Source of the DNA: Micromonosporaceae bacterium
GTDB taxonomy: Bacteria > Actinomycetota > Actinomycetes > Mycobacteriales > Micromonosporaceae
Direction of reading: 5' to 3'
Assembly (NCBI GenBank): GCA_016880465.1
Contig: JAEHDK010000738.1
Coordinates: forward strand, 1-48,929
Length of the DNA stretch: 48,929 nt
In this document: piece after piece, positions 1-48,929 of the stretch
Layout of the letters: each line of letters begins with the position of its first letter
Numbering within the stretch: the first letter of the stretch is position 1
Program-made: the position numbers and the translations under genes
The notes under the pieces: generated by a model
The model's database searches: none
What the model saw: the letters and a program-made list of their open reading frames with translations, nothing else
Told to the model about the DNA's origin: nothing

Positions 1-58
1 CCCCTTCCGCAGTCTGTGCGAGATCCTGGAATCACGATCCGTGACGGGGTGACGAAAT

Positions 59-472
59 ATGCCAGGCCCTGCCCCGAAACTCGACCCCACCCGTCGGCAC
101 AGCCGCGTCGGCCCACGTCGCCTGCCGCCCGAGGGTCGCAAGGGCCCGACCCCCCGCTGGCCGCTGGTGCCAAGTCTTCCTCTTGCCGCCGAGGCTGAAC
201 TGTGGCGTCAGCTCTGGCACACACCGCAGGCCGCGGCGTGGGAGGAGTTGGGCTGGACCCGCACCGTGGCGCGCTACGCCAAGGTGCTGTTGCGGGCGGA
301 GGACCTGGACATGCCCGCCCTCGCCGAGGCCCGTCAGCTCGAGGATCGCCTAGGGCTAACGCCGAAGGCGATGCGGATGCTCTTGTGGGAGATTGCGCGC
401 GACGAGGTCGCCGAGAAGCGTGGACAGGCGCCGGCCACGTCGGCCCGGACCAGGATCAAAGCCGTCTCGTAG
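59..472 (+). CDS. Terminase small subunit (P27-like)
   Basis: ATG at 59. N-terminal MPGPAPKLDPTRR... motif is typical of P27-type small terminases. Abuts terL (stop 472, start 473). First gene after the genome end. Confidence 0.7.
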   Translation: MPGPAPKLDPTRRHSRVGPRRLPPEGRKGPTPRWPLVPSLPLAAEAELWRQLWHTPQAAAWEELGWTRTVARYAKVLLRAEDLDMPALAEARQLEDRLGLTPKAMRMLLWEIARDEVAEKRGQAPATSARTRIKAVS

Positions 473-2071
473 ATGCCATGGCGTGGTCCTGCCGAGGACG
501 GGGAGTTCCCAACGCTCGGCTACGACGTCGGAGAGTGGATCGAGGCCCATGTCGTCATCCCCGACGGATACCGGCAGGGTGAGCCATACCGCCTCACGGA
601 TGAGATGTGGAAGTTCCTGGTCCACTTCTACCGACTCTATCCGCACGCCGAGCCGTGGCCGGCGCCGGACGCGTTGCGGTACACGGGAGCGCAGTTGCGG
701 CGGTCGCAGAAGTGGGGCAAGGACCCGTTCGGTGCCGCGATCGACTTGGCGGAGGGGCTGGGGCCGACCCGGTTCGATGGGTGGAATGCCCGCGGCGAGC
801 CGGTGGGGGCCCCATACCCAACTCCGTTGATCGTCTGTCTGGGTACATCGGAGGATCAGACCGACAACACGTGGCGGCCGCTGCTCAACATGATCCGCCT
901 CGGCCCCTTGATCAACCTGTCGGGCATGGACGCGGGGGAGACCCGGATCAATCTGCCCTCGGGCGGCCGGATGGAGCCGGTCACCACGTCTGCCCGGGCT
1001 CGACTCGGGGCACCGATGACGTTCCTGACCCTCACGGAATCGCACCTGTTCACGTTGCAGGGCGGTTACCGGAAGGTCTGCGGCGCGGTGAAACGCAACG
1101 TCGCCGGTATGGACGGCCGGTGGTTGGAGTTGACCAACGCCTGGGACCCGACCGAGGGTTCCGAGGCGCAGGTGACTGCCGAATCCGGTGACGATCGGGT
1201 CTATGTGGACACCGTGGAGCCCAACCGGGTCGTCGACCTGACTGACGACGAGACGCTCTATGCCGAACTCTTGCGTCAGTACGGCGACTCTGCCCGTGAG
1301 CGGGGCGGTTGGGTCAACATCAAGGGCCGGATCTTTCATGAGGTCCGTTCGTCGCGGCATCTCGAGGCGGACCGGCGGCGATTTTTCCTCAACGAGATCG
1401 TCGTCGGCGAGTCGGTGCTGGTGGACCCGATCCGGTGGGATCTGGCGGGCCGCGAGGACGCCCTGGTGGCCGGAGAAGCGGTCGCACTGGGCTTTGATGG
1501 GTCGAAGTATCAGGACGCGACCGCGCTGGTGGCGTCGCGGATCGCCGACTCGCGTTTGTTCTGTCTTCGGGTGTGGGAGAAGCCGCAGGGCGCCGGCCGG
1601 GATTGGCGGGTGCCCGGACCCGAGGTGGATCGGGTGGTCCGGGACGTGTTCGCCGCCTATCGGGTCGCGGTTCTTTATGCCGATCCGTACCGCTGGCAGG
1701 ACTACTTGGACCAGTGGGCGGCCGCGTTTCCGAAGCGGGTCGTGGAGTTCAACACGAACGTCGAGCAGCGTATGGACCGGGCGATTGAAAGGTTTGTCAC
1801 CTCGTTCGGTGAGGGCGAACTGACCCACGACGGGTCACCTCACCTGACTCGGCACATCAAGAACGCCGTCCTGGTGAAGGGTTCCCGCAAGAAACCCCGG
1901 CCCGGTGAAGAGGACAGTGTCACTACGCACTACCTGAAGATGGCCAAGCGTGGCGAGGCCATGTTGATCGACCTGGCGGTTGCGGCGGTGCTCGCCCACC
2001 ATGCCCGCGGGCATGCCATTGAGGACGGATTCCAGACGACCGCACCGGAGCCTATGGTGGCATGGCGCTGA
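473..2071 (+). CDS. terL: Terminase large subunit
   Basis: 532 aa. N-terminal FPTLGYDVGEWIE...YRLTDEMWKFL and C-terminal ALGFDGSKYQDATALV nuclease-like segment resemble Terminase_1-type large subunits. Lies between terS and portal. Confidence 0.9.
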   Translation: MPWRGPAEDGEFPTLGYDVGEWIEAHVVIPDGYRQGEPYRLTDEMWKFLVHFYRLYPHAEPWPAPDALRYTGAQLRRSQKWGKDPFGAAIDLAEGLGPTRFDGWNARGEPVGAPYPTPLIVCLGTSEDQTDNTWRPLLNMIRLGPLINLSGMDAGETRINLPSGGRMEPVTTSARARLGAPMTFLTLTESHLFTLQGGYRKVCGAVKRNVAGMDGRWLELTNAWDPTEGSEAQVTAESGDDRVYVDTVEPNRVVDLTDDETLYAELLRQYGDSARERGGWVNIKGRIFHEVRSSRHLEADRRRFFLNEIVVGESVLVDPIRWDLAGREDALVAGEAVALGFDGSKYQDATALVASRIADSRLFCLRVWEKPQGAGRDWRVPGPEVDRVVRDVFAAYRVAVLYADPYRWQDYLDQWAAAFPKRVVEFNTNVEQRMDRAIERFVTSFGEGELTHDGSPHLTRHIKNAVLVKGSRKKPRPGEEDSVTTHYLKMAKRGEAMLIDLAVAAVLAHHARGHAIEDGFQTTAPEPMVAWR

Positions 2072-2081
2072 GGGGAGTCCG

Positions 2082-5000
2082 GTGACCCTCGAGCTGGTGC
2101 CGTTCCGCGGCCACACGGTGCCAGTCCTCAACGGCGTCAACGGCGAGATCGCCCGGTACAGCCTGCAGCAGTACCTGCAGGACACCACGTTCCGGTTCGG
2201 CGGGATCACCTACCAGCCCAACCAGTACGGGGTCACCACCACGTGGGGGCAGCGTCCGGCCGAGAAGGTCGGCAACAACTTCGCCGGCTACGCCGAGGGG
2301 CTGTTGTACCGGGATGGCCCACTGGCCGCGGCGGAGGCGTACCGGCTGCGGGTCTTCGGCCAGGCGCCGATGCTGTTCCAGGAACGCTCGGACGGCCGGG
2401 CCGGGGATCTGCTCGACGACGACTCCCTCGAGCCGCTGCGCACCCCATGGGTGGGCGGGTCTACCGGCGACCTGATGAAGCGGGCCCTGCTCTACGGGGA
2501 CCTGGGCGGCAACGGCTGGGTCGTGCACATCGACGACGAACTGGTGGTGCTGCGCCCCGACTACGTGACGATCGTGCTGGCCGACCGGATGTACGAGGGC
2601 CGCAAGGTCGGGTTCAAGCAGGTCGGGATCGCCTACTCCGAGTACGGGCTGCAGGACGACTCGGCGGCGGTGTTCATGCGCGGCGAGTACTGCCACTTCG
2701 TGCCGTTCATGCCCGACCCGCTGGCCTCCTACCGGGGCATGTCGTGGATGACGCCGATCATCCGGGACATCCAGTCCGACATCGGGGCCACCGACCACGG
2801 CCTGGCCTGGTGGTCCAATGCCGCGACACCGAACCTCGCGGTGAGCCTGCCGAAGGAGATCACTCCGGAGCAGTTCAAGAAGTTCGTCGCCGAGATGGAC
2901 GCCAACCACCGCGGCGCGATGAACGCCTACCGCACCCTGTACACGGCCGGTGGGGCCGACGTGACCGTGGTCGGCGCGAACATGCAGCAGATCGACTACT
3001 CCCGGGTGGTCGGGAAGAACGAGACCCGCATCGCCAACCTGTCGGGTATTCACCCGGCTTTGCTTGGTTTCTCCGAGGGCATGCAGGGGTCGTCGCTGAA
3101 CGCGGGCAACTACTCGGCGGCCAAGCGCAACGTGGTCGACACGACGATGCGGGACCTGTGGGCCAACTGGTGTGCGTCGATGCAGGTCCTGTTCCCGCCG
3201 CCGGACCCGACGTGGCGGCTCTGGTACGACGGGCGGGACATTCCGTTCCTGCTCGACGACGCGAAGGATCTCGCGGAGCGGCAGCAGACGCAGGCGGCGA
3301 CGATCGCGTCGCTGATTCAGGCCGGGTTCGAGGCCGCGTCCGCGGTGTCCGCGGTGTCCGCCGACGACCTGAAGCATCTCAAGCACACCGGCCTGGTGTC
3401 GGTGCAGTTGCTGCCCCCGGGTGAGCAGCCCGGCCAGACGGACCAGACGGACACCGCCGCGTACGAGCAGGCGTTGCAGACCGCCCGCGCGCAGGTGTGG
3501 GGCGACGACGACATCGAGCGCGGCTACTACGGGGCCCTGCCCGGTGAGCGGGTCGGGAAGGGCAAGGTCGGCGGCGGCCGGTTCAAGAAGCTGTCCGACC
3601 GGGCGTTGGACGCGATCCGGGAGTTCTTCGCCGCGGACGCTGACGGGGATCCGTTGGAGGGTTGGACGCAGCCGCAGCTGAAGACGGCGGCCACCCAGTT
3701 GGGCATCGACGTGCCGCCGCGCATGTCCGGGCCGAAGTTGAAGCTGGCCATCTTGGAGCACGCGCGTGGCAAGCCGGACGGCACCCCGAAGCCTGCCGGG
3801 AAGGCCACCCCACGCGCACCGGCGAAGAAGGCGGCGCCGAAGCCTGCGCGGCGCGTGGAGACGATGGCGACCGCACTGCATGAGGATTGGCGCCAGACGT
3901 TCCACAAGACCTTCCGTGCCGACCCGGACAACGCCGGCAAGAAACCGACTCGTCTGAAGACCACCAAGGACAAGGGTTGGATCGCATCACACGGCACTGA
4001 TCAGGTGGACATCGCCAACACTGACTACGCGGACCTGCCTGAGGACTGGCAGCGCGAGAACCGCGCCGCAGCTGAGGTCATCGAGGGAATCCTCGCTCGG
4101 CGCGGTCGGGTCGACCTGGACGACCCGGCGACCCGCGAGGCCCTGGGTGAGGAGATCCACGCCGCTTGGCTGTCGCGCAACGAGTGGGCCCGCGGCGGCG
4201 ACCTCGACAAGCCGTTTGCCGAGTTGCCGAAGGTCGAGCAGGACAAGGACATCGACCAGCTTCGGGTGGCGATGGGAGCGATGAAACCGGCTCCGGCCAA
4301 GAAGGCTCCGGCCGAGCCCGGTCTGCCGCCGGGTTACGACTTGCGGATCTCTCCAGCCCTGCATGCCCCCGGGCGGTACAACGTTAAGGCCTTCTACCCC
4401 ACTGGCCGCGAGGTCCACATCACCCAGAACTTGACGCAGGCCGGGGCGCGACGCGAGTTGGATCGGTTGACCGCCGGTGGGCCGGAGTTGGTCGACGCTA
4501 CGCATGCGAAGAACTCCCACGCGGTTAGGGAGCGCAACCAAAGGTTGATGGAGGCGGAGGCACTCAAGGAACAAAGGAAGGTCAGGCGACAGCAGCTTCA
4601 GGGGCGCTCGCCCTCTTGGTTGCGCGAGCAGCTGGCCGATCGAGGCCTTGATACGTCCGGCACCACGGCGCAAATGATCAACCGCCTGATGGACGCTGAG
4701 GGTCTTGGACAGGCGGACACCAAGACGCCGTCTCGACCCGACCTCGAGGCCGCCGGGAAGGCCACCCCACGCGCACCGGCGAAGAAGGCGGCGCCGAAGG
4801 CTGCGCGCGAGTCGGTGCTCGGCGGCCCGATGGACGAGAACGAGGAGTTGCTGCACGGGCTCACTCTGGCCGAGATCGTCCAGGTGGCAGAGGAACTGAA
4901 CGTCCAGGCGCCCGTCGCCAACACGGGCCGTGGTTTTGGCATGGGCCGTAGGTGGCCATCGAGTAAGGCGGGCCGCATCAGGTATGTCCTTCAGTCGCTC

Positions 5001-7175
5001 GACCTGGCGGCGGGTCGGGATTCGGCCCACCGGGGGCGGTGGGAGATACCGAGGGCCGTTGAGGGCGTGGTGGCGCGGCGAGGCGATGTGCCGATGCCCG
5101 ACCCCGAGGCCGCCGCCCGCGACCGCCAGGCCGACATCGACTCCGCCCGCCGCTTCTCCGCCACCGCCGGCGAGTTGGACGAGATCCTCCACAACGACGC
5201 ATCCACCGAGGCGCTGCTGTCCCGGCTGGATAACGCGGGCGTGCGTCACGGGATCACCGACGAGTTGGCCCCGGTGCGGGCGGCGGTGGAGCAAGCCCGG
5301 CAGGTTGAGGTAGAGAACCGCATCCGCGCGGCCTTCCGTTCGCTGCTCGGGCGCCCCGGCCTGGAGGAGGGCCCGACCGAGTTCTCGATGGCGCCCGGCA
5401 TGACGCCGCAGCGCCTGATGCGCGAGGGCGGTTACGTCTCCATCGCTGACCTGCGCGACGAGTTGTCCGACATACCGCGAGCCGAGCAGGACGCGGCTCT
5501 CAAGCGGATCGCGATTCACGACCCGGGCGCGAACGCGGTGCCCGAATCGGCGCAGGGCAGTCTGACCGACCGGCAGCGCGCTGGAGCGCTGCACTATGGC
5601 GACCAGGACAAGCACTGGCTGATCATCGACGACCCGTCCGACCGCCCCGTCCCTTCGCCGCGCGCCGAGATGGACCGTCTCCTCGCCGCCCATGGCATCA
5701 CCCGCGATGGCGAGGCCGGCGACACCGGCGCCTTCACCCGCAGCCTGCACGAGCCGATCTCCGGTGACCTGCGCGAGGGGCAGCCGGTGCAGGTGATCCG
5801 GCCGGGGTTCAGCCTGGACCGGGACGGGGAGCGGATCCGGCTGTCGAAGGCGGTTGTGGAGGAGGCGGACGCGCCGGCTCCCATCGACGCGGACGACGAG
5901 TCCATTGACAGGCACCTGGATCGCCTCGCCGACCTCTTGAACGGGTTCGACCCGAAGGACCGCCAAACGTCTGCCGAGTTGACCGAGATCGCCAATGGGA
6001 TGCGGGATGGGTCCATCTCCGACCAGGCAGCGGCGGGTCGGCTGGCAGCATTGGCCGCCGACTACGAGGGCTCGAACACGGGGACGAACCTCGCGATGTG
6101 GTCGCGGGAACTCAGCGGTGGCACGGCGCCCTCCACCCCCGACCCCGAGGCCCTCCGCGACTCCCTGGACCTGAAGACCGTCGACCAGCTCAAGGACATG
6201 ATCCGCGAGCGTAACAAGGCCGGCGCCAACCTGCGGCTGTCCGGGCGGAAGCGGGAGCTCGTCGACCGGCTGGTGGAACACGAGACGGGCGGCGGTGGAC
6301 CGGCACCCGAGCCGCCGAAGAAGCGTGCGCCGAGGAAGGCTACGGCGCCCGCAGGGCGACCCCCGGCCACGCCCGTGCCGATCCACGACCTGCTCGACGC
6401 CGACGACGCTACGATCGACGCCGCCCTAAGGGACGTGTATGAAGGCCAGTTCGGCCCGTACACGACGAAGGTCACCAGAGTCGGCATCCGGCGGGCCGGC
6501 ATCCGAACCGACGGCAGGGGACGTGTGCACCCGGTCGACCCGGAGATCTTTGTCGAAGGTTCGATCTACGGCCCGGAAGGTGTCGCTGGCGGTAGCATCG
6601 GTAACTTCGGCCGGTCGATCGGACCGGCAACCATGCACTACGCCGACGGCACCGTCCGTCGCGAGGTATGGGCCCAGCACTCCATCGTCCAACTCGACGA
6701 GGAGTTCCAGGGCAAGGGCTTCGGCGGTCACTTCAACCGTCGCGTGATCGAGTGGTATCGCGCGTCGGGGGTCCACGGCATCAGCCAGGACGATCACAAC
6801 TTCTACGTGTGGGCGTCGCAGGGCTTCGACTTCCGTGGCGGCATCGTGACGCGGCAGGCCACCGAAGCGATGCGTGACCTCATCGCGTCCCTGCGGGCCG
6901 GCAAGACCAAGTTCAACTTCGGCGACACGATCCCCAAGCGGCTACGCGACGCGCCCGACCTCGAGGCACAGATCGCTGCCGCCGAGGCGCTACTGGCGCG
7001 GCTGGAATTAACGAGTCCAGGGCAACCCGACTACCCGACGGCCTACGAGATCTCACAACTTGGCCGGCGCCGTGGCCAGCGCGGGCGAACCGCCGTCTGG
7101 CTGGGCAAGCTGATCCCGGTCTCGGCAGACGAGATGATCCTCAACCCGGATGAGGGTGAGGTGATCAGCGGATGA
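2082..7175 (+). CDS. Portal protein fused to a ~1,200-aa polyvalent C-terminal extension (SAP/HeH motifs, RyR-like repeats, GNAT-like domain)
   Basis: GTG 2082 follows RBS AGGGGAG, 11 nt after the terL stop. One uninterrupted 1,697-codon frame. The first ~470 aa look like an HK97/SPP1-type portal; the rest is described in findings. The track start at 1980 overlaps terL and is rejected. Confidence 0.8.
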   Translation: MTLELVPFRGHTVPVLNGVNGEIARYSLQQYLQDTTFRFGGITYQPNQYGVTTTWGQRPAEKVGNNFAGYAEGLLYRDGPLAAAEAYRLRVFGQAPMLFQERSDGRAGDLLDDDSLEPLRTPWVGGSTGDLMKRALLYGDLGGNGWVVHIDDELVVLRPDYVTIVLADRMYEGRKVGFKQVGIAYSEYGLQDDSAAVFMRGEYCHFVPFMPDPLASYRGMSWMTPIIRDIQSDIGATDHGLAWWSNAATPNLAVSLPKEITPEQFKKFVAEMDANHRGAMNAYRTLYTAGGADVTVVGANMQQIDYSRVVGKNETRIANLSGIHPALLGFSEGMQGSSLNAGNYSAAKRNVVDTTMRDLWANWCASMQVLFPPPDPTWRLWYDGRDIPFLLDDAKDLAERQQTQAATIASLIQAGFEAASAVSAVSADDLKHLKHTGLVSVQLLPPGEQPGQTDQTDTAAYEQALQTARAQVWGDDDIERGYYGALPGERVGKGKVGGGRFKKLSDRALDAIREFFAADADGDPLEGWTQPQLKTAATQLGIDVPPRMSGPKLKLAILEHARGKPDGTPKPAGKATPRAPAKKAAPKPARRVETMATALHEDWRQTFHKTFRADPDNAGKKPTRLKTTKDKGWIASHGTDQVDIANTDYADLPEDWQRENRAAAEVIEGILARRGRVDLDDPATREALGEEIHAAWLSRNEWARGGDLDKPFAELPKVEQDKDIDQLRVAMGAMKPAPAKKAPAEPGLPPGYDLRISPALHAPGRYNVKAFYPTGREVHITQNLTQAGARRELDRLTAGGPELVDATHAKNSHAVRERNQRLMEAEALKEQRKVRRQQLQGRSPSWLREQLADRGLDTSGTTAQMINRLMDAEGLGQADTKTPSRPDLEAAGKATPRAPAKKAAPKAARESVLGGPMDENEELLHGLTLAEIVQVAEELNVQAPVANTGRGFGMGRRWPSSKAGRIRYVLQSLDLAAGRDSAHRGRWEIPRAVEGVVARRGDVPMPDPEAAARDRQADIDSARRFSATAGELDEILHNDASTEALLSRLDNAGVRHGITDELAPVRAAVEQARQVEVENRIRAAFRSLLGRPGLEEGPTEFSMAPGMTPQRLMREGGYVSIADLRDELSDIPRAEQDAALKRIAIHDPGANAVPESAQGSLTDRQRAGALHYGDQDKHWLIIDDPSDRPVPSPRAEMDRLLAAHGITRDGEAGDTGAFTRSLHEPISGDLREGQPVQVIRPGFSLDRDGERIRLSKAVVEEADAPAPIDADDESIDRHLDRLADLLNGFDPKDRQTSAELTEIANGMRDGSISDQAAAGRLAALAADYEGSNTGTNLAMWSRELSGGTAPSTPDPEALRDSLDLKTVDQLKDMIRERNKAGANLRLSGRKRELVDRLVEHETGGGGPAPEPPKKRAPRKATAPAGRPPATPVPIHDLLDADDATIDAALRDVYEGQFGPYTTKVTRVGIRRAGIRTDGRGRVHPVDPEIFVEGSIYGPEGVAGGSIGNFGRSIGPATMHYADGTVRREVWAQHSIVQLDEEFQGKGFGGHFNRRVIEWYRASGVHGISQDDHNFYVWASQGFDFRGGIVTRQATEAMRDLIASLRAGKTKFNFGDTIPKRLRDAPDLEAQIAAAEALLARLELTSPGQPDYPTAYEISQLGRRRGQRGRTAVWLGKLIPVSADEMILNPDEGEVISG
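3795..3850 (+). repeat. Direct repeat copy 1 (56 bp, 1 mismatch) inside the portal-fusion ORF
   Basis: GCCGGGAAGGCCACCCCACGCGCACCGGCGAAGAAGGCGGCGCCGAAG(C/G)CTGCGCG. Encodes AGKATPRAPAKKAAPK. The second copy is at 4752-4807, exactly 957 bp (319 codons) downstream. Confidence 0.9.
4752..4807 (+). repeat. Direct repeat copy 2 (56 bp, 1 mismatch) inside the portal-fusion ORF
   Basis: Same 56-bp string as 3795-3850, in the same reading frame. Confidence 0.9.
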
Positions 7176-7699
7176 TCGCGCGCGTTGTCCCCGATCCGAT
7201 CGTGGTGCGCCGTCGGAACGAGTTGCTCGATCTGTACCACGACTGGGCTGGCGACGGTGACCCGGACGACGATCCCGAGTTCGTGGACGCGGCGCGGGAG
7301 ATCATGGGCCTGCCGCCGCTGAGCGACGTAGTCCGTGCGGCCGTCAGCGACGATGGCGACTTCTACGATGAGGACCCCGGCGAGCCCGACGACGAGCAGC
7401 GCGCCCGGGCGCAGGCCCGCATGGACGAGATCGACCCGGACGGACCCGACGACGTAGCTCGAGCCGCCGGCGCCGACGTGACGCCGGGGCATGACGAGCT
7501 GCATCACTACTGGACGCGGGATCCGCGCGGGCTCGCCAAGTGGGCAAAGTCCCCGCACCCATGGACTGCCCTGTATCACCACTTGGTGAAGTTCGTCGGT
7601 CCCGAGCGAGCCAAGCGCATGGCCTCCCAGTGGCACAAGGAGGTCTTCGGAATCTGGGTGGGGGAGAAGAAGGGCAAGAACCCGCTCGGCCCTGGATGA
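7172..7699 (+). CDS. Head-module protein of unknown function (acidic N-terminal half; HHYWTRDPRGLAKWA..PHPWTALYHHL..AKRMASQWHKEVFG motif)
   Basis: ATGA overlap with the portal-fusion stop and high third-position GC. I recognise the C-terminal motif from actinophage head modules, but no function is known. Confidence 0.7.
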   Translation: MIARVVPDPIVVRRRNELLDLYHDWAGDGDPDDDPEFVDAAREIMGLPPLSDVVRAAVSDDGDFYDEDPGEPDDEQRARAQARMDEIDPDGPDDVARAAGADVTPGHDELHHYWTRDPRGLAKWAKSPHPWTALYHHLVKFVGPERAKRMASQWHKEVFGIWVGEKKGKNPLGPG

Positions 7700-7708
7700 G
7701 ACGAAGGA

Positions 7709-7737
7709 CCCCGGCGACGGCTGACACCGCCCCGGGG
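7709..7737 (+). terminator. GC-rich hairpin after 7172-7699
   Basis: CCCCGGCG ... CGCCCCGGGG imperfect stem with a 2-nt bulge. No U-tract. Confidence 0.3.
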
Positions 7738-7751
7738 CATGGTCCGACTGG

Positions 7752-8558
7752 TTGGAGTCGAACGTGCACCAGACTATGGTGTGCGCGGTTTGCCAAGTAC
7801 TTTTCGAGCCACGCAACCCGCGACAGGTCACCTGCTGCAACCGCTGCTACATGTGGCACCGGCGGCACCCGAACCAGCCAGACGTGCCTCGGTTCTGCGA
7901 GACTTGCGGCGATCGGCTCCCGGTCGGCTGTAATCGCGCCAGGCGGTACTGCCGGATGGCGTGCAATGCGGCGGCATCGAAGCGCCGCTGTCGTCCGAAC
8001 GTAGGTGAGTACAGGTACTACTCAGACTGCCAGCACTGTGGCGCCGCACTGTCTGGCCGTCGTGCCGGGAAGCGCTTCTGCAATGGACGGTGCGAGCAAC
8101 GGGAGCGGGTCTTCCCTGGCAGTGCTTGGTACTACGCCAATCGCAGGTGCGAGTACTGCGGCGAGCCGATTCCGGTCGAAGCCCGTTATAACAAGCGCCA
8201 TTGCTCAAACGAATGCACGGCGAAGGCCAACATGGACCTTCGCCGGGCTCGCATGGAGGCGCTTCCGTCGGAGCGGATCAACCGATGGAAGGTCTTTGAG
8301 CGCGACGGTTGGATCTGCCATCTGTGCAAGCTGCCGGTCGACAAGACGCTCAGTGGCCTGGACCCCGGGATGGCGAGCCTGGATCACATCATCCCGTTCA
8401 ACGAGCCCGACAGCCCTGGGCACGTCTGGACCAACGTCGCTCTGGCTCATTTACGCTGCAATTTCTCGAAGAACGCTCGGACCCGTCAAGAGGACTGGTC
8501 GCTGCACATCGCCCTCGCAGTCACGGGCAAAGCCCCGCCTCCTGGGCGCCTCTTCTGA
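7752..8558 (+). CDS. HNH endonuclease with four N-terminal CxxC..(F/Y/H)C(S/N/R)xxC zinc-ribbon repeats
   Basis: C-terminal WICHLCKLPV...LDHIIPF...NVALAHLRCNFSKN is a classic HNH motif. The N-terminus holds four repeated zinc-ribbon modules. Start is uncertain (TTG 7752, GTG 7764, ATG 7776). Confidence 0.85.
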   Translation: MESNVHQTMVCAVCQVLFEPRNPRQVTCCNRCYMWHRRHPNQPDVPRFCETCGDRLPVGCNRARRYCRMACNAAASKRRCRPNVGEYRYYSDCQHCGAALSGRRAGKRFCNGRCEQRERVFPGSAWYYANRRCEYCGEPIPVEARYNKRHCSNECTAKANMDLRRARMEALPSERINRWKVFERDGWICHLCKLPVDKTLSGLDPGMASLDHIIPFNEPDSPGHVWTNVALAHLRCNFSKNARTRQEDWSLHIALAVTGKAPPPGRLF

Positions 8559-8589
8559 CCGCATCGGCCCCGGCTGACAGTTGACCAAC

Positions 8590-8620
8590 GAAGGGACGCC
8601 ACACCCCGTGGCGTCCCTTC
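8590..8620 (+). terminator. Perfect 13-bp hairpin after HNH gene
   Basis: GAAGGGACGCCAC-ACCCC-GTGGCGTCCCTTC. Confidence 0.55.
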
Positions 8621-8644
8621 GGCATGCCCGGAAGGGAGCGAGGC

Positions 8645-9703
8645 GTGGACGACATCGAACGTCGCATGATGTCCACCGAGGAGATCAACGACCTTCCCGA
8701 CGACGCCTTCGCCTACATCGAGCCCGGCGGGACGAAGGACGCCCAGGGCAAGACCGTCCCCAGGTCGCTGCGGCACTTCCCCATCCACGACCGCGCGCAC
8801 GTCGAGAACGCGATGGCCCGCATGTCCCAGTCCCCACACGGCGAGCACGCCAAGAAGAAGATCATGGCGGCGGCCAAGAAGTACGGCATGGGCATGTCCG
8901 ATGACGCCGAACGTGCCGTGACCCGTTGCTGCCCGGCCGAGCACACCTTCGACCGCGAATGGCCGCTGGACGACATCGTCATCCGCGCCGGCGGCGACGG
9001 CCGCACCGTCGAGGCGTACGCCGCGGTCTTCGGCGTCCCGACGGAGGTCAAGGACCAGCACGGCCACTACATGGAGACCATCGACCGGGCCGCGTTCAAC
9101 GAGGTACTCGCCGAAGGCATCGACAAGGTTGGATGCTATTATCACCACGGGATGACCTTGCACGGCACCCCGTCCGACCTCGGATCGGTGCCCATCGGCT
9201 CCCCCGTCGACATCCGCGCCGATAGCAAGGGCCTTCGCACCATCACCCGGTTCAACAAGTCCGCCCTGGCCGACGCGACCCTCGAGGCCATCCGCGCCGG
9301 GGACCTGCGCGGCTACTCCTTCCGCGGCCCGATCCGCAAGTCCAACCCGCCACGCATCGCCCGCGCCCGCGACGGCCAACCCCTGCCTACTGTCACCCGC
9401 ATGGCGCTCGGGCTCAACGAGTACGGCCCCACCCCCACCCCGTACTACGCCGACGCGAGGATCCTGGCGGTCCGCTCGGCGCAGGCCATCGCCACCAACC
9501 CGGTCGCGCTCGCCGAACTTCAGGCCGAACTCGCCCGCATGCTTGCCCGCTCCACTCCGTTGGACCAGGAGCGGGACCCCGCCACTCCCACCGAGGGACC
9601 AGGCGCCGAGGACCAGCCCACCGAGGCACTCCGGTCGGCATCCATGCACGACATCCGCCGGCGCATCGCCGTATTCAAGATCCTCGGAGGAAGAAAGTCA
9701 TGA
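8645..9703 (+). CDS. HK97-family prohead (capsid maturation) protease
   Basis: The DIVIRAGGDGRTVEAYAAVFG...ETIDRAAF...LRGYSFRG region matches the U35/HK97 prohead protease pattern. N-terminal LRHFPIHDRAHVENAMARM module. GTG 8645 follows RBS GGAAGGGAG; in-frame alternatives are ATG 8624 and 8666. Confidence 0.85.
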   Translation: MDDIERRMMSTEEINDLPDDAFAYIEPGGTKDAQGKTVPRSLRHFPIHDRAHVENAMARMSQSPHGEHAKKKIMAAAKKYGMGMSDDAERAVTRCCPAEHTFDREWPLDDIVIRAGGDGRTVEAYAAVFGVPTEVKDQHGHYMETIDRAAFNEVLAEGIDKVGCYYHHGMTLHGTPSDLGSVPIGSPVDIRADSKGLRTITRFNKSALADATLEAIRAGDLRGYSFRGPIRKSNPPRIARARDGQPLPTVTRMALGLNEYGPTPTPYYADARILAVRSAQAIATNPVALAELQAELARMLARSTPLDQERDPATPTEGPGAEDQPTEALRSASMHDIRRRIAVFKILGGRKS

Positions 9704-11178
9704 GCCTCAAGCGCCTCGACGAGGTCGACGCCGAACTGGCGCTCGTCGAGCAGCAGATCGAAGAGATCAACAACCTGGCCGAGCCGGAGGGCGGAGACGC
9801 CGTCCGCGCCCAGATCCTGTCCGAACGCGACGCCCGCCTCGACGACCTGATCACCCGCCACAAGGAACTCCAGACCGAGCGGGAGCCGCTGCTGGTCCGC
9901 GCCAAGGAGCTGGACGCCATCCGCTCCGCGGCCCGCGACCGTGCCCGCACGGAGCCCGGCGACGGCGCGACCCCCGTCCGCTTCGACGGCCGCGGCCCGC
10001 AGGTCATGAACCGCGTCCAGCCGTACGAGGGCCTCGAACTGGTCCGCGCCGGCGTGGTTGCCCGCGAGGACATGATCGGCCGGGCGAAGGCCGCGGTCGA
10101 CACCGCCCCCAGGCACCTGTCCGACGACTCGCGGCAGAAGGTCACCCTCCTGCTGGAGGACGAGGGCAAGCAGGCCCCGCTCATCGCCCGGCACATGCTC
10201 CTCACCGGTTCGGAGGAGTACCACAAGCAGTTCCGCGAGTACATCGAGAGCAGGGGCGCCTACGCCGGTGACGTCATGCGTACCGCCCTGTCGCTGACCG
10301 ACGCCAATGGCGGCTACCTGGTGCCGTTCACCCTTGACCCGACCATCATCCTGACCAACGCGGGCATCCAGGGCACCATCCGGTCGATCTCCACCACGAA
10401 GACGATCGTCACCGACGCCTGGCACGGCGTCACCTCCGCCGGTGTCACGGCCGAGTGGCTCGCGGAAGCCACCCAGGCCGCGGACGCGACCCCGACCTTC
10501 GGCCAGCCCACCATCACCCCGCGCAAGGCCGCGGCGTGGGTGTTCGGCAGCTACGAAGTCCTGGCCGACTCCGGCTTCGCCAGCGAACTGCAGATGCTTC
10601 TGGCCGACGCCAAGCTGCGCCTGGAGGAAGCCGCATTCGCCACTGCGAACACGGCCGCGTCCAAGCCGGTCGGCATCGTGTCCGCCGTCGCCGCCATCAC
10701 CGCATCCATCGTCTCCTCGGCGACCATCACGTCGTTCGTCGTTGGCGACGTGTACCGGGTCGCCGACGCCCTGCGCGCCCGCGACGCCAGCCAGGCGTCG
10801 TGGATCGCGAACAAGACGATCTTCTCGAAGATCCGCCAGTTCGACACCTCCGGCGGCTCGGCGTTCTGGGCCAACCTCGGCATGGGCGTCCCGTCCCTGC
10901 TGCTCGGCCAGCCGCAGTACGAGTGCTCCACCATGGGCTCGGTGATCACCACGTCGGCCAACATCCTGCTCGCCGGCAACTTCAAGCAGTACTACGTGGT
11001 GGACCGGGTCGGCATGTCGGTGATGTACGAGCCGATGGTCAAGTCCACCAACGCCAACCGCCCTACTGGCGAGGCCGGCTGGTTCGCTTTTTGGAGGGTT
11101 GGGGCCGATACGGTCGATCCGGATGCCTTCCGACTCCTACAGCTACACACAACTCCTGGCTTCACCGCGCTCGCCTAA
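9700..11178 (+). CDS. Major capsid protein, HK97 fold, with coiled-coil delta domain
   Basis: ATGA overlap with the protease. The N-terminal ~100 aa are coiled-coil (scaffold-like). TDANGGYLVPFTLDPTIIL and the C-terminal MYEPMV.. pattern are typical of HK97-type capsids. Confidence 0.9.
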   Translation: MSLKRLDEVDAELALVEQQIEEINNLAEPEGGDAVRAQILSERDARLDDLITRHKELQTEREPLLVRAKELDAIRSAARDRARTEPGDGATPVRFDGRGPQVMNRVQPYEGLELVRAGVVAREDMIGRAKAAVDTAPRHLSDDSRQKVTLLLEDEGKQAPLIARHMLLTGSEEYHKQFREYIESRGAYAGDVMRTALSLTDANGGYLVPFTLDPTIILTNAGIQGTIRSISTTKTIVTDAWHGVTSAGVTAEWLAEATQAADATPTFGQPTITPRKAAAWVFGSYEVLADSGFASELQMLLADAKLRLEEAAFATANTAASKPVGIVSAVAAITASIVSSATITSFVVGDVYRVADALRARDASQASWIANKTIFSKIRQFDTSGGSAFWANLGMGVPSLLLGQPQYECSTMGSVITTSANILLAGNFKQYYVVDRVGMSVMYEPMVKSTNANRPTGEAGWFAFWRVGADTVDPDAFRLLQLHTTPGFTALA

Positions 11179-11275
11179 CCGTGAGCGGGCGTCCTAGTTG
11201 GACGTGCCGCCAGGATGCGAAGTACCACCCAATCCATCATCATCCAACGACGGTCTCGGCTGATCCCCGAGACAA

Positions 11276-11309
11276 GGAACCCCCGGGCACCCAGGAGCCC
11301 GGGGGTTCC
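11276..11309 (+). terminator. Perfect 13-bp hairpin downstream of capsid gene
   Basis: GGAACCCCCGGGC-ACCCAGGA-GCCCGGGGGTTCC. Preceded by a 7-bp hairpin GTCTCGG..CCGAGAC. Confidence 0.6.
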
Positions 11310-11330
11310 GCACATCCTGGGAGATGCGAA

Positions 11331-11963
11331 ATGGAACAAACCTGTCCAGAATGCGGCGGTGCCGTAGTCCAATGTGGAGTCGGACGCCCGCGAAAGTTCT
11401 GTTCTGAGCAATGCAAGATGCGGGCCACCAACCGGCGCAGTCGGCGTGCGTGGTTGCCGATCCGGCAGCGCTACTCGGGCATATGCAAGTGGTGCGACGG
11501 GCCGTTCGAGGCCACGAAACGCGGGAAGATCTTCTGTTCCCAGCGATGCGCCAACGCAGTGAGCAAGCGCCGTTCCCGCCGTGGCGAGCACGGCAAGGGG
11601 CCGAAGCCGTGCGCTACGTGTGGCAAGACCTTCGATGCGGTTCGATCGACGCACCGTTGGTGCTCGCAGCAGTGCAGAAACCGCCACTTCGGCCTCGTCA
11701 GGTCACGCAGCCGAGCCAAGCCATCCGGCGCCACCTACACTGACCGCGAGATATTCGAGCGCGACGGCTGGCGATGCCATCTTTGCGGCGACAAGGTGGA
11801 TCCGACAGTGGATCGACGCCATCCCGACGGGGCGACGATCGATCACCTCGTACCCATCTCGCTCGGCGGCGAGGACGAGCCGGCCAACGTCGCGACGGCG
11901 CACTGGAAGTGCAACCGCGACAAGGGCACGCGCGCCGTCGGCGAGCAGCTTGCCCTTCTGTGA
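11331..11963 (+). CDS. HNH endonuclease with three N-terminal CxxC..FCSxxC zinc-ribbon repeats
   Basis: ATG 11331 lies inside the long track ORF 10455-11963, whose 5' part overlaps the capsid gene and is rejected. WRCHLCGDKV...IDHLVPISLGG...NVATAHWKCNRDKG is the HNH motif. Confidence 0.85.
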   Translation: MEQTCPECGGAVVQCGVGRPRKFCSEQCKMRATNRRSRRAWLPIRQRYSGICKWCDGPFEATKRGKIFCSQRCANAVSKRRSRRGEHGKGPKPCATCGKTFDAVRSTHRWCSQQCRNRHFGLVRSRSRAKPSGATYTDREIFERDGWRCHLCGDKVDPTVDRRHPDGATIDHLVPISLGGEDEPANVATAHWKCNRDKGTRAVGEQLALL

Positions 11964-12062
11964 CGCGCGGGTGTGTTAGCCTGCGGATCTACTCGGGCCA
12001 GCCGTGGCCCGTGGATGTGTGAGGCGACTAGACGCTCTCGGATCCCGAGAGAGGTCTGTCCA

Positions 12063-12410
12063 ATGCACGCACAACCGTCCCTGCTCAATGTCCCGGCACC
12101 TCGTGGCGAGGTCGTCTACTACGTAACTGACGGCTGCTACATCAAGATCGGGCGTACCAAGTCGCTGCGCCGCCGTGGCGGTGAACTGCGCACGCAGATG
12201 ATCTACAGCCTTCCTGGTGGACCGGTGGAGGAGCGCGAGCATCACCGGATGTGGGCCGCGAACCGCATCGGGTCCTCAGAGTGGTTCCGCGTCTCCGAGG
12301 ACCTGCTGCTGTGGCTGTTCGCCCGCACCTACGGTCAGCACCACATGCGCGAGGTCGGCGTCATTCGACATCTAGCGCTGGCGCTGGAGCGTGAGCGGGT
12401 GGCGGCATGA
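12063..12410 (+). CDS. T5orf172/MUG113 (GIY-YIG-like) nuclease-domain protein
   Basis: VVYYVTDGCYIKIGRTKSLRRRGGEL...EREHHRMWAANRIGSSEWFRV fits the T5orf172 pattern. ATG 12063 follows RBS GAGAGAGG. Confidence 0.7.
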   Translation: MHAQPSLLNVPAPRGEVVYYVTDGCYIKIGRTKSLRRRGGELRTQMIYSLPGGPVEEREHHRMWAANRIGSSEWFRVSEDLLLWLFARTYGQHHMREVGVIRHLALALERERVAA

Positions 12411-12763
12411 GCAAGGACACCGGCAGGGTGCGGTGGGCGAAGAACAACGACAGCGTTGCCGTCGAACTCCGGGCATTCTGTGTCGGCTGTGGTCTACCCA
12501 GGGGGATCGCTCCTGCTGGCCGCCATGGCCCGACTGTCGAAGGCTGGATGGACGACCAAGTCGACCGACGCCTTCAGAAGGAAATGTCCCCGATCGCCGA
12601 GCGTCGCCGGATGCACGAGCGAGTGACCGCCGAGTTCCGCCTGACCCTAAACGGCTGGAATGAGCCCTGTGGGTGTGGTGGACGTGGGGTCGTCTTTTCT
12701 TGGGGAAGCCACTTCTGCCCGGTGACCCATCGGCACTACAAGTGCCCGCATTTGGATACCTGA
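12407..12763 (+). CDS. Hypothetical Cys/His-rich protein
   Basis: ATGA overlap with the previous gene and high third-position GC. No recognisable domain. Confidence 0.55.
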   Translation: MSKDTGRVRWAKNNDSVAVELRAFCVGCGLPRGIAPAGRHGPTVEGWMDDQVDRRLQKEMSPIAERRRMHERVTAEFRLTLNGWNEPCGCGGRGVVFSWGSHFCPVTHRHYKCPHLDT

Positions 12764-12800
12764 CCCCCCGCCGCCTGCCAGGCGGTCGGGCGGCGGGGTC
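12762..12800 (+). terminator. GC-rich hairpin preceding the glycosylation island
   Basis: GACCCC(CC)GCCGCC ... GGCGGCGGGGTC, 12 bp with a 2-nt bulge. Begins at the stop codon of 12407-12763. Confidence 0.4.
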
Positions 12801-12828
12801 AACCGCCTACCGACCGCCTGGAGGATCA

Positions 12829-13578
12829 ATGGCCAACGAAGACGGTGTTGTCGTCGCCTGGGTGCGCCCGGCGCAGCTGCACGGCAACTTCATGGAGTGT
12901 CTGCTCAACCTGGTCTACTACGACCGCGAGCACTACGACCGGCTGGCCCCGGGTCGGGGTGGGCTGATCTCGCAGACGTCGAGCGCGAACATCTCGGGTG
13001 CCCGGAACACGGTGTGCCTGGAGTTCCTGACCTCGCATGCCGCCCCGTGGCTGCTGCTGTTGGACACGGACATGACGTTCCGCCCGGATCTGGTCGAGGC
13101 GCTGTTGGAGTACGCCGATCCGGTGAAGGCGCCGATCGTGGGCGGGCTGTGCTTCTCGATGGACAACGACGGGAAGCTGTTCCCCACGTTGTACGACCTG
13201 ATCGGCGAGGCGGACAGTCCGGAGTTTGTCCGGTACCACGAGTGGAAGCCGGACGCGATGATGCAGGTGTTCGCGACGGGTGCGGCGTGCATGTTGATCC
13301 ACCGGGATGCGCTGCGGGCGGTGCGGGACTACCGGCTGCCGGACCATCCGGGTCGGGTGGGGTTTTCGCAGGCGTTTCCGTGGTTTCAGGAGACGGACTT
13401 CTTCGGCCGGGTGATGGGTGAGGACATCACGTTCTGTATGCGGGCCGGCCATGCGGGGGTTCCGATTCACGTGAACACGGCGGTGCAGCTCGGGCACATC
13501 AAGCAGTTCGAGCTGAACTTGGAGCATTTCGCGGGCCAGCGGGCGCTGGAAGAGGCGAAGGCGGCCGCCGGTGAATAG
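12829..13578 (+). CDS. Glycosyltransferase, GT-A fold (family 2-like)
   Basis: ATG 12829 follows RBS GGAGGA. LLLLDTDMTF (DxD), GGLCFS, ATGAACMLIHRDAL and MGEDITFCMRAGHAG resemble GT2 enzymes. Confidence 0.8.
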   Translation: MANEDGVVVAWVRPAQLHGNFMECLLNLVYYDREHYDRLAPGRGGLISQTSSANISGARNTVCLEFLTSHAAPWLLLLDTDMTFRPDLVEALLEYADPVKAPIVGGLCFSMDNDGKLFPTLYDLIGEADSPEFVRYHEWKPDAMMQVFATGAACMLIHRDALRAVRDYRLPDHPGRVGFSQAFPWFQETDFFGRVMGEDITFCMRAGHAGVPIHVNTAVQLGHIKQFELNLEHFAGQRALEEAKAAAGE

Positions 13579-13753
13579 CCTGGTCGACTATCTCGCCGCG
13601 AAGTTGGCCGCCACTGAGGCTGGGTGCACGTGCCGGGATCAGCGCAAAACGATTGAGGCGCAGTTGCCGCCGGGCACCCTAGTGCTGATCGACTGCGTCG
13701 AGCACGGGCTGGTCCGTACGCGGGTTGCCGGCTTCGATTGGGTGACCACATGA
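13571..13753 (+). CDS. Small hypothetical protein
   Basis: 60 aa. Overlaps both neighbours (8 nt upstream, ATGA downstream). Confidence 0.45.
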   Translation: MNSLVDYLAAKLAATEAGCTCRDQRKTIEAQLPPGTLVLIDCVEHGLVRTRVAGFDWVTT

Positions 13754-14406
13754 GCGACATCGCTGTGGTGGTGCCGGTGCTCAACCGTCCGAATCACGCC
13801 GCGCCGATCATGGAGTCCCTGCGCGCGTCGACGGAGAACGCGGCGGTGTACGCGGTCGTGTCCGAACGGGACACCCGAACCGAGTCGGCGTGGATCGTGG
13901 CCGGTGCAAATGTGCTCACGTCGCCGCTGATGACGTTCCCGGAGAAGGTCAACTATGCGTACTCGGTGACCGGCGAGCCGTGGCTGTTCCTGACTGGTGA
14001 CGATGTGAAGTTCCACGCCGGCTGGGCCGAGGAGCTGCTCCGTGTGGCGGCCGGGACGGGCGCGCTGGTGGTCGGGTCCAACGACCTGGCCAACCCGCGG
14101 TCGGAGGACGGGTCGCACTCGCCGCACATGCTGATCTCACGCCAGTACATCGCCGATCAGGGGGCGTCGTGGGACGGCCGTGGGGTGGTGTGCCATGAGG
14201 GATACCGTCACATGTTCGTCGACGACGAGATCGTGACGGTGGCCAAGCAGCGCGGGGTGTTCGCCTTCGCCAAGGATGCGGTGGTGGAGCATCTGCACCC
14301 GGTGGCCGGGAAGGCTGAGGTGGACGCCACGTACCGGCTGGGCTGGTCGTACGCGGATGTCGACAAGTCGCGTTTCGCCGAGCGGATGCGGGAGAACGCA
14401 CTGTGA
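13750..14406 (+). CDS. Glycosyltransferase, GT-A-like
   Basis: IAVVVPVLNRPNHAAPIMESL... and LFLTGDDVKFHAGW (DD motif). ATGA start overlap. Confidence 0.7.
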   Translation: MSDIAVVVPVLNRPNHAAPIMESLRASTENAAVYAVVSERDTRTESAWIVAGANVLTSPLMTFPEKVNYAYSVTGEPWLFLTGDDVKFHAGWAEELLRVAAGTGALVVGSNDLANPRSEDGSHSPHMLISRQYIADQGASWDGRGVVCHEGYRHMFVDDEIVTVAKQRGVFAFAKDAVVEHLHPVAGKAEVDATYRLGWSYADVDKSRFAERMRENAL

Positions 14407-14741
14407 CGCGCGTCAGCGCCGACGGTGGCGCCACGTGGATCGAGTGGCCGGACGCCAAGATCCTGCTCCGCGCTCGTGACGGCGTGTGCCAAATTGAAGC
14501 CGAGTGGCCGTCGTGCGAACCGGCCGAGCCGCTGATCCCGCTCGTCGGCTCGTTTGTCGCCATGGTGGTCGAGGTTGGACAGTCTCCGAAGGTCCGGTAC
14601 TTCGGCCGCGCACTGCTGGAGAGCGTTGAGATGGACGGCGCCATTTCCTCCGTCCGATTCATCGAGGCGCCGAGTTGCGAGGAAGATCGGTGGAGCCGTC
14701 ACTCCACTGAGCCGCTCGATATGGCGGGACGGAAGGCGTGA
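14403..14741 (+). CDS. Hypothetical protein within glycosylation island
   Basis: GTGA overlaps at both ends. No recognisable domain. Confidence 0.5.
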   Translation: MTRVSADGGATWIEWPDAKILLRARDGVCQIEAEWPSCEPAEPLIPLVGSFVAMVVEVGQSPKVRYFGRALLESVEMDGAISSVRFIEAPSCEEDRWSRHSTEPLDMAGRKA

Positions 14742-15226
14742 CACAGAGTCGGGAAGAACTCGAGGACTGGTACAAGACTCCGGATCCGTGGGGGTTCCAG
14801 ACCAACCCCGCCGACGCCGATCGCAAGGCCCGGATCCTGGTGGCAATCAAACGGCCCGGCCCGAAGTACAAGCGGGCACTCGACGTCGGCTGCGGCGAGG
14901 GGTGGATCACCAAGGACCTGCCCGCCACGCTGATTCACGGCCTGGAGTTGAGCCGGACGGCCCGGATGCGGATCCCCGCGCCAGTGGTGGCGGTGGATGA
15001 GCCGTCGGGCAGGTATGACCTGATCCTCGTCAGTGGTGTGCTCTACCGGCAGTTCGAATGGCAGGCCATCCACGACCTGGTCGCCAACCACGCGGCCAAG
15101 GGTGCGACGGTAGTCACCTGCCACATCAAGGACTGGGAGATGCCTCTGCCCGGCGAGGCCGAGCTGGTGGAGGAGTTCCCGTACCGCGAGTACGTCGAGG
15201 TGCTGCGGCGGTACCGGTGGCAGTAG
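14738..15226 (+). CDS. Class I SAM-dependent methyltransferase (NodS-like)
   Basis: N-terminal DWYKTPDPWGF and motif I LDVGCGEGWIT. DLILVSGVLY is post-I/II-like. Confidence 0.8.
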   Translation: MTQSREELEDWYKTPDPWGFQTNPADADRKARILVAIKRPGPKYKRALDVGCGEGWITKDLPATLIHGLELSRTARMRIPAPVVAVDEPSGRYDLILVSGVLYRQFEWQAIHDLVANHAAKGATVVTCHIKDWEMPLPGEAELVEEFPYREYVEVLRRYRWQ

Positions 15227-15228
15227 GT

Positions 15229-15693
15229 GTGTTCCACCGGATCGGCGCGCCGGATCCGGGGACGTTCACCAACAGCATGGACCAGATCCGCGGCTTCGCC
15301 GGCGAGAAGACGTTCGACGGCATCTACACCTCCGTGTGGGACCACCGGGACGAGGTCCGCGACCTCGGCGGGGTGTGGCTGTTCGCCGCCGGCGACACGA
15401 TCGGCAAAGACGGCTTCATCACCCACCACCAACTGTTGACGCTGGCGCACGAGTACGGGTGCCGGCTGGGTTGGCACACGTGGTCACATCCGGACATGCG
15501 GACCCTGTCCGACGATCAGATCCGGGCCGAGTTGGACTGTCCTGACTGGATGCCCCGGGACGCGTTCGCCTACCCGTACGGGGACTTCGACGAGCGCGTG
15601 GCAGGCCTGGTGAAAGAGGCCGGCTACGGCAAGGCGTACTCGACCACCCAGGGCAACGGCAGTGACTTCGCGATCCGGCGCGACTACATCTGA
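15229..15693 (+). CDS. Polysaccharide deacetylase-like (NodB homology, short form)
   Basis: GTG 15229 is 3 nt after the previous stop. HTWSHPDMRTLS matches the NodB H(S/T)xxH motif, and FAYPYGDFDERV is the typical motif 4. The canonical N-terminal DD motif was not seen. Confidence 0.6.
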   Translation: MFHRIGAPDPGTFTNSMDQIRGFAGEKTFDGIYTSVWDHRDEVRDLGGVWLFAAGDTIGKDGFITHHQLLTLAHEYGCRLGWHTWSHPDMRTLSDDQIRAELDCPDWMPRDAFAYPYGDFDERVAGLVKEAGYGKAYSTTQGNGSDFAIRRDYI

Positions 15694-16300
15694 GCACGTC
15701 GCCGCCTGCAAGCGGGACGGGTTCGCCCGGATCCCCGGCGTATTCGGCCGGGATGAGACCGACCGGCTGCGGGCTGAAGCGATCCTGGCCTGCCGCGGCG
15801 GGAACGTGGAGGTCCGCGACGGCTACCCGTGCCTGCTGTTCTGGCCCGACAGCACCTACATGCGGGCGCTGGCCCGGGACCGCAGGTTGTTGGACATCGT
15901 GTCGGCCTACTACGGCCACACCGACTACGAACTCGAAACCCAGCAGTACTACTTCCACCTGCCCGGGGATCCGGACGAGTTCGCCTGGCACACCGACGAA
16001 CGTTTCCGACCGGGCGTGGGCAACCTGTACCTGCAAACGGCCATCCTCGTCGACGACTGGACCGTGGACAACGGGGCGGTGGAGTTCATCTCCGGCTCCC
16101 ACCGGTCGACCTTCGTCAACTCGGGCGACCTGCGGGTGTTCATCCGCGGGGAGCGCCGCGGCGTGCAACTGCTGGCCCGCGCGGGCGATGTGCTCACGTG
16201 GTCGAACACGGTGGTCCACGGCTCCGAGCACAACCGGTCCGATCGTGCGCGGGGGTACTTCATGAACGGGTTCCGGTCCGGCACCTTGGCGCAGTGTTGA
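15662..16300 (+). CDS. PhyH-family Fe(II)/2-oxoglutarate dioxygenase
   Basis: FAWHTDE (HxD), DNGAVEFISGSH and VVHGSEHNRSDRAR fit the phytanoyl-CoA dioxygenase-like facial triad and Arg. GTG 15662 is the only in-frame start (32-nt overlap). Confidence 0.75.
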   Translation: MTSRSGATTSEHVAACKRDGFARIPGVFGRDETDRLRAEAILACRGGNVEVRDGYPCLLFWPDSTYMRALARDRRLLDIVSAYYGHTDYELETQQYYFHLPGDPDEFAWHTDERFRPGVGNLYLQTAILVDDWTVDNGAVEFISGSHRSTFVNSGDLRVFIRGERRGVQLLARAGDVLTWSNTVVHGSEHNRSDRARGYFMNGFRSGTLAQC

Positions 16301-16857
16301 ACACCTGCGTCATCGCCTCCTACCGGTACGGGCACCTGGCCGCCCAGGCCATCGAGTCGGTGCTGTACCAGACCAAGCCGTTCGACCGGATCCTGTTCGT
16401 CGATGACGGGGTGGGTGACTGCGGCCACCTGCCGGCCATCTACCCGGAAGTCGAGTACGTCCTGCGCCCCGAGCGCATGGGGATCGTGGCGAACTTCAAC
16501 GACATGCTCGCCCGGGTAGACACCGAGCGGGTCATGTACCTGGGCGCGGACAACTGGCTGGACCACTCCACGTTGGAGATCACCTCCGCTGTCGACGCGG
16601 ACATCGTCTCCTACGCCGCGTGGCTGATCAAAAGCGGCCCGCCGGTGCGGTGGCATGTCGACGTGCCGCACGGCAGTTCCCTGTACCGGGTGGCGCCGGC
16701 TCGGGCGGTCGGGTGTTACGAGGCCAGCGGTCACACGAACACCGAGGAGGACTCCGTGATGTTCGCGCGGATGCGCTCGGCGGGCGCGACGTTCGACAAC
16801 CGGTCTGACACGCTCCTGTACTACCGCTGGCGACACCGCAGGAACTTCAACCAGTGA
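16294..16857 (+). CDS. Glycosyltransferase family 2-like
   Basis: CVIASYRYGHLAAQAIESVLYQT...ILFVDDGVGD and LGADNWL (DxD-like). GTG 16294 overlaps the previous stop. The 5' part of track ORF 15829 is rejected. Confidence 0.75.
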   Translation: MLNTCVIASYRYGHLAAQAIESVLYQTKPFDRILFVDDGVGDCGHLPAIYPEVEYVLRPERMGIVANFNDMLARVDTERVMYLGADNWLDHSTLEITSAVDADIVSYAAWLIKSGPPVRWHVDVPHGSSLYRVAPARAVGCYEASGHTNTEEDSVMFARMRSAGATFDNRSDTLLYYRWRHRRNFNQ

Positions 16858-17501
16858 TCTCCTGGATCGTTGCCTCCCACCACTACCCGACACTGCGGGA
16901 CAACCTGGGAGCCACGATCCGCGGCGTGGGCGACGACGAGGTCGTAGTGGTGGAGGACGTCCCGTCGATCGCGAAGGCGTACAACGAAGGCCAGGCCCGG
17001 GCCACCCAGCCGATCCGCGTCTACGTCCACCACGACGTACAGATCCGCGACGCGCGCCGCCTGCGCGCCGGACTCGTCGAGCACTGCACGCCGGCGATGG
17101 GTTGGGTCGGGGTCATCGGATCCACCGACCGGGCCCTGCCATGGTGGGACGCCGCGGCCAAGTGCGGGTCCGTCGTGGACGCGCGGCTGGGCCTACTCGA
17201 CTTCGGCCCGGGCGGGGCCTGCGCCTACCTCGACGGCCTACTGCTCGCCACTGTGCATGAATGGACGTGGGACGAGTCGTATCCCGGCTGGCACTGGTAC
17301 GACCACGACATCTGCGAGCAGGCGCGGAGCGACGGCTTGCCGAACTGGTGCCTGACCGACGGCCATCGGCTGGTGTTGCACAACACCACCGGCAGCGCGG
17401 TCACCGATCAACTTCCCAACTGGCACGAGGGCAAGACCCGATTCGTCGAGAAGTGGGGTGTGGACCTTGGCGCTCGGCGCGAGTTACGCGACGCTGGCTG
17501 A
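16854..17501 (+). CDS. Glycosyltransferase-like protein (Glyco_tranf_2_5-like)
   Basis: ISWIVASHH...VVVVEDVPSIAKAYNEG and LDGLLLATVHEW..GWHWYDHDICEQA resemble the 'glycosyltransferase like family' proteins. Confidence 0.65.
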   Translation: MISWIVASHHYPTLRDNLGATIRGVGDDEVVVVEDVPSIAKAYNEGQARATQPIRVYVHHDVQIRDARRLRAGLVEHCTPAMGWVGVIGSTDRALPWWDAAAKCGSVVDARLGLLDFGPGGACAYLDGLLLATVHEWTWDESYPGWHWYDHDICEQARSDGLPNWCLTDGHRLVLHNTTGSAVTDQLPNWHEGKTRFVEKWGVDLGARRELRDAG

Positions 17502-18084
17502 ACTCCGCTCCCGACTCCAGGTGTCCGACGCCGCGTTCACCGGCGAGGACACGAAACTGACCGCGGCGCTCGCAACGGCCTCGCGGGGGATCGAGAAACT
17601 GTGTGGCCGGCAGTTCAACGTCGCCGGCTCCGCCACCGCGCGCGTCTATGAGCCGTTCTCGTACACGCTGGTGAAGGTCGACGACATATCCACCACGTCC
17701 GGGCTCGTTGTGAAGACCGACACCGCCGGCGACGGCACCTACTCGACCACCATCACCTCCGCCCAGTACCAACTGCGGCCGTTGAACGGGGTTGTCGACG
17801 GGGAGACCGGCTGGCCCTACTACGAGATCGAGTCCATCAACCAGTATTGGCCGACGTACTGGCAGATCGCCCCCATACAGGTGACCGCCAACTGGGGCTG
17901 GTCCGCTGTTCCCGCCGCGATCAAAGAGGGCTGCCTGATCCTCGCCGAGGAGATCTACCGTGTTGCCGAACTCCCCTTCGGTGTCGGGGGCTACGGCCAG
18001 TTCGGGATCATCCGCGCGCGCGCGAACCCGATGGTGATGGCCCGGATCGGCCCGTACGTCCGCGATCCGGTGATGGTCGGATAG
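17458..18084 (+). CDS. Head-tail connector (gp6-like adaptor)
   Basis: YATLAELRSRLQV...TKLTAALATASRGIEKLCGRQF is typical of gp6-like head-tail connectors. Start is GTG 17458 or TTG 17467. Confidence 0.7.
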   Translation: MWTLALGASYATLAELRSRLQVSDAAFTGEDTKLTAALATASRGIEKLCGRQFNVAGSATARVYEPFSYTLVKVDDISTTSGLVVKTDTAGDGTYSTTITSAQYQLRPLNGVVDGETGWPYYEIESINQYWPTYWQIAPIQVTANWGWSAVPAAIKEGCLILAEEIYRVAELPFGVGGYGQFGIIRARANPMVMARIGPYVRDPVMVG

Positions 18085-18503
18085 TGGCCGACGTCAAGGC
18101 GGTTCGGGATCGGGTCGTCACCCGGATCCGTGCCGCGGTCACCGGGATCAACGTCATGGACTTCATGGTGGTCAACCCGGTCCTGCCCGCGGCCCTGGTC
18201 GCGCCGCCGCCCGGGACGTTCCTGACCGAGGTCACCGGCGACGGCTGCGAGGACCTGGACCTGGTGGTGACGGTGTTGGTGTCGAACACGATGTCGCAGA
18301 ACGCGCAGAACCGGTTGGACGAGTACCTGTCCGAAGGCGCGTCGCAGAACCTGGCCAACGCGATCGAGTCCGGGTCCACGGCCGACTGGGACTACGCCAT
18401 CGTCGGCGCGGCCCGCAACTACGGCTCGTTCGTGTTCGGCTCCGGCGACCAGGCCCAGACGTTCCTCGGCTTCGAACTGCCCGTCACGGTAGGACTGTCG
18501 TGA
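18084..18503 (+). CDS. Head-tail joining protein (tail-terminator/DUF3168-like)
   Basis: GTG 18084 overlaps the previous TAG. 139 aa. The call rests on position and size only. Confidence 0.5.
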   Translation: MADVKAVRDRVVTRIRAAVTGINVMDFMVVNPVLPAALVAPPPGTFLTEVTGDGCEDLDLVVTVLVSNTMSQNAQNRLDEYLSEGASQNLANAIESGSTADWDYAIVGAARNYGSFVFGSGDQAQTFLGFELPVTVGLS

Positions 18504-18522
18504 CCGAGGCGGTGATGAAGTA

Positions 18523-18561
18523 GTGCGGATCCTGCTGGTGGCCCCGGGTCCGCACTTCTAG
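18523..18561 (+). other. Out-of-frame N-terminal segment (VRILLVAPGPHF-stop) of the downstream CgeB-like glycosyltransferase
   Basis: A Rossmann-type first strand is encoded in the frame one nucleotide behind the downstream ORF (a +1 shift joins them) and ends at TAG 18559-18561. The downstream frame is open from 18524 but has no start codon before 18668. Confidence 0.6.
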
Positions 18562-18667
18562 CGTCAGCGTCTTCGACATCTTCGAGGGCTGGCGGGAAGC
18601 GCTCACCGAACTCGGTCAGACGGTAGCCACCTACCAGACGGGGGACCGGCTCACCTTCTACGAGTCG

Positions 18668-19570
18668 GTGCTCCTTCCGTCCGGCCGGCCAGGACCAGAA
18701 GGCCAGAGCGAGTTCCACAAGGCGCTGACAACAGACCAGGCCGCGCAGTTGGCCCTCAACGGCCTGCTCTCCGCCTGCTACCAGTTCTGGCCCGACGTCG
18801 TCGTCTTCGTCACCGGCTTCCTGGTGCAGCCGGAGATGGTGGAACTCATCTACAGCCGCGGCCACAAGGTGGTCATCGTCTGCACCGAAAGCCCGTACGA
18901 GACGGCCCGCGAGTTGAAACTGGCCGAGCACGCCGACCTCGTGCTGCTGAACGACCCGACCCACATCGACCGCTTCCGTGAGGTCGCGCCCACCATCTAC
19001 GCCCACCAGGCGTACCGACCGTCGGTGCACAAGCCCGGGCCCGCGCGTAAGAACATGGCTAGCGACCTCGCGTTCGTCGGCACCGGGTATCCCAGCCGGA
19101 TCGCGTTCCTCGAGGCGATGGACCTCACCGGGCTGGGCGTACTGCTCGCCGGCAACTGGCAGACGCTCACCGAAGAGTCGCCACTGCATCGGTTCTTCGC
19201 CAACAAGCCCGACGAGTGCCTGTCCAACGAGAGCGCGGTGCACGTCTACCGCTCGGCCCGGATGGGCATGAACCTGTACCGCCGGGAAGCCGAACGTCCC
19301 GAACTGTCGCAGGGCTGGTCGTGCGGCCCCCGGGAGATTGAGATGGCCGCGGTCGGGTTGCCGTTCCTGCGAGAACCTCGCGGCGAGTCCGACGAACTGT
19401 TTCCCATGCTGCCGTCCTTCACGTCGTCGGGTGAGGCGTCGGAGCTGCTCCGCTGGTGGCTCGCCCACCCGGTGGAGCGCGAGGAGGCGGCACTCAAGGC
19501 TCGGTCGGCAGTCGCCGACCGGACGTTCAACCAGCTCGCCGTGGAGTTGCTACGGCATCTCGAGTCCTGA
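18668..19570 (+). CDS. CgeB-like (GT-B/GT1-fold) glycosyltransferase, possibly frameshifted at its 5' end
   Basis: FVGTGYPSRIAFLEAM...LAGNW...VYRSARMGMNLYR...GPREIEMAAVGLPFL resembles CgeB/Glyco_trans_1_2 proteins. Conserved-looking residues (SVSVFDIFEGWREALTELG..) lie upstream of the first start codon. Confidence 0.7.
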   Translation: MLLPSGRPGPEGQSEFHKALTTDQAAQLALNGLLSACYQFWPDVVVFVTGFLVQPEMVELIYSRGHKVVIVCTESPYETARELKLAEHADLVLLNDPTHIDRFREVAPTIYAHQAYRPSVHKPGPARKNMASDLAFVGTGYPSRIAFLEAMDLTGLGVLLAGNWQTLTEESPLHRFFANKPDECLSNESAVHVYRSARMGMNLYRREAERPELSQGWSCGPREIEMAAVGLPFLREPRGESDELFPMLPSFTSSGEASELLRWWLAHPVEREEAALKARSAVADRTFNQLAVELLRHLES

Positions 19571-19594
19571 TACTCTTAGGAAGGAAACGGACAA

Positions 19595-19993
19595 GTGTCG
19601 AGAATTCACGGCAAAAGGGGACGTTTCTATATCGGCATAGCTTCGGGCGGAACTCCCGAGCCGCTGCCGTTCATCGCCCGCTGGGCCATCCGGTTTCCCA
19701 CCGACAAGGCCGACGTCACGGCGATGGGCGACACCCACAAGACGTACGTCTCCGGGATGCCCGACTGCACCGGCATGGTGTCCGGGTTCCTGGATGACGC
19801 GACCGCGCAGACCTACACCGCGGCCACCGACTCGATCGCCCGCAGCTTCTACTTATACCCCGATTTGTCCAGTAACACGAAGTACTGGTACGGGACGTGT
19901 GTCATCGACTTCACCGCCGAGGGTGGCGTTGACGGTGGTGTGACGCTGAACGCGGACTGGGCTGCGGCGTCGACGGTGACCCGAGTTCCGTAG
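19595..19993 (+). CDS. Major tail (tube) protein
   Basis: 132 aa. RBS AGGAAGGAAA precedes GTG 19595. RFYIG..PLPFIARWAI....DVTAMGD..K.YVSG..D is like small siphovirus tube proteins. Lies upstream of the chaperone and tape measure genes. Confidence 0.7.
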   Translation: MSRIHGKRGRFYIGIASGGTPEPLPFIARWAIRFPTDKADVTAMGDTHKTYVSGMPDCTGMVSGFLDDATAQTYTAATDSIARSFYLYPDLSSNTKYWYGTCVIDFTAEGGVDGGVTLNADWAAASTVTRVP

Positions 19994-20457
19994 TGGCCGT
20001 CGACCTGACGGTCCGCGGCCAGGCCAAGTTGGACGAGGTCGCCGCCCGGCTGGCGAAGGAGGCCCGGCGGTTTCAGCGCCGGGTGTCCCAGGCGACCAAG
20101 GATGCGGTCGAGTCGTCCTACCGGCCGGTGCTGGTTGGCATGACCCCGACCTTCGTGCCCAACGGGTACGCCGCTGTGTTGGCTCCGAGCCTTCGGGTGG
20201 CTACGACTGTGTCGTTCGCGTCGGGTCGGGTCACAGCCCGGGTGTCGGCGCCGACGGGCGGCAAATTCGGCCGCGACGTCCGCCAGTTGGAGGCCGGCAG
20301 CCTGCGGCATCCGCTGTTCGGCAACCGGGGCTGGTGGTACCGGCAGCGGGTGCGGCGCGGGTTCGCGTCGGTGCCGTTGCGCGCGATCCGCCCGCACATC
20401 GTGGCCCGCATCGACCACGAGTTGGCGCAGATCGCCCGGGACGTGGAGAGGGGATAG
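19993..20457 (+). CDS. HK97 gp10-family-like head-tail/tail-completion protein
   Basis: MAVDLTVRGQAKLDEVAARLAKEARRF...the N-terminal pattern resembles the HK97 gp10 family. Unusual position after the tube gene. Confidence 0.5.
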   Translation: MAVDLTVRGQAKLDEVAARLAKEARRFQRRVSQATKDAVESSYRPVLVGMTPTFVPNGYAAVLAPSLRVATTVSFASGRVTARVSAPTGGKFGRDVRQLEAGSLRHPLFGNRGWWYRQRVRRGFASVPLRAIRPHIVARIDHELAQIARDVERG

Positions 20458-20889
20458 ATGAAGGTACGGCCGTGCGAGGCCGACCGGCAGCGGTTCGGTC
20501 TGCCGGAGTGGTGCGAACTGGACTTCCGCAACGTGACGGTCGGTGAAATGACGGAGCTGGCGAATCGGTTCGGGTTCGACCAGAACGACTGGCCGGAAGT
20601 CCTGCAGGGCCAGTTGACGTTGGAGCAGGCCGGCAATCCGGATGCGGTGCCGAAACCGCCGACGTGGCGGAACCTGCTCGTGGCGTGGCTGCTGTTGCAC
20701 CAGAACGGTGTGGATGCGTCGTGGGAGGACGCCGGCGACGTTCACATGTTCCTGCTCGAGTACGACCTTCCCGCCCCGGAGCCGGCCGTGGGAAAAGGAC
20801 AGCCCCGGGACCGTCTCTCGCCGCAGAACGGCACTGGTTCTACGACCCGGCGTTCAAGGAGCTCTACGGCTACGAGCCGCAAGAAATAG
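20458..20889 (+). CDS. Tail assembly chaperone (G-like, frame 0 product)
   Basis: Lies immediately upstream of the tape measure and contains a slippery heptamer. The frame-0 tail after the slip site looks non-native (Arg/Ser/Thr-rich). Confidence 0.75.
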   Translation: MKVRPCEADRQRFGLPEWCELDFRNVTVGEMTELANRFGFDQNDWPEVLQGQLTLEQAGNPDAVPKPPTWRNLLVAWLLLHQNGVDASWEDAGDVHMFLLEYDLPAPEPAVGKGQPRDRLSPQNGTGSTTRRSRSSTATSRKK

Positions 20890-20996
20890 ACGCCATGCCC
20901 TGGCGACGTTGGGCGGCCCTGCGTCACTACGCCGACTGGCGGCTAGGAGTCAAGTCGGACGGCCTTGATCCCGGCGAGGAAGACATCGAGATGTGA
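20458..20996 (+). CDS. Tail assembly chaperone G-T fusion via -1 frameshift at 20790-20796
   Basis: The -1 frame continues ..VGK|KRTAPGPSLAAERHWFYDPAFKELYGYEPQEIDAMPWRRWAAL.. to TGA 20996. Confidence 0.7.
20790..20796 (+). promoter_or_regulatory. -1 programmed ribosomal frameshift slippery heptamer G_GGA_AAA
   Basis: An X_XXY_YYZ heptamer in the correct phase (frame-0 codons GGA 20791, AAA 20794). The downstream ORF is in the -1 frame. Confidence 0.75.
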
Positions 20997-21008
20997 GCGG
21001 GGGCGGGT

Positions 21009-22844
21009 GTGGCTGAAGAGATCCGCCTAGACGTCGTTACCACCGCTCACTCGCGCGGGCTGTCGGATGCCGCGCGCGAGTTGAAGGGACTACGCACCGA
21101 GGCGGATAAGACCGGCACGTCGTTTCACCGCACCTCGGACGAATCGTTCAACCTTGACCGGGCTATCCACGACGCCCGCACCGAGGTGCACCGGCTCAAC
21201 GAAGAGTTCAAGCGCTCCGGTGACCATTCGCTGTTCCGGGACATGCGCCGAGCCCGGTCGGAACTCAACGACCTGCTGCGGGTTGCGGGCCGCGGTGGCG
21301 GGGCTGGCGGCGGGGTCGTCTCGGGCATGTTCGACCTGGGCGGTGCGGGCATCCGGCCCGTTCACGCTCTGATCGGGGCCCTGGTTGCCGCTGTCGCGGC
21401 CGCGGCACCTGCGTTGGGTGCGATGATCGCCGGCGCGGTGACCGGTGCTGTTGGTCTCGGCGGGATCGTCGGGGGGATTTTCGCGGCGGCGCGAAGTCCG
21501 GCGGTACGGCAAGCCGCGTCACAGTTCGCGTCGAACATCTCCAATGCCTTCTTTCAGATGGGTGACGAGTTCGTCGAGCCTCTGGTCGGCGCGCTGCAGA
21601 CGCTGCAGGAGGGGTTCTCGAGCCTGCACCTGGAGGACGCTTTCGAGAAGGTGGCCCCGTACGTTGACGACCTGGCGATGGGTCTGGCCGGGTTCGGCAA
21701 GAACTTCATGGTGGGCTTCAGCAAGGCCCTCGACGCGGCCGGCCCGGCGCTGGAGTTGCTGGGCCGCGAGTTGCCCACCGTCGGTGACGCGCTCGGGTAC
21801 ATGTTCTCGAAGATGGCCGAGTCGAAGGGGACACTGCAGGGCCTGCTGTTCTTCCTCGGCGTGCTTGAGGCGACGTTCAAGGGCGTCGGCAACGTCGTCG
21901 GTTGGTTGTCGGACCAGTTCTACAACTTCAACGCGTTCATGCGCGACACCACAGCATTCCTGGCGGGCATGTTCAAGGCGGTCGCGCCGGGGGCGACGTT
22001 CCTGCAGGACGCGTTCCTGCGGGTCAGTAACACCATCTCCAACTTCATCGGTGCGGCCGAGGTGGACCGGCAGGTGCTGGTCGGTTTGGGCCGGGAGCAC
22101 ATGAACCTGGCGGGGGCGGCACAGGCCACCGCCGATGCGGTCAACAAACTGAACGACGCGCTCCTGGAAGAGCAGAACAAGATGCTCGCCGCGTCGAACG
22201 CGACCCTGGCATATGAGGCCGACCTGATCCGGCTCAACGAGCAGGTCAAGGAACACGGGACGAGCCTGAAGCGGAACACGGAAGAGGGCAACGCCAACCG
22301 GCAGATGATCAACCAGACGATCGGTGACCTGCAGCGGGAGTTGCAGGCCAGCATCGACGCGGCCAACGGCGACTCGAAGAAGATCGACGCGGCGAAGAAG
22401 AAGTACAACGACCAGATCGCGAACCTGCAGCGGTTGTTGGAGAAGCTCGGGTTCGAGAAGGCCGAGATCGCCCGGATCATCGAGGCGTACAAGAACATTC
22501 CCCGCCAGGTAACCACGAAGATCATTCAGGACTACCAGACCCGCGGCGTCCCCGCCGGCGAGCACTCCGGGGTACGGATCGGGGAGACCCGCGGCCGCGC
22601 CGCAGGTGGCCCGGTCTGGCCGGGCGACTGGCGTGTCGGCGAGGGTGGCCCGGAGCGGCTGCGGATCAACGCCGACGGTACGGGCTATGTGTACCCGGAG
22701 GCGGGTAGCGGCGGCCGGGGTGGCGGGGCGCGGCCGGTGAACATCACTGTGGTCGGGTCGGAGGATGACCAGCGGTTGCTCGACCGGGTTGTCCGTGAGG
22801 TCCGCCGCCGGGGCGGCACACTGGCCGTGATCGGGATCAAGTAG
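21009..22844 (+). CDS. Tape measure protein
   Basis: 611 aa with a Gly/Ala-rich membrane-like segment and long coiled coils. Position is after the G/GT chaperones. Confidence 0.85.
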   Translation: MAEEIRLDVVTTAHSRGLSDAARELKGLRTEADKTGTSFHRTSDESFNLDRAIHDARTEVHRLNEEFKRSGDHSLFRDMRRARSELNDLLRVAGRGGGAGGGVVSGMFDLGGAGIRPVHALIGALVAAVAAAAPALGAMIAGAVTGAVGLGGIVGGIFAAARSPAVRQAASQFASNISNAFFQMGDEFVEPLVGALQTLQEGFSSLHLEDAFEKVAPYVDDLAMGLAGFGKNFMVGFSKALDAAGPALELLGRELPTVGDALGYMFSKMAESKGTLQGLLFFLGVLEATFKGVGNVVGWLSDQFYNFNAFMRDTTAFLAGMFKAVAPGATFLQDAFLRVSNTISNFIGAAEVDRQVLVGLGREHMNLAGAAQATADAVNKLNDALLEEQNKMLAASNATLAYEADLIRLNEQVKEHGTSLKRNTEEGNANRQMINQTIGDLQRELQASIDAANGDSKKIDAAKKKYNDQIANLQRLLEKLGFEKAEIARIIEAYKNIPRQVTTKIIQDYQTRGVPAGEHSGVRIGETRGRAAGGPVWPGDWRVGEGGPERLRINADGTGYVYPEAGSGGRGGGARPVNITVVGSEDDQRLLDRVVREVRRRGGTLAVIGIK

Positions 22845-25663
22845 TGGCGTTCCCCAACACGAAGCTGGGCCTGGTCGTCGAGTTGGCACTCGCCGCCGAC
22901 CTGACCGCTGACCCTTCGACGTGGGCGTGGACCGATGTCACGTCCACCTACGTGCGGGTGGCCCGCGGGGTGAGCATCACCCGGGGTGCCCGGGACGGCG
23001 GGTTGCAGTCACCCCCGTCGACAATGACGTTCTGGGCCGACAACCGGGACGGCCGGTGGGTGCCCACCAACCCGACGGGCGCCTGGTATGGGCAGATCGG
23101 CAAGGGCACCCCGATCCGGGTGCGCACCACCGAGGGCTCGTCGAGTGTGCGGTGGACCGGCTTCCTGACGTCGCTGCCGCCACGGTGGAACACGAAGGAG
23201 ACCGACCGGTATGTCGAGGTGACCGCGTCTGGGATCCTGCAACGCCTGGAGCGCGGCTCGGTGCCATCCCGGTTCACCTACTACCGGTCTGAACTTGGTG
23301 CGGACCCAATAGACTATTGGCCCTGCGAAGACGCTTCAGCCGCAACGTCGTTCGCGTCGGCTGTCACGGGCGGCCGCCCGCTCGGATTCAATTCTGCGGT
23401 AACGCCGGCTTCGGAATCACCGGCAGCCGGAACGGACGCACTTCCTTCACTTGCGACTGGTGCTCTCATGAACGCCACGTGTCGCGCCGAGTCGACTGAT
23501 ACGTGGCAGGTCCGCGCTGTCTGGCAGGTGCCGACCTCGCCCACCGTGGAGACGATGCTCTTCAAGGTGATCACTGGTGGCACCGCCAAGGTGTGGCAAC
23601 TGAATCTTGTGCCGGGAAGCCCCGACTCGATCCGCTTGCAGGTACTCGCCCCCGACGGGACATCCCTGCTCAATACGACCTCGGCGTTGTCGGCTGACGC
23701 GGACTTCTATGGCGGTCCGTGCATCGTGTCCGTATCCGCCGCGACCGATGGCGCGGATCTTGACGCCATGTCCCTGGTGGTGAATGCCTCCGGCGCGTCG
23801 GTGGCGAGCATTCTCACTACCATTACGGGCCAGACAGTGACACGACCTGTCGGCATCCAGATCCTGGCCGATGTGAGCCTGAACGGTTCGCTTTTTGGTC
23901 ACCTCGCGACCTTCAGGGAAACCTCTCAGACCATTGGGTTGGACTTCGGCAACCTGACCGGATTCGACGGGGAGACCGTCGGTGCCCGCGTGACGCGACT
24001 GGCCAACGAAGTGACGATCATCGAAGGCGCCACCGAATTGACCGGGTCCGATGACGTCAACACGATGGGCCCACAGTCTCAGCAGGCCCTGCTCGGGTTG
24101 TTGCGCGAGTGCGAGGCTGTCAACGGCGGCCGGCTGATCGAGTTGCGGGACGCGGCCACAGATGACTTCTTCCTTGAACTCATCTGTGCTGACGACATCA
24201 GCAACCAGGCCGCCGCGCTTACCCTGAACCACGACTCGGGTCATCTGGCGCCGCCGTTCGAACCGACCGACGACGACCAACATCTCATCAACGATGTGAC
24301 CGCCACCCGCTCCGGAGGCTCGGGTATCGGCTCGTCGGCGCGCGTCGTGGCCACGGCCGGTGAGCACTCAGCCAGCCTCACCCCCGCCAAGGTCGGAACC
24401 TACGCCGACTCGGTGTCGGTCAACGTGGAGCTCGACGAACTGCTGATCCACCAGGCCGGGTGGAGAGTCAACGTCGGCACCGTCGAAGGGCTGCGGTTCC
24501 CCGTCGTCACCCTGAACTTCGCCCACAACCCGAGCCTCATCGCCGACTGGATCGGCTGCGACATCGGGTCCCGGATCACCATCACCAACCCGCCGGCTGG
24601 CATCGCCCCCGACAGCATCGACCTGCTGGTCGAAGGCTGGACCGAGATCTTCGGCCCGTACACGTGGGAAGTACAGCTCAACTGCTTGCCGTACAAGCCG
24701 TGGCACGTCTTCCGGCTGGCCGAGACGTCGGCGGACACGAACGTGTTCCTCGGCCGGCTGGCTGGGGATGAGAAGTGCGCCCTGCGGACGGCGGTGGACG
24801 ACAACGACACCTCGTTCGTCGTCGACCCCAACTTCTTCCGGTGGACCACCACGGCGGACGACTTCCCAGTCAACATCCGACTTGGTGGCGAGGTGTGCAC
24901 CGTCTCCGCCATCTCCACCACCGCCGCCACCTACGTCGGCCGTGGCGCACTGTCGAGTGCGGACAACGCGGCGGTCACCCCGGCCACCACCGGCTTCGGC
25001 GCGGCCGACGGGGACCTGCTGCTGTGTCTGGCCCGGATGCGTGGCACGGCCGGGTCGTTGAGTACCGCCAGCACGGGCTGGGAGCTCATGGCCCAGGTGG
25101 GAAATCTCTACCTGTACGGGGCGATCCGCAGCGGTTCAACGGCGATCACGGTCACCCCATCCGGTGGGGCGGCTGGTGATGTGGTGTCGGCCACCGTATT
25201 CGCATTCACCGGCATGCCGACCACACTCGACGCGCTGGCCGACATGATCGTGCAGATCGTCAAGCAGTCCAACGCGAGCGCGCAGGACATCGCGTTCCCC
25301 GGCATGTACCCGACGATGCCGGGCCAGATCGTCCTGTTGCTCGCCGGCAAGTCCGACGACTGGACGAGCGTCGCCGTGCCCGCGGGTTACACCGAGTCGG
25401 GTGAACCCAGCACCGGTACCGGCAGCGACCAGGGGCTCTACATCGCCTACCAGATCCAGACCACGCCCGTTGTCGTCAATGGCGGGTCTCTTGTGGTCAC
25501 TGGTGGCGCGGCGGCGGTCAGCGAGTCCATGGCCCTGGTTCTCGGCGCCGGTTTCCAGACGTTCACCATCTCGGCGCGGAACGTCAATGGCATCACCGGT
25601 GGCAAGTCGCAGACGGCGGGAACGTTGATCGAAGTGGACGACCCAGCGAGATTGGCCTTGTAG
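22844..25663 (+). CDS. Minor tail protein (distal tail / tail-tip, Dit-like N-terminus)
   Basis: 939 aa. Start overlaps the tape measure stop. N-terminal KLGLVVELA...TWAWTDVTSYVR...SITRGARDG is typical of Sipho_tail/Dit proteins. Confidence 0.7.
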   Translation: MAFPNTKLGLVVELALAADLTADPSTWAWTDVTSTYVRVARGVSITRGARDGGLQSPPSTMTFWADNRDGRWVPTNPTGAWYGQIGKGTPIRVRTTEGSSSVRWTGFLTSLPPRWNTKETDRYVEVTASGILQRLERGSVPSRFTYYRSELGADPIDYWPCEDASAATSFASAVTGGRPLGFNSAVTPASESPAAGTDALPSLATGALMNATCRAESTDTWQVRAVWQVPTSPTVETMLFKVITGGTAKVWQLNLVPGSPDSIRLQVLAPDGTSLLNTTSALSADADFYGGPCIVSVSAATDGADLDAMSLVVNASGASVASILTTITGQTVTRPVGIQILADVSLNGSLFGHLATFRETSQTIGLDFGNLTGFDGETVGARVTRLANEVTIIEGATELTGSDDVNTMGPQSQQALLGLLRECEAVNGGRLIELRDAATDDFFLELICADDISNQAAALTLNHDSGHLAPPFEPTDDDQHLINDVTATRSGGSGIGSSARVVATAGEHSASLTPAKVGTYADSVSVNVELDELLIHQAGWRVNVGTVEGLRFPVVTLNFAHNPSLIADWIGCDIGSRITITNPPAGIAPDSIDLLVEGWTEIFGPYTWEVQLNCLPYKPWHVFRLAETSADTNVFLGRLAGDEKCALRTAVDDNDTSFVVDPNFFRWTTTADDFPVNIRLGGEVCTVSAISTTAATYVGRGALSSADNAAVTPATTGFGAADGDLLLCLARMRGTAGSLSTASTGWELMAQVGNLYLYGAIRSGSTAITVTPSGGAAGDVVSATVFAFTGMPTTLDALADMIVQIVKQSNASAQDIAFPGMYPTMPGQIVLLLAGKSDDWTSVAVPAGYTESGEPSTGTGSDQGLYIAYQIQTTPVVVNGGSLVVTGGAAAVSESMALVLGAGFQTFTISARNVNGITGGKSQTAGTLIEVDDPARLAL

Positions 25664-26161
25664 ATGGCACTGACCGCAATCCCGGCCGCCGGGGCGAAGC
25701 TGCGCGGGTCTATCTACTCGGCGAACCTGACCGAACGCACCGCGCTGTACGCGGTCAAGACGTCCGACCAGAACGTAGGCCCGTCCAACACCACGCTGAC
25801 CGACGTCACCGAGATCGGCATCGCGGTTGCGGCCAACGCCATCTACGAGATCCGGCTGTCCGTCCAGTACTCGACCAACACCACAGCCGATTTCAAGTTC
25901 GCCTTCACGTTCCCCGTCGGGCTGACGCTGGATGCGGCGGTGCAGTACTACTCCACCGCCGAGGCGTACCTGACCGGCCGTGGCATCCAGACCACGGTTT
26001 TCGCCTGTGGTGGTACGGGCGCGTCGATCTGGTTGCATGGGCTGGTCACCAACGGCGCCAACGCCGGCACCCTGCAGCTGCAGGCGGCGCAGAACACGAG
26101 CACGGCCGTGACAACCAACGTGGAGATCGGAACCCTGATGGTCCTTCAGCGGGTGGCGTAA
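25664..26161 (+). CDS. Minor tail protein (small beta-rich)
   Basis: 165 aa, Thr/Ala/Gly-rich. Lies in the tail-tip block. Confidence 0.5.
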   Translation: MALTAIPAAGAKLRGSIYSANLTERTALYAVKTSDQNVGPSNTTLTDVTEIGIAVAANAIYEIRLSVQYSTNTTADFKFAFTFPVGLTLDAAVQYYSTAEAYLTGRGIQTTVFACGGTGASIWLHGLVTNGANAGTLQLQAAQNTSTAVTTNVEIGTLMVLQRVA

Positions 26162-27567
26162 TGGCAGCGAGAGTTCTCGACTCGGGTCGGATCGGCCTGG
26201 CTAAATACTTCATCGGCCAGTGGGGCGGCAACCCTTCCACTACCACCTACGGGCAGGCGCTGACCTCGTATCAGGTCGGCGGGCAGTGGTGGCAGTACGC
26301 CGCCTGGTACGGGACGAACAACCTGGTTCGCGTGGCCCGCAAGGACCCGTCGGGCACCTGGGAAACAGTCGTCCTTTCCGACATGGCTCTGCACTACAAC
26401 GACGAGCACAACGTGCTCGCCTTCGGCATCTCAGCGTCCGACGGCCGGCTGCACCTGGTCGCCGGCCAGCACGGCAATCCGATGCAGTACACCGCGAGCG
26501 CACCCAACATGCTCGACGACACTCCACCGTGGACAGCAAACCTGTTCAGCCCGTCGACGGCGACGCTCGGCGGGACGGTGGTGGGCAACGACCTGACCCT
26601 GCCCACGTTCACGTCCAAGCCGGACGGTGGGTTGCTGTTCTGGATCCGGCGGGGCACCAGCGGCAACGGTCGGCTGCACCTGTGCGAGTACGAGGCCGGC
26701 ACGTGGACCGTCCTCGGCGACGTCACGTCGGCGACCGGAAACTGGACGGCACCCAACGGGGCTGTCTCACCCAACCGGAACCTGTACTGGGCGCCGCCGC
26801 TGTACGGGCACGGCAACCTGCATCTGATCGGCACGTGGCGGGAGGCCAACCAGGCCGTGCTCGTACCGTCCACAGCGCCGATGGCCAACCACCACATCGT
26901 CTACTGCTACAGCGAGGACGACGGGCGGACGTGGCGCAACAACGCCGGCACGACGGTGGCCACCACCGGCTCGAACCCAATCTCGGTGGGTGACCCGGGG
27001 ATCTCGACCGGCCAGCCCACCTACGACTGCCGCAACTCGATCCAGTGTTACGACATGTGTGTGGGGCCGAACGGGCTGATCGGCTACCTGCCCGACTACG
27101 TCGACGGGGCGCTGCTGACCGCGGCCAACGGGGCCAGCTACCCGGGCTACGTGGCGACCCTGGCGGAGCGGGACAAGTGGGCCAGCGAACACCCGCGGTG
27201 GCGGGTCCCTCCGGCATCGGGCTGGGCGGGTGGGACGTGGCCGGCCGTGTCCATCAAGATCGGTGGGACGCATCTGTTCTCCAGTTGGCCACCGGGCCGG
27301 CACACCTGCACCCGCGGGAAGATGGTCTTCACCCCGGCCGGTGACATGGTCGTTGTCCACTCCGGTCTGCTGGTGTGCTCCGCCCGGGCGGCCGAGAACT
27401 ACGCCGACTGGACGTTGGACGTGCCGTCCGGCGCGGGATTCGGGGATCTGATGATCGACCGCTCCCGCCAGGACGAGGGGATTGTGTCGGTGCTCACCAT
27501 CGAGCAGGCGCCGCCCGGTGCAACCGCGAGCGCCGTGCTGGTGCGGGACATCGCACTGGACGCCTGA
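26161..27567 (+). CDS. BNR/Asp-box beta-propeller protein (BNR_4-like), putative glycan-binding or -degrading tail protein
   Basis: YSEDDGRTW is an Asp-box (SxDxGxTW). Repeated LHL..G...N segments. Last gene of the tail block. Confidence 0.6.
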   Translation: MAARVLDSGRIGLAKYFIGQWGGNPSTTTYGQALTSYQVGGQWWQYAAWYGTNNLVRVARKDPSGTWETVVLSDMALHYNDEHNVLAFGISASDGRLHLVAGQHGNPMQYTASAPNMLDDTPPWTANLFSPSTATLGGTVVGNDLTLPTFTSKPDGGLLFWIRRGTSGNGRLHLCEYEAGTWTVLGDVTSATGNWTAPNGAVSPNRNLYWAPPLYGHGNLHLIGTWREANQAVLVPSTAPMANHHIVYCYSEDDGRTWRNNAGTTVATTGSNPISVGDPGISTGQPTYDCRNSIQCYDMCVGPNGLIGYLPDYVDGALLTAANGASYPGYVATLAERDKWASEHPRWRVPPASGWAGGTWPAVSIKIGGTHLFSSWPPGRHTCTRGKMVFTPAGDMVVVHSGLLVCSARAAENYADWTLDVPSGAGFGDLMIDRSRQDEGIVSVLTIEQAPPGATASAVLVRDIALDA

Positions 27568-28334
27568 TGGTCGTTCCGCACCGCTCAGCGAGCATGGACG
27601 CGTTGCGGCGTAACGCACTCGCGGTCTGGGCTGGGATGACGATCTACTGGATCGGCGATTTGGCCCACCAGGGCGAGGTGTCAGGGCACAATCCGGACGA
27701 CACGATCGGCGTGCGGGCCGAGTTGCTCGACGCAGACACAGACCCCGAGGTGCGCGCGCTCGATCTCATGCTTGGGCCAGTGTTCACGGCCGCTGAGGCC
27801 GCGCGGCTCGTTCGGGCGCTCATCTCCGGTGCGGACAGACTCCGGCTGTACTACGTCATCCATCGGTCAACGATCTACCGCCGCGCCACCTGGTTCAAGG
27901 CGGAGCCGTACGGCGGGGCGAACCATAACGACCACGTGCACGTGTCCGGCTGGAACGGCGACGACGAGAACGGGGCGGACTGGACTTCGGTCCTCGCCCT
28001 CGGCGAGGAGGATGACGTGATCGACGATGCGGATGTGGCCCGGATCGCGCAGGCGACCGCCCGGGCGGTGCACCAGCAGCGCCTCGGCGCCAGCGACACC
28101 ACTATCGGGGTCGCACTGCAATCGACGCTCGCGCTGGCCCGGCAGATCGCCACCGAGGTCGAGATAGACCCGGCCGAACTCGCCGCGATCGAAGCGGCCG
28201 CCGGTCGGGGTGTGGCCGGCGCGGTGGACGCGTTCGTCGCCGCGGTGGTGGCCAAGTTGCCAACCGGGAACAGCTTGACCCAGGGTGACATCGAGGCCGC
28301 CCTACGGGCCGTGTTCGCTGACGCCGCGGGTTGA
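27567..28334 (+). CDS. Putative cell-wall hydrolase/endolysin (LAS/M15-type Zn-peptidase-like motifs)
   Basis: ATG 27567 overlaps the previous TGA. SGHNPDD (Hx3D) and NHNDHVHVS (HxH) resemble LAS metallopeptidase ligands. Followed by small membrane proteins. The C-terminal half is not a recognisable wall-binding domain. Confidence 0.4.
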   Translation: MVVPHRSASMDALRRNALAVWAGMTIYWIGDLAHQGEVSGHNPDDTIGVRAELLDADTDPEVRALDLMLGPVFTAAEAARLVRALISGADRLRLYYVIHRSTIYRRATWFKAEPYGGANHNDHVHVSGWNGDDENGADWTSVLALGEEDDVIDDADVARIAQATARAVHQQRLGASDTTIGVALQSTLALARQIATEVEIDPAELAAIEAAAGRGVAGAVDAFVAAVVAKLPTGNSLTQGDIEAALRAVFADAAG

Positions 28335-28335
28335 C

Positions 28336-28575
28336 GTGGCCGTCGCGGTCCTCACCCTCACCACCGCACTAGTGTTGCTGTCCACCGCGCTGGTCGGCCT
28401 CTACGTCCAGGTGCGCCGGACCCACGCCGTGGCGGCGAGGAATGAACTTCGGATCGGCGAGGTGCACGAGATCGTCAACCAGCAGCGCACCGACATGCAG
28501 CGCTACCAGGCGGTTTTGATGGCGGCTCTGCGCAAGGCCGGCGTGGAGGTACCGCCGGACGAGTCGCTCAGGTGA
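28336..28575 (+). CDS. Single-pass membrane protein (holin/lysis-accessory candidate)
   Basis: GTG 28336. The N-terminal segment AVAVLTLTTALVLLSTALVGLYV is hydrophobic, followed by a charged coiled tail. Confidence 0.5.
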   Translation: MAVAVLTLTTALVLLSTALVGLYVQVRRTHAVAARNELRIGEVHEIVNQQRTDMQRYQAVLMAALRKAGVEVPPDESLR

Positions 28576-28584
28576 GGGGAACGT

Positions 28585-28824
28585 ATGAGGTGGCGTAGGT
28601 CATCGCAGTGTCACGATTCCGCCTGCGTCGAGGTCGGGTTCCGTAAGGCCAGGCGTAGCGCGGACAACGGCGCCTGTGTCGAGGTGGCACCGGGTGTGCT
28701 GGTGCGGGACTCGAAGGACCCGGACGGCCCGCGGCTAGCCACCAGCACCGCCTCGTTCGGTGCGTTCCTCGCCGACATCCGGACTGGACGATTGGATCGA
28801 GGTAGTGATGGACAAGTACCGTAA
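28585..28824 (+). CDS. DUF397 (BldB-like) domain protein
   Basis: WRRSSQCHDSACVEVG......GACVEVAPGVLVRDSKDPDGPRL.....FGAFLADIRTGRLD is the canonical DUF397 pattern. Confidence 0.8.
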   Translation: MRWRRSSQCHDSACVEVGFRKARRSADNGACVEVAPGVLVRDSKDPDGPRLATSTASFGAFLADIRTGRLDRGSDGQVP

Positions 28825-28999
28825 GTTCTTCGTCGCCCTGCTCAGCGTCGTGGTGGAGGGTGGCGCGCTCTGGGTGGACGCCCCGCACTGGGTGGTGACC
28901 GTGGTAGGTCTGGCTGGCGCTGGTCTGGTGTACCTGGTCCGCAACGTCCCGGCCGAGCCTGACGCGGTGCGCGCCGTGCGCGAGCGGAACGGCTTCTGA
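28808..28999 (+). CDS. Two-TM small membrane protein (holin-like)
   Basis: ATG 28808. 63 aa with hydrophobic segments FFVALLSVVVEGGAL and VVTVVGLAGAGLVYLV. Confidence 0.5.
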   Translation: MDKYRKFFVALLSVVVEGGALWVDAPHWVVTVVGLAGAGLVYLVRNVPAEPDAVRAVRERNGF

Positions 29000-29229
29000 T
29001 GGCCCGCGACCACATCGTGTCGATTCGGCTGTCCAACGATGAACGGGGACGGTTGCGGCGGATCGCCGCGCGTGGGCAGCAGACCATGTCCGACGTCGTG
29101 CGCGGATTCGTACAGCGCAATCTCGCGGACACGCTGACGACCGGGATCTCTGTAGCAACCGCCATCCCTGACACCGTGTGGTTCGACGGCACGACGGGTC
29201 GGTCATGGCCGGAGGCGGCGACCCGATGA
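28999..29229 (+). CDS. Ribbon-helix-helix (CopG/MetJ-like) protein
   Basis: IVSIRLSNDERGRLRRIAARGQQTMSDVVRGFV fits a beta-strand/helix/helix RHH pattern. Confidence 0.6.
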   Translation: MARDHIVSIRLSNDERGRLRRIAARGQQTMSDVVRGFVQRNLADTLTTGISVATAIPDTVWFDGTTGRSWPEAATR

Positions 29230-30350
29230 GTAGACAGGTCAGAGCCTGGCTCGCCCTCGCCGCCGCCGTCGTCCTCGTGACGACGGCCGTTCTGTCTTCC
29301 CCCGTCTCCGCGGCCGTGGATGACTCGGCGCTGGTCAACGCGCGGGCGCGGCTGGCCGACTGCCAGACCCTGCGCCAGTACGACACCCGCACCAGCGCGG
29401 ACCGGGCGTGGGCGGACACGTGCATCCGGTTGTGGCAGCGCGAGGTCGATCGGCTGACGGTTGTATCGACTACTTCTATGTCGCCGACCGCCTCGCAGCC
29501 GCCAGTGACGTCCATCACACCGACTACCGTCCCCGCCCCCACAACCCCGCCGGCGACGACCACCTCCCCGCCGCCGGCGGGGTTCCCCAACGCCAGCACC
29601 ACGGGAGTGCCGGCGGGGGTGCAGCTGCGGGATTGCGGCGGTGAGCAGACGATCCGCACCGCTGGCACGGTCATCGACGGCTGCCTGATCTCGGGCACGG
29701 TGCACGTCCGGGCCGACAACGTGACCATCCGCCGGTCGAAGCTGCAGGGCGGCATGGTCGACACCGGCGACGGCATCGTCCGGAACACGCTCATTGAGGA
29801 CGTGGAGATCGATGGCCGCGACGCGTCCGGCCGATATGCGTTCGGCTGGAACGCCGGTGCGGTTGACTACTCCGACTACACGGTGGTGCGGGTCAACGCC
29901 CACCACACCGGGTTCGGGTTCCACCTGGGCAACCGAACCAGGGTCGAGGACTCGTACGCGCACGACTTCATCGTCACCGCGGGCGCCCACCAGGACGCGG
30001 CGATCAGCAACGGCGGCGCGGGTATCGCGCTGGTGCACAACCGACTGGAGTGCCCTGACCGTAACGCCTGCTCGGCCGCCATCGGGCTGTTCGGGGACTG
30101 GGCCACCATCGCCGACGTGCTGGTGGAGGGGAACCTGCTCGACACCGGCGGCGGGTACTGCATCCACGCCGGTTCCGATCCGGCCAAGCCGTTCCCCAAC
30201 GGCACCAACATCACGGTGCGGGACAACGTGTTCGGCCGGACGTGGAATCCGCAGTGTGGCTTCTGGGGGCCGGTCACGTCGTGGTCGGGTGCGCGGGGCA
30301 ACGTGTGGCAGAACAACACCTGGATCGACGGCGGGACCGTCGTACCGTGA
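29226..30350 (+). CDS. Secreted right-handed beta-helix (pectate-lyase-fold-like) protein
   Basis: ATG 29226. Signal-peptide-like WLALAAAVVLVTTAVLSSPVSAA and a Thr/Pro linker. FPNASTTGVPAG plus repeated short V.I.. N/D-rich turns are typical of parallel beta-helix proteins. Confidence 0.65.
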   Translation: MSRQVRAWLALAAAVVLVTTAVLSSPVSAAVDDSALVNARARLADCQTLRQYDTRTSADRAWADTCIRLWQREVDRLTVVSTTSMSPTASQPPVTSITPTTVPAPTTPPATTTSPPPAGFPNASTTGVPAGVQLRDCGGEQTIRTAGTVIDGCLISGTVHVRADNVTIRRSKLQGGMVDTGDGIVRNTLIEDVEIDGRDASGRYAFGWNAGAVDYSDYTVVRVNAHHTGFGFHLGNRTRVEDSYAHDFIVTAGAHQDAAISNGGAGIALVHNRLECPDRNACSAAIGLFGDWATIADVLVEGNLLDTGGGYCIHAGSDPAKPFPNGTNITVRDNVFGRTWNPQCGFWGPVTSWSGARGNVWQNNTWIDGGTVVP

Positions 30351-30366
30351 ACGAGAGGAACCTGAG

Positions 30367-30471
30367 ATGACCGAGCCCGAACAGCCGGCCGAGGAGACCA
30401 CCGAGCCCGAGGCCACGGAAGACACCGAGGCCAGCGAGGCCGTCGACGACGCTCCGGCGGAGGCTGCGTGA
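30367..30471 (+). CDS. Small acidic peptide (34 aa, Glu/Thr/Ala/Pro-rich)
   Basis: ATG 30367 follows GAGAGGAA. It is below the ORF-track cutoff, so the call is weak. Confidence 0.25.
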   Translation: MTEPEQPAEETTEPEATEDTEASEAVDDAPAEAA

Positions 30472-30523
30472 TGGGCGACGATTGACCTGAGTTGGTTCCG
30501 GTCCCATCTGGCCGGGCAGACGA

Positions 30524-30562
30524 AAGCGGCCCCGGTCCTCCTCGCGGAGGCCGGGGCCGCTT
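30524..30562. terminator. Hairpin between convergent arms
   Basis: AAGCGGCCCCGG(T)CCTCC-TCGC-GGAGGCCGGGGCCGCTT. Confidence 0.6.
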
Positions 30563-30585
30563 CGTTGGTGTCTGGACATAGAAAA

Positions 30586-30618
30586 GCGCCCCACCCGCCG
30601 GCTAGACGGGTGGGGCGC
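30586..30618. terminator. Second hairpin between convergent arms
   Basis: GCGCCCCACCCG-CCGGCTAGA-CGGGTGGGGCGC, a 12-bp perfect stem. Confidence 0.6.
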
Positions 30619-30637
30619 CTTCGACCGTACCGAGCAG

Positions 30638-31225
30638 CTAGCCGGACTGCTGGGACCGACTAGCGTTCATCCTCTTCAGCGCGGACTCCCTACGGAGCGC
30701 ACGCTGCTCGTCGATAGGCGGCAGCCATACCGGCGTGGCCGGCGCGACAGCCTGCTCCACGGCTGCGATCAGTGGGGCGGCACTGGCTTCCGCCTTGACC
30801 ATCCGCTCTGCGCTGTCCTCGAGTTGCCGGATCTTCGCACCGAGCTCGACCAGCGCGATCGCCGCGATGGTCATCAGCCCGTCCACCGACGCCGGCCAGA
30901 TGTACTGGCTTCCGCCCGACTCCCCGTAGTGGCTGACCGTGGCGGCCATGTGCCAGTAGGACAGCCAGGCGGCAGCGAACGCGACGCCGATGGTGGCCAC
31001 GACCCGGCCGAAGGCGCCGAGCCGTCTGGTGGTCGGTACTCGGGTGAGCACCTCGAGAGAAAGCAGCAGGGCGACTGGCGGCCACCCTACGATCGCGGCC
31101 GAGATCAGGCCGCTCGAGCCGAGCACGTTGGCGGCGATGGACGCCGCGATGCCGACGACGACGATGATGCGCACTACGGCGCGACGCTTGCGCAGATCCT
31201 TGATCTGCGCTGGCGTGTTCTTCAT
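30638..31225 (-). CDS. DUF2637-like multi-pass membrane protein
   Basis: Four hydrophobic segments. WPPVALLLSLEVL and PASVDGLMTIAAIAL match the DUF2637 pattern common in actinobacterial mobile elements. Confidence 0.7.
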   Translation of the reverse strand: MKNTPAQIKDLRKRRAVVRIIVVVGIAASIAANVLGSSGLISAAIVGWPPVALLLSLEVLTRVPTTRRLGAFGRVVATIGVAFAAAWLSYWHMAATVSHYGESGGSQYIWPASVDGLMTIAAIALVELGAKIRQLEDSAERMVKAEASAAPLIAAVEQAVAPATPVWLPPIDEQRALRRESALKRMNASRSQQSG

Positions 31226-31303
31226 GGGCCCTCCTCGAGTCCAGGGACGCCGCGCTCTACGACGCCCCCCGCGGGCGTCGGTGCTGCGGGTGATGAGGAG
31301 GGT

Positions 31304-31335
31304 GCCGGGAGCCCCGATGATGACGGGCTCCCGGC
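31304..31335 (-). terminator. 11-bp perfect hairpin after the small ORF
   Basis: GCCGGGAGCCC-N10-GGGCTCCCGGC. Lies 12 nt downstream of the 31347 stop on the minus strand. Confidence 0.5.
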
Positions 31336-31346
31336 GGTCTGGCTGG

Positions 31347-31493
31347 TCAGCGGCTGGCGAGGATCTCGTCCCGGCGGGCTAGCACCACGGTGGCCTCGAA
31401 GGGCTCGCCGGATGCCTGCCACTCGTGGACTGCCTGCGCCCACGCGGCCTGTTCGGCGTTGTCGTAGCGGCTGACCGTCTGCTGCTGGTTCAT
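31347..31493 (-). CDS. Small hypothetical protein (48 aa; MNQQQTVSRYDNAEQAAWAQAVHEWQASGEPFEATVVLARRDEILASR)
   Basis: Not in the track (<60 aa). ATG is preceded by GAGGGAGCAAGGCA. High third-position GC. Confidence 0.45.
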   Translation of the reverse strand: MNQQQTVSRYDNAEQAAWAQAVHEWQASGEPFEATVVLARRDEILASR

Positions 31494-31512
31494 TGCCTTG
31501 CTCCCTCGACCG

Positions 31513-31529
31513 GCCTGCGGGTTGCAGGC
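31513..31529 (-). terminator. Short hairpin immediately 3' of the tRNA-like fragment
   Basis: GCCTGC-GGGTT-GCAGGC. Confidence 0.35.
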
Positions 31530-31534
31530 GGGAG

Positions 31535-31560
31535 TGCCCCCGGCCGGACTCGAACCGGCC
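31535..31560 (-). other. tRNA 3'-end fragment (T-arm + acceptor 3' strand); candidate attP core
   Basis: The minus strand reads GGCCGG-TTCGAGT-CCGGCC-GGGGGC-A, a perfect T stem-loop plus acceptor strand and discriminator. No matching 5' acceptor, D-arm or anticodon arm lies upstream, so it is not a complete tRNA. Confidence 0.55.
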
Positions 31561-31798
31561 TCATCGGCGTTACGCCTCGGTGATCGTTCAGGCTCCCGAC
31601 GGTGCGGGCCTGCGGGGCATGTGGCCCCCGAGCGCTGCGGTCGCGTGTGCGGTGTCGCGCTGCACGGGGGCGGGGTGGTTCCCGGCTGTGTGCGCCGGAT
31701 GCTGTGTTGAGTCGGGCTGGTTCACGGCGTTGAGGCGACTGCTTGCGCTGACCTGACCCTCGCTGCGGTGTCCCAACTCTCCAGTTGTTCTACGTCTA

Positions 31799-31816
31799 CG
31801 ATACCACGGGGTATCG
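31799..31816. promoter_or_regulatory. Palindromic site CGATAC-N6-GTATCG (copy 1)
   Basis: CGATACCACGGGGTATCG. Confidence 0.5.
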
Positions 31817-31843
31817 CCATACACAACACTACCGCGACCGAGA

Positions 31844-31861
31844 CAATACCCGGAAGTATCG
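31844..31861. promoter_or_regulatory. Palindromic site CAATAC-N6-GTATCG (copy 2)
   Basis: CAATACCCGGAAGTATCG, one mismatch to copies 1 and 3. Confidence 0.5.
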
Positions 31862-31865
31862 AAGT

Positions 31866-31881
31866 CTGGCCGATCGGCCAG
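31866..31881. promoter_or_regulatory. Perfect 16-bp palindrome CTGGCCGATCGGCCAG (operator or terminator hairpin)
   Basis: Lies 4 nt after site copy 2 and 7 nt beyond the stop of the minus-strand gene 31888-32130. Contains GATC. Confidence 0.5.
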
Positions 31882-31887
31882 TTGACG

Positions 31888-32130
31888 CTAGCCCTTTCGG
31901 CTGACCCGCCGCTTGGGCGGCAGCCCTTCCTGGCGCCGGTTGTGCTGCTGGATCGCCTTGCGCACCGCGGCCTCAGTCAGACCCAGCGCCCCGGCGACGT
32001 CCTGCGCCCGCACGCCACGGGTCAGCTCCCACACCTCCGCGTCGGCGAGTGCACTGGCGGCGGCGGACAGCCGGGACAACTCCGAGGCGAGCCGGCGGGC
32101 GGTCAGGGCGCGGGTCACGTCCATGGTCAC
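31888..32130 (-). CDS. Small helix-turn-helix DNA-binding protein (sigma-70 region-4-like HTH)
   Basis: AQDVAGALGLTEAAVRKAIQQH is an HTH-like segment. 80 aa. Confidence 0.6.
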   Translation of the reverse strand: MTMDVTRALTARRLASELSRLSAAASALADAEVWELTRGVRAQDVAGALGLTEAAVRKAIQQHNRRQEGLPPKRRVSRKG

Positions 32131-32402
32131 GGCCGGGTGACCTTCGCCAAGACGTCAGCCGGGATCGGGTGGTCCGTACTGGCGTGCCAGCGCTCGTGAG
32201 CCCACGTCAGATCACCGTATGTGTCTGCGTCGTCGGCGCATACGACGGCGAAGCAGCGTGGACAGTGGGCGATGGCCCACCACGGGTTGCCCTTCCTCCC
32301 GGCTTCATCGGCGGTGAGTACTGCCGAGTGCTTCCAGCCGGCCATGTGCACACGGCCCTGTTCGGCACCGGACAAGACGACGAACCAGTCACCAGAAGCC
32401 AT
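32127..32402 (-). CDS. Hypothetical protein (91 aa, His/Trp/Cys-containing)
   Basis: 4-nt overlap with the downstream HTH gene. High third-position GC. Confidence 0.55.
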   Translation of the reverse strand: MASGDWFVVLSGAEQGRVHMAGWKHSAVLTADEAGRKGNPWWAIAHCPRCFAVVCADDADTYGDLTWAHERWHASTDHPIPADVLAKVTRP

Positions 32403-32410
32403 GGCGTTAA

Positions 32411-32428
32411 CGATACACCCCGGTATCG
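32411..32428. promoter_or_regulatory. Palindromic site CGATAC-N6-GTATCG (copy 3)
   Basis: CGATACACCCCGGTATCG. Lies 9 nt upstream of the minus-strand start at 32402. Confidence 0.5.
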
Positions 32429-32430
32429 AA

Positions 32431-32712
32431 ATGGCCGATCATCCGATCGGCATGTCCCGCCGCGCCTGTCACCCTGCGACTGTGACCAATCCGCCGATCG
32501 TGCCCGGCCGCCCCGACGAGCCGTCCCCGCAGCAGTGGCCGGCCCAACCCCCGCCGGTGCAGTACGTGCCAGCCCCGCAGAGCGACGTGGTTGGCAGGTC
32601 CGTCGTGGGCACCATCACCGTCGTGGTCACCCTGGTGCTGATCTTCTGCATCCTGCCGATGTTCCTATGCGTCGGCTGCGGGACCATCGGCCAGATCATG
32701 AACAACCGCTGA
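32431..32712 (+). CDS. Pro-rich protein with C-terminal transmembrane anchor
   Basis: ATG 32431 (alternative in-frame ATG 32401). C-terminal VVGTITVVVTLVLIFCILPMFLCVGCG is hydrophobic. Confidence 0.5.
   Translation: MADHPIGMSRRACHPATVTNPPIVPGRPDEPSPQQWPAQPPPVQYVPAPQSDVVGRSVVGTITVVVTLVLIFCILPMFLCVGCGTIGQIMNNR
32434..32451. promoter_or_regulatory. Inverted repeat GCCGATC-ATCC-GATCGGC
   Basis: Shares the GCCGATC half-site with the palindrome at 31866-31881 and has the same spacing after the GTATCGAA site. Confidence 0.45.
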
Positions 32713-32814
32713 CGCGCCCGGGGATGATCGGCGGGGGTACCCGGGCCGGCTGCTGGAGTCGCAGCCGCTCGGCGACGGTCCAGATGATGCACCACAGGTC
32801 CAGCACGGTGATCC

Positions 32815-32919
32815 TCACGGCCAGTCCTCCCCGTCGTGCCAGCCGAAGCGGTCCATAACGCGGGCGATGTGCACCGCGGCGGCCAAGAGAACTGCGCCGA
32901 GGAAGCCGAGGACGATCAT
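32815..32919 (-). CDS. Small membrane peptide (34 aa; MIVLGFLGAVLLAAAVHIARVMDRFGWHDGEDWP)
   Basis: A strong RBS AGGAGGAGAC precedes ATG 32919. The 5' extension of track ORF 32815-33075 is rejected. Confidence 0.5.
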   Translation of the reverse strand: MIVLGFLGAVLLAAAVHIARVMDRFGWHDGEDWP

Positions 32920-33065
32920 GTCTCCTCCTGAGCCCCGGCCGGCAAGGGCGACCGGGGCTGCCAGGGTGGTGCCTGGGCCGGGCGCGGTTTTGAGGTAAGC
33001 CGACCGCGCCCGGCGTGGGGGATCATCCCGACTTGCCGAGTAGGGGCGATCCTGGTTGGTCAGGA

Positions 33066-33084
33066 TAGCGCACATAGTGCGCTA
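33066..33084. promoter_or_regulatory. Palindrome TAGCGCAC-ATA-GTGCGCTA (operator O1 upstream of GntR gene)
   Basis: Perfect 8+3+8 inverted repeat. Confidence 0.55.
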
Positions 33085-33094
33085 GCATCTAGGG

Positions 33095-33105
33095 GCACAT
33101 GGTGC
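33095..33105. promoter_or_regulatory. Core palindrome GCAC-ATG-GTGC (O2) abutting a TTGAAG -35-like hexamer
   Basis: Shares the GCACAT(A/G)GTGC core with O1. Centres are 25 bp apart. Confidence 0.4.
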
Positions 33106-33160
33106 TTGAAGCTGACAGGGGTAGGTGATCGAATTGGCGGGCCGAGTAGGGAGCACCGCC

Positions 33161-33388
33161 ATGCCGATCACGCCGCTGTACCAGCGCATCGCCGCCGACA
33201 TCCGCGCCCAGATCGAGTCGGGTGAGCTGCGTCCCGGCGACCGGCTGCCGTCGGCCACCGAGTTGCAGGCGAAGTACGGCTCCGGGTCGACCGCGGTGCG
33301 CAACGCCATGCTCGTCCTCCGGGCCGAGGGGCTCGTCGAAGGTCACCAGGGACGGGGGGTCTACGTTGCTCGACGATCTGAAGAGTGA
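33161..33388 (+). CDS. GntR-family winged-HTH protein, DNA-binding domain only (75 aa)
   Basis: PLYQRIAADIRAQIESGELRPGDRLPSATELQAKYGSGSTAVRNAMLVLRAEGLVEGHQGRGVYV is a textbook GntR N-terminal domain. ATG 33161 follows GGGAG. Confidence 0.85.
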   Translation: MPITPLYQRIAADIRAQIESGELRPGDRLPSATELQAKYGSGSTAVRNAMLVLRAEGLVEGHQGRGVYVARRSEE

Positions 33389-33665
33389 CGGGACGTTCTG
33401 GGGAACGGTGCGCGGTGGCTACGTCGACAGTTGCTGGGTTCGTGGATCCAGCTCGAAGTACAGCCAATGGTGGGACCGCCGGCGAGGCCGTCTCACCGGT
33501 GCTCACAGGTATGCCTACGAACTGATGCGCGCCCCGGTCCCCGACGGGCTGGAGCTTGATCACCTTTGTGACAATCCGCCATGTGTGAACCCCTGGCATC
33601 TTGAACCAGTCACTCACCAGGAGAACATGCGGCGCGCTGCGGCTCGTCGCCATTCGCGCACCTAG
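33366..33665 (+). CDS. Small HNH endonuclease
   Basis: LDHLCDNPPCVNPWHLEPVTHQENM is the HNH_3-type motif. The TTG 33366 start is tentative and overlaps the GntR 3' end. Confidence 0.75.
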   Translation: MLDDLKSDGTFWGTVRGGYVDSCWVRGSSSKYSQWWDRRRGRLTGAHRYAYELMRAPVPDGLELDHLCDNPPCVNPWHLEPVTHQENMRRAAARRHSRT

Positions 33666-33670
33666 TGCGC
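33656..33670. promoter_or_regulatory. Palindrome GCGCAC-CTA-GTGCGC (O3), spanning the HNH stop codon
   Basis: Same half-sites as O1. The central CTA contributes to the TAG stop at 33663-33665. Confidence 0.5.
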
Positions 33671-33743
33671 CACCTGTCCGGCTGGCGAGAAAGGGACCCG
33701 AAGTCCGTGCGGACGACGAGTCCCTGCCTCATCATGTTCTGAA

Positions 33744-33772
33744 GCCCGAGCCGGTCACAACCCGGCTCGGGC
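33744..33772. terminator. 11-bp perfect hairpin at the integrase 3' end
   Basis: GCCCGAGCCGG-TCACAAC-CCGGCTCGGGC. The int stop codon (TCA on the plus strand) sits in the loop. Confidence 0.5.
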
Positions 33773-34654
33773 CCCCGTGTCTGGCACCGGCAGCGCGAGC
33801 ACGGCAGCGCGGCGTTGATGGCCGGTCACCTGCGTGTATCCCTGGGTGCTGGTGACGTTCTTGTGCCGCAGGCACTCCTGGGTGACCCGCAGGTCCCCCA
33901 CGGTGGCCTGGATCAGCGTCCCGTACCGATGCCGGAGCCGGTGCAGGTGCACTGTATGCAACCCCAGCCGGTCGAGGTGGTACCTGGCCGTCTGGGTGAT
34001 CCAGTGCCCGTCGACCGGTTGTCCCCTGCGGTTGGTCACGAGCGGGCCGGGTGACCGGTTCACCACCAGCGCCCAGACGATCGGGTGGGTCGGTACGACA
34101 CCCGGTTGGTCACCCTTGCCCGAGGGGATCAGGATCGTCTCAGCCGTGATGTGCTCGCGCATGCAGGCCGCGATCTCCGATACCCGCATGCCCGCGTACC
34201 CGGCGAGGGTGGCCGCGGTGCGCAGCGGTTCCGGTAGGGCGTCGAGCATGGCCGCCAGCTCCTCCTCGGTGACCGGTTTCGGTAGGCACCTCGGGGCCTT
34301 CGGCTGGGGGATGGAGGCGGTGGGGTCTCCGTCGAGAAACCCGGCGGAGGTGGCCCACTGGTAGAAGGCCCGGATGTGGTAGGCGTACACGGACAGTGTC
34401 CAGCGGGACCGACCCAAGGTGCGGAGGTCGGACAGCCACGCCTCGATCTGCTCGGTGGCGGCGAACGCGAGGCCGAAGGGCAGCCATCCGTTGAGCCGGC
34501 CGAGCACGTTGACGCGTGCCTCGATGGTGCGTCTGCTCTTGCCTCCCGCCCGTAGGTGCCGGGCGTGGAGGTCCAACAACTGATCACTCATCCGCAGATC
34601 TTCGTGACGTCGGGTCACTACGGGCAACCCCTCTCCAGTCTGTGATGGCTCCAC
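33755..34654 (-). CDS. int: Tyrosine integrase (XerC/D-like, 299 aa)
   Basis: GMRVSEIAA (Arg I), HLHRLRHRYGT (HxxR) and LRHKNVTSTQGYTQV (His..Tyr). The start overlaps the repressor stop by 1 nt. Alternative start is ATG 34591. Confidence 0.9.
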   Translation of the reverse strand: MEPSQTGEGLPVVTRRHEDLRMSDQLLDLHARHLRAGGKSRRTIEARVNVLGRLNGWLPFGLAFAATEQIEAWLSDLRTLGRSRWTLSVYAYHIRAFYQWATSAGFLDGDPTASIPQPKAPRCLPKPVTEEELAAMLDALPEPLRTAATLAGYAGMRVSEIAACMREHITAETILIPSGKGDQPGVVPTHPIVWALVVNRSPGPLVTNRRGQPVDGHWITQTARYHLDRLGLHTVHLHRLRHRYGTLIQATVGDLRVTQECLRHKNVTSTQGYTQVTGHQRRAAVLALPVPDTGARAGL

Positions 34655-35091
34655 TACACGGCGACAGGTGTGTGTGGACGTACGAACGCGCCGACAACCG
34701 GACGGGTCTCACGCACCGATCGGGTCCTGGTGGGATGAGGTGCCGGTGGGCCGTTCGTGTGATGGCTCAGGTAGTCGCCGATTGTGCCGAGGACGCGTGT
34801 CCCGACATAAGCACTCCTACGTATCGAACCACCTCTTTCCGGCCCGTGGACCAGCCACAGATAGTCGCAGCCGGTGCGGCTCGCGATGGCCATCGCGATC
34901 GTTGTGAGCCGGTGCGGCTCGCGGCCCTGGATCTCCCAGCCTCGCCACGACTGCGCAGGTACGCCGCAAGCTGCTGCGGCTTCCTTGATGTTCCAGCCCA
35001 TGCGGTGGCGCACGAGGGCCAGCCGTGCGCTGAAGGACAACTCCGGCACCCAGGCTTCTGTCTCCTGGTGCGTGGTGTCGGTGATGGTCAT
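34654..35091 (-). CDS. XRE/Cro-CI-type HTH immunity repressor candidate
   Basis: LSFSARLALVRHRMGWNIKEAAAACGVPAQSWRGWEIQGREP is an HTH_3-like segment. ATG 35091 lies 6 nt after a TACTAT -10 element. The upstream part of the track ORF (to 35190) is rejected. Confidence 0.75.
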   Translation of the reverse strand: MTITDTTHQETEAWVPELSFSARLALVRHRMGWNIKEAAAACGVPAQSWRGWEIQGREPHRLTTIAMAIASRTGCDYLWLVHGPERGGSIRRSAYVGTRVLGTIGDYLSHHTNGPPAPHPTRTRSVRETRPVVGAFVRPHTPVAV

Positions 35092-35097
35092 ATGGAC

Positions 35098-35125
35098 ATA
35101 GTAGGTGTCTGCGCGCGTTAAGCAA
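35098..35125 (-). promoter_or_regulatory. Leftward promoter candidate (TTGCTT-N16-TACTAT), leaderless repressor mRNA
   Basis: On the minus strand the -10 TACTAT ends 6 nt before the repressor ATG. Confidence 0.45.
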
Positions 35126-35147
35126 TACATCGCGCGAACTGTAGTCC

Positions 35148-35177
35148 TTGACACCACAGGGCGTGACGTTTTACGGT
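35148..35177 (+). promoter_or_regulatory. Rightward early promoter candidate (TTGACA-N18-TACGGT), leaderless
   Basis: Consensus -35 and a TANNNT-type -10 that ends 7 nt before ATG 35185. Confidence 0.45.
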
Positions 35178-35184
35178 GGCGTCC

Positions 35185-35382
35185 ATGCAACCTGAGGTAG
35201 TGCTACTCACTACTGCCGAGCTTGCCGAGCAGTTCCGCGTTCACCCCTCGACCATCCGTCGATGGATTGAGGACGGCCGCATCTCGGCGATCACCCTGCC
35301 GGGCGGACTCAAGCGCTACCGCAAGTCCGAGGTCGAGGCGATCCTCGCCGGTGAGCACCGGTCCCCGGCCGGTGCGGCGTGA
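35185..35382 (+). CDS. Excisionase/MerR-type HTH (HTH_17) protein; Cro- or Xis-like first early gene
   Basis: LLTTAELAEQFRVHPSTIRRWIEDGRISAITLPGGLKRYRKSEVEAIL. Alternative start is GTG 35176. Confidence 0.75.
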   Translation: MQPEVVLLTTAELAEQFRVHPSTIRRWIEDGRISAITLPGGLKRYRKSEVEAILAGEHRSPAGAA

Positions 35383-35537
35383 ACGCCCGAGGTACCCGGC
35401 GGCCACATGTGCGCCGCGTCTACAAGAAGCCCCGCAGGGCCAGCGGCGCCGGCAAGGGCTGCGGCGTCCTGCTGCTCGCTGTCGCTGCCCTGCCCGCCAC
35501 CCTCACTGCTGACGCGCTCTGGAGGTGGTTGTCGTGA
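35379..35537 (+). CDS. Small membrane peptide (52 aa)
   Basis: GTGA overlap. GCGVLLLAVAALPATL is hydrophobic. Below the track cutoff. Confidence 0.35.
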   Translation: MNARGTRRPHVRRVYKKPRRASGAGKGCGVLLLAVAALPATLTADALWRWLS

Positions 35538-35704
35538 TCGTCGAGTCATGGACCCACGGACGTAGCGCGTACATCTCCCGCGGTTGCCGCTGTTCACGCT
35601 GCCGCGCCGGGAATGCCGATTATCAGCGGCGGTACGTCGAACCCTGGCGGCGCAGGCGCGAATACGACCGCGCCCAGTACCGCGCCCGGAGGAGGTCGGC
35701 ATGA
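35534..35704 (+). CDS. Small Cys-rich protein (56 aa) with HGRSAY..GCRCSRCRAGNADYQRRY motif
   Basis: GTGA and ATGA overlaps at both ends. The motif recurs at the C-terminus of 43582-43884. Confidence 0.45.
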   Translation: MIVESWTHGRSAYISRGCRCSRCRAGNADYQRRYVEPWRRRREYDRAQYRARRRSA

Positions 35705-35925
35705 CGCTGCATCGCAACCTCATCGAGGGCGGCAACGTGGTCGTCACCTGGGGCGCGCGCGACATCGGCATCCCGGCCAGCCGGCCCCTGCTGCGGCCCT
35801 GCCCCCGATGTGGCGCCCAACCCGGCCACGCATGCAAGCCGCTGCGCCGCCGGCCCGGCTACCTGGCCACGCTCAGCCTGGCCGAGCCGCACCAGGAACG
35901 GCGCCAGCACCGGGAGGCGACGTGA
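35701..35925 (+). CDS. Hypothetical protein with CPRCG..HAC zinc-ribbon-like motif
   Basis: ATG 35701 follows GGAGGAGG. Confidence 0.55.
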   Translation: MTLHRNLIEGGNVVVTWGARDIGIPASRPLLRPCPRCGAQPGHACKPLRRRPGYLATLSLAEPHQERRQHREAT

Positions 35926-36227
35926 TCTCCCATCCGGGGCGTTGCATCGGGCCCGTCCCGGGGTGGTGAAGGACCGGGCCGGCCACTGGTCTTCCCTCGG
36001 TGGCCGTTCCGGCAACAACTGGATAGCTCCCCGCCGTGACCTTCTGAGGGATGGGCGATCGGCGGGAAGCGCGGCGTTCCCGGTGTCGCGGCTGTGTCCA
36101 GATCCGCAGCCGCAGGACCGTACCCGGCGAGCTGAGGCCAGCGGTCCCGCCGGGGACGCCGCACCAAAGGAACGCGGTCCGCACCGAGTGGACGGAGCGG
36201 ACCGCAGAAGACCAGGAAGGTTGGTCC

Positions 36228-36878
36228 ATGAACAGCATACGCAACACGACCGATGACATGAGCGATCCCGCCAACGCACTCGCCTTCCTTGCCGAGGGCA
36301 TGCTAAACGGCGGCGACCCAGGACCGTCCATCGAGCGCATGGAGGCCGACGGCCAGCGGCAGTTGGTGAACTCTGACCGGCTGCCCACGCAAATCCTCCA
36401 CGGCGCGGACAACGACGAGCCGTTCCTCGCCCTCGGGTTCACCTTCGGCGAGCCCGACAAGGGCGACCCGATGTTCCGCCCGGCCACGTTGCCCGAAGGC
36501 TGGAAGCGCGAGGCATCCGACCACGCCATGTGGTCCCACCTTGTCGACGAGTACGGCCGGCGGAGAGTGGCCATTTTCTACAAGGCCGCCTTCTACGACC
36601 GCAGTGCCTTCATGTCGCTGGAGACCCACCACAGCTACCTGTTCCATCTCCTGTACGAGAACCAGGATCCCGTGCTCGACGACGTCTGGCTTACCGCCGA
36701 TGCGGCTATCGAGGAACTGGATCGGATCGCGGCCGGATTCGAGGATCAGGCAGCCAAGGCTGAGGGGTTCGGTGCCAAGTCGCCGGAAGACAGCTACTGG
36801 ACTGAGCGGGCGGCCGAGCAACGGACTCGGAAGGCCGAGGCGTTGGCCATGCGGGCGCGGATCGGCGGTTCGTCATGA
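36228..36878 (+). CDS. Hypothetical protein (216 aa)
   Basis: ATG 36228 follows GGAAGG. In-frame ATG 36051 would add an Arg-rich 59-aa extension, which is uncertain. Confidence 0.65.
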   Translation: MNSIRNTTDDMSDPANALAFLAEGMLNGGDPGPSIERMEADGQRQLVNSDRLPTQILHGADNDEPFLALGFTFGEPDKGDPMFRPATLPEGWKREASDHAMWSHLVDEYGRRRVAIFYKAAFYDRSAFMSLETHHSYLFHLLYENQDPVLDDVWLTADAAIEELDRIAAGFEDQAAKAEGFGAKSPEDSYWTERAAEQRTRKAEALAMRARIGGSS

Positions 36879-37054
36879 CCGCCCCTACTCCCCGCTGTCG
36901 GTGGTGCGGCAAGCTCGAGCCTGTCTGCCCCGACCAGTGGGGCCACGAACGGCTGCACGCCCAGTCCGAGACCCACTGGAGGGAAGTCGCCGAGCGCCGC
37001 ATGGTGTCGGCCATCTTGACGCCGGACAGCCCGGATGCGGAGGTGCCACGGTGA
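36875..37054 (+). CDS. Small Cys/His protein (59 aa)
   Basis: ATGA overlap upstream and GTGA overlap downstream. CRWCGKLEPVCPDQWGHERLH. Confidence 0.45.
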   Translation: MTAPTPRCRWCGKLEPVCPDQWGHERLHAQSETHWREVAERRMVSAILTPDSPDAEVPR

Positions 37055-37620
37055 GGTACCGGCTGCCAGAAGTCCTCGGTGGCGGGGAGTGCGTCATCGT
37101 CGAGGTCAATCCCGCGCTGACGTTGATGGGCAAGCCCGCGCACGTGGTCCGTACGCCACCGCCGCAGACCCTCGACGATGGTTTTGACTACGTGGTCGTC
37201 CAGCGGGACGCACTGATCGAGATGGAGGACCCGCTACCACCGGAGCCGCCGGTTGGAGCCGTTGTCCTCGACCGCGACGGCCATGCGTGGCAGCGCGGGC
37301 TCCCTGGACGCGGGAACTGGTGCTGCACCGAGGGCGCCCACGCCGAGGACGAATGGATGGTCCTCGTCCTTGACTACGGCCCGCTCACCCGGTTGGTACC
37401 TGACCCGGCGGTAGGCGTAGAGCTGCCGTGGCGCTGGTACGACGGGCGAGAGGACGGCTCGCAGATCTTCGTCGAACGCAACGGTACGGTCCGAGATCGC
37501 GTGATGGTCGGAGATCACCGCGACGAGAGCGTCTTCCTGTCGCCCGCGGTGGCCCGCGCCAAGGCTGCTGCTCTGCTGGCTGCTGCTGACGCCGCCGAGG
37601 CGGTGCGCGATGAGCCGTGA
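37051..37620 (+). CDS. Hypothetical protein (189 aa)
   Basis: GTG 37051. This is the coding-looking distal part of track ORF 36541-37620. Confidence 0.6.
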   Translation: MRYRLPEVLGGGECVIVEVNPALTLMGKPAHVVRTPPPQTLDDGFDYVVVQRDALIEMEDPLPPEPPVGAVVLDRDGHAWQRGLPGRGNWCCTEGAHAEDEWMVLVLDYGPLTRLVPDPAVGVELPWRWYDGREDGSQIFVERNGTVRDRVMVGDHRDESVFLSPAVARAKAAALLAAADAAEAVRDEP

Positions 37621-37867
37621 ACCCACCGCTGCCGAACTCGACATCGGCGATGTGCTGCATGACGCGGTACGCCTGCAGGTGGCCGGTGACATTCGCCGTG
37701 CCAGCCTGATGGCCATCCCGGCAGCCAAACGGAACCCGATCCTGACCGCCAGCATCCTCGCCGCGAAGTGCGCCTACGCCGTGCACCAGTACGCCGCGGT
37801 GCTTGGCATCGACCCGCTGGCCGCCTACGACCTGCTGTGGACCAAGCCTGAGCGAGGTGCGTCATGA
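37610..37867 (+). CDS. Hypothetical protein (85 aa)
   Basis: Track ORF. 11-nt overlap upstream and ATGA overlap downstream. Confidence 0.55.
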   Translation: MSREPTAAELDIGDVLHDAVRLQVAGDIRRASLMAIPAAKRNPILTASILAAKCAYAVHQYAAVLGIDPLAAYDLLWTKPERGAS

Positions 37868-38040
37868 GCCGCAACCGGTACGACGACCACGACTACTCGC
37901 CGGACGCTGACGAGAACGAGTACCGCAGTTGGGCGCAGGATGGCGGTGCCTACGTCGATGTCGCTGGCAACGTCATCTGGCCGGACCAACCCGGCCACCC
38001 CGACTACAGCCGGGCCGCCGAGGTGCGCGATGCGGATTGA
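37864..38040 (+). CDS. Small acidic protein (58 aa)
   Basis: ATGA overlap. Below the track cutoff. Confidence 0.4.
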   Translation: MSRNRYDDHDYSPDADENEYRSWAQDGGAYVDVAGNVIWPDQPGHPDYSRAAEVRDAD

Positions 38041-38230
38041 CCCCGACGTGATCACCTTCGCCGCGGTCTGCGGGCTGATCTTCATCGGCGCGCTCCTGTG
38101 TGTCGCCCTGTCGTCTGCCCTGCGCGGGTGGGAGCGGGCCGAACGTCGGGCGCGGACGGCTGAGCGGCTGCTGAACTACCGGCAGCCGCAGGCGATGGCC
38201 CAGCTGCAACGAGAGGCGGTGCGGAGGTGA
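38030..38230 (+). CDS. Small membrane protein (66 aa)
   Basis: ATG 38030. ITFAAVCGLIFIGALLCVALSSAL is a TM segment. Confidence 0.5.
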   Translation: MRIDPDVITFAAVCGLIFIGALLCVALSSALRGWERAERRARTAERLLNYRQPQAMAQLQREAVRR

Positions 38231-38961
38231 CGCCGTACTTCGCCGACGAGTGGGTGACGTTGTATCACGGGGATGCGCTCGCGGTCATGGCGAACCTGCC
38301 CGAGCGAAGCGTCGACACCGTCCTCACCGACCCGCCGTATTCGTCAGGAGGCCGCCGCGAGAACTCTCGTACGGTCCGGCATTCCATGACCCGCCGCGTA
38401 GCTGACGACGACTGGATCCGAGGCGATGCGATGAGCACGCAGGGCTACGTCTGGTTCAACCGGCTCGCCGCTCTGGAATACCGCCGACTGCTGGTTCCTG
38501 GTGGACACGCCTTCTCCTTCGCCGACTGGCGGATGGCTCCGCTCCTGTCGGCCGCATTCGAAACTGCCGACCTTCGGATCCACCCCACGATCGTCTGGGA
38601 CAAGACCTACTTCGGCATGGGTGCGATCTTCCGCAACCAGCACGAGTTCATCGTCCATGGCTCGGCCGGGAACCCCCGACCACCCCAGCGCCGTGACGTC
38701 GGCAACGTCATCGCCTGCAAGCCAATCGACGACGATCGTCACCCAAGCCGCAAGCCGGTCGGCGTGCTCGACGTACTCATCACCACCGTCGCCAGTCCGG
38801 GTGGCGCCGTGCTGGACTGCATGGCCGGGTCTGGCTCGACGGCTGAGGCCGCGCGCATGTCCGGACGTACGGCCGTACTCATCGAGGCTGACGAGCGGTA
38901 CTGCGAACTCATCGCCCGCCGCATGTCGCAAGGCGTGCTGGCAATGGACGGTGCGTCGTGA
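38227..38961 (+). CDS. DNA methyltransferase (N6-A/N4-C, beta class; DPPY)
   Basis: VLTDPPYSSGG (motif IV) precedes VLDCMAGSGSTAEAA (motif I). Confidence 0.85.
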   Translation: MTPYFADEWVTLYHGDALAVMANLPERSVDTVLTDPPYSSGGRRENSRTVRHSMTRRVADDDWIRGDAMSTQGYVWFNRLAALEYRRLLVPGGHAFSFADWRMAPLLSAAFETADLRIHPTIVWDKTYFGMGAIFRNQHEFIVHGSAGNPRPPQRRDVGNVIACKPIDDDRHPSRKPVGVLDVLITTVASPGGAVLDCMAGSGSTAEAARMSGRTAVLIEADERYCELIARRMSQGVLAMDGAS

Positions 38962-39269
38962 GCGACACCGAGGGCATGGTGCGGATCATGGAACACGCCA
39001 GCGAAATGCTGCGGGTGCGCATTGAGACGACCGCTGGTAAGAACCTCGACCACGAGGTCAGGGCATCAGACGTGAAGAACGTCGCCGCCATGGCGCAGGC
39101 GCGCGCGGTGCTCCAACTCGTCGCCGCCTCGGTGGCACCGGAGGGCCGAACCCTGGCCGACCGGTTGCGCAAGGAGTACGACGACTGGGCGGCGGCCAAC
39201 GATGGCATGGTCATGACCGATGGCGAGTTGGCCTCGGTGGCCCGGTTCCTCACCGGCGGTGCGTCATGA
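38958..39269 (+). CDS. Hypothetical protein (103 aa)
   Basis: GTGA overlap. Track ORF. Confidence 0.55.
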   Translation: MSDTEGMVRIMEHASEMLRVRIETTAGKNLDHEVRASDVKNVAAMAQARAVLQLVAASVAPEGRTLADRLRKEYDDWAAANDGMVMTDGELASVARFLTGGAS

Positions 39270-39631
39270 ACAACATGCTCGTGCTGCTGCCCATCGCCTG
39301 CGGTCTGCTGCTGGCCGGCGGCACCTTGGCCTGGCCGATCGCCTACCGGGCCGGCCTGCAAGCCCCGGAGCGCGCCGAGGAACTGGCCGCGGCCCGACAC
39401 ATGCCCGTCGTCCCGCCGGACGTCGAGAACGACAACGGCTACCGGCCGCAGCACAGCCTGGACGCCGCGCTTGGGTCGGCGACACCGCGGGACCGCATCC
39501 GAGCGCTACGCGCGCCCACCGAGGAGTTCCAGGCCATCGTGGCGTCGTCGTACCGGGCCGGTGAGTTCCCGCTGATCGGTCAGCCGGGCATGCCCTACCT
39601 GAAGGCGCACCTCGCGGCGGTGGGCCCGTGA
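39266..39631 (+). CDS. Hypothetical protein with N-terminal signal/anchor
   Basis: ATGA overlap. MLVLLPIACGLLLAGGTLAW is hydrophobic. Confidence 0.55.
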   Translation: MNNMLVLLPIACGLLLAGGTLAWPIAYRAGLQAPERAEELAAARHMPVVPPDVENDNGYRPQHSLDAALGSATPRDRIRALRAPTEEFQAIVASSYRAGEFPLIGQPGMPYLKAHLAAVGP

Positions 39632-39804
39632 CCAAGGTCCTCGTTCCGCAGCCGGAGGTCTGCCGGACCTGTCTCGGCGAGGGTTTCATCGGCCGGACCA
39701 CCCGGACATGGTGCCCGTCGTGTCGTTGTGCCGCGGGCTGTGGCCGGCCGTCCACGTCGATCGGTGGGATGTGCGTCGAGCACGAGCGGGAGGTGAAGCC
39801 GTGA
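39628..39804 (+). CDS. Small Cys-rich protein (58 aa)
   Basis: GTGA overlaps at both ends. CRTCLGEG...CPSCRCAAGCG. Confidence 0.4.
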   Translation: MTKVLVPQPEVCRTCLGEGFIGRTTRTWCPSCRCAAGCGRPSTSIGGMCVEHEREVKP

Positions 39805-40067
39805 GCGTGAAGATCGACCGTCGTCAGATCCATTACCTGCCGTTGGACAAGGCCACGGCTGAGCCCGGTGATGGCTTCTGGCACGTCTACGCCGACCGCT
39901 GGTGGTCCTACGAACCCGGCAAGGGTCTGCTGTTCTTCCGCAAGAGCGCGCAGTGCAACAGCCACGAAGCGATCGCGCGGAAGATCACGGCGACCTGTCA
40001 CCCGGATGCCGAGGTCATCTTCGTCCCACGCGTCTACGTCAGGCATGACTGTGGTGATTACCTGTGA
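39801..40067 (+). CDS. Hypothetical protein (88 aa)
   Basis: GTG 39801. This is the distal part of track ORF 39708-40067. Confidence 0.5.
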   Translation: MSVKIDRRQIHYLPLDKATAEPGDGFWHVYADRWWSYEPGKGLLFFRKSAQCNSHEAIARKITATCHPDAEVIFVPRVYVRHDCGDYL

Positions 40068-40930
40068 CCGACAAGCCGACCATCATCGAAGCACTCGCGG
40101 CAGTCATGGGTGAGGTCCAGGCTGTCGGCAAGGGTGACCGGAACAACGAACAGGGCTACAACTTCCGCGGCATCGACGCGGTCATCAACGCCGTGGGCCC
40201 CGCCTTCCGCCGACACGGCATCGTCCCCGTCCCGCTGAAGTCCGAGGCCAAGTACCGCGACGTGCTCACCTCCCGGGAGAAGCGCTCACGTGAGTGCACG
40301 GTGGCCGTTACCTACCGGTTCTACGGCCCGGCCGGCGACTTCATCGACTGCGAGGTGCCCGGCGAGTCCATGGATTTCGGCGACAAAGGCGCACCGAAGG
40401 CGATGAGCGTCGCCTACCGCATCGCGCTGATCCAGACGCTCTGCATTCCCACCCACGAACCGGAGCCCGACGCACAGACCTACGAGCGCGCGGAGGAACC
40501 GGCCGGCCCGACGGCCGAACAGGTCGAGAATTTCGCCGCCCTGGCACTGACGATCGCCGCAGCCGAGTCCACGGCAGGGCTGCGCAACGCGTGGGAGTTG
40601 GTCGTCTCGGCGTTCAAGGCCGACGACATCACCACCCGGCAGGCCAACGAACTGAAAGCCGAGATCAGCAAGCAAAAGGCCGAGATAGAGGCGCGCGATG
40701 GCACCGGCGACGGCGACGGAAGTGGCCCTGAACCTGGCCCGGCTGGCGAGGGACCTGGACCAGACGGTGCGGGCGCTGGAGACGGCCGACCGGGACGCGA
40801 CGGAGAAGCGGGCAGCGTTCGACCTGGCGTTCAGCCGGGCGTTCCTGGCGGCCGAGGGGTCGGTGGACCGGCGCAAGCACGAGGCAGTCGTCGCGACACA
40901 CCAGCAGCGGTTGGAGGCGGACGTGGCTGA
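40064..40930 (+). CDS. erf: Erf-family single-strand annealing recombinase
   Basis: QGYNFRGIDAVINAVGPAFRRHGI and DKGAPKAMSVAYRIALIQ fit the ERF pattern. The last ~75 codons are Gly/Pro-rich, have low third-position GC and overlap the next gene. Confidence 0.8.
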   Translation: MTDKPTIIEALAAVMGEVQAVGKGDRNNEQGYNFRGIDAVINAVGPAFRRHGIVPVPLKSEAKYRDVLTSREKRSRECTVAVTYRFYGPAGDFIDCEVPGESMDFGDKGAPKAMSVAYRIALIQTLCIPTHEPEPDAQTYERAEEPAGPTAEQVENFAALALTIAAAESTAGLRNAWELVVSAFKADDITTRQANELKAEISKQKAEIEARDGTGDGDGSGPEPGPAGEGPGPDGAGAGDGRPGRDGEAGSVRPGVQPGVPGGRGVGGPAQARGSRRDTPAAVGGGRG

Positions 40931-41054
40931 TGCACTGGTCCGGCATCTGCGCCGGCGGATCGACGCGACGAAGGTCCGTATCGACGTGGGGCGCAGCTAC
41001 GGCGCCGCGGTGCGGGCCGAACTCGCGCTGGGCGGACAGGACGGTGAGCCATGA
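40698..41054 (+). CDS. Coiled-coil hypothetical protein (118 aa)
   Basis: High third-position GC across the whole ORF, including the 233 nt that overlap the Erf frame. Confidence 0.6.
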   Translation: MAPATATEVALNLARLARDLDQTVRALETADRDATEKRAAFDLAFSRAFLAAEGSVDRRKHEAVVATHQQRLEADVADALVRHLRRRIDATKVRIDVGRSYGAAVRAELALGGQDGEP

Positions 41055-41287
41055 AGGCGGAGATCAGCGTCGACCAGATCGGTTGCGGGAGCATCCGGCT
41101 CGACGGCACCGAAGTGAGCCACTTCGTCCGCGGGTTCACGCTCGAGGCCAGCATCGGCAGCGTCACGCACATGGGGCTCGACGTGGTGGTCACACGCGCC
41201 GAGGTGGAGGCGGAGACCGTGGTGGTGCCGGAGGTCTACGACCTGCTGGTGCGTCTTGGCTGGATACCGCCGGGCGGTGTGGCATGA
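41051..41287 (+). CDS. Hypothetical protein (78 aa)
   Basis: ATGA overlaps at both ends. Confidence 0.55.
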   Translation: MKAEISVDQIGCGSIRLDGTEVSHFVRGFTLEASIGSVTHMGLDVVVTRAEVEAETVVVPEVYDLLVRLGWIPPGGVA

Positions 41288-41583
41288 CGCTGCCCTACGT
41301 ACCGGACGTGGCGACCGAGCGGTGTCCACGATGTGCCAAGAAGCTTGCGGTGGATCTCGGCCAGGACGCGGACACGGGCTGGGTGCACGAGCACCTGTCC
41401 TGCTGGTCCTGCGGCTACGAGGTCCGGGAGCGGGCGTGGCCGCACCGGACGGCGACGGTGCTGACCGTGCGGGAAATCCTGGCCCGCCGGCGCTCGTTCG
41501 TGGACCGGGAACTGCCCGTGTCGGAGATCGCCAAGATGTCCCGCGAAGAGTTCGAGGAGTGGGCCAATGGCGCTCACGCGTAG
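41284..41583 (+). CDS. Zinc-ribbon protein (99 aa)
   Basis: CPRCAKKL...CWSCGYEV. ATG 41284 lies inside track ORF 40930-41583. Confidence 0.55.
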   Translation: MTLPYVPDVATERCPRCAKKLAVDLGQDADTGWVHEHLSCWSCGYEVRERAWPHRTATVLTVREILARRRSFVDRELPVSEIAKMSREEFEEWANGAHA

Positions 41584-41935
41584 CCCGATCGCCCGCCGGA
41601 CCCGGCTGAAGTCCCGGGTCAAGCCCGCGGTCCCGCGAGACGTCCTGAAGGCCCTCGCCGCCCGCTCTGGCGGTCTGTGTGAGGCTGCGCTGCCCGGGTG
41701 CCTGGGTAGGGCCACAGACCCGTGCCACCGCGTAGGACGCGCGCAGGGTGGCGGAGACGCACTCAGCGGACTGTGGCATGGCTGCCGCCGCTGTCACGAG
41801 TGGTGCCATGCCCAGCCGGCGGAGGCATATGACCTTGGCCTGATGCTCCGGTCGTGGCAGGTGCCCGAGTTGGAGCCGATGGCCTACCGGTCTGCGGGCT
41901 GGGTGCTGCTCGGCGAGAAGGTGACCTGGCTGTGA
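41567..41935 (+). CDS. HNH-like Cys/His-rich nuclease-family protein
   Basis: RSGGLCEAALPGCLGRATDPCHRVGRAQGG....CRRCHEWCHAQP resembles divergent phage HNH proteins. Confidence 0.5.
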   Translation: MALTRSPIARRTRLKSRVKPAVPRDVLKALAARSGGLCEAALPGCLGRATDPCHRVGRAQGGGDALSGLWHGCRRCHEWCHAQPAEAYDLGLMLRSWQVPELEPMAYRSAGWVLLGEKVTWL

Positions 41936-42612
41936 GCGTCGTCGGGTATCGCGTCCGAAACCATCCGCAGCAGGTCGCGCGCCGCGGTGCCCTGTCGGCC
42001 GTAGATGACCGTGCTACCTCACCGGACTTCTTCGCGACGCTGGATGTGATCTACGGCTTTACATTGGACGTGGCCGCGTCAGCGCACAACGCGAAGTGTG
42101 AGCGGTACTTCACGGTTGCCCAGGATGGCCTGCGGCAGTCCTGGGCCGGCGAAATGGTGTGGTGCAACCCGCCGTACTCGAGCATCGCGCCGTGGGTGGC
42201 GAAGTCATGGCGCGAGTATGAGTCGGCGCGCGGCATCGTCATGCTGCTGCCAGCCAACCGCACCGAGCAGAAGTGGTGGCAGTTGCTCGTCGAGCCCCGG
42301 CGCGACCAACCGGGCTCGCCACTGCGGGTGAAGTTCCTACCGGGTCGGCTGCGGTTCATCCATCCCGAGTCGATCGCCATCGGTCCGAACGAACGCCCAC
42401 CGTTCGGCTGTTGCCTGCTGATCTGGGGGTACGACATGACCGCCGAACTTGTCGCTCTGGGTCGCTGCCCGACCTGCCGCGAGCCCCGCTGGCGGGTCGC
42501 CAGATGCACGTGCACGCACCTGGTGATGGTGCACGACCTGAACAAGCGCGGCACCCGGACGGCCTGTTCGCACCTCGGCTGCGGCTGCAAGGCGTTCGAG
42601 GAGGCGCCGTGA
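41932..42612 (+). CDS. Phage Dam-like N6-adenine DNA methyltransferase (NPPY) with Cys-rich C-terminal extension
   Basis: LDVAASAHNAKCERYFT..DGLRQSW.GEMVWCNPPYSSIAPWVAK is the phage Dam-family pattern. C-terminal CPTCREPRW..CTCTH...CSHLGCGC. Confidence 0.85.
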   Translation: MSVVGYRVRNHPQQVARRGALSAVDDRATSPDFFATLDVIYGFTLDVAASAHNAKCERYFTVAQDGLRQSWAGEMVWCNPPYSSIAPWVAKSWREYESARGIVMLLPANRTEQKWWQLLVEPRRDQPGSPLRVKFLPGRLRFIHPESIAIGPNERPPFGCCLLIWGYDMTAELVALGRCPTCREPRWRVARCTCTHLVMVHDLNKRGTRTACSHLGCGCKAFEEAP

Positions 42613-42914
42613 GCGAACCATTCGTCGCCTTCAGCCCAGGCATGAAGTTCGGCCGGGCGACCGTGAACAACACCCAACTGTCCGTCGAGGCCGTAGCGGA
42701 CCTGGTCTACGCGGGCGAGGCCGTTGGTGCGGTGGCCCACGAGTACGCCATCACCCAGGCTGATGTTCTGGTCGCCTGCTGGTACATGGGCACGCACGGA
42801 ACGAGGACCTGGCGCAAACGCTGGGCTGTCTGGGCTCGGGATGCCGAGTACGAACTCTGGCGTGGCCAGTATGAGGTGCCCGACCCGCCGTCGCGGGAGG
42901 TGGCCGATGCGTAG
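42609..42914 (+). CDS. Hypothetical protein (101 aa)
   Basis: GTGA overlap. This is the distal part of track ORF 42273-42914. Confidence 0.5.
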   Translation: MSEPFVAFSPGMKFGRATVNNTQLSVEAVADLVYAGEAVGAVAHEYAITQADVLVACWYMGTHGTRTWRKRWAVWARDAEYELWRGQYEVPDPPSREVADA

Positions 42915-43293
42915 CACCTACGACCTGGACCTCGGCGCCGACGTGGACTGGCTCGTGCGCGCGAGCTGTAGGAGCTACGACCCGGAGTGGTGGTCGGTGC
43001 CCAACCAGCACAACCGGCGGGCCAAGGCCATCTGCGGCGGGTGCCCGGTTAAACGGCAGTGCCAGGTCCGCGCCGAGGAACTGGGCATCACCGGCATGGT
43101 GATCGCCGGCAAGTCTGTCCTTGAGTCGGGACGTACCCGCCAAGCTCCGGGAACGTCGGCGAGGTGTGCCCGGGTGTCGTGCAGCCGGGTGTTCTGGCGG
43201 GTGACCTGGCAGCAGCGGTTCTGCTCCAACGGGTGCCGGTATGTCGAGCGGAACAGGCGTGTCGCCGAACGGGAGCGGGCCAATGGACGTTGA
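42907..43293 (+). CDS. whiB: WhiB-family Fe-S transcription factor fused to a C-terminal FCSxxC zinc-ribbon module
   Basis: C..YDPEWW......AKAICGGCPVKRQC gives the four WhiB cysteines. The C-terminal CARVSCSRVF....QQRFCSNGCRYVERNRR resembles the repeats in the two HNH N-termini. Confidence 0.8.
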   Translation: MRSTYDLDLGADVDWLVRASCRSYDPEWWSVPNQHNRRAKAICGGCPVKRQCQVRAEELGITGMVIAGKSVLESGRTRQAPGTSARCARVSCSRVFWRVTWQQRFCSNGCRYVERNRRVAERERANGR

Positions 43294-43582
43294 CCGGCTG
43301 GAGTCGGTCGCGGCCCAGCTCGCCGCCCGGGTCAGAGAGGACGACCCGGAAGCCAACCGGCGCTGGCTGCACGCCAACACCACGCCGGAGGAGCGGGAGG
43401 CGCTGCACTACGTGCAGGCGGCAGCGACGCCGGTGGACGTGCCGTGGAGTCACCTGATCGCCTGGACCAGGATTCCCGGCGGGCCGGACACGCCGGGCAA
43501 CGTGGCCAAGCGGCGGCGGGAGCTGCTCGACGCGCTGGACTCGCAGGTGGGCAACAACCAGCACGGGCCCAAGGTGGCGTGA
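43283..43582 (+). CDS. Hypothetical protein (99 aa)
   Basis: ATG 43283 lies inside track ORF 43241-43582. Confidence 0.5.
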   Translation: MDVDRLESVAAQLAARVREDDPEANRRWLHANTTPEEREALHYVQAAATPVDVPWSHLIAWTRIPGGPDTPGNVAKRRRELLDALDSQVGNNQHGPKVA

Positions 43583-43884
43583 TGAACGTCGACACCACCG
43601 AGCTTGTCAGCGCGGCCGAGATCGCCGACTTGGCGGAACGGCCTTTGTCGTCGGTCTACCTGTGGCTGGACCGCGACGACTTCCCCGCGCCGGTGCGCAC
43701 GTTCGGCAAGAAGTTCCGCGTCTATCTACATGCGGACGTCGTCGCCTGGCTCAACGCCCGGCCGCGGCCGGCGGAGCACGGAACCCTGGGCGCGTACCAG
43801 CGGTGCGTGGAGCGGTGTGCCGACTGCCGGCGGGCCAACGCGGAGTATCAGCGGGCGTGGCGCCAACGTAGGCGGGTGGCGTGA
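43582..43884 (+). CDS. AlpA/excisionase-type HTH protein with C-terminal HGTLGAY..C..C..CRRANAEYQR motif
   Basis: SAAEIADLAERPLSSVYLWLDRDDFPAPV...YLHADVVAWL. Confidence 0.65.
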   Translation: MNVDTTELVSAAEIADLAERPLSSVYLWLDRDDFPAPVRTFGKKFRVYLHADVVAWLNARPRPAEHGTLGAYQRCVERCADCRRANAEYQRAWRQRRRVA

Positions 43885-44048
43885 TGCGCACCCACGTCTT
43901 CCAGCCCGACCCGGACAACGGCCCGGACCACCGTGGTGCGTACCGGTGCCACTGCGGACTACCGGAACAGCACGTGGCGCACCGGGTGCCGGAGACACAT
44001 CCGGACGCACGGCTGGTCGACGCGAGACGGATCGGGGAGACGGAATGA
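43884..44048 (+). CDS. Small His-rich protein (54 aa)
   Basis: The start overlaps the previous stop, with an ATGA overlap downstream. Below the track cutoff. Confidence 0.35.
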   Translation: MRTHVFQPDPDNGPDHRGAYRCHCGLPEQHVAHRVPETHPDARLVDARRIGETE

Positions 44049-44272
44049 TCATACGGCGGTGGTCTGATCACGTGCTCGCGGTCTACGAGCCCGACCGGTG
44101 GGGTGGACGGCTGGTGTACGTTGTGGACGATCGCGAAATCGTTACGCCGCAATGCAATCAGCGTGAATTGGAACGTGGGTTCGGGTATGATCGGGGTACG
44201 CCCGAGGGGAGCGCTCACCACGCTCGACCCTCGGACTTGAACCCCGATGACGCAGATCGGAGCCCCGCATGA
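44045..44272 (+). CDS. Hypothetical protein (75 aa), locally lower GC
   Basis: ATG 44045 lies inside track ORF 43604-44272. Confidence 0.45.
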   Translation: MIIRRWSDHVLAVYEPDRWGGRLVYVVDDREIVTPQCNQRELERGFGYDRGTPEGSAHHARPSDLNPDDADRSPA

Positions 44273-44421
44273 GTATGCCAGCGCCCCCCGACCACCGGAA
44301 GGAAGTCCGCCTCGCCGCGGCCGCCCTTCATGCGGCACTCAGCAACAAATGGGACGTCGCCCGGCGGTACATGATCCGCATCGGCCTGCCGCGCGGCTAT
44401 CTGTTCATGGGGCGCGGATGA
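44269..44421 (+). CDS. Small hypothetical protein (50 aa)
   Basis: ATGA overlaps at both ends. Confidence 0.35.
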   Translation: MSMPAPPDHRKEVRLAAAALHAALSNKWDVARRYMIRIGLPRGYLFMGRG

Positions 44422-45236
44422 GCGTACGGGTCATGACGTGGGTCTGGGAGCACTCTCGCTCCCAGCCGGCGCATCGGCTCGTCCTGCTGGCCATCGCGGA
44501 CTGCGCCAACGACGCCGGGGAGCAGGCGTACCCTTCCGGCGCGACGCTGGCCAAGAAGACCGGGCTGTCCGAGCGCGGAGTCCGTGCGGCACTGGTGGGC
44601 CTGGCGTCGATCGGCGAGCTCCACGTGGAGTACAAGGCCGGCCCGCGGGGCTGCAACCGGTACCGCGTGGTGATGAAAGACCATGCACCGGATGCCGGGT
44701 CCCAGGCCACCCCACCCGGCACGAGCAGCACAGTGAACGAGGTGCACAGTGCACCAGATGCACTCACTACCCGGCACGTGGTGCCAGGAACCCGGCACGA
44801 AACGACAGTGGACCCGGCACCAGGTGCCCCCGAACCATCAGAGAACCATCCTCCTACGGAACCGTCAGTAGAACCGTCCGGAGCGCGCAAGCGCGCGACG
44901 ACGTCCGGCACGCGCCTGCCGGACGGTTTTGAGCCTGACGCGGAGCTGATCGCCTGGGCGCGAAGCAAGGCGCCGGCCACCGGCAGATCCGATCATGAGG
45001 CGTTCGTCGACTACTGGCGGGCGCAGCCCGGCCAACGTGGCGTCAAGGTCGACTGGCGTGCCACCTGGCGCACGTGGATGCGCCGGCAGCAGGCCGAGGT
45101 CGCGCGGATCCGCGGGTCACCGCGCGGATTGATCGACGTCAACGGCCACAAGCTCAAACCCGAAACGGCCGCGCGGATCGCCGACCGGGAGCGGTTCGCG
45201 CGGCAGGACCGCCGAGCGCTGGAAGGACCGAAGTGA
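44418..45236 (+). CDS. HTH (HTH_36-like) replication initiator / replisome-organiser candidate
   Basis: VMTWVWEHSRSQPAHRLVLLAIADCANDAGEQAYPSGATLAKKTGLSERGVRAALVGL. C-terminal FEPDAELIAWAR...EAFVDYWRAQPG..VDWRATWRTWMRR. Confidence 0.7.
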   Translation: MSVRVMTWVWEHSRSQPAHRLVLLAIADCANDAGEQAYPSGATLAKKTGLSERGVRAALVGLASIGELHVEYKAGPRGCNRYRVVMKDHAPDAGSQATPPGTSSTVNEVHSAPDALTTRHVVPGTRHETTVDPAPGAPEPSENHPPTEPSVEPSGARKRATTSGTRLPDGFEPDAELIAWARSKAPATGRSDHEAFVDYWRAQPGQRGVKVDWRATWRTWMRRQQAEVARIRGSPRGLIDVNGHKLKPETAARIADRERFARQDRRALEGPK

Positions 45237-45691
45237 ACCTTGCGCAGACCCACGACCTGCTGATGTTCATCGCGGCGTACGACAACCGTCGATTTGATGA
45301 CGCCACGGTCTACGCCTGGCAGGAGGCCGTGAACGACATCCCGTTCGATGACGCCCGGCGTGCGGTGATCGATCACTTCCGCGAGTCCCGCGAATACCTG
45401 ATGCCGGTCCATGTCCGGCAGGGCGCGGTCCGGATCCGCAACGACCGTTCACCGGGTCCGCGGCTCGAACTCACGGGCGCACCGGCGGTTGCGCCGGAAT
45501 ACCGCCGCGAGGAGACGCAGGCGCTGATTCGACGGGTGCGCGACTCGCTCCCGGACGTGGGACGGGAGATCCTGCGTCGGCCGGAGTGGGTCGAGAACGA
45601 CAGGCGGCGCGCGCGTCACCTGCGCTCGGTGCCAAATCCGCACTTCGTCGCGCTCCCACCACCGGACGGCTTTCCGATGGAGGCGTCGTGA
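45233..45691 (+). CDS. Hypothetical protein (152 aa), follows the replication initiator
   Basis: GTGA overlap. This is the distal part of track ORF 45074-45691. Confidence 0.55.
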   Translation: MNLAQTHDLLMFIAAYDNRRFDDATVYAWQEAVNDIPFDDARRAVIDHFRESREYLMPVHVRQGAVRIRNDRSPGPRLELTGAPAVAPEYRREETQALIRRVRDSLPDVGREILRRPEWVENDRRRARHLRSVPNPHFVALPPPDGFPMEAS

Positions 45692-45813
45692 GCTGGTGGC
45701 AGGTCGGCCGGCCTGAACCGGCGGGATGGCACCGAAGTGTGATCTTGGTGTTCGGGTTGGCCGTGGGTCTGGGGCTGGGACTGTGGTGGATGTTGTTCCT
45801 GATGGGGGCGTGA
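45688..45813 (+). CDS. Small membrane peptide (41 aa)
   Basis: GTGA overlap. VILVFGLAVGLGLGLWWMLFLMG. Confidence 0.35.
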   Translation: MSWWQVGRPEPAGWHRSVILVFGLAVGLGLGLWWMLFLMGA

Positions 45814-46073
45814 TGGAAGATCAAGAACGCACCGCGATGCCAGTCTTTGTGATCAAGGCCAAGGACACGTTCGCACCGATGGGTGAGCGGATGCCGAAGA
45901 TGATCGTCGGCCCGGGCGACTACATGGCGATGGTCGGCCCCGGCGGCGAGTGGCCGCTGGACACCAGCGCGGATACGGCCACCTGCCCTCGCTGCGGGTT
46001 CGTCCTGGCCGTTGCCGAGGACAGCACCATGGGGGAACTCGCCGACCTGATCGAGGAGCATCGCTGTGGCTGA
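45813..46073 (+). CDS. Hypothetical protein (86 aa)
   Basis: ATG 45813 overlaps the previous TGA. Confidence 0.5.
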   Translation: MEDQERTAMPVFVIKAKDTFAPMGERMPKMIVGPGDYMAMVGPGGEWPLDTSADTATCPRCGFVLAVAEDSTMGELADLIEEHRCG

Positions 46074-46392
46074 GTTGGATCTCACAGCAGCGATAGAAGC
46101 CGGCAACGTGGCGGCTAAACGGTGCTACGTCGACCGCAATGGCTTCGCCGACGTGGCTGACCTAGTCGAGTTTCCCGACCACCACTACGCCCGGGTCTAC
46201 GCCGAGGCCGCCGTCCGGGCGGCTGCTCCACTCATCGAACAAGCCGCGCTGGAGGCTGTCGTAGCGCGGGTCGAGGCCACCTTCGTCACCGGCGCTAGTC
46301 CTGACTGGCTGCAGACCGGCGCCAAGCCGACCGCTTCGGTGATCCGGGAGTGGGTCAAGCGGACGATCCGAGGAGATACCGATGGATCTTGA
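46066..46392 (+). CDS. Hypothetical protein (108 aa)
   Basis: Track ORF with a GTG start. Confidence 0.55.
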   Translation: MAELDLTAAIEAGNVAAKRCYVDRNGFADVADLVEFPDHHYARVYAEAAVRAAAPLIEQAALEAVVARVEATFVTGASPDWLQTGAKPTASVIREWVKRTIRGDTDGS

Positions 46393-46738
46393 GACCCTGC
46401 GCCAACATCTCGACGAGGATGAGCGGGTAGCGCTGGCAGCCGGCGGCGATTCGCCGAACTGGCACCAACCGGACCCGGAGCGCGAACACGGCCGCATCGA
46501 AGACGACGCCGCCGATGTCGTCACCTACGACGAGAGCGCTCCCAGCGAGGCTCAGGCCGCGCACATCTCACGGCACGATCCGGCTCGGGTGCTGCGGTGG
46601 GTGAAGGCAGCAAGGCAGATCCTGGAGCGGCACACGCGTTCTTCGCCGACCAGTTGCTATCACTGCGCACGCGGCCGCTACGAGGACTGTCCTGACGTCG
46701 CGGCGGTCGCCTCGGTGTACGGGGACACCGATGGCTAA
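46382..46738 (+). CDS. DUF6221-like hypothetical protein
   Basis: AHISRHDPARVLRWVKAARQILERH is a motif I recognise from actinobacterial and actinophage proteins of unknown function. Confidence 0.6.
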   Translation: MDLETLRQHLDEDERVALAAGGDSPNWHQPDPEREHGRIEDDAADVVTYDESAPSEAQAAHISRHDPARVLRWVKAARQILERHTRSSPTSCYHCARGRYEDCPDVAAVASVYGDTDG

Positions 46739-46949
46739 GCGCATCAAGATCGAGGTGAGTCTGACCGTGAGTCTGACCGAAGCGCAACTGCGCGTGCTCG
46801 GGGACGAGATGCGGCGGCTGGGCAAGACGCGCGACCAGGTGATCGGAAGTCTGATCATGACTCGCTGGCAGATCCGGCGCAAGAGCGCACCGGCGGAGGA
46901 ACGGCTCCGCGCTGCTCTCGCGCGCCGTGGGGACGGTGAGGCCGGATGA
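46731..46949 (+). CDS. Hypothetical protein (72 aa), contains an in-frame tandem duplication
   Basis: Track ORF. VSLTVSLT is encoded by the 12-bp tandem repeat. Confidence 0.5.
   Translation: MAKRIKIEVSLTVSLTEAQLRVLGDEMRRLGKTRDQVIGSLIMTRWQIRRKSAPAEERLRAALARRGDGEAG
46755..46778 (+). repeat. Perfect tandem duplication 2 x GTGAGTCTGACC
   Basis: Read directly from the sequence. In frame. Confidence 0.9.
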
Positions 46950-47188
46950 GCGAGCGTTGGGAGACTGTCCCGGATGCGCGCGGCCTACCGGAGGCGCCGA
47001 TGCCCGAGTGCGTCTGCCCCGCCTGCGAGATCACCACCTTCGACGACATCGCCCGCCGTGAACGCGTCTACATCCGGGGCCTGCACCCCGAGTGCCCGGT
47101 TCACGGCGCCCCGACCCGCAGCGTCTACATCGGCACCGATGGCGGGCGCTACCCGACCCGCGCCGAAGCCGGCTGGAACGACCCGTGA
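46946..47188 (+). CDS. Hypothetical Cys-containing protein (80 aa)
   Basis: ATGA overlap upstream and GTGA overlap downstream. Confidence 0.5.
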   Translation: MSERWETVPDARGLPEAPMPECVCPACEITTFDDIARRERVYIRGLHPECPVHGAPTRSVYIGTDGGRYPTRAEAGWNDP

Positions 47189-47892
47189 CCGACCACGTGG
47201 AAGTCCGCTGCGTCGTCTGCCCGCAGCTGCACAGTCGCGCGCCGCGACACTACGAGCGCGCCCAGGTGTGCGAGCCCTGCCGTGCCCGACTCGCGCAGAC
47301 GCTGACCGACATCGGCCGCGGGCACGGAGACCTGCCGCAGCACCTCGAGCGCGGGGCTGGGTTCGGCCAGTACGTGCGCGGCGGCGAGGTCGAGGCACCG
47401 CTCCCGTTCCGCGAAGACGTGTGGGACCTGCTCCTGCCCGTACGCCCAACACCGAACGTGGTCGGCCTCGACGACCTGCTGTGCCAGATCGGCCACGTCT
47501 CCGTCGCCACACTGCTCGACTCTTGGATCCGCGACTGGTGCCACCTGCGCGGCAAGAGCGAGCGCGGACGCCCCGGCTACGTGAGCGCGATGGTCGTGTG
47601 GCTGGGCAACCGCCTCGAATGGGCCTGCGACCACCATCCGGCCGTCGACGAGTTCGCGTCCGAGATCAACGGACTATGGTCGGTCATGCGTCGCTACGTC
47701 GGAGTCGACGAGCCGCGTCCCACGCCATGTCGGGGCGTGCCGTGCCGGCGCTGTGACCTGAAGACCCTCGCCCGCCTCGCTGACGGCTCCGGCGACGTCG
47801 AGTGCCAGAACGCCGCCTGTCGGACGGTGTACCGAGCCGACGAGTACACCCGCTGGGTGCGGCTTGTCGCAGCCGCGGTGAGTGGAGGATGA
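47185..47892 (+). CDS. Hypothetical protein with N- and C-terminal zinc-ribbon-like CxxC pairs (235 aa)
   Basis: CVVCPQ...CEPCRARL at the N-terminus and CRRCDLK...CQNAACR at the C-terminus. Confidence 0.6.
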   Translation: MTDHVEVRCVVCPQLHSRAPRHYERAQVCEPCRARLAQTLTDIGRGHGDLPQHLERGAGFGQYVRGGEVEAPLPFREDVWDLLLPVRPTPNVVGLDDLLCQIGHVSVATLLDSWIRDWCHLRGKSERGRPGYVSAMVVWLGNRLEWACDHHPAVDEFASEINGLWSVMRRYVGVDEPRPTPCRGVPCRRCDLKTLARLADGSGDVECQNAACRTVYRADEYTRWVRLVAAAVSGG

Positions 47893-47896
47893 GGGC

Positions 47897-48181
47897 ATGG
47901 CCGCGCTGTCGAGTCAGTTCCCTGGCTACAAGCTGATCAGGATGCCGTCCGGTGGGCTGCGGGTCACATGTCGTACGTGCTTCTTGGTTGACGTGAGCGG
48001 TTGGCGTCATCCGTTCGCGGTCCTGGCGACCATCCCGGCCGCAAGGCGGTGGATCGCTGATCACGTCCACACCGAGTTCGTCACCGAGAAGCGGGCGAAG
48101 GCGGCGGCCGGCCGACTAGCGAGCGAAAGGATGCTCAAGCGCCTCGGTATCGGTCCAGACGAGCTTGCCAACGATCCGTAG
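47897..48181 (+). CDS. Hypothetical protein (94 aa)
   Basis: ATG 47897 follows GGAGGA. The track start GTG 47882 is the alternative. Confidence 0.55.
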   Translation: MAALSSQFPGYKLIRMPSGGLRVTCRTCFLVDVSGWRHPFAVLATIPAARRWIADHVHTEFVTEKRAKAAAGRLASERMLKRLGIGPDELANDP

Positions 48182-48232
48182 ATCGGCTTTACTTGAGCCA
48201 CGTTCACGCTGCCCACACTGGGGGAGGCGTGG

Positions 48233-48439
48233 ATGTACGACCTCGACGCACGGCTCCCCGCCCACCTCGCAGCCGCGATGGTGGGTGTTTCACGTCAACT
48301 GGTCAACTACTGGCGTAACGCCGGCCTGCTCCGCTCCGTCGGCGCATCGGGCCGCAGTCCGCTCTACCGTCTCGGCGATGTCCTTGAGGTGGAGCAGACC
48401 ACCCGCCGCTCCACGCAATCCCGCCGGCGCAGTGCATGA
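48233..48439 (+). CDS. MerR/excisionase-type HTH protein
   Basis: LAAAMVGVSRQLVNYWRNAGLL......PLYRLGDVLEVE. RBS GGGGGAGG. Confidence 0.65.
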   Translation: MYDLDARLPAHLAAAMVGVSRQLVNYWRNAGLLRSVGASGRSPLYRLGDVLEVEQTTRRSTQSRRRSA

Positions 48440-48624
48440 CCCGGGTGCCCGTAACCTGCCGCCTCTGCGGTGACCAGACCCCGGCGTGGCCGGCCATGCT
48501 CGAACACCTGCGGCTGCTGCACCCCGACGTTGATCGGGAGGTGGAATGGCCCGACTCAAGCCGTGTCTTGACTGCGGGCTGCTCTCCCCAGGGCCTCGGT
48601 GCGTGGGGTGTACGCGGGCAGTAG
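48436..48624 (+). CDS. Small hypothetical protein; the 3' part overlaps the HNH gene
   Basis: ATGA overlap upstream. CRLCGD...HLRLLHP. The last ~26 codons overlap 48546-48911 and look non-native. Confidence 0.35.
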   Translation: MTRVPVTCRLCGDQTPAWPAMLEHLRLLHPDVDREVEWPDSSRVLTAGCSPQGLGAWGVRGQ

Positions 48625-48911
48625 ACCGGGCCAACCTTCGGGGTAAGCGGGCACGGAGGGTATACACCACCGAAGAGAGGCAGCGCAGGGCCCAGGTGGT
48701 AGGCGCGTGGATAGCCACCAATGGACTCATGTGTCCTGGCTACCAGGTGGCAGCTCACCCGAGTGGAGATCTGACGGCCGACCACCCAGTCGAAGTGGCT
48801 CTTGGTGGAAGCGAGAGCCAGGAACTGGCTGTCCTGTGTCGCCCACCTGGTTGCCCTGCTGGGAGAGGCGGGTGGCGAGATGGCCGCCGACAAACCCGGT
48901 CCCGCCGGTGA
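48546..48911 (+). CDS. cos/terminase-associated HNH endonuclease
   Basis: MARLKPCLDCG....RC..C at the N-terminus, then CPGYQVAAHPSGDLTADHPVEVALGGSE..LAVLC. RBS GGGAGG. Last gene before the genome end, adjacent to terS across the ends. Confidence 0.8.
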   Translation: MARLKPCLDCGLLSPGPRCVGCTRAVDRANLRGKRARRVYTTEERQRRAQVVGAWIATNGLMCPGYQVAAHPSGDLTADHPVEVALGGSESQELAVLCRPPGCPAGRGGWRDGRRQTRSRR

Positions 48912-48929
48912 CCGCGACCCGTATCGGCG

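Follow-up and report, generated by a model that had tools for sequence, protein, structure and literature searches.

The locus described here raises a simple question: why is a small helix-turn-helix gene of a binned phage contig surrounded by three copies of one 18-bp palindrome? A pattern scan of the whole stretch analysed (48.9 kb, referred to as the window) placed the pattern CGATAC-N6-GTATCG at 31799-31816 (CGATACCACGGGGTATCG, copy 1), at 31844-31861 (CAATACCCGGAAGTATCG, copy 2, with one mismatch) and at 32411-32428 (CGATACACCCCGGTATCG, copy 3). The gene of the helix-turn-helix protein, designated HTH80, lies on the minus strand at 31888-32130 and is preceded in its operon by a gene for a protein of 91 aa (32127-32402, minus strand). 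The minus-strand ATG at 32402 and a plus-strand ATG at 32431 leave a gap of 28 bp, which copy 3 largely fills, and copy 2 is 45 bp upstream of copy 1 in the sense of the minus strand. The positions and sequences of the palindromes had been given in an earlier note on this DNA and were all correct on re-check. The earlier note had considered paired operators, boundaries of an inserted cassette and arm-type sites of attP, and had added that regulation might be methylation-sensitive. In substance the first of these fits best with what follows: the three palindromes are probably operators of an HTH80 dimer, which would autoregulate its own operon from copy 3 (the upstream operator, O_up) and control a second promoter, P_down, from copy 1 (the distal downstream operator, O_D2), with copy 2 (the proximal downstream operator, O_D1) in an auxiliary role.

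Taken by itself the window is unimpressive, with three sites at up to two mismatches against 1.45 expected from shuffled sequences. In the 5.5-Mb assembly, however, the 12-base pattern has only two perfect copies, both of them at this locus, and three of the eight sites with at most one mismatch fall inside one 630-bp span. The 10-base core GATAC-N6-GTATC occurs 29 times in 5.5 Mb at up to one mismatch, so about 0.003 core sites would be expected per 630 bp. The clustering of the palindromes is far from chance.

At the level of sequence comparison, conservation among relatives settles the reality of the sites. Thirteen related contigs of uncultured phages carried the motif at matching relative positions, in a fixed layout: one site just before the first start codon of the operon, two or three after the HTH gene, and the HTH gene between the sites in every locus. 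Two findings that the earlier note had named as fatal to its proposal, a similar frequency of the motif throughout the genome and a lack of conserved modules in related phages, are contradicted by the genome-wide count and by these contigs. In 12 distinct related loci, 26 core sites fell in the 12.4 kb around the homologue of the HTH gene and a single one in the remaining 45.9 kb. In 11 loci a homologue of O_up directly preceded the start codon that opens the HTH operon, and the flank of copy 1 (GTATCGTAGAC...) had homologous counterparts at O_D2 in L006, L013 and L015. All 36 sites in the 13 phage contigs shared A5, C6, G13, T14 and A15, with symmetric arms and a variable centre. Searches of the cultured-phage collection at the nucleotide level, in near and distant modes, gave no match, and the composite pattern of palindrome plus GGCCGATC did not occur in viral contigs.

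This pattern of conservation bears directly on the idea that the palindromes act as nucleic-acid hairpins, that is, as terminators, stabilisers of the RNA 3' end or processing sites of the HTH80 transcript. Copies 1 and 2 do come straight after the HTH80 stop codon, as does a perfect 16-bp palindrome (CTGGCCGATCGGCCAG, 31866-31881). The 121-nt RNA of this region folds into stable hairpins, that of CTGGCCGATCGGCCAG included (-46.7 kcal/mol, z = -2.3), and actinobacterial terminators often lack U-tracts. It is the arm sequence itself, however, and not pairing alone that is conserved. Compensatory changes in the arms were almost absent, and at O_up of most relatives, unlike the perfect palindrome of copy 3 in the window, the left arm is degenerate and could not pair. 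Moreover, copy 3 is upstream of the operon's start codon and hence outside the predicted transcript. A terminator scan of 31300-32800 yielded no terminator-like site with a GC-rich hairpin and a U-tract, although hairpins without U-tracts do form there. Hairpins would also leave unexplained a conserved extra T beside the palindrome and its fixed distance from the start codon, both described below. We consider the hairpin explanation very unlikely, and recognition of the sites, judged by their conservation, is sequence-specific rather than hairpin-type.

Copies 2 and 3 had each been described as paired with an inverted repeat built on GCCGATC. The pairing is real, but the two repeats do not share a common nature: on comparison with relatives, the one beside copy 2 belongs to a conserved companion element and the one beside copy 3 is N-terminal coding sequence. 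The latter, GCCGATC-ATCC-GATCGGC at 32434-32451, falls in the first codons (M-A-D-H-P-I-G) of a divergent gene for a Pro-rich membrane protein (32431-32712, plus strand), whose ATG is 3 nt from copy 3. A homologous reading frame in L010 begins VSDHPIG and uses the same DNA (GC3 0.88), and that of L006 begins MADHP. A sequence resembling the companion element, GGTCAGCCGAAAGGGCTAG, overlaps the last HTH80 codons and the stop (31888-31906, minus strand). It is similar to GGTCAGCCGAACGGTCAG of L022 and GTCAGCCTTTCGGTCAG of L021, which in those loci are found 4-8 nt from the proximal downstream operator, on its 5' side. A second such copy is the 16-bp palindrome at 31866-31881, a possible hairpin without a U-tract. 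In a hand alignment GCCGATCGGCCAGACTT and the relatives' GCCGTTCGGTCAGAGT were alike at 13 of 16 positions. The companion element could be the site of a second factor. GGCCGATC occurs nine times in the window, counting both strands.

In favour of Dam-sensitive regulation, GATC is contained in both repeats, and the gene at 41932-42612 matches the Pfam Dam family (PF05869, E = 7e-25). Against this, the 375 GATC sites of the window (7.7 per kb) are at the expected density (observed/expected 1.04), with no local enrichment, and none falls within the palindrome. In relatives the companion element reads GCCGTTCGG or GCCTTTCGG, neither with GATC, and mostly lacks this tetranucleotide, which is not conserved there; the copy 3 repeat belongs to a coding sequence. 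Control by methylation is hardly credible under these circumstances.

If the palindromes are operators, which protein reads them? HTH80 is the most likely binder, to judge from its co-occurrence with the sites. Its true start is likely the ATG at 32124, which gives 78 aa, and members of the family have 78-80 aa. The AlphaFold model (pLDDT 89.7) has a long helix at residues 6-36 and a C-terminal helix-turn-helix at 42-68, and the recognition helix VRKAIQQHNRR is near-invariant among homologues. No other DNA-binding protein was conserved together with the motif, which always accompanied the HTH80 gene; this association test is circular in part, since HTH80 had served to find most of the loci. 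The reverse search, starting from the palindrome, consists of one contig: L025, the sole high-GC viral contig with an exact match, has HTH80 beside it in the same architecture. Homologues of the 91-aa gene in L005, L035 and L036, in other gene contexts and without HTH80, are not accompanied by palindromes. In addition, the two loci with substitutions in the recognition helix (L010 and L016) both have TGATAC-type downstream operators (2/2 versus 0/11), a covariation with n=2 and phylogenetically non-independent members, whose O_up sites retain C at position 1.

The palindromes might instead be bound by another protein, with HTH80 merely a regulated gene. Candidates are a GntR-type winged-helix protein of 87 aa (33125-33388), an XRE immunity repressor (34654-35091), an HTH_17/Xis-like protein (35176-35382) and a host regulator. 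Sites of the GntR family are typically short dyads, GntR-like genes are present in five related loci and, with synteny extending over the entire module, co-occurrence does not tell the candidates fully apart. For the XRE and HTH_17 proteins, however, no homologue could be detected in relatives with an unchanged motif. In L006 and L012 the GntR gene was missing from the 3-4 kb retrieved upstream of HTH80, its product is only 38-67% identical where present, and it is preceded by a different palindrome, TAGCGCAC-ATA-GTGCGCTA, at 33066-33084. No CGATAC site lies near these three genes or near any other regulator gene of the 48.9-kb contig apart from HTH80, and a host factor would leave the near-absence of the motif from the host assembly unexplained. 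A binder other than HTH80 is thus unlikely.

To judge from our searches, HTH80 represents a rare family with neither a name nor a Pfam model. No Pfam family exceeded its gathering threshold (best HTH_23, 16.2 bits against a cut-off of 24.6), and remote HTH80 relatives also remained below threshold for HTH_23, Sigma70_r4_2 and MerR/HTH_17. A sequence profile search of the PDB returned spurious matches to designed repeats only, and Foldseek found no significant match in the PDB or BFVD. Translated searches of phages and plasmids gave no hit, hence no homologue in a cultured phage, and none was found in 185,579 species genomes. The fold weakly matched (E > 0.1) those of sigma region 4, NarL, Fis, Mor and KorA. 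Since activators are among them, the fold does not fix the sign of regulation. That HTH80 acts as a dimer is assumed because the sites are dyad-symmetric.

The 91-aa gene had been taken together with HTH80 as a two-gene cassette. Its product has an invariant CPxC...HExWH and putatively binds zinc; the family comprises only five protein clusters, and its predicted fold (pLDDT 83) had no match in the PDB. The slot upstream of HTH80 is empty in L006, L008, L009, L012, L015 and L016 and holds an unrelated gene in L010, L011, L014 and L025, and all these loci have kept the palindromes. By this comparison the 91-aa gene, which elsewhere occurs without HTH80, is variable cargo rather than a conserved partner, and the notion of a two-gene cassette is not supported. 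A type II toxin-antitoxin pair was also considered and rejected, as there is no conserved pairing: HTH80 occurs with no or an unrelated upstream gene, and the 91-aa gene without HTH80.

A role of the palindromes in recombination, either as arm-type or accessory sites of attP or as borders or scars left by a mobile cassette of two genes, draws on the same region. The gene between copy 3 and HTH80 differs among phages, and some 240-330 bp separate copies 1 and 2 from a tRNA 3'-end fragment (T arm and acceptor strand; 31535-31560, minus strand), which is a good candidate for the attP core. In L008 and L016, however, the corresponding fragment is beside int on the far side of the HTH gene, 2.3-3.5 kb from it and more than 2 kb from any palindrome, yet the full palindrome set is kept; the sites do not travel with attP and int. 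The sites are dyad-symmetric, some 850 bp lie between copy 3 and the core, and the palindromes cannot recombine with each other because their central 6 bp differ. They also flank HTH80 where no cargo gene is present, contrary to the view of them as cassette boundaries. In the 299-aa integrase Pfam detected only a SAM-like domain, weakly, and a catalytic domain, and no arm-binding domain, a result that does not prove the absence of the latter. Altogether we regard a recombination function as highly improbable.

For the proposed HTH80 operators, a link to transcription may lie in the way the palindromes end. On the gene strand the sites end in GTATCG, and a following T creates a TANNNT hexamer of the -10 type. 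The hexamer is formed at 11 of 11 O_up sites, 12 of 12 O_D2 sites and one of nine O_D1 sites; the completing T is missing at O_D1 of the relatives in eight of nine cases, and copy 2 of the window has TATTGT. At O_up the right half-site plus one T gives TATCGT (32410-32415, minus strand), the predicted -10 of the promoter P_up, 7 nt upstream of the ATG at 32402. Across the loci the distance from this hexamer to the first start codon of the operon is 6-8 nt, mostly 7, with no room for a Shine-Dalgarno sequence. P_up is predicted to be leaderless because of this short distance, which implies an mRNA that would start at the ATG or within a base or two of it. P_up has no recognisable -35. At O_D2 the predicted -10 of P_down, again TATCGT (31798-31803, minus strand), has a -35-like TTGTGT 17 nt upstream (31821-31826, minus strand), and TTGnnn-type hexamers at about the same distance were seen in 6 of 11 loci when the flanks were read by eye. 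A scan of 31300-32800 for the E. coli-type sigma-70 consensus found no promoter, so that both promoters are predictions drawn solely from the TANNNT hexamer and its geometry. A MerR-like activation geometry was rejected, since neither the fold nor the 17-nt spacer fits. In some relatives O_D2 has TTGACAACTCCA downstream of it, which was taken as a possible -35 of one more promoter; the idea was abandoned (variable distance, no -10 after it). A literature search on leaderless operators of actinobacteriophages yielded nothing relevant.

The following circuit can be proposed for the surroundings of the lysogeny module in a temperate siphophage of actinobacteria. An HTH80 dimer at O_up would cover the -10 of the leaderless P_up, whose transcript would carry the 91-aa cargo gene and then HTH80. 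Because copy 3 overlaps the -10 of the promoter of its own operon, we propose that HTH80 represses its own synthesis; binding there would probably also affect the divergent membrane-protein gene. O_D2 overlaps the spacer and the -10 of P_down, which would act as a second leftward promoter. Its transcription would cross the probable attP core into an operon of a 48-aa reading frame (31347-31493) and a DUF2637 membrane protein (30638-31225, PF10935; both on the minus strand), its presumed target. O_D1 may strengthen repression through cooperative binding or looping.

The position of the tRNA fragment between P_down and the 48-aa/DUF2637 operon deserves comment. The same fragment, with one base different, is present in L025, and analogous fragments occupy the same place in L010 and L022. 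Only about 40 nt, with a hairpin and a Shine-Dalgarno sequence, separate it from the ATG of the 48-aa frame. If the fragment is the attP core, integration would sever the operon from P_down, because the core lies between them and leaves no room for another promoter. The 48-aa/DUF2637 operon would then escape phage control and come to lie immediately after the host tRNA gene restored by integration. P_down would sit at the outermost end of the prophage and face outward into host DNA, held in check by two HTH80 operators. We regard such integration-dependent rewiring as rather doubtful. The window contains no full tRNA, and no attB for the tRNA-like 26-mer was found in the host assembly or in 300 genomes of the same order, where the window itself was the sole match. 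The best tRNA matches in the assembly were generic T-arm stretches of 18-23 nt (at the top tRNA-Arg, 21/23), and the lack of a convincing tRNA counterpart in the assembly or the order makes the host assignment of the contig uncertain. Nor is there a prophage copy from which attL and attR could be defined, HTH80 being missing from the species genomes. Close to the fragment, a block conserved in the window, L006 and L008 (GCCTGAACGATCACCGAGGCGTAA, 31570-31593, minus strand) had no match in Rfam, which gave nothing relevant for 30500-33200, and a literature search on DUF2637 and phages was equally uninformative. An apparent host Rossmann enzyme at the right end of the contig turned out to be an alternative open frame over a phage HNH-like gene on the plus strand.

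HTH80 and its sites form a candidate regulator-operator pair in soil actinobacterial phages of a lineage that only metagenomes have revealed, with an 18-bp consensus site, two predicted promoters, one of them leaderless, and an unnamed protein family without a structure. The slot between the predicted leaderless promoter and the regulator gene accepts various cargo while the exact spacing between the -10 and the start codon is preserved. High-GC phages could supply here a compact, orthogonal repressor-operator pair for use as a genetic part in Streptomyces or Mycobacterium.

Several known systems invite comparison. Lambda CI and Cro are dimeric HTH proteins that bind dyad operators of 17-18 bp over core promoter elements, with autoregulation and cooperating or looping sites. 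The locus resembles them in its multiple dyads over predicted promoters and in the dimer assumed for HTH80, but nothing marks HTH80 as a lysis-lysogeny switch, the promoters are predicted to be leaderless, there is no tripartite operator, and the fold combines a long N-terminal helix with a C-terminal HTH. Similar in build are KorA of IncP plasmids, Mor of phage Mu and Fis, which at about 80-100 aa consist of helices and one HTH and bind dyads at promoters; KorA operators, moreover, overlap -10 regions. The fold matches to HTH80 are nevertheless non-significant (E > 0.1, TM ~0.45), no sequence relationship was detected, the domain order of KorA differs, and Mor and Fis are mainly activators or architectural proteins. 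The stoperators of gp71 of mycobacteriophage L5 are likewise actinophage repressor sites located at promoters and inside or after transcription units. They are, however, asymmetric 13-mers, about 30 across the genome and orientation-dependent, whereas here three symmetric sites are found at one locus.

In mycobacteriophage BPs the immunity repressor gp33 is encoded next to int, and attP lies within the gp33 gene. The sites that gp33 recognises are 12-bp palindromes at six loci of the genome, and looping has been discussed for sites some 100 bp from each other (Villanueva et al. 2015, PMC4557955). Both cases involve a small HTH protein of an actinobacteriophage, short palindromic operators at several promoters in which a well-conserved half often has a degenerate partner, and attP near the regulatory region. 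They differ in that an XRE repressor-int operon is present separately here, 2 kb away, that HTH80 has no detectable similarity to known repressors, and that its three sites are all local. Furthermore, attP, if placed correctly, lies here between a regulated promoter and an operon and outside the regulator gene. It would then exemplify a second kind of integration-dependent rewiring, in which integration switches the promoter driving a prophage operon, unlike the BPs type with attP inside the repressor gene. Overall, the locus most likely represents an ordinary kind of phage control circuit that is made of new parts.

The contig C402 (48,929 bp, 67.5% GC) belongs to a fragmented 5.5-Mb assembly. 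Its gene map, based on GC3 and supplemented by family scans, shows the layout of a temperate siphophage: terminase and structural genes at 248-30350 (plus strand), a lysogeny-module region at 30.6-35.4 kb and thereafter the plus-strand early genes, among them a Dam-family methylase at 41932. From left to right the lysogeny region comprises a DUF2637 gene, a 48-aa open reading frame and a tRNA 3' fragment (all minus), palindrome copies 1 and 2, the gene for the small helix-turn-helix protein HTH80 (31888-32130, minus), a 91-aa gene that is the first of the HTH80 operon (32127-32402, minus), palindrome copy 3, a membrane protein gene (plus), genes for a GntR-type wHTH protein and an HNH protein (plus), the integrase and XRE repressor genes (minus) and the gene of an HTH_17 protein (plus). 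Because the contig starts with terminase genes (1-2071) and has an HNH-like gene at its right end (48546-48911), as in cos-type phages with an HNH packaging partner, it gives the impression of a linear phage genome that is complete or almost so, not of an integrated prophage.

The palindrome CGATAC-N6-GTATCG lies downstream of HTH80 at 31799-31816 (copy 1, designated O_D2) and 31844-31861 (copy 2, O_D1, one mismatch) and upstream of its operon at 32411-32428 (copy 3, O_up). On rechecking, all sequences and coordinates reported for the palindromes and the neighbouring GCCGATC repeats in the earlier note were correct. Within the window alone the number of palindromes is unremarkable. Counted over the whole assembly, however, the window holds the only two perfect copies, and of eight sites with at most one mismatch three are found inside 630 bp. 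A 10-base core definition yields 29 sites in 5.5 Mb, so that three in 630 bp are several orders of magnitude above expectation.

The motif is also conserved in related phages. Twelve distinct loci from uncultured phages were obtained via the HTH80 protein and one more, L025, via the DNA motif alone, and in all 13 the palindrome has one and the same arrangement around the HTH gene: O_up directly precedes the start codon that opens the HTH operon, and two to three sites follow the gene itself. In the 12 loci obtained through the protein, the 12.4 kb around HTH80 contain 26 sites, as against one in the remaining 45.9 kb. The HTH80 family itself is very small: clustering at 90% leaves 20 proteins, which all come from metagenomes and lack any Pfam domain. 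When 1.84 billion representatives were searched with a profile, 14 were below E = 1e-10, and no homologues occurred among cultured phages, plasmids and 185,579 species genomes. O_D1 and O_D2 are usually about 185 bp apart in the relatives but only 45 bp apart in the window, which is missing a block of ~140 bp that is highly conserved between the downstream operators of the relatives (L006 4391-4557; equivalents in L008, L011, L012, L013, L021 and L022). This block contains repeated TGTCCG/ATGGACAT motifs together with CCCCTATAAGTAGAGGG and GTGCGCAGGCCAG; its 10-mer ATGGACATAG is also found at the XRE/HTH_17 switch of the window (35091-35101).

It might be thought that the palindromes act as hairpins, in other words as structures that depend on pairing. 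A good RNA fold is obtained for the 3' region of HTH80, but this is expected of any palindrome, and a terminator scan of the region revealed no U-tract terminator. Judged from the aligned sites, the conservation is the signature of sequence-specific recognition and not of a structure that needs pairing only: the 36 compiled sites never deviate at A5, C6, G13, T14 and A15 and hardly at T16, asymmetries are one-sided and not compensatory, and O_up of most relatives combines a degenerate left arm (CGCTAC, CGCCAC, CGTGAC) with an intact right arm. Copy 3 of the window, by contrast, is a perfect palindrome. The central 4-6 bp are variable, though G/C-rich throughout.

Which protein recognises these sites? 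Fold, helix invariance, the distribution of the other regulators, a reverse search and a covariation together point to HTH80, although not conclusively. Its confidently predicted fold (pLDDT 89.7) consists of a 30-residue helix followed by a helix-turn-helix, whose recognition helix AAVRKAIQQHNRR is almost invariant, in parallel with the invariant operator arms. Searches by family, PDB profile and fold match did not place HTH80 in any named family. Neither the XRE repressor nor the HTH_17 protein of the window had a detectable homologue in the related loci, a set in which L006, L010 and L015 extend over the integrase neighbourhood; the motif is nonetheless unchanged in these loci. No GntR-like protein is encoded in the fetched portions of L006 and L012, and where this protein occurs its identity is only 38-67%; its gene has a different palindrome upstream (TAGCGCAC-ATA-GTGCGCTA, 33066-33084), which is probably the operator of this effector-less protein itself. 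No CGATAC-type sites lie near other regulator genes of the contig, and the palindromes are absent from three high-GC phage loci that have the 91-aa gene but lack HTH80. The reverse search with the exact palindrome returned 11 viral contigs. Ten are unrelated, of 49-62% GC and with single sites, which is roughly the number estimated for chance; the sole 68% GC contig, L025, has HTH80 beside the site and the full architecture. Finally, the downstream operators of L010 and L016 begin with T instead of C, and both loci carry substitutions at the QQ positions of the recognition helix (T-start operator versus substitution, 2/2 against 0/11; Fisher's test, p about 0.013 with phylogeny ignored). An immunity-repressor role for HTH80 is unlikely, given that XRE and int form a separate operon, with a switch region of its own, at a distance of 2 kb.

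On the HTH80 strand the palindrome is followed by a T at all 11 O_up and all 12 O_D2 sites, whereas at O_D1 this T occurs in one of nine, namely copy 2 of the window. With this extra T the right arm becomes TATCGT, TATCAT or TATAGT, each of which fits TANNNT, the -10 pattern of actinobacteria. At O_up, 6-8 nt (mostly 7) lie between this hexamer and the first gene's start codon, ATG or GTG (TATCGT-TAACGCC-ATG in the window, start at 32402), so that no room is left for a ribosome-binding site. Such spacing would fit a leaderless transcript, a type common in Actinobacteria, and a leftward promoter, P_up, is predicted here. At O_D2, about half of the loci have a TTGnnn hexamer ~17 nt upstream of the -10-like hexamer (TTGTGT, 31821-31826, in the window), and a second putative promoter, P_down, was assigned there. 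A scan of 31300-32800 for E. coli-type consensus promoters gave no match.

The two-gene cassette described earlier did not hold, as HTH80 is conserved and the gene preceding it is not. The slot is empty in L006, L008, L009, L012, L015 and L016, filled by unrelated genes of about 70-127 aa in L010, L011, L014 and L025, and occupied by a 93-aa gene in the contig of P0002. Homologues of the 91-aa protein in three other high-GC phages are sited within early-gene arrays. From this distribution the 91-aa gene is cargo between a predicted leaderless promoter and the regulator. A conserved pair or toxin-antitoxin system was rejected because either gene occurs without the other. The 91-aa protein has an invariant CPxC...HExWH signature and a beta-rich predicted fold for which no structural match was found; its family of five homologous clusters changes place among the early-gene arrays of various high-GC phages.

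The GCCGATC repeats had been regarded as parts of duplicated composite modules. They are indeed non-chance, but they are two different things. The repeat at copy 2, CTGGCCGATCGGCCAG, resembles a companion element of the type GTCAGCC-TTTC-GGTCAG, which is found 5' of O_D1, at a distance of 4-8 nt, in each of the ten relatives with data (among them L009, L011, L012, L015, L016, L021 and L022) and also 5' of O_up in L009, L015 and L016. The window holds two similar copies (31866-31906), the second of which overlaps the HTH80 stop codon (31888-31906). The repeat at copy 3, GCCGATC-ATCC-GATCGGC, represents codons M-A-D-H-P-I-G of the divergent membrane protein, whose homologue in L010 begins VSDHPIG with the same DNA; L006 has MADHP. 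The N-terminus M-[A/S]-D-H-P and its rare codons GAT and CAT are conserved in the window (32431-32451), L006, L010, L021 and L025; these codons may reflect an extra constraint at the DNA level, e.g. a divergent promoter region. Pfam does place the methylase at 41932 in the Dam family. Dam-sensitive regulation through GATC nevertheless finds no support: the 375 GATC sites (observed/expected 1.04) show no local enrichment, GATC is mostly missing from the companion element, and the conserved elements do not need it.

The tRNA 3'-end fragment (31535-31560, minus), with a perfect T arm and acceptor 3' strand but no 5' half, is the probable attP core and is 2.2 kb away from int. The fragment recurs in L025 with a change of one acceptor base, analogous ones occupy the corresponding position in L010 and L022, and in L008 and L016 the fragment is beside int, on the opposite side of HTH80. 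Since the palindromes are kept in all five alike, whichever side the fragment takes, they are independent of attP and the proposal that they are its arm-type sites finds no support. An attB was not found, and neither the host assembly nor 300 same-order genomes contained a matching tRNA, which makes the host assignment of the binned contig doubtful. Directly 5' of the fragment is a block, GCCTGAACGAnCACCGAGGCGTAA (31570-31593, minus), common to three phages (L006 about 4678-4701, L008 about 4705-4728) and without a match in Rfam. Between the fragment and the ATG of the 48-aa frame there are only about 40 nt, in which a hairpin and a Shine-Dalgarno sequence are located. If the attP assignment is right, P_down would read over attP into the 48-aa/DUF2637 operon. 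Given this position of attP between promoter and operon, integration might, speculatively, uncouple the operon from P_down and leave it behind a host tRNA.

HTH80 and the palindromes form a genuine regulatory module that is conserved, ordinary in kind and made of new parts; what the earlier note had observed stands, and its interpretation is supported in part. In function the module is comparable to the operator arrays that phage repressors use. Among the actinophage systems described, gp33 of BPs comes nearest: its palindromic operators have degenerate partner half-sites and may take part in looping (PMC4557955).
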